Source: Candidatus Babelota bacterium
GTDB lineage: Bacteria; Babelota; Babeliae; Babelales; JABDEC01
Reading direction: 5' to 3'
Assembly (NCBI GenBank): GCA_013286795.1
Contig: JABDFA010000005.1
Location: 10,911-74,910 of the forward strand
Length of the DNA: 64,000 nucleotides
Shown here: one piece after another, positions 1 through 64,000 of the stretch
How positions within the stretch are numbered: position 1 is the first letter of the stretch
Layout of the letters: each line of letters opens with the position of its first letter
Notes under the pieces: generated by a model
Databases searched by the model: none
Told to the model about the DNA's origin: nothing
The model's input: only the letters and a program-made list of their open reading frames with translations
Translations under genes and position numbers: made by a program

Positions 1-8313: not shown

Positions 8314-11300
8314 TTAGTCACTGACTTCCTCCCTGCCAACTTTTAATAAATCAACTTGTAAAGCTAAACTTTGTAATTCTTTAATCATAACATTAAATGA
8401 TTCTGGTAGCCCAGGATCTGGAATATTGTTTCCATCTCCTCTAACAATTACTTCATAAACCTTATGTCTGCCAGTAACATCATCTGACTTATAAGTTAAT
8501 AATTCTTGCAATGTATAGGCTGCCCCATAAGCTTCTAAGGCCCAAACTTCCATCTCACCAAAACGCTGGCCACCAAACTGTGCTTTACCACCAAGCGGCT
8601 GTTGAGTAACTAGAGAATATGGTCCTACTGAACGAGCATGTAATTTGTCATCAACCATATGATTTAGTTTCATCATATAAATAGATCCTACAGTAACCGG
8701 TTGATCAAAATATTCACCGGTTCTACCATCATGCAACCTATATTCTCCATTTTGTGATAAATTAACTTCTTGTAAAATAGGTTGTATATCTCTTTCAAAC
8801 GATGCTCCATCAAATACAGGAGTTTTAAAGTGAACCCCTCTTTGACTAGTTCTATTAGCTAGGTCCAATAAGCCTTCTCTTCCATAACTATCTTCGTAAA
8901 CAGAAATTAATTCTTTACCAAAATATTTTGATAAGAATTCTTTAATTTTATCAAAACTCTGTTCTTCAATTAATTTAAATAATTCTGTTCCTAGTTTCTT
9001 GCCAGCAAAACCTAATATAGTTTCCAAAATCTGTCCGACGTTCATACGTGAAGGTACACCAACTGGATTTAAGACAATATCAACCGGGGTTCCATCATCC
9101 AAATGGGGCATGTCTTCTCTAGGAACAATTATAGAGACTACGCCTTTATTACCATGCCTACCTGCCATCTTGTCCCCAACCGAAACAGATCGCCTTGATG
9201 CAACATAAACCTTAACCATTTTAATCACACCTGATGGTAAAGGATCGCCTTTTTTTAATTTATTAATCTTTTCTTCTTTAATGTTTTCTAATATTTTAAC
9301 TTGATTTTCTAACATTATTTTTAGAGCAGCTATTTCCTTATTATCATTTGAATCATCTAATTTAAGATTTAAAAGATCATCCAAAGATAAATCAACAAGT
9401 TTAGCTTTATCTAATTTTCCATTTTTAATTAAAGATTTAGATACTTTAGAAGAAGGAGTTTTACCAGAAAGAATTTCAATAGCTTTATCAAAACTCATCT
9501 TTTTAACGAGTTCTAAATGTTCAATCAAACTTTCTTCTATCTTTTTAGTCTCTGCAGCAACGATTTCTTTATATCGCTTATCTTTCCTTATACCACTGCG
9601 AGAGAAAACTTTAACATCAATAACTGTACCTTCTATTCCAGGCGGTACACGCAAAGAAGTATCTCTAACTTCCCGAGCCTTTTCACCAAAAATAGCACGT
9701 AACAGTTTTTCTTCAGGCGAATATTGTATATCACCTTTTAATGTAACTTTACCTACTAAAATATCTCCAGGCACAACTCTCGTACCTATCTTTACAATCC
9801 CTTCTTCATCGAGCCCAACTAAAGCTCCTTCGCTCACATTTGGTATATCAGCAGTAATCTCTTCAGGCCCAAGCTTGGTTTCTCTTGCATCAACAACATA
9901 TTCATCTATATGAACAGAAGTAAACGAATCATCTGCAACTAATCTTTTATTTAATACTATTGCATCTTCAAAGTTATATCCATGCCAAGGCATAAATGCA
10001 ACTAATATGTTTGAACCTAATGCCAATTCACCATATTCTATAGCAGAACCATCTGTCAAAACATCTCCAACTTCAACTCTTTGTCCACAGACAACCCTGG
10101 GCGTTTGATGTATACAAGTGCTGTAGCTTGATCTCTTAAATTTTTTCAAATAATAAGTATCAATACCATTAGATATCCAACTTTCTACATTTGGAAACTC
10201 TTTTTCATCAACCCTTATAACTATTCTTTCTGATGAAACATATTCCACAATCCCAGATCTTTTTGCAATAATAACAGCTCCAGATGCCTTACAAACTTCG
10301 CTTTCCATGCCTGTTCCAACAATAGGAACTTGTTTCTTTATTAACGGAACCGCTTGGCGTTGCATATTAGCACCCATAAGAGCACGTGTTGCATCATCAT
10401 GTTCAAGAAAAGGTATTAATGCAGCAGCTACTGAAACTAACTGTTTAGGAGAAAGATCAATATAGGTAATATTATCTACATTTGTATACAAGAAGTTTCC
10501 GTCATGTCTTGCAAGAACAACATCTTCCTTTATCTTTGGACCATGAGTTGCCTCTGCTTGCGCAATAAAATTATTAGCTTCTTCAAAAGCATCCAAAAAT
10601 ACAACCTCTTCCTTTATTTTACCATTTTCAACCGGACGATAAGCTGTTTCTATAAATCCAAGATCATTTACCATTGCATAGGTAGCCAAAGACGAAATAA
10701 GACCAATTGTCTGACCTTCAGGTGTTTCTATTGGACATATTCGACCATAATGTGAGGTGTGCACATCACGTATTTCATAAGTTGCTCTATCTTTTAATAC
10801 CCCGCCAGGTCCCAAAGCTGACAATCTTCTTTTATGTGCAAGTTCTGCCAAAGGATTAGTTTGATCCATAAATTGAGAAAGTTGTCCAGTTCCGAAAAAT
10901 TCTCTCATTACAGCACTCAAAGGTTTTACATTTAAAAGATCCTGAGGCATCATAGCAGAATTTGCCTCTATAACTCTAAATCTTTCATGGACAATTCTTT
11001 CTATTCTTGAAAATCCTAAATAAATTTGATTTGAAAGAAGCTCTCCAACCAATCTTACGCGTCTATTGCCCAAATGATCTATATCATCCAGTTCACCCTC
11101 ACCTTTTTCTCTGAGATTGATAAGGTATTTTATAGTAGCAAAAATATCCTCTTTGGTTAAAGTAGTAACATCACTCTGTATACTTAACCCCAATTTTCGA
11201 TTCATACGCATTCGACCCACTTCAGTCAAATCGTATGCTCGCCTAGAAAACAAAATATTTTCAAGTCTAGCAAGAATGTCTTTAGTAGAAGCTGTATCAC

Positions 11301-12636
11301 CGGGCCATACTTTTAAATGCAATTCTTTCAGCGCTTCTTCTTGCGAATGACAACTATCTTGAGTCAAAGTAATAGCTAGAATAGGATGAGAAACATACCC
11401 GGATGTAGTAATCAAATCTATTTCCAATTCTTTAAATTTACTTAGTTGCCCAAATAAATCACTATTGAATACTTGACCCTGCTCAGCTAAAATTTCACCT
11501 GTTTTGTTATCAACAATATCCTTAGCTAAAACTTTATTTAATAGATGATGCTCTTTTAGAACAATTATATCAATTTTGGCCTTAGTAAGCTGATTTAAAA
11601 TCTCTTTAGTAACTCTTCCACCAACCATATCTGTAAATGAAGTTGGCAACATATCTAGCTCTAAACGTTGCCCTAATAATGCATTATCAACTTTCTTATA
11701 AAATTCACCATTTTTTAAATAGATTTTATCTGAAGTATAAAACAATGGCACTATTTCGTCACGCTTTACACCTAAAGCCTGCAAAAAGGTAGTAACTAAA
11801 AGTTTTTTCTTTTTATCTATACGAACATATAAATAATCATTAGTATCAAATTCAAAATCAAGCCATGAACCACGCATTGGAATGATACGAGCCAAATAAT
11901 AATTTTTGCCGCGAACGTCTTTCATTTTCTTACTTTTTGAGAAAACAACGCCCGAAGATCTGTGCATTTGACTCACAACAACACGATCAACTCCATTAAT
12001 TAAAAATGTACCTTGATCACCTAATTTTATTCTTCCATTCTCTTGATATAAATCTATCATTACAGGAACATCGGCAAAAAAAATGTCTTGCTCTTTAATG
12101 TCCTTAATCTTCTTTTCACCTGAACTATTTACTTGCCAACTAATAAGCTGCATACGTATTCGCAATGACATAGAAAAAGTTTGACCACCAGCCCTACATT
12201 CATCAACGCTCATCGGCAACTTAATGGTTACTCTTGATAAACAATTAGAGCATGTCTTATAAAAGGCAGATTTTTTATTACAAAATTTGCATATAGAATC
12301 TTTTTCTAAGCGAGAACAATCAGATTTCTTACAAGAATTGCAACTCCAAGAATATCTATTATTTATACCAGTTAATTTTCCACAAGTACAAGCCCAATCA
12401 CCCAATTCGTAACTAACATACTCAAGCGACATTTTGTCTTCATGCTCAATTGGAAATAGATCCTTTAAAACCCTTTCTAGGCCTATCTCTTTTCTTTCAG
12501 AAGGCAAATAGTCAAATTGTACGAACTCATTAAACGATTTAGATTGAACTTCTATTAAGTTAGGAACAGGTACTATATCTTTTAGTTTACCAAAAGATTT
12601 ACGTAGTACCTTCTTACTTATATCCAAGTAAGACAT
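8314..12636 (-). CDS. rpoB: DNA-directed RNA polymerase subunit beta (with Cys-rich N-terminal insertion)
   Basis: 1440 aa with conserved beta regions (GNRRVRLVGELL, RLSALGPGG, NMQRQAVPL, GDKMAGRHGNKGV, MVDDKLHARS..GGQRFGEMEVWALEAYGA). Confidence 0.97.
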   Translation of the reverse strand: MSYLDISKKVLRKSFGKLKDIVPVPNLIEVQSKSFNEFVQFDYLPSERKEIGLERVLKDLFPIEHEDKMSLEYVSYELGDWACTCGKLTGINNRYSWSCNSCKKSDCSRLEKDSICKFCNKKSAFYKTCSNCLSRVTIKLPMSVDECRAGGQTFSMSLRIRMQLISWQVNSSGEKKIKDIKEQDIFFADVPVMIDLYQENGRIKLGDQGTFLINGVDRVVVSQMHRSSGVVFSKSKKMKDVRGKNYYLARIIPMRGSWLDFEFDTNDYLYVRIDKKKKLLVTTFLQALGVKRDEIVPLFYTSDKIYLKNGEFYKKVDNALLGQRLELDMLPTSFTDMVGGRVTKEILNQLTKAKIDIIVLKEHHLLNKVLAKDIVDNKTGEILAEQGQVFNSDLFGQLSKFKELEIDLITTSGYVSHPILAITLTQDSCHSQEEALKELHLKVWPGDTASTKDILARLENILFSRRAYDLTEVGRMRMNRKLGLSIQSDVTTLTKEDIFATIKYLINLREKGEGELDDIDHLGNRRVRLVGELLSNQIYLGFSRIERIVHERFRVIEANSAMMPQDLLNVKPLSAVMREFFGTGQLSQFMDQTNPLAELAHKRRLSALGPGGVLKDRATYEIRDVHTSHYGRICPIETPEGQTIGLISSLATYAMVNDLGFIETAYRPVENGKIKEEVVFLDAFEEANNFIAQAEATHGPKIKEDVVLARHDGNFLYTNVDNITYIDLSPKQLVSVAAALIPFLEHDDATRALMGANMQRQAVPLIKKQVPIVGTGMESEVCKASGAVIIAKRSGIVEYVSSERIVIRVDEKEFPNVESWISNGIDTYYLKKFKRSSYSTCIHQTPRVVCGQRVEVGDVLTDGSAIEYGELALGSNILVAFMPWHGYNFEDAIVLNKRLVADDSFTSVHIDEYVVDARETKLGPEEITADIPNVSEGALVGLDEEGIVKIGTRVVPGDILVGKVTLKGDIQYSPEEKLLRAIFGEKAREVRDTSLRVPPGIEGTVIDVKVFSRSGIRKDKRYKEIVAAETKKIEESLIEHLELVKKMSFDKAIEILSGKTPSSKVSKSLIKNGKLDKAKLVDLSLDDLLNLKLDDSNDNKEIAALKIMLENQVKILENIKEEKINKLKKGDPLPSGVIKMVKVYVASRRSVSVGDKMAGRHGNKGVVSIIVPREDMPHLDDGTPVDIVLNPVGVPSRMNVGQILETILGFAGKKLGTELFKLIEEQSFDKIKEFLSKYFGKELISVYEDSYGREGLLDLANRTSQRGVHFKTPVFDGASFERDIQPILQEVNLSQNGEYRLHDGRTGEYFDQPVTVGSIYMMKLNHMVDDKLHARSVGPYSLVTQQPLGGKAQFGGQRFGEMEVWALEAYGAAYTLQELLTYKSDDVTGRHKVYEVIVRGDGNNIPDPGLPESFNVMIKELQSLALQVDLLKVGREEVSD

Positions 12637-12709
12637 TTAGTTGCTCCTTGTCTGATTATTGCTATGTAATAATTACTTAAACCCTATAAAAACATGCTAA
12701 AAAAATATG

Positions 12710-13096
12710 TTATGATAATTCAACTTTAGCGCCGGCTGCTTCTAATTCTGCTTTCATCTTATTAGCATCTTCTTTTGAAGCCGCTTCAGCTATTACAGTA
12801 GGAGCTTTTTCTGCTGCTGTCTTAGCATCTGTTAATGATAAAGTTGTTACCTTACGCAAAGCTTTTATAACATCAATCTTCTTATCGCCAGAATCTTTCA
12901 AAGTTACCTTGAATTCTGTTTTTTCTTCTTTTTTAGCATCTGTAGCCGCTGCAGAAGGAGCAGACGAAGCTGCCATCATTGGCATAGCTGATGAAACACC
13001 AAACTTCTCTTCTAATGTCTTAACAAATTGAGATAACTCTAAAACTGACATTTTTTCTATAGATTCTATAAGACCATCATGATTCTTACTTGACAT
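12710..13096 (-). CDS. rplL: 50S ribosomal protein L7/L12
   Basis: 128 aa: N-terminal dimerisation helix, Ala-rich hinge (AASSAPSAAA), C-terminal domain KIDVIKALRKVTTLSLTDAK..AKVEL. Confidence 0.95.
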   Translation of the reverse strand: MSSKNHDGLIESIEKMSVLELSQFVKTLEEKFGVSSAMPMMAASSAPSAAATDAKKEEKTEFKVTLKDSGDKKIDVIKALRKVTTLSLTDAKTAAEKAPTVIAEAASKEDANKMKAELEAAGAKVELS

Positions 13097-13155
13097 AAGT
13101 TCTCCAAGAAAATTAATACAAAATAACTATCTAACTACTTTTAAGCCAAATTACT

Positions 13156-13677
13156 CTAACTCTTTTTTTCTTCTATTTGTTTCAATACAATCACAAGTCT
13201 CTTCAAAAGAGTATTTGCAACATTATGCAACCTAGAAATCGGTGCATTTAATACTCCACACAATTGAGCAAGCAACACTTCTCTTGAAGGTAAAGATGCA
13301 ATAGCAAGTATAGCTTCTTTATCAACAACTTGAGATTCTACGGATCCAACAATAATTTGAAAAGCCACTTGATCTTTAGCAAAATCATTCAAAGTTTTTG
13401 CTACCATACTTGGATCATTCTTTGAAAAAACAACTGCCAATTGATCCTTTAAAAAAGGAGACAATGGCTGATAAGATGGTAAATCTTGAATAGCTAATTT
13501 AACTAGACGAGTTTTTGCAACTCTCAATTCGCCATCTTTGAGTCTCAACTCTTTACGCAAAGACTGCAAATTCTTTACAGATAACCCTTTATAATTAACT
13601 AAAAATGAAGCTTTACTATCTTTAAAATCTTGTTTAAGTGAATTTATAAGTAAATCTTTTTCTTGTCGATTCATCAT
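13156..13677 (-). CDS. rplJ: 50S ribosomal protein L10
   Basis: 173 aa, sits between rplA and rplL. Motif FLVNYKGLSVKNLQSLRKELR. Confidence 0.9.
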   Translation of the reverse strand: MMNRQEKDLLINSLKQDFKDSKASFLVNYKGLSVKNLQSLRKELRLKDGELRVAKTRLVKLAIQDLPSYQPLSPFLKDQLAVVFSKNDPSMVAKTLNDFAKDQVAFQIIVGSVESQVVDKEAILAIASLPSREVLLAQLCGVLNAPISRLHNVANTLLKRLVIVLKQIEEKKS

Positions 13678-13690
13678 GTACCTCTAAACA

Positions 13691-14392
13691 TTAAATTTTT
13701 GAAAGCTCATCTAAATCTATACCTATTCCGACACCCATAGTTGATGAAATTGTAACTTTCCTTAAAAATTGACCTTTAGAAGATGCCGGCTTACTAGCTT
13801 GTAGTGTCTTAATAAAGGCTACAAAATTATCATACAACTTATTAACATCAAAAGATGATTTACCTATGGAAAAGTTTATAGCACCACTTTTGTTATTTTT
13901 GTAAAATGAACGACCCTTCTTTAGATCAACTACTATCTTATCTATATCAAATGTAACTGTACCATTTTTCGCATTAGGCAATAGATCTCTAGGTCCTAAA
14001 ATTTTAGCTAGTTTACCCACTAGGCCCATCATATCAGGTGTAGCAACTACATAATCAAAATCTAGCCACCCTGAAGATATCTTTTCAACCAAATCATTAG
14101 TGCCTACAAAATCAGCTCCTGCTTTTGTAGCATCATCAGCATGTTTACCCTTGGCAAAAGCAATCACTCTTACTTTTTTGCCTACACCAGCAGGCAATAG
14201 AACAGAACCCTTAACAGCTTGATCTGCCTTTGAAGGGTCAATACCTAAAATAATATTTAAATCAACAGATTCATCAAATTTAGCATATGCCAAATCTTTT
14301 ACAGCAGATAATGCTTCTTTAATAGTTAATTTTTTATTTAAAGCTTCCAGTTTGTTTTCTGCAGCTAAATGTTTTTTTCCATGTAATGCCAT
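13691..14392 (-). CDS. rplA: 50S ribosomal protein L1
   Basis: L1 motifs (FDESVDLNIILGIDP..QAVKGSVLLPAGVGK). Start placed at MALHGKK (cat at 14390-14392), which avoids overlapping rplK. Confidence 0.93.
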   Translation of the reverse strand: MALHGKKHLAAENKLEALNKKLTIKEALSAVKDLAYAKFDESVDLNIILGIDPSKADQAVKGSVLLPAGVGKKVRVIAFAKGKHADDATKAGADFVGTNDLVEKISSGWLDFDYVVATPDMMGLVGKLAKILGPRDLLPNAKNGTVTFDIDKIVVDLKKGRSFYKNNKSGAINFSIGKSSFDVNKLYDNFVAFIKTLQASKPASSKGQFLRKVTISSTMGVGIGIDLDELSKI

Positions 14393-14405
14393 GACAAGCC
14401 CTTGT

Positions 14406-14828
14406 TTATTCAACTTTTAAACCCATACTTCGCGCAGAACCTGCAACAATTTTTTTTGCCTGATCCAGGTCCATAGCATTCAAATCAGGAAGTTTAACTT
14501 TTGCAATTTCTTCCACATCTTTCCAAGATATCTTTCCAGCACTTTCTATACTAGGCTTTGAAGACCCTTTGGTTAAATTAATTTTTTTCTTTATTAGTTC
14601 TGAGGTAGGAGCTGTTTTTACAATAAAATCAAAAGACTTATCAGTATAAACTGTAATAAATACAGGAACTGTTTCACCCTTTCTATTTGCAGTTCTCGCA
14701 TTGAACTGCTTACAAAACTCCATTATATTAACTTGATGCTGACCAAGAGATGAACCAACTGGAGGAGCAGGAGTTGCAGCACCACCAGCAATTTGAAGTT
14801 TTATTTGAGATTTAACAATTTTTGCCAT
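14406..14828 (-). CDS. rplK: 50S ribosomal protein L11
   Basis: 140 aa: [34 protein letters not shown]. Confidence 0.95.
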
Positions 14829-14846
14829 GAAAATTTTACCTCTATA

Positions 14847-15362
14847 CTATCGTTTTACTTGATCAAAACTTAATTCAACAGGAGTAAGTCTACCAAAAAT
14901 ACTAACCATGACAGTCAATTTTTCAGCATCCATATCTATTTTATCAACAATGCCTACAAATCCAGCAAATGGACCCGCTATGATATCAACTTCAGAACCA
15001 CTTTCAAATTCAATTTTATTTGAGGAAACTACAACCTCTCCCTTCATACTGGATACAATTCTATCCACTTCTTTTTGAGATAATGGCATAGGGTCTTTAC
15101 CCCCAAGAAACTTCAAAACCCTAGGCAATGTAGCAACAAGGCGCATGGATTCAGGAGTAGGCTCAAATTCTACCAGAACATAGCCAGGAAACATTCGCTG
15201 ATCTTTTTCCTCTTCTGAAAGAAATTCTTTAACCTTAACGGAAGGAACAAGAATTTCACCAAAATAATCTTGCAATCCCTTTTGGGCAATCTGCTTACTT
15301 AAATCTAATTTCACTTGATCTTCATAACCAGCATAAACTTGTATTACATACCAACGTTTCAT
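14847..15362 (-). CDS. nusG: transcription termination/antitermination factor NusG
   Basis: KRWYVIQVYAGYE NGN domain plus a KOW motif (GPFAGFVGIVDKID). Conserved secE-nusG-rplK order. Confidence 0.95.
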   Translation of the reverse strand: MKRWYVIQVYAGYEDQVKLDLSKQIAQKGLQDYFGEILVPSVKVKEFLSEEEKDQRMFPGYVLVEFEPTPESMRLVATLPRVLKFLGGKDPMPLSQKEVDRIVSSMKGEVVVSSNKIEFESGSEVDIIAGPFAGFVGIVDKIDMDAEKLTVMVSIFGRLTPVELSFDQVKR

Positions 15363-15392
15363 CTCAGGAGTCCTAGAGTTTCCCTAAAAATA

Positions 15393-15584
15393 TTAAACAT
15401 ATTCTACAAAAATGTATCTTGCTAACCAAGAAAAAGCAAAATCTATAGCGCCTAAATATATGGAAAATAAAACAATCAATATAAGAACTATAATAGTAGC
15501 TCCAATAAATTCCGGAAATTTAGGCCAAACTATTTTTAATAATTCAAACTTTACTTCTTGTAAAAACTGGCCAAGATTTTTCAT
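15393..15584 (-). CDS. secE: preprotein translocase subunit SecE
   Basis: 63 aa from MKNLGQFLQEVKFELLKIVWP with a single TM helix. The longer track ORF (to 15701) runs into tRNA-Trp, so it was trimmed. Confidence 0.8.
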   Translation of the reverse strand: MKNLGQFLQEVKFELLKIVWPKFPEFIGATIIVLILIVLFSIYLGAIDFAFSWLARYIFVEYV

Positions 15585-15640
15585 TAAATCACCCAAACTT
15601 CTTAAACACTCACCATAAAAATTGCACCGTACAACAAATA

Positions 15641-15717
15641 TGGCAGGCCAGGAGGGATTCGAACCCCCAACCCGCAGATTTGGAGTCTGCCGCTCTACCA
15701 ATTCGAGCTACTGGCCT
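15641..15717 (-). tRNA. tRNA-Trp (anticodon CCA), CCA encoded
   Basis: Hand fold: AGGCCAG TA GCTC GAATTGGTA GAGC G GCAGA CTCCAAA TCTGC GGGTT GGGGG TTCGAAT CCCTC CTGGCCT G CCA. Confidence 0.9.
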
Positions 15718-15876
15718 CTATTTAGTTTCTTTATGAGGCTGATGCTTACGGCAGCGAGAACAATATTTTTTCATTTTCAAAGACCCTATAGATCTTTTTT
15801 TATTTACAACCTGTGTATAATTTTTTTCTTTACAATCTTCACACATTAAATGTGAAGTTACTCTATTCTTTGCCAT
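15718..15876 (-). CDS. rpmG: 50S ribosomal protein L33
   Basis: Not in the ORF track (52 aa). My translation: MAKNRVTSHLMCEDCKEKNYTQVVNKKRSIGSLKMKKYCSRCRKHQPHKETK. It has the classical L33 CxxC..CxxC and a HKETK end. Confidence 0.88.
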   Translation of the reverse strand: MAKNRVTSHLMCEDCKEKNYTQVVNKKRSIGSLKMKKYCSRCRKHQPHKETK

Positions 15877-15923
15877 AAAAAACTTCCTTGCAGATAAAAC
15901 CGCTCCAGATCCTCATATTAAAC

Positions 15924-16000
15924 TGGAGCCCGCGACCGGATTCGAACCGGTGACCTCTTCCTTACCAAGGAAGTGCTCTAACCTACTGAGCTACGTGGGC
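15924..16000 (-). tRNA. tRNA-Thr (anticodon GGU), CCA encoded
   Basis: Hand fold: GCCCACG TA GCTC AGTAGGTTA GAGC A CTTCC TTGGTAA GGAAG AGGTC ACCGG TTCGAAT CCGGT CGCGGGC T CCA. One A-C mismatch in the acceptor stem. Confidence 0.88.
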
Positions 16001-16066
16001 ACTTAATTCAATGCCTAAGTACCTATTAATAAGATAAAGGAAAAAAAGAAAAATACAACAATAATT

Positions 16067-16142
16067 TGGAGCTGGCGACTGGACTCGAACCAGTGACCTG
16101 CTGATTACAAATCAGCTGCTCTACCAACTGAGCTACGCCAGC
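16067..16142 (-). tRNA. tRNA-Thr (anticodon UGU), CCA encoded
   Basis: Hand fold: GCTGGCG TA GCTC AGTTGGTA GAGC A GCTGA TTTGTAA TCAGC AGGTC ACTGG TTCGAGT CCAGT CGCCAGC T CCA. Confidence 0.9.
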
Positions 16143-16162
16143 ATCGATTCTTAATATTTTTT

Positions 16163-16238
16163 TGGAGCGGGAAACGGGGCTCGAACCCGCAACCTACAGC
16201 TTGGAAGGCTGTCGCTCTACCAATTGAGCTATTCCCGC
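16163..16238 (-). tRNA. tRNA-Gly (anticodon UCC), CCA encoded
   Basis: Hand fold: GCGGGAA TA GCTC AATTGGTA GAGC G ACAGC CTTCCAA GCTGT AGGTT GCGGG TTCGAGC CCCGT TTCCCGC T CCA. Confidence 0.9.
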
Positions 16239-16323
16239 TTTATCAATTTTTTTTATAACCAAACTACCATTTTTCTATTTTTATTTTTAACTCAAAATAA
16301 AAATAGTTTTTTTATAATTTAAA

Positions 16324-16465
16324 TCCTGCCCTACTACGCACTTACTTCGCTAAAGCTACGTAAGTTGCTTCGAAGGGCATACTTCGCACTTAAGTTACTG
16401 TATTAATAAAATCAATTCCTTAAAGAAGTATGGCTCGCCATACGAAGCTACGAAGTAGCGAAGTA
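16324..16465. repeat. GC-rich imperfect palindromic element between tRNA-Gly and tRNA-Tyr
   Basis: Two arms, (cacttacttcgctaaagctacgtaagttgcttcgaagggcatacttcg) and (gaagtatggctcgccatacgaagctacgaagtagcgaagtat), are roughly reverse-complementary around an AT-rich loop. Shares CGAAGG/TACGAAGC words with the other GC-rich repeats. Confidence 0.65.
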
Positions 16466-16550
16466 TGGTGGTGAGGGTAGGATTCGAACCTACGAAGGCT
16501 GAGCCAACGGATTTACAGTCCGTCCCCTTTGGCCGCTCGGGAACCTCACC
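16466..16550 (-). tRNA. tRNA-Tyr (anticodon GUA), long variable arm, CCA encoded
   Basis: Hand fold: GGTGAGG TT CCCG AGCGGCCAAA GGGG ACGGA CTGTAAA TCCGT, long variable arm, GTAGG TTCGAAT CCTAC CCTCACC A CCA. Confidence 0.9.
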
Positions 16551-16641
16551 TAGATTTCAAAAAAATAATTAATTTATTGTCATAAACATCTCAATAGGAT
16601 ATTGCTTTTTTTTGATCTTTTCAACCAAAATCTTACATTCT

Positions 16642-17076
16642 CTAAAATTTTTTTTGTATTTTTAAAATTCTTTCATTAGAGTTTTCATCATAATCTATAT
16701 TTATTGCACAAAATTTTTCACCCAAAATTGGCTCTATTATTTCTGGCCATTCAATCAAGCTCATACTATTACTATCATGCAAATACTCATCAAACCCCAA
16801 ATTTAAAAAATCTCCTAAATTCTTTATTCTATACAAATCAAAATGGTAAAAAGTTTTACCTTCAAAATTCTTATAAATATTAACATAATTAAATGTAGGG
16901 CTTACAATTTCATCATCCACTCCCCACAATTTCAAGAGCTCTCGCACAAAAGTAGTTTTACCTGCACCTAAAGGCCCTGTAAATGTAACTATCTGACATT
17001 CTTCTAACTCTTTAGATAATCTCTTAGAGGTCAAATCTAATTTATCCAATCCAAAAACAATAATCTCACTATTCAT
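16642..17076 (-). CDS. tsaE: tRNA t6A37 biosynthesis ATPase TsaE
   Basis: 144 aa. P-loop GPLGAGKTTFVRELL, then SPTFNYVNIY and HFDLYRI, typical of YjeE/TsaE. Confidence 0.85.
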   Translation of the reverse strand: MNSEIIVFGLDKLDLTSKRLSKELEECQIVTFTGPLGAGKTTFVRELLKLWGVDDEIVSPTFNYVNIYKNFEGKTFYHFDLYRIKNLGDFLNLGFDEYLHDSNSMSLIEWPEIIEPILGEKFCAINIDYDENSNERILKIQKKF

Positions 17077-17651
17077 AATTTTTTAATTTTTTTTAAAATC
17101 TTTTTACTATTGTTCTCTAACTTTCTATCATCAATTAAATTTTTTACTTCAAAATCTTCTTCTTTAAAATAAATTCTACCACTTGCTCCCATCATTAATT
17201 CATCTAAATTTATATCAGATTCTGAACTTGTCTTATGCACTACAGTATCACCCCGAACCTTCTTAGGGATAATCCCTGTCTTTAAGTTATTAACAAACCC
17301 ATAAAACTCTAAAGATTTTATTGAATCTATATTCAATTTAGACGCACAATCTCTTAGCTCTCTATCAGATGAAACAAGTAAAATATCTTTCGAAGAGTTT
17401 TCAGACAAATAATCTTTAATTACAGTATCAGCTGAATCTTTATATCCTGAATAAATAATTTGTATATTATTATACTCTTCCAATGAAGGAAATGGAAAAT
17501 CTCCCCCATCAAAAACAATAACAATTTTATGATTTTTCTTTTTTGAATATCCTGCAAGCTCATTTATAAACTTAGATCTTATATCTGGTGAAACATCCGT
17601 AGATTTAATAACTTGTTTAATAAGATTATAACCATCTATAAGTAAGATCAT
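17073..17651 (-). CDS. YacP/Rae1-like NYN (PIN-like) domain protein
   Basis: MILLIDGYNLI..IVIVFDG..LLVSSDRELRD pattern of the DUF901/YacP family. Overlaps tsaE by 4 nt. Confidence 0.6.
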   Translation of the reverse strand: MILLIDGYNLIKQVIKSTDVSPDIRSKFINELAGYSKKKNHKIVIVFDGGDFPFPSLEEYNNIQIIYSGYKDSADTVIKDYLSENSSKDILLVSSDRELRDCASKLNIDSIKSLEFYGFVNNLKTGIIPKKVRGDTVVHKTSSESDINLDELMMGASGRIYFKEEDFEVKNLIDDRKLENNSKKILKKIKKL

Positions 17652-17725
17652 TAAACCCCTATACTTAAAAAAAATAATATGTAATTTTATTATAACACAT
17701 TATTTTAACCAAATTAAAGGTTATT

Positions 17726-18577
17726 ATGCCACAGTTAACACATATGCGTCAGCGCATTAAGGCCATAGAAACTATTAAAAAAATTACTAATGCTATGCGC
17801 CTTATATCAATGTCCAGCCATTTACATCTAAGTAAAAAAGCTCCTTTTATTCAAAATTACAAAAAAGAGCTTTTTAACACTTTAAATGTGTTTTTATCTC
17901 TTGAGAAAAAATGGCAAGGAATATTAAATCCCAAATCTGAAAACAAAAAAACATTAATAATATTAGTTGGTTCACAAAAAGGCCTTTGTGGAACATTCAA
18001 CAATACACTTTTTAATCTTTTTGAAAAAAAAGTAACTCCAGAAGAGTTTAATTCAGATTTTATAAGTGTAGGCAAAAAGGCAACAGACTATCTTAAAAAA
18101 GAAAACATAAAACTCATAGCTACTTTTGATCAATTCACATTTAATTCGCTAAACAAAATAACCAACAACATATTTCAAATAATCCAAAAAGCAAATCCCA
18201 TTTATACAGACGTTATATGTTATAGCAATAGCCCAAAAAGTTTTTTCTCACAAGTGCCTGAAAGATATATCCTAGTCCCAGCTCAATCTGAAGAGTTTAA
18301 AAGCGAACAAGAATTTGTAAAAATTAATTATCAAGATTACATTTGGGAACAACCCGCTGAAGATGTTGCAAATACTATAACAAATGAATACCTTAAATTT
18401 GCAATCCAATCCATTCTCTTTAATTCAATTTTTGCCGAACAAGCAGCTAGGTTTCAATCTATGGATAGTGCTACAAGAAATGCTGACGAGCTTCTTGAAG
18501 ATATGAAGCGCCTCTACAACAAAGTCCGTCAGACCAAAATCACCAAAGAAATCACCGAACTTTCCAGCTCAATGTAA
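17726..18577 (+). CDS. atpG: F-type ATP synthase gamma subunit (isolated from other atp genes)
   Basis: 283 aa. N-terminus MRQRIKAIETIKKITNAMRLISMS and C-terminus AARFQSMDSATRNADELLEDMKRLYNKVRQTKITKEITE are canonical gamma helices. Confidence 0.85.
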   Translation: MPQLTHMRQRIKAIETIKKITNAMRLISMSSHLHLSKKAPFIQNYKKELFNTLNVFLSLEKKWQGILNPKSENKKTLIILVGSQKGLCGTFNNTLFNLFEKKVTPEEFNSDFISVGKKATDYLKKENIKLIATFDQFTFNSLNKITNNIFQIIQKANPIYTDVICYSNSPKSFFSQVPERYILVPAQSEEFKSEQEFVKINYQDYIWEQPAEDVANTITNEYLKFAIQSILFNSIFAEQAARFQSMDSATRNADELLEDMKRLYNKVRQTKITKEITELSSSM

Positions 18578-18611
18578 TATTTTCCAGAGTAAATTTTTCT
18601 ATTGCTCGATA

Positions 18612-18639
18612 TTGACAATTTGAAGAATATCTATATAAT
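18612..18639 (+). promoter_or_regulatory. sigma70-like promoter (TTGACA-16 nt-TATAAT)
   Basis: TTGACA at 18612-18617 and TATAAT at 18634-18639, about 50 nt upstream of the ATG at 18689. AT-rich background raises the chance-match risk. Confidence 0.45.
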
Positions 18640-18688
18640 TATTTAATAATAAGTGATTTTTGTAATATTTAATCAAAATAGGGGCTTT

Positions 18689-20296
18689 ATGAACAGAATA
18701 TTAAAATTAGCGTTATTTTTAGTGATTTGCCAGGTTATTTCTATATCGGCTATGCAAGACAATGACAATTTAATTATACCTGAAGTAGAAACAAGAAGAA
18801 ATCAAGAACATGATATACCTTTAGCAGAACAAAAACGTGCCACTGAAGATAAAGAAGAAAGCGAACTTAAACAAGCTGCTCAAACAGAAACAAAAGAAAG
18901 AGAAGAAAAGGTTGAAACAGAAGCTATAGCTCCTACCCCTGAAGATCAAATAAGACGTTTTGGTTCTCTTGAAAATTTAGCAGAAGATCTTGAACAAGGA
19001 AAAAATCCCTATAATCAAGGTGTAAGTTGCACAAGCAATTATAGTCTTATAGAAAACCATTTATTTCATCATAAAAAATCACTAAAAAAACTATTTAAAA
19101 AACATCTTATAAAAAGACAAGAACTTATTAAAAGATCGACCAATCTATCTGAGAATATAATAAATTTAATTCAAGATTATTATCACCCATCTCAATCTCC
19201 AACGGATGTTGTTAGAGAATTTGAAGAATACGCTGAATTTATTAAATCTCAGAAATCTTCAAATGAGATGTGTGCAGAAACCATCGATGAAACAATTACT
19301 GAAATTGAAAAAAGAATATTAAAGCTTTTACAGGATCAGCAAATAACTAATGAAGATCTTAAGAAAATGCTCCAAATAGCTGTTATACATGAGCTAACTG
19401 ATTGGATGGAAAAATTAATTCATCATGGTGCTTTAAAAGATGGTAAAGCAAACGATCTACTCGATGTAGCTACACAACAAGAAAAATTAGTTTCTATTCA
19501 AATGCTCTTAAAAAATAAAAAAGATACAGATATTGATGTTACAAAAGCTCTACTTCAATTATTAGATAATAATACAATAAGTAAAAATCATATTGAAATA
19601 ATAGCAGAATTAATAAATGCAGGAGCTGATGTAAAAAACACCTTAATAAAAGCATGTAGAATTGGAAACATTCAGATCATAGAATTATTCATAAATAATG
19701 GAGCTAATGTAAATAGAGTGCCCACCGCTTTCGACCTTTCACCGTTAATCTTTTCTATAAACAAATATTTATCTCATAAAGAACGTTTTAATGAATTGAG
19801 AACTTCTGAAGATAGATCTAGCTTGAAAGAAGCTGAAGAAGCAACAGATAAATATTTAAAAATTATCGAAATACTAATAAAAAATGGTGCAGATGCCTAT
19901 ATGAAAATTTTGGACGTTTCTGCTTTAGATTTAGCTCGAGGAGCAAATGACATAAATTTAATTCGCATCTTAAGACAAAGTATTATGCCTTATCCTAATT
20001 CTGCTCTCAACATAAATAATGCTATGGGTATAGCTCTACAAGAAAGATTAGATAACTACCAAGAATTATACAACAATAATTATGTTGTAAGAAAAACGAA
20101 AGAGACAAGGGCAAAGTTAGAAAATGCTATGACTACATTAAGACGTGAAATGACACGAGAGAATTTTCGAATATTTATAAATATCATGAAAAATCAACCT
20201 TTGCAAAGTATTAGTGTGTTTTCTTTAGGAGCCTTTTGCATGATTGGAGTATTTAGCACATTGGGATTAAAAATAGAAAAAATTAAGAAATCTTAG
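18689..20296 (+). CDS. ankyrin-repeat protein with signal peptide and C-terminal hydrophobic anchor
   Basis: Start taken at ATG 18689 (MNRILKLALFLVICQVISISA); the track start at 18653 is GTG. Acidic N-terminal region. Ankyrin units (LINAGADVKNTLIKACRIGNIQIIELFINNGANVN; LIKNGADAYMK). C-terminal TM helix ISVFSLGAFCMIGVFSTLGL. Confidence 0.8.
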   Translation: MNRILKLALFLVICQVISISAMQDNDNLIIPEVETRRNQEHDIPLAEQKRATEDKEESELKQAAQTETKEREEKVETEAIAPTPEDQIRRFGSLENLAEDLEQGKNPYNQGVSCTSNYSLIENHLFHHKKSLKKLFKKHLIKRQELIKRSTNLSENIINLIQDYYHPSQSPTDVVREFEEYAEFIKSQKSSNEMCAETIDETITEIEKRILKLLQDQQITNEDLKKMLQIAVIHELTDWMEKLIHHGALKDGKANDLLDVATQQEKLVSIQMLLKNKKDTDIDVTKALLQLLDNNTISKNHIEIIAELINAGADVKNTLIKACRIGNIQIIELFINNGANVNRVPTAFDLSPLIFSINKYLSHKERFNELRTSEDRSSLKEAEEATDKYLKIIEILIKNGADAYMKILDVSALDLARGANDINLIRILRQSIMPYPNSALNINNAMGIALQERLDNYQELYNNNYVVRKTKETRAKLENAMTTLRREMTRENFRIFINIMKNQPLQSISVFSLGAFCMIGVFSTLGLKIEKIKKS

Positions 20297-20298
20297 AC

Positions 20299-21651
20299 TT
20301 AAACATTGCCCTCAGAAAAAACTTTAAGTAGCTCATAAACATTGCTGAAGTGATTAACTTCGTATGAGCCTTTTTCTATTTTCTGGCCGCGGGAAATAAA
20401 AATCTGCTCAATGCCAAATTTTTGTGCCTCACTAATGTGCATAGAAATATTATTTGTAGGTTTAATCTGGCCGGTTAAGCTGATCTCGCCAAGTGAGATT
20501 GATTTAGCTGGTAAAGCTAATTGAAAGAAGCTGGAAAGTAATGCAAGAGCTATGCCAAGATCAGCAGAACTTTCTTTGACCATAAACCCGCCGCTAACTT
20601 TAAAGAAAATATCATGTGAGCTAAATTTTACCTGAAGATATTTTTCTAAAATTGCAGAAATTAAAATAACACGTTTATGATCAACACCTGTGATAACTCG
20701 TTGTGGTACACCAAACTTTGATGGTATTATAAGAGCCTGGAGTTCTAATAATAAAGGTCGGGAACCTTCAAAACAACTAATTAAAACTGATCCAGGAGCA
20801 TACGAAACATTCTGTAAAAGCTGTTGGTTAATATTTGGAACCTCTCTTAAACCTTCAGAACAAATTTCAAAAAAACCGATTTCATTAACAGAACCAAATC
20901 TGTTTTTTACTGAACGTAATACACGAATATTAAGCTGATCTTCACCTTGAAGATAAAAAACAGCATCAACCATATGCTCTAAAGTTTTTGGTCCAGCAAT
21001 CTGACCCTCTTTGGTTATATGTCCGGTTACAATTACAGTAATATTATTTTCTTTTGCAAGTCGCATTAGCCTAAAACCAGCTTCACGAAGTTGCCCAACG
21101 GTACCAGACATAATTTGTTGTGTTTGAGTAAAATAACAGTTTTGTATAGAATCTATAATAACTATTTCAGGCTTTTGTGTTTCACATGTAGCAATTATAG
21201 CATCGAGATTACCTTCATCAGAAAATAACATTTGGCTTTCTTCATGAACTATTCTGTCAAAACGATGTTTGACTTGCGCTATAGATTCCTCTGAAGAAAA
21301 ATAAAAAAGTTTTTTGGATTTCGCTAAATCATGGGCAATTTGTAAAAGCAAAGTAGATTTACCTATTCCTGAATCACCGGTCAAAATTAAAAAAGATCCA
21401 GGAATTAATCCGCCACCTAAAACTCTATCCCATTCATTAAAACTTGAAGATATGCGTTTTTTTTCAAATGAAACAGCTTGAGAAAGTTGCACCATCTGCA
21501 AATTCCCAGCACCCTTAGATGCAGCTACAAATTTATGCTCTTCTTGCTGCACGAATGTATTCCACTCATTACATTCAGGACAACAACCTAACCACTTTGG
21601 AGTCTTATAACCACAACCGGAACAATCGAAAAATGTTTTAATTTTGCTCAT
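20299..21651 (-). CDS. radA: DNA repair protein RadA/Sms
   Basis: 450 aa. N-terminal zinc finger CSGCGYKTPKWLGCCPECNEWNTF, Walker A GDSGIGKSTLLLQ, KNRFG motif, Lon-like C-terminal domain. Confidence 0.96.
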   Translation of the reverse strand: MSKIKTFFDCSGCGYKTPKWLGCCPECNEWNTFVQQEEHKFVAASKGAGNLQMVQLSQAVSFEKKRISSSFNEWDRVLGGGLIPGSFLILTGDSGIGKSTLLLQIAHDLAKSKKLFYFSSEESIAQVKHRFDRIVHEESQMLFSDEGNLDAIIATCETQKPEIVIIDSIQNCYFTQTQQIMSGTVGQLREAGFRLMRLAKENNITVIVTGHITKEGQIAGPKTLEHMVDAVFYLQGEDQLNIRVLRSVKNRFGSVNEIGFFEICSEGLREVPNINQQLLQNVSYAPGSVLISCFEGSRPLLLELQALIIPSKFGVPQRVITGVDHKRVILISAILEKYLQVKFSSHDIFFKVSGGFMVKESSADLGIALALLSSFFQLALPAKSISLGEISLTGQIKPTNNISMHISEAQKFGIEQIFISRGQKIEKGSYEVNHFSNVYELLKVFSEGNV

Positions 21652-21682
21652 AGCAATACTTTTATTTTAAGAATAATAACTT

Positions 21683-21748
21683 ATCCTTCGACTTCGTTCC
21701 TCATTGTGCTTAAGCACAATTCGTCACTTCCCTCAGGATGACTGGAGA
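21683..21748 (+). repeat. GC-rich palindromic repeat, family A, copy 1
   Basis: atccttcgacttcgttcc..cattgtgcttaagcacaatt..cacttccctcaggatgactggaga. About 4 mismatches to the copy at 22185-22250. Confidence 0.8.
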
Positions 21749-21823
21749 AAACAAGCATTTCTCTAAACTTAAGTAAATAAAAACAAAATTTATATTTATC
21801 AATCTAAATAGTAAAATTAGGAA

Positions 21824-22174
21824 TCAACCAGAACCATCCACCATCCGGTCATCCTGAGGGAAGCGCGAAGCGCGAAGTCGAAGGATCTCTTTTTCTTTCT
21901 TTGTAACAAATCCTTCCAATGCTTCCCATCCATGATTTATTAAAACTTCTTTTTTATCTCTTGTCCAACCTTTTAACTTGTGCTCTGCATTAAATGCTTC
22001 TGTTCTAGTTGAAAATTCTTCAAGAAATACTAGCTTCACTGGCAAAAGCGCAGCAGTGTATTCACTAGCCTTCCCTTCAGCATGCTCACATAATCTTTTT
22101 TCTATATTATCAGTGTGACCGATGTAATAAGCGCCGTTTCTGCATCTTAAAATATAAACATAAAATGGTTTCAT
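21824..22174 (-). CDS. stand-alone GIY-YIG (URI) domain nuclease
   Basis: Start at MKPFYVYILRC (cat at 22172-22174). Motifs FYVYIL, YYIGHT, RLCEH, AEHKLKGW. The last ~20 codons (LRLRASRFPQDDRMVDGSG) come from an inverted repeat copy. The track's N-terminal extension lies in repeat copy 2. Confidence 0.8.
   Translation of the reverse strand: MKPFYVYILRCRNGAYYIGHTDNIEKRLCEHAEGKASEYTAALLPVKLVFLEEFSTRTEAFNAEHKLKGWTRDKKEVLINHGWEALEGFVTKKEKEILRLRASRFPQDDRMVDGSG
21845..21886 (-). repeat. GC-rich palindromic repeat, family A, short inverted copy
   Basis: ccggtcatcctgagggaagcgcgaagcgcgaagtcgaaggat is the reverse complement of the family A termini, with a shortened centre. Confidence 0.75.
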
Positions 22175-22184
22175 TTTAAAAATA

Positions 22185-22250
22185 ATCCTTCGACTTCGTT
22201 CCGAATTGTGCTTAAGCACAATTCTCCACTTCCCTCAGGATGACTGGAGA
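22185..22250 (+). repeat. GC-rich palindromic repeat, family A, copy 2
   Basis: atccttcgacttcgttccgaattgtgcttaagcacaattctccacttccctcaggatgactggaga. The centre gaattgtgcttaagcacaattc is a perfect 22-nt palindrome. Confidence 0.8.
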
Positions 22251-22340
22251 AGACAAAGTCACCTAAAAAAAACAAAACAATTATTCAATTATCTTAGAAT
22301 GATTGAAAGAGGTAAATTCTTTCAAAATTTAGCCTAGGAT

Positions 22341-22934
22341 TTAGTTTACACTTTTGTCTATAATATAACAATTACGGCAGCGGGCCTGGTAGCACTCTTG
22401 CGCGCCAATCATAATTAATGGGTCGTTATATTTAGCAGGCATATTATTAACAATTCGTTGAGTAAATTGTGCATCATTTCCACATTCAACGCAGACAGCT
22501 TTAAGCTTTGTAACATTATCAGCAAAGGCAAGTAAAGCGGGCATACAACCAAAAGGTGAGCCACGAAAATCTAAATCTAATCCTGCAGCTATAACACGTT
22601 TGCCGCTATCAACAAGCTTGAAAATAACTTCAACGATATCATTAGAAAAAAATTGCACCTCATCAATACCAATAATATCTGTCTTATCGTGCACTAAATC
22701 TAAAATAATTTTGGGATCGCCAACTTCAAATGCTTGAATTTTACTACCACTATGGGACATTACATACTCAATAGCTCGAACTCTATCCAAAGAATGTTTA
22801 AATGCCAATACATTTAATTTTGCTATTTCAGCTCTTTTTAATCTGCGAATAAGCTCCTCTGTTTTGCCTGAAAACATTGAACCACAAACTACTTCTAATA
22901 CTCCTTTTGTTTTTTCTGTTTTTTTAACGAACAT
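22341..22934 (-). CDS. tdk: thymidine kinase
   Basis: 197 aa. P-loop GSMFSGKTEELIRR, DEVQFF, C-terminal zinc motif CVECG..CRNCY. Confidence 0.95.
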   Translation of the reverse strand: MFVKKTEKTKGVLEVVCGSMFSGKTEELIRRLKRAEIAKLNVLAFKHSLDRVRAIEYVMSHSGSKIQAFEVGDPKIILDLVHDKTDIIGIDEVQFFSNDIVEVIFKLVDSGKRVIAAGLDLDFRGSPFGCMPALLAFADNVTKLKAVCVECGNDAQFTQRIVNNMPAKYNDPLIMIGAQECYQARCRNCYIIDKSVN

Positions 22935-23091
22935 AATTTTACCCTTATTAAAGTTTTTATAATTATTAATTTTAAAGGTAAAAGAAATTTATGTTAAATG
23001 AAACTAAAAAATAAATCTAGTTTTGGTATAATAAATTGATTATTATCAAAATATAGACAAAAACAATTTTTATTTTTTCGAAAGTAACTCT

Positions 23092-24405
23092 ATGCAAGAG
23101 TGTATTATAGTAGAACAAACTCATAACATTGAAGGCGAAATTAGTTTATCTGGAGCAAAAAATGCAGTACTAGTAATCATGGCATCAACATTGCTGAACT
23201 CTGGAAAAAATACACTCAGAAACGTTCCTAATTCAGAAGATGTACTTTGTATGATAAACCTTCTTGAAGAATTAGGCGCACAAGTAAATTTTGATCAATT
23301 AAATAAAGTTTTAGAAATAGATACTTCAACTGTAATAAACTACAAAGTCAGCCCTAATATAATGAAAAAAATGAGGGCTTCTGTTTTAGTAATGGGACCG
23401 TTATTAGCACGGTTTTCAAAAACAGAAATTTCTTTACCCGGTGGTTGCGTATTAGGCAAAAGACCAATAAATTATCATCTTGATAATTTTAAAAAAGTTG
23501 GTGTCACTTTTGAACAATCAGGGGATTATCTTGTTGGATCTACCAATAAACTTTTAGCAAAACGTTTAGCTCTTGAATATCCCAGTGTAGGTGCAACAGA
23601 AAATCTAATGATGTCTGCAGTTCTAACTCAGGGCAAGACTACAATTGTTAACGCTGCTTTAGAACCGGAAGTATTAGATTTAATTGAAGTTCTAAAAAGG
23701 ATGGGTGCAAAAATTTCTATACTTCCACCAGCAACTATAGAAATTGAAGGTGTAAATACTCTTAATGCAGTAGAACATTCAATCTTATGTGACAGGCTTG
23801 AAGCAGGCTCTTTACTCTTGGCTGCTGCAATTACGGGTGGAAATATTCATATTCCCAATGCTTCAGCTAATTTGCTTGATGTATTTCTAATGAAACTAGA
23901 AGAAATGGGCCACTCTATTTTAATTGGACAAAATGGACAATCTATAAGATTAATGGCTTGTAAATCACCAAAAGCTGTTTCATTTAAAACTGCTCCATAT
24001 CCCGGATTTCCAACGGACCTGCAAGCTCCTATGTTAGTCGCTCAAACTTTAGCTGAAGGAGTAAGTGAAATTGAAGAAACTGTTTTTGAAAACAGATTAA
24101 TTCATATATTTGAATTACAAAAAATGGGTGCCAAAATTATTCTTGAAAACAACAATAAAGCTATTATCACCGGTGTAAAAGAATTAGTTGGAACAGAAGT
24201 TGTTGCTAGTGATATTAGAGCATCTTGCGCTCTTGTGTTAGCCGGTCTTGCTGCTAATGGCAAAACTATTGTTAAAGGTGTTCATCACTTTAAACGTGGC
24301 TATGATGCATTGGACCAAAAACTAAGATCTCTAGGCGCTCAAATTAAAATTGAAAAACAAGATATTTTACAAGATATCCCTAAAGAAAAAACTTTGGAAA
24401 TCTAA
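23092..24405 (+). CDS. murA: UDP-N-acetylglucosamine 1-carboxyvinyltransferase
   Basis: 437 aa. ISLSGAKNAVLVIMAS, active-site loop LPGGCVLGKRPINYHL, C-terminus HHFKRGYDALDQKLRSLGA. Confidence 0.96.
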   Translation: MQECIIVEQTHNIEGEISLSGAKNAVLVIMASTLLNSGKNTLRNVPNSEDVLCMINLLEELGAQVNFDQLNKVLEIDTSTVINYKVSPNIMKKMRASVLVMGPLLARFSKTEISLPGGCVLGKRPINYHLDNFKKVGVTFEQSGDYLVGSTNKLLAKRLALEYPSVGATENLMMSAVLTQGKTTIVNAALEPEVLDLIEVLKRMGAKISILPPATIEIEGVNTLNAVEHSILCDRLEAGSLLLAAAITGGNIHIPNASANLLDVFLMKLEEMGHSILIGQNGQSIRLMACKSPKAVSFKTAPYPGFPTDLQAPMLVAQTLAEGVSEIEETVFENRLIHIFELQKMGAKIILENNNKAIITGVKELVGTEVVASDIRASCALVLAGLAANGKTIVKGVHHFKRGYDALDQKLRSLGAQIKIEKQDILQDIPKEKTLEI

Positions 24406-24423
24406 AAGATCTCTTATGAACAC

Positions 24424-24558
24424 CCATTCGTATCTGGAGTTTATCCTATGAAATCGAAGGAACAAGCTTCCGACTTCGCTAAGGCTTCGCCGGACAGGCA
24501 GGACGAACGGGTGCAGGAATAAAACGCGCTCGTGGTGAGCCTGTCGAACCATACGAGC
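24424..24558 (+). repeat. GC-rich palindromic repeat, family B (long variant with internal insertion)
   Basis: ccattcgtatc...caggacgaacgg..aggaataaa..cgctcgtggtgagcctgtcgaaccatacgagc. Matches the reverse complement of 55359-55445 apart from a ~65-nt internal insert. Confidence 0.75.
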
Positions 24559-24592
24559 ATAGTTTAGTAATAGCTCTAAATATAGGAAATTA

Positions 24593-25654
24593 ATGTTTTA
24601 TCACTTAGCTACTTTTTTAAAACCAAGTTTATCTTGTTTTAATCTCATACATTATATATCATTCAGAGCCATATCTGCAATGATAACTACTCTATTATTT
24701 TCCTTTTTAGTAGGTGATTGGTTTATTAAAAAATCTAGCATGTTTAAGGCTGGAACACGTGAGTATACTCCCGAAAATCATAAGAGCAAATCTAGTACAC
24801 CAACCATGGGGGGAATTTTTATTATCACTAACGTTATTATTTCAGTATTGCTTTGGTGTGATCTGACAAATCCAAAAATCTGGATTGCTTTAGGGTGTCT
24901 TATACTTTTTGGAATTATAGGTTTTATAGATGATTGCAGAAAAATAAAAAAACAACGTGGTATTTCAGCCAAAAATAAATTTCTATATCAAGTAACCGGC
25001 GCATTAATTATAGTGCTTTCTTGGTTTATTTTTGTACACCCTGAAACAACTTTATGTATACCATTCTTTAAAAACCTCAATCCCAATTTGGGATTATTTC
25101 TAATCCCATGGGCAATATTTATGATTGTAGGTTACAGTAATGCAGTTAATTTAACCGATGGTCTTGATGGATTGGCAACCAGCTCATTAATAACAAATTT
25201 CACAACATTTACGATAATTGCTTATCTTGCAGGTCATGCGAAAATAGCATCTTATTTACATATACCATTTGCCCAAACTTCTGAAATTGTAGTTTTTAGC
25301 TCAGCTTTAATAGGCGCATGTTTAGGGTTTTTATGGTACAATACATACCCAGCTCAAATTTTCATGGGAGATGTTGGCTCTCTTTCACTTGGAGCTGTTC
25401 TTGCATTAATTGCTCTTATGACAAAACAGGAACTTCTTTTAATTATTTCCGGTGGATTATTTGTAGCAGAAACACTTTCTGTAATCTTACAAGTTTCTTA
25501 TTTTAAATTAACAAAAAAAAGATTATTCAGAATGGCGCCTATACATCACCATTTTGAGTTAATGGGCTGGAAAGAATCAACAATTACAGTGCGCTGTGGA
25601 ATTATTTCTATACTTTTAGCACTCTTGGCTTTAATAACCTTAAAAATTAGATGA
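24593..25654 (+). CDS. mraY: phospho-N-acetylmuramoyl-pentapeptide transferase
   Basis: 353 aa polytopic membrane protein with NAVNLTDGLDGLA, MGDVGSLSLGA, APIHHHFEL. Confidence 0.96.
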   Translation: MFYHLATFLKPSLSCFNLIHYISFRAISAMITTLLFSFLVGDWFIKKSSMFKAGTREYTPENHKSKSSTPTMGGIFIITNVIISVLLWCDLTNPKIWIALGCLILFGIIGFIDDCRKIKKQRGISAKNKFLYQVTGALIIVLSWFIFVHPETTLCIPFFKNLNPNLGLFLIPWAIFMIVGYSNAVNLTDGLDGLATSSLITNFTTFTIIAYLAGHAKIASYLHIPFAQTSEIVVFSSALIGACLGFLWYNTYPAQIFMGDVGSLSLGAVLALIALMTKQELLLIISGGLFVAETLSVILQVSYFKLTKKRLFRMAPIHHHFELMGWKESTITVRCGIISILLALLALITLKIR

Positions 25655-25655
25655 A

Positions 25656-25988
25656 TTATCTTAAGCTAAAAACTATTTTTAGAACTTCATTAATTTGATC
25701 CAAAATCTCAGAATCACAAGATTCAATTTTTTTACCAAGTCTAATTTTATCAATAGATCTCACTTGATCTAAAAGAATTTTTCCCTTTTTAGAACCAACT
25801 TGAATCGCAACATCAAAAGGAAATATCTTTGAAGCCTTACTTGTAATTGGTGCTATAATAACACGTCTAGAAAATTCATTTCCTGCATCATTAGAAATTA
25901 TAATTGCGGGACGTTTTTTATTAATTTCAGATCCTACAGTAGGATCCAAATTTACCCAATAAATTTCACCACGCTTAGGAAAATTCAT
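25656..25988 (-). CDS. mazF: MazF/PemK-family endoribonuclease toxin
   Basis: MNFPKRGEIYWVNLDPTVGSEINKKRPAIIIS..RRVIIAPITSK..LLDQVRSIDKIRL. The start ATG overlaps the antitoxin stop (ATGA). Confidence 0.85.
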   Translation of the reverse strand: MNFPKRGEIYWVNLDPTVGSEINKKRPAIIISNDAGNEFSRRVIIAPITSKASKIFPFDVAIQVGSKKGKILLDQVRSIDKIRLGKKIESCDSEILDQINEVLKIVFSLR

Positions 25989-26212
25989 TTCCAATCCTCT
26001 AAGTCCAAAGCGCTCCAATCTGAAATAGTCTCATTTCTATCAGGATCATTCTCTGCTTGAGCATAAGCTTTTTTTAACAATTCAGTTTTTTCTTGTAAAG
26101 CATCATTGATAGCTTGGGTCACAAATAAACTCATCTTTCTTTGACCTACCAAAGAGTGAAGCAATTTATGTGTATCAGAAGGTATAGAGAATGTAACATT
26201 AACCTTTTTCAT
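25985..26212 (-). CDS. ribbon-helix-helix antitoxin (MazE-like partner)
   Basis: 75 aa. N-terminal beta-strand/RHH pattern MKKVNVTFSIPSDTHKLLHSLV and an acidic C-terminus. 4-nt overlap with the toxin gene. Confidence 0.7.
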   Translation of the reverse strand: MKKVNVTFSIPSDTHKLLHSLVGQRKMSLFVTQAINDALQEKTELLKKAYAQAENDPDRNETISDWSALDLEDWK

Positions 26213-26301
26213 AATAGCCTCCTTTATTCAATAAATACATAATTAATATTTATTATATATTAATCCAATAAAATATACAAGTATTAATAATCAATTTATC
26301 T

Positions 26302-34504: not shown

Positions 34505-35632
34505 TTAAATTTTATCATCTATAATTCTATTTCTATAATCCTGCATCAACTGCATCATAAAGTGTAAGTTGTGAATAGTCGCTAAAGTATAGCCCGTTAA
34601 TTCGTTAGCCTTAAAAAGATGATGTAAATATGCAAGAGAAAAATTAGTACAAGTAAAGCAGGCGCAATTTTTATCGACAGGGTTAAAATTATTTTTGTTA
34701 GCGCTACTTAAAATTTTATGAGTTCCATTCCAAGTAAAAAGTAATCCATGCCTAGCACAACGTGTAGGATGGGAACTATCCATAGTATCTATACCATTTT
34801 TGATACATTCTTCTACTGAATTAAGATCACCAATTCCCAAAAGATGATTAGGCTTTTCTTCAGGTAATAAAGGCACAACGAATTTAAGTAATTCAAAAAG
34901 CTCAGAATGATTTTTGCCTAAACTACCGCCAATTGCATGCCCATCAAAATCAAGAGAACTTAAATAAGCACAACTTTTAGCACGTAACTCCTGATTTATT
35001 CCACCATGAATAACACTATACATAGCTTGATTATTTAGATTACTTAAATGTTTTTCAAGCGAACGTTTTTCCCATCGGTGAGTTCGCTCTAAAGATTTTT
35101 TTAAATCTTCCTGGGACATATGATACGGTGGTAACTCATCTAATGGAATTATAATATCTGTACCTAGATCTTTTTGTGCCTGAACAGAAGTTTCCGGAGT
35201 TAATAAAATTAGATCACCATTTCTATATGATCTGAATAAAACACCTTCTTCAGATATTTTTACTACTGAATTATCTAATTTTTTTTGTCCCCTACTTTTA
35301 AGTTCATCTTTAACAGTACCATAAGCCAAACTAAAAACTTGAAAACCACCAGAATCGGTTATTATAGATTTTTTACGCCCCATAAACTTGTGTAGACCAC
35401 CAGCCTGCTTTATAATTTCAGTTCCTGGCTGAAGCATTAAGTGATATGTATTACAGAAAAGTAATTGAACTCCAAGATCATCAACAGTTTTACTGTCTAA
35501 AGCTTTTACAGTTGCATTAGTACCAACCGGAACAAAATTAGGAGTATCTATTATTCCATTTGGAGTATGAATTCTGCCAACTCTGGCACGAGATTTTTTT
35601 GATTTATGTAAAATTTCAAATTTAAAATGCAT
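34505..35632 (-). CDS. tgt: queuine/preQ1 tRNA-guanine transglycosylase
   Basis: 375 aa. TPNFVPVGT, TDSGGFQVFSL, zinc site CACFTC..H. Confidence 0.95.
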   Translation of the reverse strand: MHFKFEILHKSKKSRARVGRIHTPNGIIDTPNFVPVGTNATVKALDSKTVDDLGVQLLFCNTYHLMLQPGTEIIKQAGGLHKFMGRKKSIITDSGGFQVFSLAYGTVKDELKSRGQKKLDNSVVKISEEGVLFRSYRNGDLILLTPETSVQAQKDLGTDIIIPLDELPPYHMSQEDLKKSLERTHRWEKRSLEKHLSNLNNQAMYSVIHGGINQELRAKSCAYLSSLDFDGHAIGGSLGKNHSELFELLKFVVPLLPEEKPNHLLGIGDLNSVEECIKNGIDTMDSSHPTRCARHGLLFTWNGTHKILSSANKNNFNPVDKNCACFTCTNFSLAYLHHLFKANELTGYTLATIHNLHFMMQLMQDYRNRIIDDKI

Positions 35633-36284
35633 TTATAAGCCTTCTGCAAAAAGCTACCAAAGGCGCAGCCAAAATAATTGTAAGAACTTTAATTCCATAA
35701 CTAACTAGAAAAATTTGCCAGAAACCTTCTACTATCCCATATAGACCTAAAAAGCTAAATAACAATGTATCTACAAATTGGGAAATTATTAAAGAGCTAT
35801 AATTACGTAAAATAAAGTTTTTAAACTTTTCTTTAAAATAACCATATAATATTGCATCTAAATATTGGCACGCTAAATATGCAACGAGCGATGCTAAAAC
35901 TATTCGTGGTGCAAATTGCAAAAGATTTGCATAATGGGATTGCGTAAAATCAAAAATATTAGGTGCATAAACTAAATGTATCTGTGTCATTATTAGATAA
36001 AATATTAAAATAAAGAAACTTATCCAAATTGCTTTCTTAGTTATATCTTTACCAAAATATTCTTGTAGTAGATTTAAACTCAAACTGCTACCAACTGAAA
36101 AAACATCTGCACATGTAGCGCATAAACCAAATAGAATAATCTGCTTAGTTACAAAAAGATTTGAAAGTACCGCTTGAATACATAATAACGCTACCAAAGC
36201 TTCTTTGCCAATTCTGGAAGCAACTATCACAGCTATAGAAATTATAACTGCGTGAATAATAAAAATTAACTCATTTGTTAGCAT
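35622..36284 (-). CDS. yhhQ: queuosine-precursor transporter (YhhQ/DUF165 family)
   Basis: 220 aa membrane protein. C-terminal half (RIVLASLVAYLACQYLDAILYGYFK..SSLIISQFVDTLLFSFL..SYGIKVL) parallels E. coli YhhQ. Overlaps tgt. Confidence 0.7.
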   Translation of the reverse strand: MLTNELIFIIHAVIISIAVIVASRIGKEALVALLCIQAVLSNLFVTKQIILFGLCATCADVFSVGSSLSLNLLQEYFGKDITKKAIWISFFILIFYLIMTQIHLVYAPNIFDFTQSHYANLLQFAPRIVLASLVAYLACQYLDAILYGYFKEKFKNFILRNYSSLIISQFVDTLLFSFLGLYGIVEGFWQIFLVSYGIKVLTIILAAPLVAFCRRLINAF

Positions 36285-36328
36285 AAAAATTCCTACTGGA
36301 AATTAATAAGTTTTTTTAAATAACGCCT

Positions 36329-36357
36329 TTGACACCATATTTTTAAAGATGTATTCT
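36329..36357 (+). promoter_or_regulatory. sigma70-like promoter (TTGACA-17 nt-TATTCT)
   Basis: TTGACA at 36329-36334 and TATTCT at 36352-36357, 41 nt upstream of the ATG at 36398. Confidence 0.4.
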
Positions 36358-36397
36358 ATGATTATAGCGTAATTAATATCAATTTTTAAGGGGTTCC

Positions 36398-37615
36398 ATG
36401 AAATCACTAAATTTTGTAAATCAAAGTCTATTTCTTAAATTCAGCGTCTTTATATTTTTGTTCCACACTACACAATCATACAGTTCTTCAAGAATAGGCA
36501 AATGTATATCTTCTTGCTATAACCTTCTACCTGAATGGTACAAAAGAGATAAGATAGAAGCTTGCCAAATAAGAATGAATAAAGTGTATGCAACATTAAA
36601 TGAAGCAAACCCATTCCAAGAACTTGCTGAATCAGTTTTTATTTCATTTCATGGTTCTGAAGCTACGCGTGAACTTATGTTCCTACACAAATCATTACCT
36701 ATAATTAGACAACATGGTGGAGGTAGAGCATATGCATCCAAACTTAGAAACTATATAGATTCATTAAATAATATGTTAAATTCATGTAATCCTATATACA
36801 ATGAATCATTACAAGAATTTGGAATTTTAAAACAAAAAGCAGACCCTACTTTAAATAAGTTATATAACTTAGAGAATGTTTTAAAAAACAATAAAAATTA
36901 TTTTAAACTACAAAAATTTTACTCACAATTAAACTTAAAATATCAAGCTGAACTTTCTGCCTTAGATAGACTAGCTCATCCATGTAGTTCTTCTATTGCG
37001 CTTTTAATAGCAGACATAAGAAGAGTAAATAATTTTTGCTGTTACAACAGATACCCGTGCAAAGAATATTTGCAAAAAATCTATGCTGATTTGAATGACT
37101 TGGCATACAATTCTCAACAATATTCACAAAAATATCCTCAACTTGCATCTGATCTTAATAATCTATCTAATGATTTAAATACCATAAAAAACATTCTTTT
37201 GGCTGACGCAACATTCAGATTAGAATATGAAGATGAACTAAGACGCGAAAGATTATATCTTGAAGAACAAGAAAGAGCGCGTCAAGAAAGAGAACGTTTA
37301 CGTCAAATAGAAGAACGCTACAGACAACAAAGAGAAATTGACAGATTAAACAGAAAAGTAAGAAATCTTGAAACAGAAAACTTAATTTCAAACATAGCTG
37401 CTACATTCCAAAAACCTAAAACAGTATATGTTCCTGTAAAACAAGAAGTTGTTAAAGAAGTCGTTTATGTTCCTGTTAAAGAAGAGAAACCAAAACAAAC
37501 AACAACATCTGATAACAATGAAAAAGAAACTCATAATTCTTATCAAGATAAAATGAAAAGCGAAATAGTTGCAGCAAGTACAGATGATGATTTGCCACCG
37601 GCTTTCGATTACTAA
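36398..37615 (+). CDS. secreted hypothetical protein with C-terminal charged coiled coil
   Basis: Hydrophobic leader. Arg/Glu-rich heptad stretch ERARQERERLRQIEERYRQQREIDRLNRK. Distant paralog of the next gene. Confidence 0.6.
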   Translation: MKSLNFVNQSLFLKFSVFIFLFHTTQSYSSSRIGKCISSCYNLLPEWYKRDKIEACQIRMNKVYATLNEANPFQELAESVFISFHGSEATRELMFLHKSLPIIRQHGGGRAYASKLRNYIDSLNNMLNSCNPIYNESLQEFGILKQKADPTLNKLYNLENVLKNNKNYFKLQKFYSQLNLKYQAELSALDRLAHPCSSSIALLIADIRRVNNFCCYNRYPCKEYLQKIYADLNDLAYNSQQYSQKYPQLASDLNNLSNDLNTIKNILLADATFRLEYEDELRRERLYLEEQERARQERERLRQIEERYRQQREIDRLNRKVRNLETENLISNIAATFQKPKTVYVPVKQEVVKEVVYVPVKEEKPKQTTTSDNNEKETHNSYQDKMKSEIVAASTDDDLPPAFDY

Positions 37616-37709
37616 TACCTTATCTTTCTATATTCAGACATCATAAAAACTGATATACTTATTAACAAGTTTTATAAGATAAGAAAAAATATAGAGATAA
37701 GGGAAAAAA

Positions 37710-38834
37710 ATGAAAATTGTAAATACTACAAAAAAAATTGTTTTAATAAAACTTGGTTTACTTATTTGTGCATCATCTTTTACATCCAAAACAAAGAGTG
37801 TTACTTCTGAAGAGGCTTTCATAGGTGGCTGTGCGATAGTTGCAACTGTTGCTGTAGGCACAATAGTTTATTACAGGCTAAATCCTTCTATTAACACGAT
37901 AAAAGCTAAATCAGTTGAAAGCCTACAAAAAGCAATTGCTTATGATTCTACAATTCAAATTTTAAACAGAAAATATAATATAAATTATTTATCACCTTTG
38001 GATCAAAGAAAAGTAGTTGATACAATTGACGAATATACTTTAAATGATTTATATTTTCATGTTAATTCAGCAAGCTCTCCTGAAAACTATCTCTCTAAAC
38101 TTCATTATTTATTAGAAGATTTAAGATATTGCCAAGAAAAAATTGAAAGTAAATTTAGAGGTTCCAATAATATTTCTGAACTTGAAGGTAATATACTTAG
38201 AGAGCTTTTATCTAAAACTAAAAGATCAATCAATGAATTAGGGTTTTTAAATTTGTATGTCAGCTCACATCTTAGTTTCTTTAAATTACAATCAACCTTC
38301 TCTAATTTAAGTCAAAAATTTAATATTGAAATAAATATTATAAATAAATATCCTGGTTATCAAAAAAATTTAACATATAACCCTTTGGTTGAAGAAATTA
38401 AAGCTTCTATTCGAGGTAAATATTTTAATGAACTTTATCCTCTAACAAGGTTCGTAAATGATGTTAATATCGATTTAAATAAGCTAGATAATGAAACAAA
38501 CAAATTAGTTTATAATTACACTTTTATCAAAAACTTATCTTATAAATTAAAATCAGAATTAACATTCATCAAATCCTGTGTTACTGGAAGCACAGAATAT
38601 TTAAATGAAAAACAAATGCAAGAAAATGCTAGAAAAGAAAAAGAAAAATTGGCTTTAAAGGAAAGAGAAGTTCAAGCTAAAGAAGTAGAAGCTAAGGCTA
38701 AAAAACAAGAAGCTGAGGCTAGAGAACGTCAGGCAGAAGCTAAAGAGCTTGAATTGCAAATCAAACAACAAGAACTTGCCCTTAAAGAACAAGAATTAAG
38801 AGATAGGCAACAAGCAAATCAAGTTCAAGGGTAA
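37710..38834 (+). CDS. secreted hypothetical protein with C-terminal charged coiled coil
   Basis: Leader IVLIKLGLLICASSF. C-terminal KEKEKLALKEREVQAKEVEAKAKKQEAEARERQAEAKELELQIKQQE. Shares FFKLQ(S/K)..(S/L)N..(K)(F/Y) words with the preceding gene. Confidence 0.6.
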   Translation: MKIVNTTKKIVLIKLGLLICASSFTSKTKSVTSEEAFIGGCAIVATVAVGTIVYYRLNPSINTIKAKSVESLQKAIAYDSTIQILNRKYNINYLSPLDQRKVVDTIDEYTLNDLYFHVNSASSPENYLSKLHYLLEDLRYCQEKIESKFRGSNNISELEGNILRELLSKTKRSINELGFLNLYVSSHLSFFKLQSTFSNLSQKFNIEINIINKYPGYQKNLTYNPLVEEIKASIRGKYFNELYPLTRFVNDVNIDLNKLDNETNKLVYNYTFIKNLSYKLKSELTFIKSCVTGSTEYLNEKQMQENARKEKEKLALKEREVQAKEVEAKAKKQEAEARERQAEAKELELQIKQQELALKEQELRDRQQANQVQG

Positions 38835-38835
38835 G

Positions 38836-40011
38836 CTATTGCTCTGCAGCTTCTTTTTCTTGAGGTTGATCATAAAGATAGCCTGAAACAATTTCTGCTA
38901 TACCTGGTATAAGAGGTGTCGCTTGAAGTACTCTTTCTACAGTTGATTGTTTAAGTTTCTTTTGTGCTTCACAAGCAGAAAATGCTGGATTTTGACATTC
39001 CAAATATTCAATTATGCGGTTTAAATTGCTTAAAGGTACACCATTGATTTTAACTACATTAAAATCTCTTATACGTACTGCATGGCGTGTTTTAAAAAAT
39101 TTCGCTTCAGCTAGAGCATTTCGTCCCTCTTTATTTTTTATGTATAAATCAGCACCATGCTCAACTAAAAATATAACGCTTTTTAATCTACTTCCAGCTG
39201 CCGCTTCAATTAAAGGTGTATTTCCTTTTTCATTGATCATATCTATATCATAACCTTGCTTGAAGAGTCTATCAGCAATCTCAGGACTAGACCCATAAAG
39301 CTTCACTATTGTATTGTTACTTAGTTCTTTTAATACTAATTCATTAAAAAATGTCTCTACCTCTTTTTTGTTATTACTTCCACTTCCACATATCGTTTTA
39401 CAGAATATTTCACGCTTTTCATCTCTTAGTCCATGTTTCCTTAACATTCTATATACATCAAACGAATTACCTTTGCATGACAATACTCCAGAAAGTATAA
39501 AATACCTCCTCAATATATTAGGATCTACTCCTTTTATAAGTAAAACTTCTAAATTAGAAATATCTCCCTTTTCTATTAAATCACATAAATATTTTGTTAT
39601 GACAGCTTGATCAATATGTTTTAATAATAGCTTTATAATAAGATCATTATTAGTGCTTATTGCCTTAACTAAATGCTTCTCAAAAATTTTAGCACCACCT
39701 TCTACTATTTTTTTTACATTTTCTAATTTTTCTTCTTTTATAGAATTATAAAGTTCATTCATACCTAATGAAATTTCTAAATCTAATAATTTTTCTTCTA
39801 ATTGTTCTAAATAACTATTTATTCGCTTCCTGCTTATTTCATCAATATCGGGGGCTAGCGACAAAGCACGTACCTCATCTATTTGCGCACGTATTATCTC
39901 TAACATTTGAATATTATTACTACCAATCTCATCATTATTCATCTCTATTGCAAAAACAGATGTAAAAAAAGTAAATAAGCTCAGAATTATCAAATTATTC
40001 TTAAAATTCAT
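38836..40011 (-). CDS. secreted ankyrin-repeat protein with C-terminal IPGIAEIVSGY motif
   Basis: Leader NLIILSLFTFFTSVFA. Ankyrin unit GNTPLIEAAAGSRLKSVIFLVEHGADLYIKNKEGRNAL. C-terminal motif PLIPGIAEIVSGYLYD. Confidence 0.8.
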   Translation of the reverse strand: MNFKNNLIILSLFTFFTSVFAIEMNNDEIGSNNIQMLEIIRAQIDEVRALSLAPDIDEISRKRINSYLEQLEEKLLDLEISLGMNELYNSIKEEKLENVKKIVEGGAKIFEKHLVKAISTNNDLIIKLLLKHIDQAVITKYLCDLIEKGDISNLEVLLIKGVDPNILRRYFILSGVLSCKGNSFDVYRMLRKHGLRDEKREIFCKTICGSGSNNKKEVETFFNELVLKELSNNTIVKLYGSSPEIADRLFKQGYDIDMINEKGNTPLIEAAAGSRLKSVIFLVEHGADLYIKNKEGRNALAEAKFFKTRHAVRIRDFNVVKINGVPLSNLNRIIEYLECQNPAFSACEAQKKLKQSTVERVLQATPLIPGIAEIVSGYLYDQPQEKEAAEQ

Positions 40012-40092
40012 AAAACCCCCAAATTAAAAGCAATTGTTAACTATATATTAAAGATATAATAATACAAACAGAATAAAAACGCAAGCGTTATT

Positions 40093-41082
40093 TTAATCCA
40101 ATAATGGATATTCTTTAAACCCAATTAATTGGCATTCAGGCTTGGGAACAATACCATATTGATCCTTAACCATCTGCTGAATTTGTCTTACAAGCGTAAT
40201 AATATCTGTAGTAGTTGCTGCACCTAAATTAACGATCATATTAGCATGCTGATAAGATACTATCGCATCTCCAACTCTTAACATACCCTTAATACCTATT
40301 TTATCAAGATAGTAAGCAACATGAATCATTTTTTTGCCGCCACTTTCAAGAGTTACTTCATCCTCATAAAAGTTTCTGAAAAAACTTCCACATGTTCCTT
40401 TATTAGGATATCTTTTAACACGATGTCTAATTATTTCATCACGTCTGCCCTTTGCATATGCAATTTTAAAAATATCTGCATTTTTTAATTTAAAAGTAGC
40501 ATCAATTAAGTAATATTGTTTAGATTGTAAGGTAGAATTGTTATAACCAAAGTTAAACCATGCATTATCTACCATTAGTATCTTACCTGTAGATTTTTCA
40601 ATTACAGTAGCACTGTGTAAAAATTGACTCAATAGAAACTCAAAATAATGAATGTTAATATAAACAGAGCCACCAACGGTTCCAGGAATTCCACTAAACT
40701 CTTCAAGGCCAATTAGATTATTTTCTAAACATTTATTGATTAAGTCTTGAAAAACAACTCCAGAAGCAGCAGTTATTAAACTATATTCATCATCAAAATC
40801 CTTTATTGAGATGTATTTTAATTGGGGTTTAATAACAAGGCCATCAAAATCTTTATCATTTATTAAAATATTTGCGCCTTGACCTAAAACAAAAACTTTG
40901 TGATTGTTTTTTTTTGCAAAATCCAGAGCAAAAATAAAACCATCTATATCAGATGGCTCGACATAATAACTAGCATTACCCCCTGTAAAAAACCAATTCT
41001 TATCTTTAAGGGAAACTTTTTCTTGAATTAATGGAACATTATAAAAGTCTGAAATAATATTTTTTAAAATATCTAACGACAT
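40093..41082 (-). CDS. murB: UDP-N-acetylenolpyruvoylglucosamine reductase
   Basis: 329 aa FAD-binding type. FTGGNASYYVEP, VLGQGANILI, GIPGTVGGSVYINI. Confidence 0.9.
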   Translation of the reverse strand: MSLDILKNIISDFYNVPLIQEKVSLKDKNWFFTGGNASYYVEPSDIDGFIFALDFAKKNNHKVFVLGQGANILINDKDFDGLVIKPQLKYISIKDFDDEYSLITAASGVVFQDLINKCLENNLIGLEEFSGIPGTVGGSVYINIHYFEFLLSQFLHSATVIEKSTGKILMVDNAWFNFGYNNSTLQSKQYYLIDATFKLKNADIFKIAYAKGRRDEIIRHRVKRYPNKGTCGSFFRNFYEDEVTLESGGKKMIHVAYYLDKIGIKGMLRVGDAIVSYQHANMIVNLGAATTTDIITLVRQIQQMVKDQYGIVPKPECQLIGFKEYPLLD

Positions 41083-41086
41083 AATA

Positions 41087-42040
41087 TTAGATTTCTACCT
41101 TCTTAAAATATGGACGTACATTTACTTTGCCACTATTAATCAACTCAGCACACTCTGTACTGCAAGTAGATCCTAAGTTTTGTAAACATTCCTTGCAACA
41201 TATAAAATGCCTATTACAAACAGCATTCAAACAATTTTGATATTCATCACATTGGACACCACAAATAAAACAATTACCAAGAACATCATTATTTACTTTA
41301 ACCGTTACTCTTCCATCAAATACATAATTTTTGCCCCTAAAATAGCCTTCAGGATACTGCTCAATATACCTATGAATTCCACCATTTATTTGATATACCT
41401 CTTTTGCTACATTTTTTAATTTTAAATATGAAGATGCTCGCTCACAACGAATTCCACCTGTACAATACATCAATACATTTTTATCTTTAAAAATTTCAAT
41501 GTTTTTATCAATATACTGTGGAAACTCTCTAAAATATTTAATATCAGGTTTCATAGAATTCTCAAATGCACCCACAGCAGATTCATAATTATTGCGTGCG
41601 TCTAAAATTATCAGATCTCTACCTTTTTCTGATATCATACTATGAGCTTCTTGAGGCGTTAAATGTTTACCGCCATTCTTTGCATTAACAACTTTTTTAT
41701 CTATATTTAGATTAACTATTTCATCTTTAACAACTACACGCAATTTTTCAAAGCATACTCCTTCTACTCTACTTTCTTTAAAATCCACATCAAAGAAATA
41801 TTGGTTAGTTTTCATAGTCTCTACATATAATTTACAACCCTGACTAGATCCGCCTAGGGTACCATTAATTCCTTCAGTTGCAATGATTATACGGCCCTTT
41901 AAATCAAGATCTGTACAAAGTTTTTTTTGCCATTTAAGAATTTCTTGTGGTCTTTCTATTTCGACATATTTGTAAAAAAGCAATACTTTTTCCATATCTT
42001 TAGTTTTCATTAAATTATTCAAAATCTTGACTATATACAA
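41087..42040 (-). CDS. trhO: rhodanese-domain tRNA U34 hydroxylase TrhO (YceA/UPF0176)
   Basis: LLFYKYVEI..LKGRIIIATEGINGTLGG, rhodanese loop CTGGIRCE, C-terminal Cys cluster. The true start may be the internal MEKVLLFYKY. Confidence 0.8.
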   Translation of the reverse strand: MYIVKILNNLMKTKDMEKVLLFYKYVEIERPQEILKWQKKLCTDLDLKGRIIIATEGINGTLGGSSQGCKLYVETMKTNQYFFDVDFKESRVEGVCFEKLRVVVKDEIVNLNIDKKVVNAKNGGKHLTPQEAHSMISEKGRDLIILDARNNYESAVGAFENSMKPDIKYFREFPQYIDKNIEIFKDKNVLMYCTGGIRCERASSYLKLKNVAKEVYQINGGIHRYIEQYPEGYFRGKNYVFDGRVTVKVNNDVLGNCFICGVQCDEYQNCLNAVCNRHFICCKECLQNLGSTCSTECAELINSGKVNVRPYFKKVEI

Positions 42041-42065
42041 TCAAAATACATAACCTCTTTTTATT

Positions 42066-42428
42066 ATGGAAATATTAATAAAAAATTTAGACCTTATGTT
42101 CTGGATAATAAAAGAGATTTTAGAGTTCATAGGAGTTCTTTTAATTACATTCGGGAGTTTAACTGCCCTATATACATACATTATAGATCTTTTCTACAGA
42201 AAAACAAATAAACTACTAGCTTTTTATAGGCTACGAGTAAGTATAGGAAATTATATAATTACAGGCCTGGAAATGACCATAGCTGCTGATATAGTAGGTA
42301 CTTCTATAAATCAAACATATTATAGCCTAGGAATACTAGCTTTACTAGTTTTACTAAGAGCCTCCATAAGCTTTCTAATTGAAAGAGAAAATAGCTCTAT
42401 TCCCTTAGAATTCAAGCAAAAAATCTAA
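42066..42428 (+). CDS. small membrane protein (DUF1622-like)
   Basis: 120 aa, 3-4 TM segments. RLRVSIGNYIITGLEMTIAADIVGT resembles DUF1622 as I remember it. Confidence 0.5.
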   Translation: MEILIKNLDLMFWIIKEILEFIGVLLITFGSLTALYTYIIDLFYRKTNKLLAFYRLRVSIGNYIITGLEMTIAADIVGTSINQTYYSLGILALLVLLRASISFLIERENSSIPLEFKQKI

Positions 42429-42502
42429 TTTTTAGATGATAATTCTCCTAAATCTATAGTTTTTTACTACGAACCCAAAAATACCCATATTTAAAGGATA
42501 AT

Positions 42503-42531
42503 TTGACAAGTCTTTGACTATTTGATAATTT
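42503..42531 (+). promoter_or_regulatory. sigma70-like promoter (TTGACA, extended -10 TGaTAATTT)
   Basis: TTGACA at 42503-42508 and tgataattt at 42523-42531, ~45 nt upstream of the ATG at 42576. Confidence 0.4.
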
Positions 42532-42575
42532 ATATACATGATCTATAATTTAAAGATATAAATAAGGGGTAAAAT

Positions 42576-44249
42576 ATGAAAATTTCATTAAAACAGGTTC
42601 TTTTATTATTAATCATGTCATCTGCTACAAGTGTATTACCTTTTGGTAAAGGAATAAAAGAAGTCAATGCATCAGAACAGAAAGAAGAAAGAGATAATAA
42701 AGAACTCTTTGATTTAGAGTTCCCTCAAAAAGTTAGAAAAACTCAATCCATTAATATAAATGAAACAGAAACTTTATCCTGCTCTACTTTTGCAGAATTA
42801 ATTCAAGATCAAACTAAATTAAATGAATCTTTTATTCTTGCTAGAGTTGCTACTAAAAAAAATGATAAAGAGTTTTTTGTGCATTATTTCGATGCCCATC
42901 TTTTAAATAGACATTTATTTGGAAAATATCCTATCCAGAACAACAATAGACAATTAATAAATCCTATAAACAAATTGCAAATCACTATAATTGAATATTT
43001 TACAATAAGCAAAGATGAACAAACCTTTAAGTATTTATGTTCTCATCATGATCTTTTTGGTGACGGCTCTGAAGAGCTATTAAATTATTTTTATTTAAAT
43101 TCTAATGATTTAGAACTTTGTATCAGACAATATAACAAATATGTAAATATAAAAGATTATCCAAAAATTAAACAGTATGCAGAAATATTATCTACCCCTA
43201 AAGTTAAAAATGTTAATTTAGAAGTTTGGGCTAATGCAATTTGTGATTTAGGTGAAATTTACTATCTTCGTCATGTCTTAGATAAACCTAATTACCAAAA
43301 AGCTAAAGAATTTTTTGAACTTGTTTCTACACCAGAAGTAAAGAATGTTAATTTACAAACTTGGGCTTACGCAACTAGTCATTTAGGTGAAATTTACTAT
43401 TTTGGTGATGGCTTAGATAGACCTAATTATCAGAAAGCTAAAGAACTTTTTGAACTTATTTCTACACCAGAAGTAAAGAATGTTCATTTACAAACTTGGA
43501 CTTACGCAACTTGCAAATTAGGTGAAATTTATTATTTTGGTCGCGGCTTAGAAAGATCTAATCACCAGAAGGCTAAAGAACTCTTTGAACTTATTTCTAC
43601 ACCAGAAGTAAAGAATGTTCATTTACAAACTTGGGCTTACGCAATTAATCTTTTAGGTGAAATTTACTATTTTGGTAAAGGTTTAGATAGACCTAATTAT
43701 CAGAAAGCTAAAGAACTTTTTGAACTCATTTCTACACCAGAAGTAAAGAATGCTGATTTATACGTTTGGGCTAATGCAACTTGCAAATTAGGTCAAATTT
43801 ACTATTTTGTTGATGGTTTAGAAAGATCTAATCACCAGAAGGCTAAAGAACTCTTTGAACTTATTTCTACACCAGAAGTAAAGAATGTTCATTTACAAAC
43901 TTGGGCTTACGCAATTAATCGTTTAGGTGAAATTTACTATTTTGGTAAAGGTTTAGATAGACCTAATTATCAGAAAGCTAAAGAACTTTTTGAACTTATT
44001 TCTACACCAGAAGTAAAGAATGCTGATTTATACGTTTGGGCTAATGCAACTTGCAAATTAGGTCAAATTTACTATTTTGGTGATGGTTTAGATAGGCCTA
44101 ATTATCAGAAAGCTAAAGAACTTTTTGAACTTATTTCTACACCAGAAGGAAAGAATGTTAATTTAGAAGCTTGGCAACTAGCAAAAACTAAACTTGAAGA
44201 AATAGAAAAGCTTAACAAAGAAGAATCAGCCGATTTAGTCGCAATATAG
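42576..44249 (+). CDS. secreted Sel1-like repeat protein with unassigned N-terminal domain
   Basis: Signal peptide MKISLKQVLLLLIMSSATS. ~140-aa N-terminal domain. Then 7-8 units of 45 aa (STPEVKNVxLQTWAYAxxxLGEIYYFGxGLDRPNYQKAKELFELI), a Sel1/TPR-like pattern. Confidence 0.8.
   Translation: MKISLKQVLLLLIMSSATSVLPFGKGIKEVNASEQKEERDNKELFDLEFPQKVRKTQSININETETLSCSTFAELIQDQTKLNESFILARVATKKNDKEFFVHYFDAHLLNRHLFGKYPIQNNNRQLINPINKLQITIIEYFTISKDEQTFKYLCSHHDLFGDGSEELLNYFYLNSNDLELCIRQYNKYVNIKDYPKIKQYAEILSTPKVKNVNLEVWANAICDLGEIYYLRHVLDKPNYQKAKEFFELVSTPEVKNVNLQTWAYATSHLGEIYYFGDGLDRPNYQKAKELFELISTPEVKNVHLQTWTYATCKLGEIYYFGRGLERSNHQKAKELFELISTPEVKNVHLQTWAYAINLLGEIYYFGKGLDRPNYQKAKELFELISTPEVKNADLYVWANATCKLGQIYYFVDGLERSNHQKAKELFELISTPEVKNVHLQTWAYAINRLGEIYYFGKGLDRPNYQKAKELFELISTPEVKNADLYVWANATCKLGQIYYFGDGLDRPNYQKAKELFELISTPEGKNVNLEAWQLAKTKLEEIEKLNKEESADLVAI
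43161..44180 (+). repeat. in-frame 135-bp tandem repeat array (Sel1-like units), including a 270-bp near-identical duplication
   Basis: The STPEVKNV word recurs every 45 codons. 43551-43820 and 43821-44090 differ at 3 positions. Confidence 0.9.
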
Positions 44250-44263
44250 GAGGTTATAAAAAT

Positions 44264-46423
44264 ATGAAAATTTCATTAAAACAGGTTCTTTTATTATTAA
44301 TCATGTCATCTGCTACAAGTATATTGCCAATTGGTAAGAATGAAGAGGGGATTAATTGGACCGCACGACAAGTACAAGATCTTGAAGATGAAAAAGACAA
44401 TAAAGAGTTTTTTGATATAGAGTTTCCTCAAAAATACAAGTCTATTGCTCCTTTAAATATTAACGAAGATGAGCATTTAACCTGTGAATCTTTTTCTGAG
44501 TTAATTAATCAACAAGCTAAATTTAATAAACCTTTTATTTTAGCTAGAGTTACTACCCAAAAAGATAATCTTACATTTGTGCATTATCTTGATGCGCATT
44601 ATTTACATGCTTGGCTTTTTCAAAAATATCAATTTCCAGATATTTGCCCTGAATTAATTAATCCTATTAACAATCAAAAAATAACCCATATTCAATATTT
44701 TACTATTTCTAAGGGAGAAACTAGTTTTCAATATTTATGTTCTCTTTTTGATTTTTTCTATGGTAATCGAAAACTGGATTTATTAAACTATTTTTATTCT
44801 AATTCTGATGAATATAAACATCTTGCCAAAGAAATAGAAAATAAAGAAAAAAATGAATTAGCTAAGCCTCCTTCTATTAAATCTCTTGAATATCCAAAAT
44901 CTATTACAGAAGGCTTATCTTGGGATATTAGTAAAAATGATTTCTTTACCCATAAATCTTTTTCAGAATTAATTCTTAATCAACAACAAGCTAACGAATC
45001 TTTTATTTTGGCTAAGGTTACTATTAAGAAAAATGATAAAGATTTTATTTCCTATTATTATGATGCGCATGCTTTAAATAAACGTTTATTCGGACCTTAT
45101 CCTATTCAAAATTTCAATAAACCTTTACTCAATCCAATTAACAAACACCCAATTCACACAATTGAATATTTTACATTTGATCAGGCAGATAATAATTTTA
45201 AGTATTTATGTTCTTATTTTGATTTATTAAATGTTGATAATTCTAAAGAATTATTAAATTATTTTTATTTAAATTCTAATAATTTAGAACATTGCATTAG
45301 TCAATATAATAAATATGTAAGTATAAACGATTATCCAAAAATTAAACAGTATGCAGAAATATTATCTATCCCTAAAGTTAAAAATGTTAACTTAAAAATT
45401 TGGGCTTCAGCAACTTACAACTTAGGTGAAATTTACTATTTTGGTCCTGGCTTAGATAGACCTAATTACCAAAAAGCTAAAGAATTTTTTGAACTTGTTT
45501 CTACACCAGAAGTAAAGAATGTTAATTTACAAACTTGGGCACTAGCAACCTGCAGTTTAGGTAACATCTACCATATAGGTCAAGGCTTAGATAGGCCCGA
45601 TTACCAGAAAGCTAAAGAATTTTATGAACTTGTTTCTACATCAGAAGTAAAGAATGTGACTTTACGTATTTGGTCTATAGCAACCTGCAATTTAGGTAAC
45701 ATCTACTATAATGGTCGAAACTTAGATAGGCCCGATTACCAGAAAGCTAAAGAATTTTATGAACTTGTTTCTACACCAGAAGTCAAGGGTGTTAATTTAT
45801 CTACTTGGGCTTCTGCAACTTGTCATTTAGGTCAAATTTACTATTTTGGTCATGGCCTAGATAAACCTAATTATCAGAAAGGTAAAGAACTTCTTGAACT
45901 CGTATCTACGCCAGACGTAAAGAATGTTAATTTAGGAGTTTGGTTTACAGCAACTCATAATTTAGGTGAAATTTACTATTTTGGTCGCGGCTTAGATAGA
46001 CCTAATTACCAGAAAGCTAAAGAACTTTTTGAACTTGTTTCTACACCACAGGTAAGGAATATTAATTTAGGAACTTGGGCTATAGCAACTCATAATTTAG
46101 GTGAAATTTACTATTTTGGTCGCGGCTTAGATAGACCTAATTACCAGAAAGCTAAAGAACTTTTTGAACTTATTTCTACACCACAGGTAAGGAATGTTGT
46201 TTTAAATTTTTGGGCTTCTGCAACTTTTAATTTAGGTCAAATTTACTATTTTGGTGATGGTTTAGATAAACCTAATTACAAAAAAGCCAAAGAACTTTTT
46301 GAACTTGCTTCTACGCCAGATGTAAAGAATGTTAATTTAGAAGTTTGGCAATTTGCAAAAACTAAACTTGAAAAAATAGAAAAGCTTAACAAAGAAAAGT
46401 CATCCGATTCAGTTGCAATATAA
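44264..46423 (+). CDS. secreted Sel1-like repeat protein with duplicated N-terminal domain
   Basis: Signal peptide almost identical to the preceding gene at nucleotide level. Two copies of the N-terminal domain, then ~8 Sel1-like 45-aa units. GGAGG Shine-Dalgarno upstream. Confidence 0.8.
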   Translation: MKISLKQVLLLLIMSSATSILPIGKNEEGINWTARQVQDLEDEKDNKEFFDIEFPQKYKSIAPLNINEDEHLTCESFSELINQQAKFNKPFILARVTTQKDNLTFVHYLDAHYLHAWLFQKYQFPDICPELINPINNQKITHIQYFTISKGETSFQYLCSLFDFFYGNRKLDLLNYFYSNSDEYKHLAKEIENKEKNELAKPPSIKSLEYPKSITEGLSWDISKNDFFTHKSFSELILNQQQANESFILAKVTIKKNDKDFISYYYDAHALNKRLFGPYPIQNFNKPLLNPINKHPIHTIEYFTFDQADNNFKYLCSYFDLLNVDNSKELLNYFYLNSNNLEHCISQYNKYVSINDYPKIKQYAEILSIPKVKNVNLKIWASATYNLGEIYYFGPGLDRPNYQKAKEFFELVSTPEVKNVNLQTWALATCSLGNIYHIGQGLDRPDYQKAKEFYELVSTSEVKNVTLRIWSIATCNLGNIYYNGRNLDRPDYQKAKEFYELVSTPEVKGVNLSTWASATCHLGQIYYFGHGLDKPNYQKGKELLELVSTPDVKNVNLGVWFTATHNLGEIYYFGRGLDRPNYQKAKELFELVSTPQVRNINLGTWAIATHNLGEIYYFGRGLDRPNYQKAKELFELISTPQVRNVVLNFWASATFNLGQIYYFGDGLDKPNYKKAKELFELASTPDVKNVNLEVWQFAKTKLEKIEKLNKEKSSDSVAI
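45329..46355 (+). repeat. in-frame 135-bp tandem repeat array (Sel1-like units)
   Basis: Same 45-codon periodicity as 43161-44180, but more diverged between units. Confidence 0.85.
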
Positions 46424-46437
46424 TAATTTTTAATTGA

Positions 46438-47883
46438 TTATTTAGACTTTTGGCAGTTCAAGATAATTTGTTTGTCACTAAAGAAAAACTTGGTGTTTCC
46501 AACCATTTGGTATTCATCAGGTCCTTTGCCCAAAATTGCAATAACATCTCCAGGCTGGCAAAGAGAATATGCCAATCTAATAGCCTTTGCACGGTCCGCT
46601 TCACAAATAACTTTATTTTTATACTCAGAAGATATTCCAGACTGTATTTGATTAATAATATCTTGTGGATCTTCTGAACGAGGATTATCAGAAGTTAGAA
46701 TTACCTGATCTGCAATTGAAGCTGCAATATTTCCCATTATTGGTCGCTTTGTTTTATCTCTATCACCACCAGCTCCAAACACAACAATTAAATTTTTACT
46801 TATAGATTTCAATACAGGTAAAACTTGGGAAAATGATGACACATTATGAGCGTAATCTATAATTGCAACAGCGCCATTGGATAAATTATGCTTTTCCATT
46901 CTTCCAGGCACATACATATATTTACCAAGAGCTCTGGATATTTTTAAAGATTCTAATCCAAATGCTAAAAGTAAACATACAGCTCCAGCTAAATTGTATG
47001 CATTAAATTCACCAAAAAAATTTGATGTGCTAAAATTATAAGTTTTTTGACCTTGTTGAATTTCTAAATCTATCCCAGAAATATCATTTTTTTTAACTTT
47101 AATAACATAATTAACATTATTTTTATTGAAACTAAAAGTATAAAGATTATCTTTTAATTTTATTTGCGAAAGCCACTTATTATCGACATTTATAATAGCA
47201 TATCCAGTAGATTTAAGTTGATCTAATATTTTAATTTTAGCTTCAAAATATTCGCTCATAGAAGAATAAAACTCAGCATGTTCAGAATCAAAATTAGTAA
47301 AAACAATTCCAGAAAATTCAATCCCATAAAGTCTATACAAGCTTAATGCCTGTGCAGAAGATTCTAAGATAACAAATTGAACTTTTTCCTGAACACATTT
47401 ATGTAAAAAAGCATGAATATAATCAGGTAAGGGTGTTGTTAATGATGCTGTATAATTTTTACCCGCAATATTATTTCTTACCCCACTCATCATAGCTGTT
47501 TTATATCCAGAATTAAAAAGAATATGATTCAAAAGAAATGTGGTGGTGGTTTTTCCTTTTGTGCCGGTTACACCAATTATATTTAATTTTTTAGCAGGGT
47601 ATCCCCATGCTGCAGCACTTAATTCACTTAAGGCTCTTCGTGTATTTTTTACAAAAATTAGTTTTGAATTATGTAAGTTGATTTTTTCTAGAAGATCAGA
47701 ACTAAGTTCAGAATCCTGTTCTACAACGATTCTTGAAGCTCCTTTTTGAAGGGCCAATGGAATAAAAGAGATTCCATCTAATTGCGAACCTTTTATTGCA
47801 ACAAAAGTCGAACCTTCGCCTACATAATCAGTATGACATGTAACGGGTAAAACCTTGGGAACAGCTGAATTATTATTGCTCAT
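46438..47883 (-). CDS. murE: UDP-N-acetylmuramoyl-L-alanyl-D-glutamate--2,6-diaminopimelate ligase
   Basis: 481 aa. GVTGTKGKTTT, DYAHN, GAGGDRDKTKRP and the DNPR motif (SDNPRSEDP), which is typical of meso-DAP-adding MurE. Confidence 0.92.
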   Translation of the reverse strand: MSNNNSAVPKVLPVTCHTDYVGEGSTFVAIKGSQLDGISFIPLALQKGASRIVVEQDSELSSDLLEKINLHNSKLIFVKNTRRALSELSAAAWGYPAKKLNIIGVTGTKGKTTTTFLLNHILFNSGYKTAMMSGVRNNIAGKNYTASLTTPLPDYIHAFLHKCVQEKVQFVILESSAQALSLYRLYGIEFSGIVFTNFDSEHAEFYSSMSEYFEAKIKILDQLKSTGYAIINVDNKWLSQIKLKDNLYTFSFNKNNVNYVIKVKKNDISGIDLEIQQGQKTYNFSTSNFFGEFNAYNLAGAVCLLLAFGLESLKISRALGKYMYVPGRMEKHNLSNGAVAIIDYAHNVSSFSQVLPVLKSISKNLIVVFGAGGDRDKTKRPIMGNIAASIADQVILTSDNPRSEDPQDIINQIQSGISSEYKNKVICEADRAKAIRLAYSLCQPGDVIAILGKGPDEYQMVGNTKFFFSDKQIILNCQKSK

Positions 47884-49213
47884 TTTGCTTGATATACTTA
47901 GCTACACCTTTACGAATAAATGGTAAGAAATATAAAATAGCATACAAGTTAATTAATAACATAGCAGCATTAATTATATTTATTAAGTTCCAAACCAAAT
48001 CAACTTTTGCAATTGCTCCAAAAAATGTTGCTATACAATAAAGAGCGATAAACAAATATGTGAATCTACCCTTAGTTACATATAACCATGTTTCAAGAGT
48101 TACAAAAGCATATGATACTAAAACTCCTAGTCCAAAACTTACAGAACAAAATGTAACTATCCATCCACCATATGAACCAAATACTGTCTCAAACGCAGAT
48201 ATCGTCAAAGCTGTACTTGCCTCCCCACTGTTCCACACACCACTTGAAACAATACATAAAGCAACAACAAAGCAGACTAAATATGTACTTATAAAAGCAC
48301 TTAGCATTGACATTATTGAATCCTTCATAGGATTTTTACTACCTGATGCACCAAATAAAATGGGTACAGTACCCAAGCCAGCCTCATTGGCTGTTAAAAG
48401 ATGAGAAAAACCTTTGCTAATCGCTTGTTGTATTGTAAATCCTAAAGCAGCTCCACCTATAGCTTCTGGGTTAAAGGCGCTAACAAACATTAATTTAATA
48501 GCGGGTAATAAATTTGCATAATTATAAAGTAAAACAATTAATGATGAAATTATAAATACACTAACTTTAAATGGAACTAACTTATCAGAAATAGTTATAA
48601 TCCTTTTTGCCCCACCGATCAGAACATATGTAATAAACACAAAAAGAACAATAGCTATTATGTATGGATTAATCTGCCATGTACGGAATATACCAGAACT
48701 AATAGAATTTGACTGCATAGAACTACCAGCAATAATACCAAAAATTACAGTAAATATAGTGAATAAATAGGTCAAAACTTTACCGCCCGGTATTTTTTCC
48801 ATATACACCATAGGGCCGCCACCCATTTTTTTAGTTAAAGGATTAATATCTTGAATAGAGGTTGCCAAATAAACTTCAGCAAAGCGTATTGCCAAGGAAA
48901 AGATTCCTGCTATTAAAATCCAAAATGCTGCGCCTGGGCCCCCAACAGCAATTGCTGTTGCAATACCTGCTATACTACCATTTCCAGTACTTACACCAAT
49001 TGCGTTAATTAAAGCTTGAAAAGGAGAAAGTTCACCTTCTGTTTTTTCTTTTGAAGGAAATAAAGCAAATTTCCATGATGCAAGAAAATATCTAAATTGT
49101 ATAAAATAAAGCATTACTGTAGTTAATACACCTATTACAATAAATGTAATTATAAGTGGCCAACTCCATATTATTTGACTAAATTTTAAAACAAATAAGT
49201 TTAAATCGATCAT
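47873..49213 (-). CDS. sodium:alanine (AGCS family) symporter, paralog 1
   Basis: 446 aa polytopic. SPFQALINAIGVSTGNGSIAGIATAIAVGGPGAAFWILIAG is the AGCS signature region. Confidence 0.8.
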   Translation of the reverse strand: MIDLNLFVLKFSQIIWSWPLIITFIVIGVLTTVMLYFIQFRYFLASWKFALFPSKEKTEGELSPFQALINAIGVSTGNGSIAGIATAIAVGGPGAAFWILIAGIFSLAIRFAEVYLATSIQDINPLTKKMGGGPMVYMEKIPGGKVLTYLFTIFTVIFGIIAGSSMQSNSISSGIFRTWQINPYIIAIVLFVFITYVLIGGAKRIITISDKLVPFKVSVFIISSLIVLLYNYANLLPAIKLMFVSAFNPEAIGGAALGFTIQQAISKGFSHLLTANEAGLGTVPILFGASGSKNPMKDSIMSMLSAFISTYLVCFVVALCIVSSGVWNSGEASTALTISAFETVFGSYGGWIVTFCSVSFGLGVLVSYAFVTLETWLYVTKGRFTYLFIALYCIATFFGAIAKVDLVWNLINIINAAMLLINLYAILYFLPFIRKGVAKYIKQNEQ

Positions 49214-49225
49214 TTTTATCCTTCT

Positions 49226-50563
49226 TTATATATTTTCCTGTTTTATATCTTTCTGCATGGTTTTACGCATTAATGGTAATAGATATACGACTGCACAAAT
49301 ATTTATAAGGAACATTACTCCAATTAATATATCAATTGAGTTCCAAACTATATCAACTTTTGCAATTCCACCTAAAAAAGCAGCTAAACAATATAATACA
49401 GAAGATACCCAACCCCAACGACCATTAGTTATAAATAACCAGGTTTCGCGAGTTATAAAAGCAAAAGTAACTAAAACACCTATTCCAAAACTCACAGAAC
49501 AAAATGTTACTATCCATCCACCATATGAACCAAAAACAGTTTCAAAGGCTGATATTGTCAAAGCTGTACTTGTTTGTCCATTATTCCAAACACCGCTGGC
49601 AACAATAGACAGGGCCACCATAAAACACACAAAATATGTGCTTAAAAATGCTCCAAACATAGACATTATTGAATCTTTCATGGGATACTTACTACCAGTA
49701 GCGCCAAACAATACGCCAGCAGTTCCCAAACCTGCTTCACTTGCTGTTAAAATCCTAGGCAAGCTACTTCTAATAGATTTCATTATAGTAAAACCAATAA
49801 CTGCTCCTCCGGCAGCCTGTGGGCTTAGCGCACTCATAATCATTAATTTTATAGCAGGAATAATAGATGAATAATGATAAACAAGAACAATAAGAGAAGA
49901 AATTATAAATATAGCCACTTTAAATGGAACTATAATTTCTGAAAGGCGCATAATTCTTTTTGCCCCACCAAGTATTGCATAAGTAATAAACACAAAAAGC
50001 ACAGCTGCAACAATATATTTATTTATTCCCCAAGTTCTTACAAAACTTACACCAATAGAGTTTGTCTGAACTGCACTTCCACCAACTATTCCCATTAAAA
50101 ACATCGCAACAGTAAAAATATATGAAAGAACTCTTCCACCAGGCAACATCTTGATATAAACCATAGGACCTGATTTTATTGGATTGTCAGGATTAGTATC
50201 TATTATTGATGTAGATGCATATACTTCTGCAAAACGCATTCCCAAACAAAATACACCTGCTATAAATAACCAAAAGGCAGCCCCTGGACCACCTGTAGCT
50301 ATAGCTATAGCTATTCCAGCTATACTACCATTTCCTGAACTAGAACTAAGAGAACTTATAAGAGCTTGAAAAGGAGTAATCTCCCCTTCACTTTTTTCAT
50401 TTACAGAAAATAAAGCTAATTTCCATGATTTAAAAAAATACCTAAACTGAACAAAATTCAGCATAAAGGTTATAATTGAACCAGACAAAATAAAAACAAC
50501 TATTAAAGGCCAACCCCACATCAAATCACCAATTTCTATGAGCAGTTGATTGAAATTCATCAT
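49226..50563 (-). CDS. sodium:alanine (AGCS family) symporter, paralog 2
   Basis: Same signature (TPFQALISSLSSSSGNGSIAGIAIAIATGGPGAAFWLFIAG). Start placed at MMNFNQLL by alignment to paralog 1; the track start at 50647 is probably too long. Confidence 0.78.
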   Translation of the reverse strand: MMNFNQLLIEIGDLMWGWPLIVVFILSGSIITFMLNFVQFRYFFKSWKLALFSVNEKSEGEITPFQALISSLSSSSGNGSIAGIAIAIATGGPGAAFWLFIAGVFCLGMRFAEVYASTSIIDTNPDNPIKSGPMVYIKMLPGGRVLSYIFTVAMFLMGIVGGSAVQTNSIGVSFVRTWGINKYIVAAVLFVFITYAILGGAKRIMRLSEIIVPFKVAIFIISSLIVLVYHYSSIIPAIKLMIMSALSPQAAGGAVIGFTIMKSIRSSLPRILTASEAGLGTAGVLFGATGSKYPMKDSIMSMFGAFLSTYFVCFMVALSIVASGVWNNGQTSTALTISAFETVFGSYGGWIVTFCSVSFGIGVLVTFAFITRETWLFITNGRWGWVSSVLYCLAAFLGGIAKVDIVWNSIDILIGVMFLINICAVVYLLPLMRKTMQKDIKQENI

Positions 50564-50670
50564 ACTTATCCTAAGAGTTATTAAAAATGATAGCCAACAT
50601 GACCTTATTAAAGTATATATTATATAATATATAAATTTTATTTGCAAAATTTTTAAAATAGAAAAGATTT

Positions 50671-51090
50671 ATGAAATTATTAGCCTTAGATTTAGGAGAT
50701 ATTCACACCGGAACTGCTTTAACAGATGCGATAGGCATGTTTGCTCATCCATATAAAACTATACCAACAAAAGATATAGAAAATTTTATTGAAGCTTTGT
50801 TAAAAACGGAGCAAATATCAACTATAATAGTAGGTTATCCTAAAACACTAAAGGGCGAAATTAGCGCTCAAACTCAAAAAATTATAAACTTAAAAGAAAA
50901 ATTAGAAGAAAAATTTAAAAATCAAAAGTGGATTCTTTGGGATGAAAGATTAAGTAGCAAACAAGCAGAAAAATTTAAGAAAACTTCAAACAAAGAAGAT
51001 AAAATGAAATTACATTCTATAGCTGCTGCTATTATTTTAAGTTCATACTTAGAATACCTTTTAGTTAAGCGATCTATTCAAGATCTATAA
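50671..51090 (+). CDS. ruvX: Holliday-junction-resolvase-like nuclease RuvX/YqgF
   Basis: 139 aa. MKLLALDLGDIHTGTALTD, VGYPKTLKGE, WDERLSS. Confidence 0.88.
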   Translation: MKLLALDLGDIHTGTALTDAIGMFAHPYKTIPTKDIENFIEALLKTEQISTIIVGYPKTLKGEISAQTQKIINLKEKLEEKFKNQKWILWDERLSSKQAEKFKKTSNKEDKMKLHSIAAAIILSSYLEYLLVKRSIQDL

Positions 51091-51203
51091 AAACAACATT
51101 GACATAACAATAAACTATTTTTTAAGTTTGTAAGACCATTAAAACTAAATCTAAAATAAACTTGAAAATACAAATTGGCTCAAAAAAACTAGGAGAGGAG
51201 CCT

Positions 51204-51383
51204 ATGAAGTGCAGGAAGTGTTCAGGTCTTATGGTACAACAATTGTTTTTTGATCATTTTTTGAATTTTGAGGGATGGAAATGCTTAAATTGTGGTAAAA
51301 TAATTTCTAAGAAAGAAAAGATTATAGAGTTTGACGCCTTTAGTATGTTTTATCAACAACAAAAATGCAAAAACAAAAAATAA
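51204..51383 (+). CDS. small zinc-ribbon protein
   Basis: AGGAGAGGAG Shine-Dalgarno 3 nt before the ATG at 51204. MKCRKCSGLM..WKCLNCGK gives two CxxC pairs. Overlaps the tsaB start by 19 nt. Confidence 0.5.
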   Translation: MKCRKCSGLMVQQLFFDHFLNFEGWKCLNCGKIISKKEKIIEFDAFSMFYQQQKCKNKK

Positions 51384-52060
51384 ATTTTCACTACCTTATT
51401 ATTCAGAGTAATTATACAGGTATAGAAATAGCTCTATGCGATAAAGAACAAATCTTAAAAAAAATTTTTATAGATAAAAAGTATTCAAGTAAAAATCTGA
51501 TACCTGATATAGAAAATATATTAAAAAATACTGAATTAGAAATTGATCAAATAAGCTTTATAGGAGTCAATCAAGGTCCTGGTCCATTTACAACTCTTAG
51601 AGTAGCTATTACTACTGCTAACGCACTAAATTTCGCTTTAAAAATACCTTTAGTTTCTATAAATGGTCTAGAAATTTTTCTTCAAGAGAATAAATCTAAA
51701 AAACATAATATAACTGTAGCCATCCTTAATGCATTTAATAACGATGTCTACTTTGGAATATTATTAAATATAGAACATTTAGAAATTGGTTGTAAAAATA
51801 TCGATCTATTTTTGAAAGAATTACAAACTAGTTTTGGAAATCAAAAAATTGAATTTATTGGAAGTGGTATAAATTTTTTTGAATCCAATATAAAAGATAT
51901 ATTAAAAGATAACTTTTATATATCTGAACCGTTACCTTTAGGCCCCTCTCTTGAAGCACTTGCAAAAGCTTCCTATTCCAAATGGCTATCAAAGCAAGAC
52001 ATAACTCAACAAGTTATTCCATTATATTTAAAAGACGCAATTATAAAAAAAGAAGCTTAA
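51365..52060 (+). CDS. tsaB: tRNA t6A37 biosynthesis protein TsaB (YeaZ)
   Basis: 231 aa. GVNQGPGPFTTLRVAITTANALNFALKIPL. Confidence 0.85.
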   Translation: MQKQKINFHYLIIQSNYTGIEIALCDKEQILKKIFIDKKYSSKNLIPDIENILKNTELEIDQISFIGVNQGPGPFTTLRVAITTANALNFALKIPLVSINGLEIFLQENKSKKHNITVAILNAFNNDVYFGILLNIEHLEIGCKNIDLFLKELQTSFGNQKIEFIGSGINFFESNIKDILKDNFYISEPLPLGPSLEALAKASYSKWLSKQDITQQVIPLYLKDAIIKKEA

Positions 52061-52446
52061 ATAGGGTTGCTCGATTTACCATCATTCTTAATAATTACAA
52101 AACTATCTTTTGGAGATGATTTTGGCAAAATAAAGCTATAAGAGGATCCACAAGATGTTTTATTACCATCTTGCTTACAAAAATAAAACATTAAATCCCT
52201 GTTTGCAGGATATTCAATATTATAAATAACACTTGAGACGTTTGGCCTTACAACTGTAAATTTACCCGGATCGTCTCCTTGATAAACTCTTATACTATAT
52301 GATTTATTGTCAGTGGTACCATAAAAAACAGTAAGAGTCCTTTTTGTTGTTGTATCTATACCTGAAAACAATTGATTAAAAACAAATATACTTAAAACTA
52401 AAAAAATAAACTTAAACTTCATTAAAACCCCTTTATTTAAACTCAT
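52057..52446 (-). CDS. small secreted hypothetical protein
   Basis: Leader FKFIFLVLSIFVFNQLFS. No recognisable domain. Confidence 0.5.
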   Translation of the reverse strand: MSLNKGVLMKFKFIFLVLSIFVFNQLFSGIDTTTKRTLTVFYGTTDNKSYSIRVYQGDDPGKFTVVRPNVSSVIYNIEYPANRDLMFYFCKQDGNKTSCGSSYSFILPKSSPKDSFVIIKNDGKSSNPI

Positions 52447-52521
52447 AATTCTAATTTATTATATTAATTTCAAAATATAAAAAGCAATGATTTATTCAAT
52501 AATCTTAGGCAAAGATCAATA

Positions 52522-52550
52522 TTGACAGTTATAAATTAATATGATATGTT
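52522..52550 (+). promoter_or_regulatory. sigma70-like promoter (TTGACA-17 nt-TATGTT with TG extension)
   Basis: TTGACA at 52522-52527 and tgaTATGTT at 52542-52550, 47 nt upstream of the ATG at 52597. Confidence 0.4.
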
Positions 52551-52596
52551 ATTATTAATATATCAATTTATAATTAGAGTAAAAAATAGGGATCAC

Positions 52597-54585
52597 ATGA
52601 AAAAAATAATATTAATTTTAACCATATTGTGCTTTCAATCTAGCTTAAGCGCAATGTCTAATCAAGATTTAAATCAACAATTTTTACAATATGTAAAAGC
52701 TGAAAATTATCCACTAGTATTAGATTCATTATATAACAATCTAGTTGATATTAATGTAACTGACTCTGAAGGAAGAACAGCCTTAATCTTAGCTGTTATC
52801 CTACACAATGAAGAAATGGTAAAAACATTATTGCCTTTTAAGCCCGATCGTCTGATAAAAGATAATTCAGGCAAAACAGCTCTTGAGCATGCAATAAATC
52901 TTAGACATCTCAACATAATTAAATTACTAAAAGCAAGCTCTTTTCAAGAAGAAGAAAAAGAAAAAAATGAGGATTTAAACCAACGTTTTTTACAATATGT
53001 AAAAAATGAAAATTACCAACAAGTACTAGACTTATTATATAACAAACTCATTGATATTAATGTGACTGACTCTGAAGGAAGGACAGCCTTAATTTTAGCT
53101 GTTCTTGGAGAAGATAAAAAAATGGTAAAAACATTATTACCTTTTAAACCCAATCTGTTGATAAAAGATAAAACAGGCAAAACAGCTCTTGAGTATGCAG
53201 TAAATCTTGGAAACACTCACATCATTAATTTACTAGAAAAAGAAAGCGGCATCCGTAAAAGTTCTTCTAAAGAAGAAGAAAAAGAAAAATATGAAGCAAG
53301 GAATAAACCCAAATCTAAAGCTTCTCCTGCTGCAGAACAAAAAAATTATGATCCTTCTTCAAATCAACGTTTTTTACAATATGTAATGGATGAAAATCAC
53401 CGAAAAGTACTAGATTTATTATATAACAACCTCATTGATATTAATGTAACTGATTCTGAAGGAAAGACAGCCTTAATCTTAGCTGTTCTTGGAGAAGATG
53501 AAGAAATGGTAAAAATTTTACTATCTTTTAAGGCAGATAGACAAATAAAAGATAAAACAGGCAAAACAGCTCTTGAGTATGCAGTCAATCTTGGAAACAC
53601 CGACATCATTAATTTACTGGGACAAGAAAATGTAAAATATCGACCAGAATATAGAAAACCTTCTGAGGAAGAAGAAAAAGAAAAAAACGAAGAAATTTTA
53701 AATAGTAAGTTTTTAGATTTTGTAAGCAATTCAAAATATAGAGAAGTAGATGATCTTTTAAAAAAAGGCCTTGTTGACGTAAATGGAATTCTTTATTATG
53801 AAACATTTAAGCGTAGAAAATATACCACAGCTCTAAATGCAGCAATTAATGGATCAGATATAAAAATGGTAGAAATTTTATTAAATTATGGAGCATATCC
53901 TTATATAGAAGATAGTTATAATAATGATGCTTTTCACTATATAAATCAATCGGGAAAATATAAAGTTTTAGAAGAACTTCTAAAAAAATACGGATATAAA
54001 GCAAGAACTAAACAACCAAAAGAACAGCCTAAAGTTACAGTAAAACCTAAAAAAGTTAGAAAGCCTATTTTATATATATCTAAAGAAGAGGCCATGAAAA
54101 AATTGACCATCAAGGACCCTTCTTGGGTAACCCTAACAGATAATTTAATTAATAAATATAGTCAACTAGCTGGAATTTTGGATAGAGATTATAAAAAAAC
54201 ATTAAAAGAAGATCAAGAAGTATTCGAACAAGGTAGAGGAATAGCTTTAAGTATTGCAAAAATAAAAATAAGTCTTACAAGTTCAGGTAAGCCAGAATTA
54301 ATTAATATAGCTCAAGAAAAATTTGATGAAATGAATATACTAAATAAAATTAAAAATTTTATGGACGATAGTGGTAAAAAATTCATAGATAAAATTTTTA
54401 ACGATATTAATAATGCAGAAAAAGTAGCTGACAAAATACCTGGTGCAAAAGAAGAGCTTAGAATTGTTCAAAGTTGGAAATCTGGAGAACTCCAAGAATC
54501 TATTAAACCATATATGGATTATATTGATGGACTAGCACTCTTTACGATTTTAAGAGAAGCTTTTGGAATGCAAGGATTAAAGTGA
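52597..54585 (+). CDS. secreted ankyrin-repeat protein with three tandem ~130-140-aa modules
   Basis: Start taken at MKKIILILTILCFQSSLSA. Module NQ(Q/R)FLQYV..NLIDINVTDSEGRTALILAV..TGKTALEYAVNLGNT.IINLL repeats three times plus a diverged fourth. Spacers are EEEKEK-rich. Confidence 0.8.
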   Translation: MKKIILILTILCFQSSLSAMSNQDLNQQFLQYVKAENYPLVLDSLYNNLVDINVTDSEGRTALILAVILHNEEMVKTLLPFKPDRLIKDNSGKTALEHAINLRHLNIIKLLKASSFQEEEKEKNEDLNQRFLQYVKNENYQQVLDLLYNKLIDINVTDSEGRTALILAVLGEDKKMVKTLLPFKPNLLIKDKTGKTALEYAVNLGNTHIINLLEKESGIRKSSSKEEEKEKYEARNKPKSKASPAAEQKNYDPSSNQRFLQYVMDENHRKVLDLLYNNLIDINVTDSEGKTALILAVLGEDEEMVKILLSFKADRQIKDKTGKTALEYAVNLGNTDIINLLGQENVKYRPEYRKPSEEEEKEKNEEILNSKFLDFVSNSKYREVDDLLKKGLVDVNGILYYETFKRRKYTTALNAAINGSDIKMVEILLNYGAYPYIEDSYNNDAFHYINQSGKYKVLEELLKKYGYKARTKQPKEQPKVTVKPKKVRKPILYISKEEAMKKLTIKDPSWVTLTDNLINKYSQLAGILDRDYKKTLKEDQEVFEQGRGIALSIAKIKISLTSSGKPELINIAQEKFDEMNILNKIKNFMDDSGKKFIDKIFNDINNAEKVADKIPGAKEELRIVQSWKSGELQESIKPYMDYIDGLALFTILREAFGMQGLK

Positions 54586-54621
54586 TCGCACCCAGGCGTC
54601 GCCTAAAGGCTATGCCGGGCA
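54586..54621. repeat. short GC-rich element between convergent genes
   Basis: tcgcacccaggcgtcgcctaaaggctatgccgggcaag. Resembles the internal insert of the family B copy at 24424-24558 (gctaaggcttcgccggacagg). Confidence 0.5.
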
Positions 54622-54624
54622 AGT

Positions 54625-55338
54625 TTATACTGATTTGATAATCCCTAGACCTAAAGCAACTGCAGTTTGCGATCGTAATATAGTTGAAGTTAAAGCGCAG
54701 AAATAAAAGCCTGAGCTTTTAAGCTTATTTTTTTCTTGATCAGTCAAGTCACCTTCTGGTCCAAACATTAAATAAATATTATTCGATCTAATAATTTCGC
54801 TATTAAATTTATCGCCTTGAGCATCAAAAAATATTCTTGATGAATTTTCAGGTAACTCTTTTAAAATTAGATCTAGAGACTTAGGAGAATTAATTACAGG
54901 AAAGCAAAAATTTTTAGACTGTTCAGCAGCAGAGATTATTATTTTCTGTAATCTATCATAATATTTTTGATCTAATTTTTTTTGGTGAATTTTATCAGTT
55001 AAAACCGGCTGAATAGTGTCTGCACCTAACTCACAACAAAAATAGATCGCTTCTTCAAGAGCATCTTGTTTGAGAACACTTAAAAGAACTGTTATTTTAG
55101 TTAAATCACTTTTTTGATTATTTTTTTTTTGTAAAATTTCAAACGTTATCTGTTTTTTTGTAATAGCAAGAACTTTAGTAAGTATATTTAGTTCTCTATT
55201 AAATAAAATTATTTGGTCATCTTCAGTAATTCGTAAAACACGGATTAATCTATGATAAATGCTTTCATTAGATATTGTTAAAATATGATCAATGAGATCT
55301 AGTTTTTCTATATAAACAGCAAATTCATGTTTCATCAA
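54625..55338 (-). CDS. rsmE: 16S rRNA (uracil1498-N3)-methyltransferase RsmE
   Basis: 237 aa. HRLIRVLRI PUA-like N-terminus. C-terminal knot motif FGPEGDLTDQE..LTSTILRSQTAV. Confidence 0.85.
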   Translation of the reverse strand: MMKHEFAVYIEKLDLIDHILTISNESIYHRLIRVLRITEDDQIILFNRELNILTKVLAITKKQITFEILQKKNNQKSDLTKITVLLSVLKQDALEEAIYFCCELGADTIQPVLTDKIHQKKLDQKYYDRLQKIIISAAEQSKNFCFPVINSPKSLDLILKELPENSSRIFFDAQGDKFNSEIIRSNNIYLMFGPEGDLTDQEKNKLKSSGFYFCALTSTILRSQTAVALGLGIIKSV

Positions 55339-55358
55339 AAATCAAATTATTTTAAATT

Positions 55359-55445
55359 CGCTCGTATGGTTCGACAAGCTCACCACGAGCGGGGATCTTT
55401 ATTTCCTAGTCCGTTCGTCCTGAGCTTGTCGAAGGATACGAATGG
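55359..55445 (-). repeat. GC-rich palindromic repeat, family B (short variant)
   Basis: cgctcgtatggttcgacaagctca..tgagcttgtcgaaggatacgaatgg. The 13-nt arms ttcgacaagctca/tgagcttgtcgaa are perfectly complementary. Confidence 0.8.
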
Positions 55446-56167
55446 ACAGACTTAAAAAACTCTATTAATTTCTTCTTATATTTAACAATAGCATCTGATG
55501 TAGCATAATATTGCGTACACAAGAATCCGCCTACATTTTTAATTATACGTAAAAATATAGGGTCTTCTTTTTTTTTAAATTTTAAAACAGCGTCAATATC
55601 AATATTCGTTAAATCAACAGGGTCCTCAGGAACTACTATTGAAAATGGTTCATCACAGGAACTTTCAGTTAATTTACTCTGTAATATTTTATCAAGCTCA
55701 TTACTCAAAATTATAACACCTTTAATATTGTGAAAATTGTTATCAAGATTGAATAAATAACTAACATTCTTATCATTTGGAAGCTCAAAACCACATCTTT
55801 TTAAAAATCTAGTTTCTCCTTGGCTATCTACAATAGGTTCTTCTATGCAAAACATGAAAAGATTTATAGAGCGATTATTAATTTCTTGCCAGATATCTTT
55901 TTCAACCTTGCAATGTTCTTGTACGGAAAAATCATTAGATATTGATGGACCAGAAGGAAAATGACTTTTCTTTAAATTTCCCAGACCAAATTTTAAATAA
56001 TAATAATTTGTATCCTGTTCATCAGAAAATAAAAGTAAAAATACATAATCCTGTACATGTTTGATTTCCATGCCAGAATTAGAACTTAGTTTATCAAATA
56101 TCGAGATTAAGAATAAAAAAAATAATAAAAATCTATTTATACTCATTTTTACACCTTTCATTGTCAA
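55406..56167 (-). CDS. secreted hypothetical protein (3' end runs into a repeat)
   Basis: Leader (MSINRFLLFFLFLISIF). The last ~13 codons (YPSTSSGRTD) are encoded by repeat 55359-55445. Confidence 0.55.
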   Translation of the reverse strand: MTMKGVKMSINRFLLFFLFLISIFDKLSSNSGMEIKHVQDYVFLLLFSDEQDTNYYYLKFGLGNLKKSHFPSGPSISNDFSVQEHCKVEKDIWQEINNRSINLFMFCIEEPIVDSQGETRFLKRCGFELPNDKNVSYLFNLDNNFHNIKGVIILSNELDKILQSKLTESSCDEPFSIVVPEDPVDLTNIDIDAVLKFKKKEDPIFLRIIKNVGGFLCTQYYATSDAIVKYKKKLIEFFKSVHSYPSTSSGRTD

Positions 56168-56345
56168 AATTAAAAACTTAATTTAAAGTACATTTTACCA
56201 TTTTTTTAAACCGATAACAAAATTGATCATTTAATCACTCAAAATAAATTCAAAGAGAATATATTTAAATAATTAATTTAAAATTATAGATTTTCACAAT
56301 TAAAACTTTTATATTTGATATAAATTATAAATAGTAAGGGGAAAA

Positions 56346-57086
56346 ATGAAAAATATTAATATTATTATTGCAGTTCTTTTAATCATAAACAAAATATCAG
56401 ATTCCATAACAAAAAATGTTGATAAAGAAAGTATCAAAAATGCCCCTGTAAATTTCAATGTTAAAATTAATCCAATAATAAAAGTATCTGCCGGAGCAAA
56501 CCAGACTTCCCATATGGCAATTCCTAAGGTTCAATTTAATTTAAAGGCAGCATCTGAGACTTTTACAAAAAACTTAAAGACATTAAATGGTTGGACACAA
56601 AGTAACAAACTACTTATAGGCATATCTATAACTTCAGCAATATATTTAGGATCCCTTTACAAAATAATTAAACTTCGTTACTTAATAAAAGACCCAGAAT
56701 GTTGGTCCCATTGGAAATCTAATTTAACTTTGGAAACTCTTCTTGCAATACCACAAAAAGAGTTAACAGAGGAACTCATAACCGATATAAATAGAAGAAA
56801 CTATAATCAAAAAGATCCAATCAATTTCTTGGATCCATTAATTATGTTTATAAACCAAACAGATAATCAATTAAAAAATCTAAAAAAATTTATATCAAAT
56901 ATGACAATAATTAAAAGAATCCATCTTGCAAATTTATATTTTATAAATGATTCAGAAATATTAATCGCACAAGAAAGAGTACAAAGATTAACATATTTCA
57001 AAAATTTGTTTGCAAATTGGATGTCAGACTACAGAAAACAACATCTTTTTAATTTAAAAACAATAGATTCAACTGCTAAAGGTTAG
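56346..57086 (+). CDS. hypothetical membrane-associated protein
   Basis: AAGGGG Shine-Dalgarno. N-terminal hydrophobic leader and one internal TM (LLIGISITSAIYLGSLY). No domain recognised. Confidence 0.5.
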   Translation: MKNINIIIAVLLIINKISDSITKNVDKESIKNAPVNFNVKINPIIKVSAGANQTSHMAIPKVQFNLKAASETFTKNLKTLNGWTQSNKLLIGISITSAIYLGSLYKIIKLRYLIKDPECWSHWKSNLTLETLLAIPQKELTEELITDINRRNYNQKDPINFLDPLIMFINQTDNQLKNLKKFISNMTIIKRIHLANLYFINDSEILIAQERVQRLTYFKNLFANWMSDYRKQHLFNLKTIDSTAKG

Positions 57087-58648
57087 TTCTGTACACTCAT
57101 AGCGTTAAATAATCCACCAAAGCGTGACAATATAAGTTTTAGATCATCATCAGTGAATTTAAATCCTAAGCCTACAAAAGAACTAGCATTATGCTTGCTA
57201 ACAAAATCATCTGCACCAAAATCAAAATATATATTCTTCAATAAATATACTCTGTTTATCCATTTCAAATGAGGTCTTCTATCATTTATACGATCTTGTC
57301 CACGACAGTCAAATACTTCAAAACTACTTATCCATCTAAAATTATCTGAGCAGAATGGAAACTCATAATCAACAGCACCACCTACTGTATTTTCAAACAA
57401 ACCAAATCTCAATGCAAAATTAGTATACATTTTACCTATTTGAAAACCATATTTGGTTGTATTACGAGTATTTGTAAGTTTATGTGTCACAGGTAATTCA
57501 ACATAAAATGATGGTGGAAGTGCCGAAAGATCTTCAAAAGAAAATGGTCTGCCTTCATTATTGGAGTAATCTGTGAAAGTTCTTGTCCTATTAATACTAC
57601 CTTTTTCAGATCCCATAACCTGGAAAAGATAGAACAAATCTTCACGAGTATGAAACCTTACATCAATATAACCTTTAGAATCTTCAAATTCATAATGTTC
57701 TGCGGGTCTTTGCATAGCTTCAACGTGAGAATCTATCACAAGTCCTAAATTTTCAGCAAAATCTGTAGCTTCTCTAAATCCATTTGCAATAACTCTTATA
57801 TCATCATAAACATCATTATCATTAACAAGTTTTCCTAAAAAGCCTTTTCCATTATTAATTTTTTCAGCTACTCCACCAATTTCACTCATTGTAGAATCTA
57901 ATCTGCCAGCAACTCTATTAAAGTCACGATCAAAAACTTCAGATATCTTTTCTATACTTGATCTAAATGACGGAAATATATCAGAATCTAATCTATCAGT
58001 AAGCTTTCGAATATCACTTGAAAACAAACTAAAATTACTTAACATTACATCAATATTACGATCATTTCTTGCAAGAACATCAGAAAAAACTGCTATCCTG
58101 GAAGAAGCTTTATCCATATTACTTATAATTGATTTAAGTTGATCCTGTTGATCACTAGACGCAAAAACATTTCTTAAAGATGCAGAAACGTCTTCAATAT
58201 TTTGTGCTATTTTTTCAAACCTATGCATCAGGTCATCTACTGCAACCTTAGGTTTTCCCGACTTTTCCAAAGTAGAACCAGAAAATAAAATTTTTGTGCT
58301 TGAAGAGCCAGGAACTATTTCTAAAAATTTAGGTCCTAAAAAACCTTCTTGTCTTATATCAGCATGAGCATCTGAATATAATTTATATTGAGCCAAAATC
58401 ATAGCCTTAATTTTAGCCTGATTTCCCTCAAGTTCAATCTGATCAACCCATCCCACTTTAACACCGGATATTTTTATATCAGCTTTTTTGGCAAGACCAT
58501 TTATATCATCAAAATAAATATAATATGGCTGATAGTTTCTTAAATAAAAACTAAATACACCAAGATACATAGCTGCATATGCAAAAAGGAAAATGGATAC
58601 CAAAACAAATAGCCCTACCTTAGTTTCAGTTTTTAATTGCAAAGTCAA
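57083..58648 (-). CDS. MCE/MlaD-domain protein with long C-terminal extension
   Basis: N-terminal TM (VGLFVLVSIFLFAYAAMYLG). MCE domain (YFDDINGLAKKADIKISGVKVGWVDQIEL..IRQEGFLGPKFLEIVPG). ~350 further residues. Confidence 0.75.
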   Translation of the reverse strand: MTLQLKTETKVGLFVLVSIFLFAYAAMYLGVFSFYLRNYQPYYIYFDDINGLAKKADIKISGVKVGWVDQIELEGNQAKIKAMILAQYKLYSDAHADIRQEGFLGPKFLEIVPGSSSTKILFSGSTLEKSGKPKVAVDDLMHRFEKIAQNIEDVSASLRNVFASSDQQDQLKSIISNMDKASSRIAVFSDVLARNDRNIDVMLSNFSLFSSDIRKLTDRLDSDIFPSFRSSIEKISEVFDRDFNRVAGRLDSTMSEIGGVAEKINNGKGFLGKLVNDNDVYDDIRVIANGFREATDFAENLGLVIDSHVEAMQRPAEHYEFEDSKGYIDVRFHTREDLFYLFQVMGSEKGSINRTRTFTDYSNNEGRPFSFEDLSALPPSFYVELPVTHKLTNTRNTTKYGFQIGKMYTNFALRFGLFENTVGGAVDYEFPFCSDNFRWISSFEVFDCRGQDRINDRRPHLKWINRVYLLKNIYFDFGADDFVSKHNASSFVGLGFKFTDDDLKLILSRFGGLFNAMSVQN

Positions 58649-58659
58649 TTCCTTTTAGA

Positions 58660-59739
58660 CTAAATCCAATACAATTTTTTTAACTTTACTACCACACTGT
58701 CGCCCTTTTTTTGTATTTGCAATATAGCAAATAAATTTTGTGCAACATTGTCTACAATACTACTAGATATAACAGAAAATATATTTGGTGCAAATTGGGT
58801 ATCTAAAATAGTATCAAAGTCTTTAGGTAGGCCACTCAAATCTTTGTTATAAATAGGTTTGAATATTTTTGACCAATCCAAATCTGGTTGAAATTTTGGT
58901 TTAAAATTTTCAATCCACTGTTCAGCACTTTGCTTTCGTGTCTCAAAATCCTTTCCTTCAACCCTTCTTAAGCCCAAAACACCACATAAAGAATCTGAAA
59001 ATAACCATGGTTGGATTTTAGCATCCTCTGTCCAAGTAGTAAAAATATCCGTCAAATAAACATCCTTTAAAGATTTACCCTTTTGATCTATAGGTTCGTA
59101 AAATACTCTATCTTTAAAGTATGAGTAATCAGCTATTTCCAAAAGCTCTGTTATATCATTAAGTGGATATTTTCTTTTTTGCAGAAACTGTTGTAAAGAA
59201 TAAAACATATTTTTCTTACCAGTTATATCTTCCAGTTTTTTAAAAATTTGTTCAAGGACTTTCTTTGTGTCTCCCTTTGTCTGTCCTTGACCCAAAAATT
59301 TATGATTTGCATAATCATATAATTTATTAATATTAATTTTACCATTTTCACAAGTTATACAAATTTTAATTTGACCTTCAACCCCTTCAATAGACTCTTT
59401 TAAATTAATTGTTTGCCATCTATTAATTATTGGTAACAATTTTTTTAATAACTTTTTACCCTGATCATCTTTTTGTGGTTTTTGCTCAGATCCAGCAGCT
59501 TGTGTCTGTTCTGGTTTTTTTGCCTCTTTTTTCGGTACAACTGACAATTTACTAATCGTAAGTTGTAAACCACCTAAAGATAACATTTTTGCTTTCTGGG
59601 TATTAATAACAGTACGTGAAAATGCCAAATGAGCAGTTCCTTGGTAAAACATCTGAGTAACTACTAATACCATAATTGATATAATCATCATGGTTAAAAC
59701 TAATATATACCCTTGGGAATTTTTGTTATTTTTTTGCAT
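58660..59739 (-). CDS. GspK-like minor pseudopilin
   Basis: N-terminus QGYILVLTMMIISIMVLVVTQM (no Glu5, as in GspK). Size and position after a GspJ-like gene fit. Confidence 0.5.
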   Translation of the reverse strand: MQKNNKNSQGYILVLTMMIISIMVLVVTQMFYQGTAHLAFSRTVINTQKAKMLSLGGLQLTISKLSVVPKKEAKKPEQTQAAGSEQKPQKDDQGKKLLKKLLPIINRWQTINLKESIEGVEGQIKICITCENGKININKLYDYANHKFLGQGQTKGDTKKVLEQIFKKLEDITGKKNMFYSLQQFLQKRKYPLNDITELLEIADYSYFKDRVFYEPIDQKGKSLKDVYLTDIFTTWTEDAKIQPWLFSDSLCGVLGLRRVEGKDFETRKQSAEQWIENFKPKFQPDLDWSKIFKPIYNKDLSGLPKDFDTILDTQFAPNIFSVISSSIVDNVAQNLFAILQIQKKGDSVVVKLKKLYWI

Positions 59740-60613
59740 TAGCTTGTCCTGGTAGATTTGGTTTTGCTGGAGTATTAGTTTTAGGTTCTTGTGCTTTTTC
59801 AGGTTCTTTAGCTTGCTCAGATTTAGTTTCTTCTTTTTTACTTAAATGATCAATAAAAGTATAAATAGAAAATCTAAACTCAAAAGACTGTTCATTAGCA
59901 TGAACATAATTATCCCATAAAATAAGATTAACTTTTACAAATTGAGGTATAATAGCTTTTTGTTTTTCAATATTTTGAGCAGATCTCCATTCTTTAAGAG
60001 TTTTAAAATCAGTTTTTTCTTTACCCGGAACAGGAATAATAAACTCAAAACTTAATTCTTTAATATCACCAATAACTTCATATTCAACTGAGTCTTTTTC
60101 AGTGCCAAAAATAATATTGCTAGATTCTTTACGCAAAAGTGAATAAGAACCTTTTTCTTTTTCCTGAAACCTATAACTCACTCGAGCAATTCTTGGTTTA
60201 GTCTGTCCATAAATTTGTAAAGGGTTACAAGTAATAAAAGTAAATTCTTTTAAATTATTACCGGAATTTATATAGAAAAAAGCTTTCTCAAGTTCCTGTT
60301 TTTTTTCTTCCTGTTTATTTTCAGGTTTTTTCGGTTCTTTTTCTTTCTTCTCAGCCTGGTTCTTTTGCTCTTGTAAAGCTTGAGTCGTTGAACTCTTTTT
60401 TGGTTCATCTATTTTAGGAACAAAAGCACCTGAAATATCTTTTTCCAATAAGCTTTGCAATATAGCAGCCCGCATATCTATAGAAATTGTTTGCTCAACA
60501 AGAGCTGATGTTTTATTAATTTGATAAAAACTAGAAAATAAAGCAACAGCTAACATTGAAGAAATTGCCATAGCAATAATAAGCTCTAATAAAGTAAAAC
60601 CTGGTATTTTCAT
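59726..60613 (-). CDS. GspJ-like minor pseudopilin with Lys/Glu-rich insertions
   Basis: Prepilin N-terminus MKIPG/FTLLELIIAMAISSML. Low-complexity EKKEKEPKKPENKQEEKKQE insert and a Lys/Pro/Glu-rich tail. Confidence 0.55.
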   Translation of the reverse strand: MKIPGFTLLELIIAMAISSMLAVALFSSFYQINKTSALVEQTISIDMRAAILQSLLEKDISGAFVPKIDEPKKSSTTQALQEQKNQAEKKEKEPKKPENKQEEKKQELEKAFFYINSGNNLKEFTFITCNPLQIYGQTKPRIARVSYRFQEKEKGSYSLLRKESSNIIFGTEKDSVEYEVIGDIKELSFEFIIPVPGKEKTDFKTLKEWRSAQNIEKQKAIIPQFVKVNLILWDNYVHANEQSFEFRFSIYTFIDHLSKKEETKSEQAKEPEKAQEPKTNTPAKPNLPGQANAKK

Positions 60614-61212
60614 TGAGCTTTCTCTTCTTTTGGTCTTACATAAATAAAACTAACTAATGTTTCTTGCTGTTCAGTTTGCATCCCTTGCCAAGAACCTGTT
60701 GATTTTACCAAAAAAACATTTTCAAATTTTTTTGCAACTTCAGATTTTTCAGGAACATCTAAATATTTAGAAACTATCTTGGTTTTAGGATCTGAAATAT
60801 CTTGAGTAAAAGTTTTATCTTTTTGTAACTTTTCAAAATCCTGAGGATTATAATAAATATTTTTTATATAAAAAATTCTAGATAAAATTGCATGTTCAAG
60901 AGTAACATTTCTAAACGCTCCAAATTGCAGAGAAAAAAGCGCAGTGATCATCATGCCTATTATTGCAATTGTTAATGCAACTTCTATAAACGAAAAGCCA
61001 CTACTACCTAAGACATATTTATTTTTAAAGCTATTGATCTCTCTCCGTTCGCCCTGAGCGAGGTCTGAGCGATCCTGAATGAGCGTAGCGAAATGAGGGA
61101 GAGACGAAGACCGAGTCGAACGGGTTATATTTCTTTTAAATTTATTTTTTAAATTTTTTAAAACTCTTTTGAAAAAATAATTTTTTAGACTAAGTAAATT
61201 TTTTTTACCCAT
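60610..61212 (-). CDS. GspI-like minor pseudopilin with an abnormally long, repeat-containing leader
   Basis: Prepilin site GSSG/FSFIEVALTIAIIGMM lies 72 codons after the ATG at 61212 (AAGGAG Shine-Dalgarno 4 nt upstream). No ATG/GTG/TTG lies in frame closer to the cleavage site. Confidence 0.55.
   Translation of the reverse strand: MGKKNLLSLKNYFFKRVLKNLKNKFKRNITRSTRSSSLPHFATLIQDRSDLAQGERREINSFKNKYVLGSSGFSFIEVALTIAIIGMMITALFSLQFGAFRNVTLEHAILSRIFYIKNIYYNPQDFEKLQKDKTFTQDISDPKTKIVSKYLDVPEKSEVAKKFENVFLVKSTGSWQGMQTEQQETLVSFIYVRPKEEKAQ
61045..61123 (-). repeat. GC-rich palindromic repeat, family C, inside the pseudopilin leader
   Basis: ccgttcgccctgagcgaggtctgagcg...gaccgagtcgaacgg. Termini ccgttcg/cgaacgg are inverted. 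In frame, it encodes TRSTRSSSLPHFATLIQDRSDLAQGER. Confidence 0.75.
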
Positions 61213-61266
61213 TCGACTCCTTCTTCGACTCACTACGTTCGCTCAGAAGTCGCTCAGGGCGAACGG
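61209..61266 (+). repeat. GC-rich palindromic repeat, family C/B-like, at the pseudopilin 5' end
   Basis: ccattcgactccttcttcgactcactacgttcgctcagaagtcgctcagggcgaacgg. Inverted relative to 61045-61123. Shares ccattcg..ccttc..ttcgac..gctcaggRcgaacgg with family B. Confidence 0.75.
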
Positions 61267-61310
61267 GATAAATATTACTTAACTTAGGCTCGAATGAAAT
61301 AAATTTGAGT

Positions 61311-61880
61311 CTACTTCGGTTTTTGAAATACATCATATTCTTTAAACTGCACGCTAAATGGATTTAAAACCAATGAAAATTGTACACCCTGCGAAGATGC
61401 TCCAGTATCTTTAATATCTACGATATTTAAAGTCACAGGCTGACTTAAGCCATCAGGTGTAATAAAATACCAAATTTTACCTTTACCTGTACTTTTAAAA
61501 GCAGAAGTTATTTCATCCCTGTTACCGATATAAAAATTTTTAAATTCAAAATTATCATCAGGCCATTGATATAAAGAATTTAAAAATGGTGTTTTAATTG
61601 AACTAAACTTAATCTCATCACCTTGTTTGCCTGATTCAATCTGGATATCTACTGTTCTTTTTTCTATATCAAAGAGAACTTTATGTAATTTGTGTGTAAC
61701 AACAGCATCATGCCAGGCTACTCGCATCAAACCATTTAGCTTTGCTATAAATTGTTTACGTGAATAACCTGGCAACAAATTTCTAAAATTTGGAGCTATA
61801 AATGTTGCAAGTATACCCATAATTGCAACAACTATAATTATCTCCAAAAATGTAAATCCGTGACGTCTACTTCCAAGCAC
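61311..61880 (-). CDS. GspH-like minor pseudopilin
   Basis: MLGSRRHG/FTFLEIIIVVAIMGILA prepilin N-terminus. 189 aa. Overlaps gspG by 14 nt. Confidence 0.55.
   Translation of the reverse strand: MLGSRRHGFTFLEIIIVVAIMGILATFIAPNFRNLLPGYSRKQFIAKLNGLMRVAWHDAVVTHKLHKVLFDIEKRTVDIQIESGKQGDEIKFSSIKTPFLNSLYQWPDDNFEFKNFYIGNRDEITSAFKSTGKGKIWYFITPDGLSQPVTLNIVDIKDTGASSQGVQFSLVLNPFSVQFKEYDVFQKPK

Positions 61881-64000: not shown

Follow-up and report, generated by a model that had tools for sequence, protein, structure and literature searches.

Between the genes tdk and radA of a Candidatus Babelota bacterium, a short gene for a GIY-YIG nuclease is surrounded by GC-rich hairpin repeats, and the question that this locus raises is whether gene and repeats belong together and, if so, what kind of unit they form. 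A sequence-only reading of the window (the whole 64-kb stretch of DNA analysed here) had likened the arrangement to REP elements and their RAYT enzymes and had suggested an undescribed system in which a minimal nuclease acts on a hairpin repeat family. The likeness proved to be apt, and the unit acts as a discrete insertable module. The system can no longer be called undescribed, since homologous Ssn nucleases were shown in 2025 to bind and cut their own flanking hairpins (PMC11893778), and with this work on Ssn and its NTS/SRM repeats the central idea is already published. The principle of a nuclease with a cognate hairpin is thus not new; new are a clade and a repeat consensus outside Ssn/SRM. 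We think that the locus is probably a compact nuclease-plus-target module, that is, a single-domain GIY-YIG gene with its own hairpin repeat in inverted copies on either side. The features of the locus are the following:

20299-21651, minus strand: radA, downstream neighbour of the nuclease gene and one edge of the insertion site
21678-21754, minus strand: F2, an extra downstream repeat copy in direct orientation to F1 and 91% identical to it
21845-21886, plus strand: R, the 3' repeat copy, inverted relative to F1; a 3'-end copy is so oriented in 70 of 80 homologous loci
22174 to 21824, minus strand: the GIY-YIG nuclease gene, 116 aa (ORF call, PF01541)
22180-22256 (core 22185-22247), minus strand: F1, the upstream repeat copy; 60 of 80 homologous loci have their upstream copy in this position and orientation
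22203-22222: the inner 20-nt palindrome AATTGTGCTTAAGCACAATT between the TGAG and TCGAA halves of F1, perfect
22341-22934, minus strand: tdk (thymidine kinase, PF00265), upstream neighbour and the other edge of the insertion site

The assignment of the 116-aa reading frame to the GIY-YIG family, made before by eye, holds in an HMM search: residues 4-75 of the predicted protein (MKPFYVYILRC...YYIGHTDNIEKRLCEH...AEHKLKGW) match PF01541 with an E of 5.5e-18, above the Pfam gathering score. GIY-YIG is its sole Pfam domain, an HUH Y1 transposase domain being absent, and no other GIY-YIG gene is present in the 64-kb window. Y7, Y16/Y17, G19, R27 and E64 are invariant in 27 homologs and H31 is nearly so; the equivalents of Y7, Y17, G19, R27, H31 and E64 are likewise invariant in the Ssn clade. 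From these conserved residues, which include the two tyrosines, the Arg and the metal-binding Glu by which the GIY-YIG superfamily is recognised, the gene is predicted to be catalytically intact. The conserved part of the protein comprises about residues 1-95, and the last ~20 residues, read from the 3' repeat, are variable among homologs. The AlphaFold model has a beta-beta-alpha-alpha-beta-alpha core with a pLDDT of 86-90, falling to 50-52 in the last 20 residues; the nearest solved structures in Foldseek are the UPF0213 proteins BH0048/EF2693 (ranks 1-2) and Slx1 (ranks 3-10). An NCBIfam search gave sub-threshold matches only. Among GTDB species representatives the closest homolog is 63% identical, and a metagenome scan with the window protein returned distant relatives only. 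A 96%-identical copy of the gene exists in a sister genome.

In gene sense F1 reads 5'-CCAGTCATCC-TGAG-[GGAAG..inner hairpin..CGAAG]-TCGAA-GGAT, and its core ends 10 nt before the ATG. At the other end, R (CCGGTCATCC-TGAG-GGAAG-CGCGAAGCGCG-AAG-TCGAA-GGAT) overlaps ORF codons ~97-110, with its inner hairpin CGCGAAGCGCG at 21864-21874, which agrees with the earlier observation of a shorter inverted copy over the last ~20 codons. F2 lies ~100 nt past R and 26 nt ahead of the radA start codon; together with R it makes a tag-to-tag doublet. Over 77 nt F1 and F2 are 91% identical, with exactly 4 mismatches inside the two 66-nt spans in which the sequence-only reading had counted about as many. The central hairpin that it gave to both long copies is perfect in F1 only, the F2 equivalent (21703-21722) being one base shorter on one side. 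In the 64 kb the two terminal motifs are confined to three sites (F1, F2 and R); the chance expectation is 0.1-0.2 occurrences per motif, and three were reached in none of 100 shuffles. The repeats are indeed richer in GC than their surroundings: the long copies have 47% and the short copy 62%, compared with 25% in the adjacent spacers and 31% in the whole window. Since an independent assembly (Logan SRR8433578, L100) matches base for base across tdk, F1 and the gene start, the layout of the locus is no assembly artefact. In an Rfam scan tRNAs alone reached the threshold and the repeat copies matched no family; sub-threshold matches to the miRNA families MIR7533, mir-4433 and mir-149 were discarded, as they reflect mere long inverted repeats.

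A scan of one genome per species for relatives bearing YY[IV]GHTD[ND] gave 407 loci, and the best 80 of these, which represent Babeliales, Sphingomonadales, Chloroflexota, Myxococcota, Burkholderiales and others, were analysed. At nearly all 80 the gene is preceded by 5'-CCGYTC-RYSS-TGAG(C)...(G)TCGAA-SSRY and has the reverse complement of this sequence at its 3' end. In 844 kb around the 80 homologs the full-repeat pattern matched 155 times, compared with 2 matches in shuffles; 38 forward copies end at most 200 nt upstream of the gene start, and 46 reverse ones begin 200-400 nt past that point. With the tag-half pattern, a copy was found upstream at 60/80 loci, at the 3' end at 70/80 and at both ends at 54/80. 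Of the 377 tag-half matches, 156 (41%) fall within 2.9% of the search space, an enrichment beside the GIY-YIG genes of ~14-fold (binomial p ~1e-134). At 35 of the 54 loci with both copies the 4-nt stem is identical in the two (permutations gave a mean of 8.4 and a maximum of 19), although such agreement may in part reflect repeat subfamilies specific to individual genomes. These data support an association of gene and repeat that is real, oriented and family-wide. From the pattern at the 80 loci it follows that the canonical unit is forward copy, gene, reverse copy, which in the window runs from 22256 to 21845. R is the canonical partner of F1; of the frame proposed before, the inverted pair stands, while F2, taken there as an outer direct repeat belonging to the unit, is an extra copy when judged by the 80 loci.

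Four parts make up the repeat: a 5' tag, a short outer stem that covaries, a split loop TGAG(C) ... (G)TCGAA and, frequently, a variable nested hairpin. The family consensus is CCGCTCATCCTGAGCTTGTCGAAGGATGAGCGG, with the conserved split 13-nt loop TGAGCYTGTCGAA; G-T pairs in the stem and TTGAA loops are among the variants. For a test of pairing, 170 copies were picked by the 13-nt loop alone. The four pairs beside the loop were paired in 90% of cases, compared with 60% after shuffling and 21-44% when slid, and cells with a double change numbered 185 as against 62. The 5' flank CCGYTC was conserved in 132/170 copies and the 3' outer arm was not conserved. The repeat has thus been under selection as a hairpin, and its tag is oriented. 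Nested hairpins were present in 52 of 155 copies (about a third), inserted between TGAG and TCGAA, with a median z of -2.4, and the window copies contain hairpins of this nested-insert type, namely AATTGTGC/GCACAATT and CGCG/CGCG. The window copies, which read CC(A/G)GTC-ATCC-TGAG-[insert]-TCGAA-GGAT, are long-insert members of the family; their 5' tag is CCRGTC instead of the CCGYTC of the family, and their outer stem has 4 bp only (ATCC/GGAT). Minimum free energy folds of whole copies are weakly better than those of shuffles (z -1.7 to -3.5), and that of the short copy R is no improvement over shuffles (z +0.4 to +0.7).

Comparison of paralogs within genomes (L012/L030/L059 and L034/L038) revealed a similarity that spans ~410 bp from outer repeat edge to outer repeat edge, and copies from two further genomes (L051, L062) are alignable over the same span; the flanks of all these units are unrelated. 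The paralogs are 72-87% identical, L030 has the loop variant TGAGTTTGTCGAA in both of its repeat copies, and single genomes can hold multiple loci (four in OY969561.1, three in OY969806.1). The repeat-gene-repeat unit of ~410 bp is hence a discrete entity that has been duplicated within genomes. The radA-tdk junction was inspected in relatives as well. In L113 and L114, whose tdk is 71% and 75% identical, tdk overlaps radA by 14 nt and there is no module; in a relative with a 92%-identical tdk, two other ORFs occupy the site, and nuclease gene and repeat are absent. As relatives lack it at the orthologous site, the module is an insertion between tdk and radA in this lineage, and with the site filled in one lineage and empty in others, tdk-radA offers a clean natural test of module movement. 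In the manner of an IS or a MITE, the unit has terminal inverted repeats and is present or absent at orthologous sites; no target-site duplication was evident at the unit edges in the paralog alignment. In Sphingomonadales the gene has one syntenic place across genera (nrdR - gene - RNA methyltransferase), from which it looks vertically inherited, like domesticated RAYTs. With paralogs that are only 72-87% identical there is no sign of recent bursts.

Related cores elsewhere in the window, which the sequence-only reading had mentioned, were found at 24497-24558, 55358-55441 and 61045-61266. They form two tag-to-tag doublets and one shell, all without a gene:

24453-24558: gene-less doublet downstream of murA, made of a degenerate copy (tag 24497-24510, minus strand) and CGCGCTCGTGGTGAGCCTGTCGAACCATACGAGC (24526-24558, plus strand)
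55358-55392, minus strand: minus half of the gene-less doublet 55358-55441, CCGCTCGTGG-TGAGCTTGTCGAA-CCAT
55411-55441, plus strand: plus half of the same doublet, CCGTTCGTCC-TGAGCTTGTCGAA-GGAT
61045-61114, plus strand, and 61209-61266, minus strand: gene-less shell of long-variant copies with their tags outward

In the shell the two copies enclose a 95-nt AT-rich spacer; it has the layout of the gene module minus the gene and is MITE-like. A tag pattern with relaxed requirements lacked the specificity needed for statistics in this AT-rich window. Outside the window, the exact repeat motif is present on at least 120 IMG/VR contigs, and a search for the nuclease gene in 696 kb of IMG/VR contigs selected by the repeat gave one weak match. 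Relative to the genes next to them, repeat copies stand either way round. Some lie within coding regions, with in-frame solo insertions in P0024, P0025 and the tdk of L114. Literature searches with the repeat strings and with GIY-YIG in combination with REPIN, RAYT, MITE or Dependentiae found no description of the repeat or the clade.

The closest described parallel is the Ssn nucleases with their NTS/SRM hairpin repeats (Chenal et al., Nat Commun 2025, PMC11893778; CDD cd10448, GIY-YIG_unchar_3). SsnA of Neisseria meningitidis has 94 aa and a single GIY-YIG domain; it binds the NTS hairpin repeat as single-stranded DNA only, cuts ssDNA but neither dsDNA nor RNA, a few nucleotides upstream of the repeat, and does not bind RNA. 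Together with three homologs it cuts ssDNA beside its own flanking repeats (PMC11893778). In many bacteria ssnA genes are flanked by SRM repeats, with the pattern HGTCWYN(0-2)YYVSBRHN(0-5)WNVSBRGN(0-2)RNCYNB, and the arrangement NTS-ssnA-NTS was likened by its authors to an insertion sequence and to REP/RAYT (PMC11893778). A first Neisseria match taken for SsnA turned out to be a UPF0213 paralog; the real gonococcal ssnA was located on a gonococcal chromosome by tblastn and confirmed on the DNA: it encodes 94 aa, and nine NTS lie less than 1 kb away. Gonococcal SsnA and the window protein share 36% identity over 90 aa (pairwise E 8e-11), and tblastn with the window protein against the gonococcal chromosome missed ssnA at E<0.01. 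By hhalign this clade matches Ssn with a probability of 99.3% (E 2e-20) and UPF0213 with an E of 9e-31, and Ssn matches UPF0213 with an E of 3e-15. A neighbour-joining tree (90 columns, 100 bootstraps) keeps all three separate, with supports of 98 (this clade), 100 (Ssn) and 99 (UPF0213), and places this clade between the other two, at a mean identity of 32% to the Ssn clade. Judged from these alignments, the window protein falls outside the SRM-associated SsnA clade and appears slightly closer to UPF0213. The SRM pattern, which did recognise the NTS consensus and real ssnA loci, had no match in the window and none beside the gene in the 80 loci. Two Sphingomonas loci have canonical SRM doublets at other positions, which shows that the two repeat families coexist in this genus. 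SsnA-clade genes with canonical SRM copies were seen in Rhizobium, Azospirillum, Aeromonas and Sphingobium, in the first three of them in the layout forward copy, gene, reverse copy.

How might such a module work? By analogy to SsnA, the protein would most likely recognise the folded repeat in single-stranded DNA, as might be exposed during replication, in transcription bubbles or in incoming DNA, and would most likely nick near the tagged 5' side of the repeat. The scattered gene-less copies could, by the same analogy, be further substrates. The benefit might lie in the spread of the repeat, or in the control of (incoming) ssDNA or of recombination, and the nuclease may drive mobility of repeats or module. 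Several findings are at odds with a module of this kind. The clade is nearer to UPF0213, whose six examined members carry no repeats, than to the SRM-associated Ssn clade, outside which it lies, and the published SRM pattern never matches. The outer stem in the window has 4 bp, and whole copies fold weakly better than shuffles or no better. Most repeat copies are far from any nuclease gene, where another enzyme could handle them, and the stems shared within loci may partly reflect genome-specific subfamilies.

The same facts can be read in other ways. In a possible but somewhat doubtful version, a selfish minimal transposon, an IS-like element of ~410 bp, owes its mobility to the GIY-YIG protein, which would also spread the gene-less copies as non-autonomous derivatives of the REPIN or MITE kind. 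The sharp unit boundaries, the several loci per genome, the polymorphism for the unit at the tdk-radA junction, the gene-less shell with outward tags at 61045-61266, F2 as a 91% copy of F1 including the nested palindrome, and the solo copies inserted in frame inside genes would all fit, and the Ssn authors raised the same idea (PMC11893778). However, the paralogs are merely 72-87% identical, the gene keeps its fixed place between nrdR and an RNA methyltransferase gene in Sphingomonadales, and a target-site duplication was not seen. The chemistry is a further objection: GIY-YIG enzymes hydrolyse DNA, and no covalent intermediate like that of HUH or serine/tyrosine transposases is known for them. 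As hydrolysis by a GIY-YIG enzyme offers no obvious strand-transfer step, repeat spread would need host repair or recombination.

That the repeats act in RNA, as a 5'-leader hairpin and a 3' terminator or stabiliser that might be bound by the protein for autoregulation, seems improbable to us. R does lie at the ORF end, F1 must lie in the leader or promoter region since it ends 10 nt before the ATG, and our covariation test is blind to the difference between DNA and RNA pairing. But copies stand in both orientations to their neighbours and inside coding regions, no Rfam family was matched at threshold, a terminator scan gave 0 terminator-like sites (though the scan was uninformative), and SsnA does not bind RNA (PMC11893778). 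It is very improbable that the gene encodes a housekeeping repair nuclease of the UPF0213/YhbQ type beside which unrelated intergenic repeats have merely accumulated. UPF0213 is nearest by profile (E 9e-31) and by fold, and repeat copies do lie at four other places of the window without a nuclease gene; yet position and orientation of the repeats are fixed in most of the 80 loci from several phyla, paralog homology stops exactly at the repeat edges, the flanking copies co-vary, and the six UPF0213 loci examined show no such repeats. As to chance similarity or mis-assembly, the shuffle controls and the identical independent assembly speak against it, nothing was found in its favour, and its probability is practically nil.

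The nuclease-plus-target module would have consequences of its own if the protein does cut the repeat. In that case the Ssn principle of a 95-residue enzyme with a folded ssDNA site would reach past the published clade, to a differently built target whose split loop is conserved, whose stem covaries and which tolerates a nested hairpin. This might supply ssDNA tools with new specificities, allow comparisons of how so small a protein senses the shape of DNA, and suggest a candidate enzyme for a very widespread unnamed repeat family, one that breaks assemblies and generates spurious ORFs in metagenomes. A stronger statement, which we regard as rather unlikely, would be that the clade forms a second nuclease/repeat partnership parallel to Ssn/SRM (CCGYTC-stem-TGAGCYTGTCGAA-stem) and propagates itself as a ~410-bp element by means of its hydrolytic GIY-YIG enzyme. 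If this were true, it would be one of the smallest autonomous mobile elements and the source of GC-rich repeats and spurious ORFs (MVRQAHHER..., ...LSLSKG...) in genomes from Dependentiae to Sphingomonadales and Chloroflexota.

Among known systems, UPF0213/COG2827 (B. subtilis YazA, E. coli YhbQ; PDB 1zg2, 1ywl) is closest in sequence and fold, the window protein matching the UPF0213 structures with E values of 6e-15 and 3e-13, and has the same size and a single domain. Unlike UPF0213, this clade lacks the GKGAKYTR motif, at the position of which the window protein has EGKASEYTAA; neither repeat type was present at the six UPF0213 loci examined, and in Firmicutes the UPF0213 genes lie between RNA methyltransferase genes. 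In the tree the window protein does not group with BH0048, EF2693 and YazA but falls in a separate clade. Slx1, a structure-specific endonuclease that cleaves branched or stem-loop DNA, has a GIY-YIG core of the same sub-type, but it also has a RING/zinc-finger domain, depends on Slx4 and, unlike this clade, has no cognate repeat. The Rickettsia palindromic elements are short, GC-richer palindromes that can sit in frame in genes of intracellular bacteria, in which they resemble the in-frame copies in P0024, P0025 and the tdk of L114; no dedicated enzyme is known for them.

With REP/REPIN-RAYT and IS200/IS605 the unit shares a single gene between inverted hairpin repeats, many gene-less copies that are often inverted doublets, and a long vertical persistence in some lineages; it would also share a folded single-strand substrate, as is likely by analogy. 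It differs from them in that the enzyme is a GIY-YIG hydrolase and not an HUH/Y1 transposase, and in that a GTAG or CGTC tag is absent; the GIY-YIG fold has no known transposition chemistry. The likeness to Ssn extends to a single-domain GIY-YIG protein of about 95 aa with full-length homology and no DNA-binding extension, a gene between oriented hairpin repeats with a conserved 5' tag, a 3' repeat copy that can supply the final codons (as in Aeromonas), many gene-less copies elsewhere in the genome and an enrichment in host-associated bacteria. Whereas cleavage was shown for Ssn (PMC11893778), it is presumed here from homology. Unlike NTS, in which the palindromic stem is conserved, the conserved part here is the split loop, with a short covarying stem and often a nested hairpin. 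By these comparisons of sequence this clade appears as a sister of Ssn with its own, differently built repeat.

In the closest relative found (locus L112, whose tdk is 92% identical) the nuclease module is absent from the interval between tdk and radA, and ORFs of 49 and 553 aa stand in its place (L112:2796-4705). It seems that the tdk-radA junction has been a repeated acceptor of insertions. Within the window, repeat copies also occur without the nuclease gene, and tRNA genes were recorded as well:

61045-61266: pair of long-variant repeats (copies with a nested insert hairpin), their conserved 5' tags pointing outward, separated by a gene-free, AT-rich spacer of 95 nt
24367-24552, minus strand: 61-aa ORF (MVRQAHHERVLFLHPFVLPVRRSLSEVGS...), the translation of a repeat doublet downstream of murA
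15644-16550, minus strand: cluster of five tRNA genes
4158-4229: one more tRNA gene

The pair at 61045-61266 is arranged like the nuclease module minus its gene, as a MITE-like shell. Spurious ORFs like the one translated from the repeat doublet are likely to be common in databases. In a homologous locus (L014:5901-6373) the entire repeat-gene-repeat module was covered by a match to the plant miRNA family MIR7533 (Rfam). At 76 bits the match is below the gathering score of 230 and appears to be due to the long inverted repeat only.

In Sphingomonadales the nuclease clade holds one constant site, in the order nrdR, nuclease gene, RNA methyltransferase gene (L082:876-2543; around 6001-7100 in L013, L021, L033, L045, L047 and others), and the nuclease ORF frequently continues into the methyltransferase frame. 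Firmicute genes of the related UPF0213 clade (yazA) likewise lie between RNA methyltransferase genes, trmNF and rsmI (L106, L108, L111). In Sphingomonas, canonical SRM hairpin doublets of the Ssn type (CGTCACCCC...GGGGTC) were found a few kb from the nuclease gene (L053:2619-2700, L057:535-700), and therefore two hairpin-repeat families exist within one genome. Neisseria gonorrhoeae NZ_CP119142.1 and NZ_CP119140.1 (L081, L083) carry a UPF0213-type gene without repeats, plus ssnA with nine NTS copies; these are 2.17-Mb chromosomes labelled as plasmids in the plasmid collection.

Repeat copies are also seen inside coding genes. The tdk of another relative (L114:4001-4651) contains a solo copy in frame (4583-4605), which is why its product has 216 aa versus 197, and two GIY-YIG homologs (P0024, P0025) bear inserts of 14-25 residues resembling translated repeat (MVRDAAYTAPHHER). 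In these in-frame solo repeats within coding genes the family resembles the Rickettsia palindromic elements.
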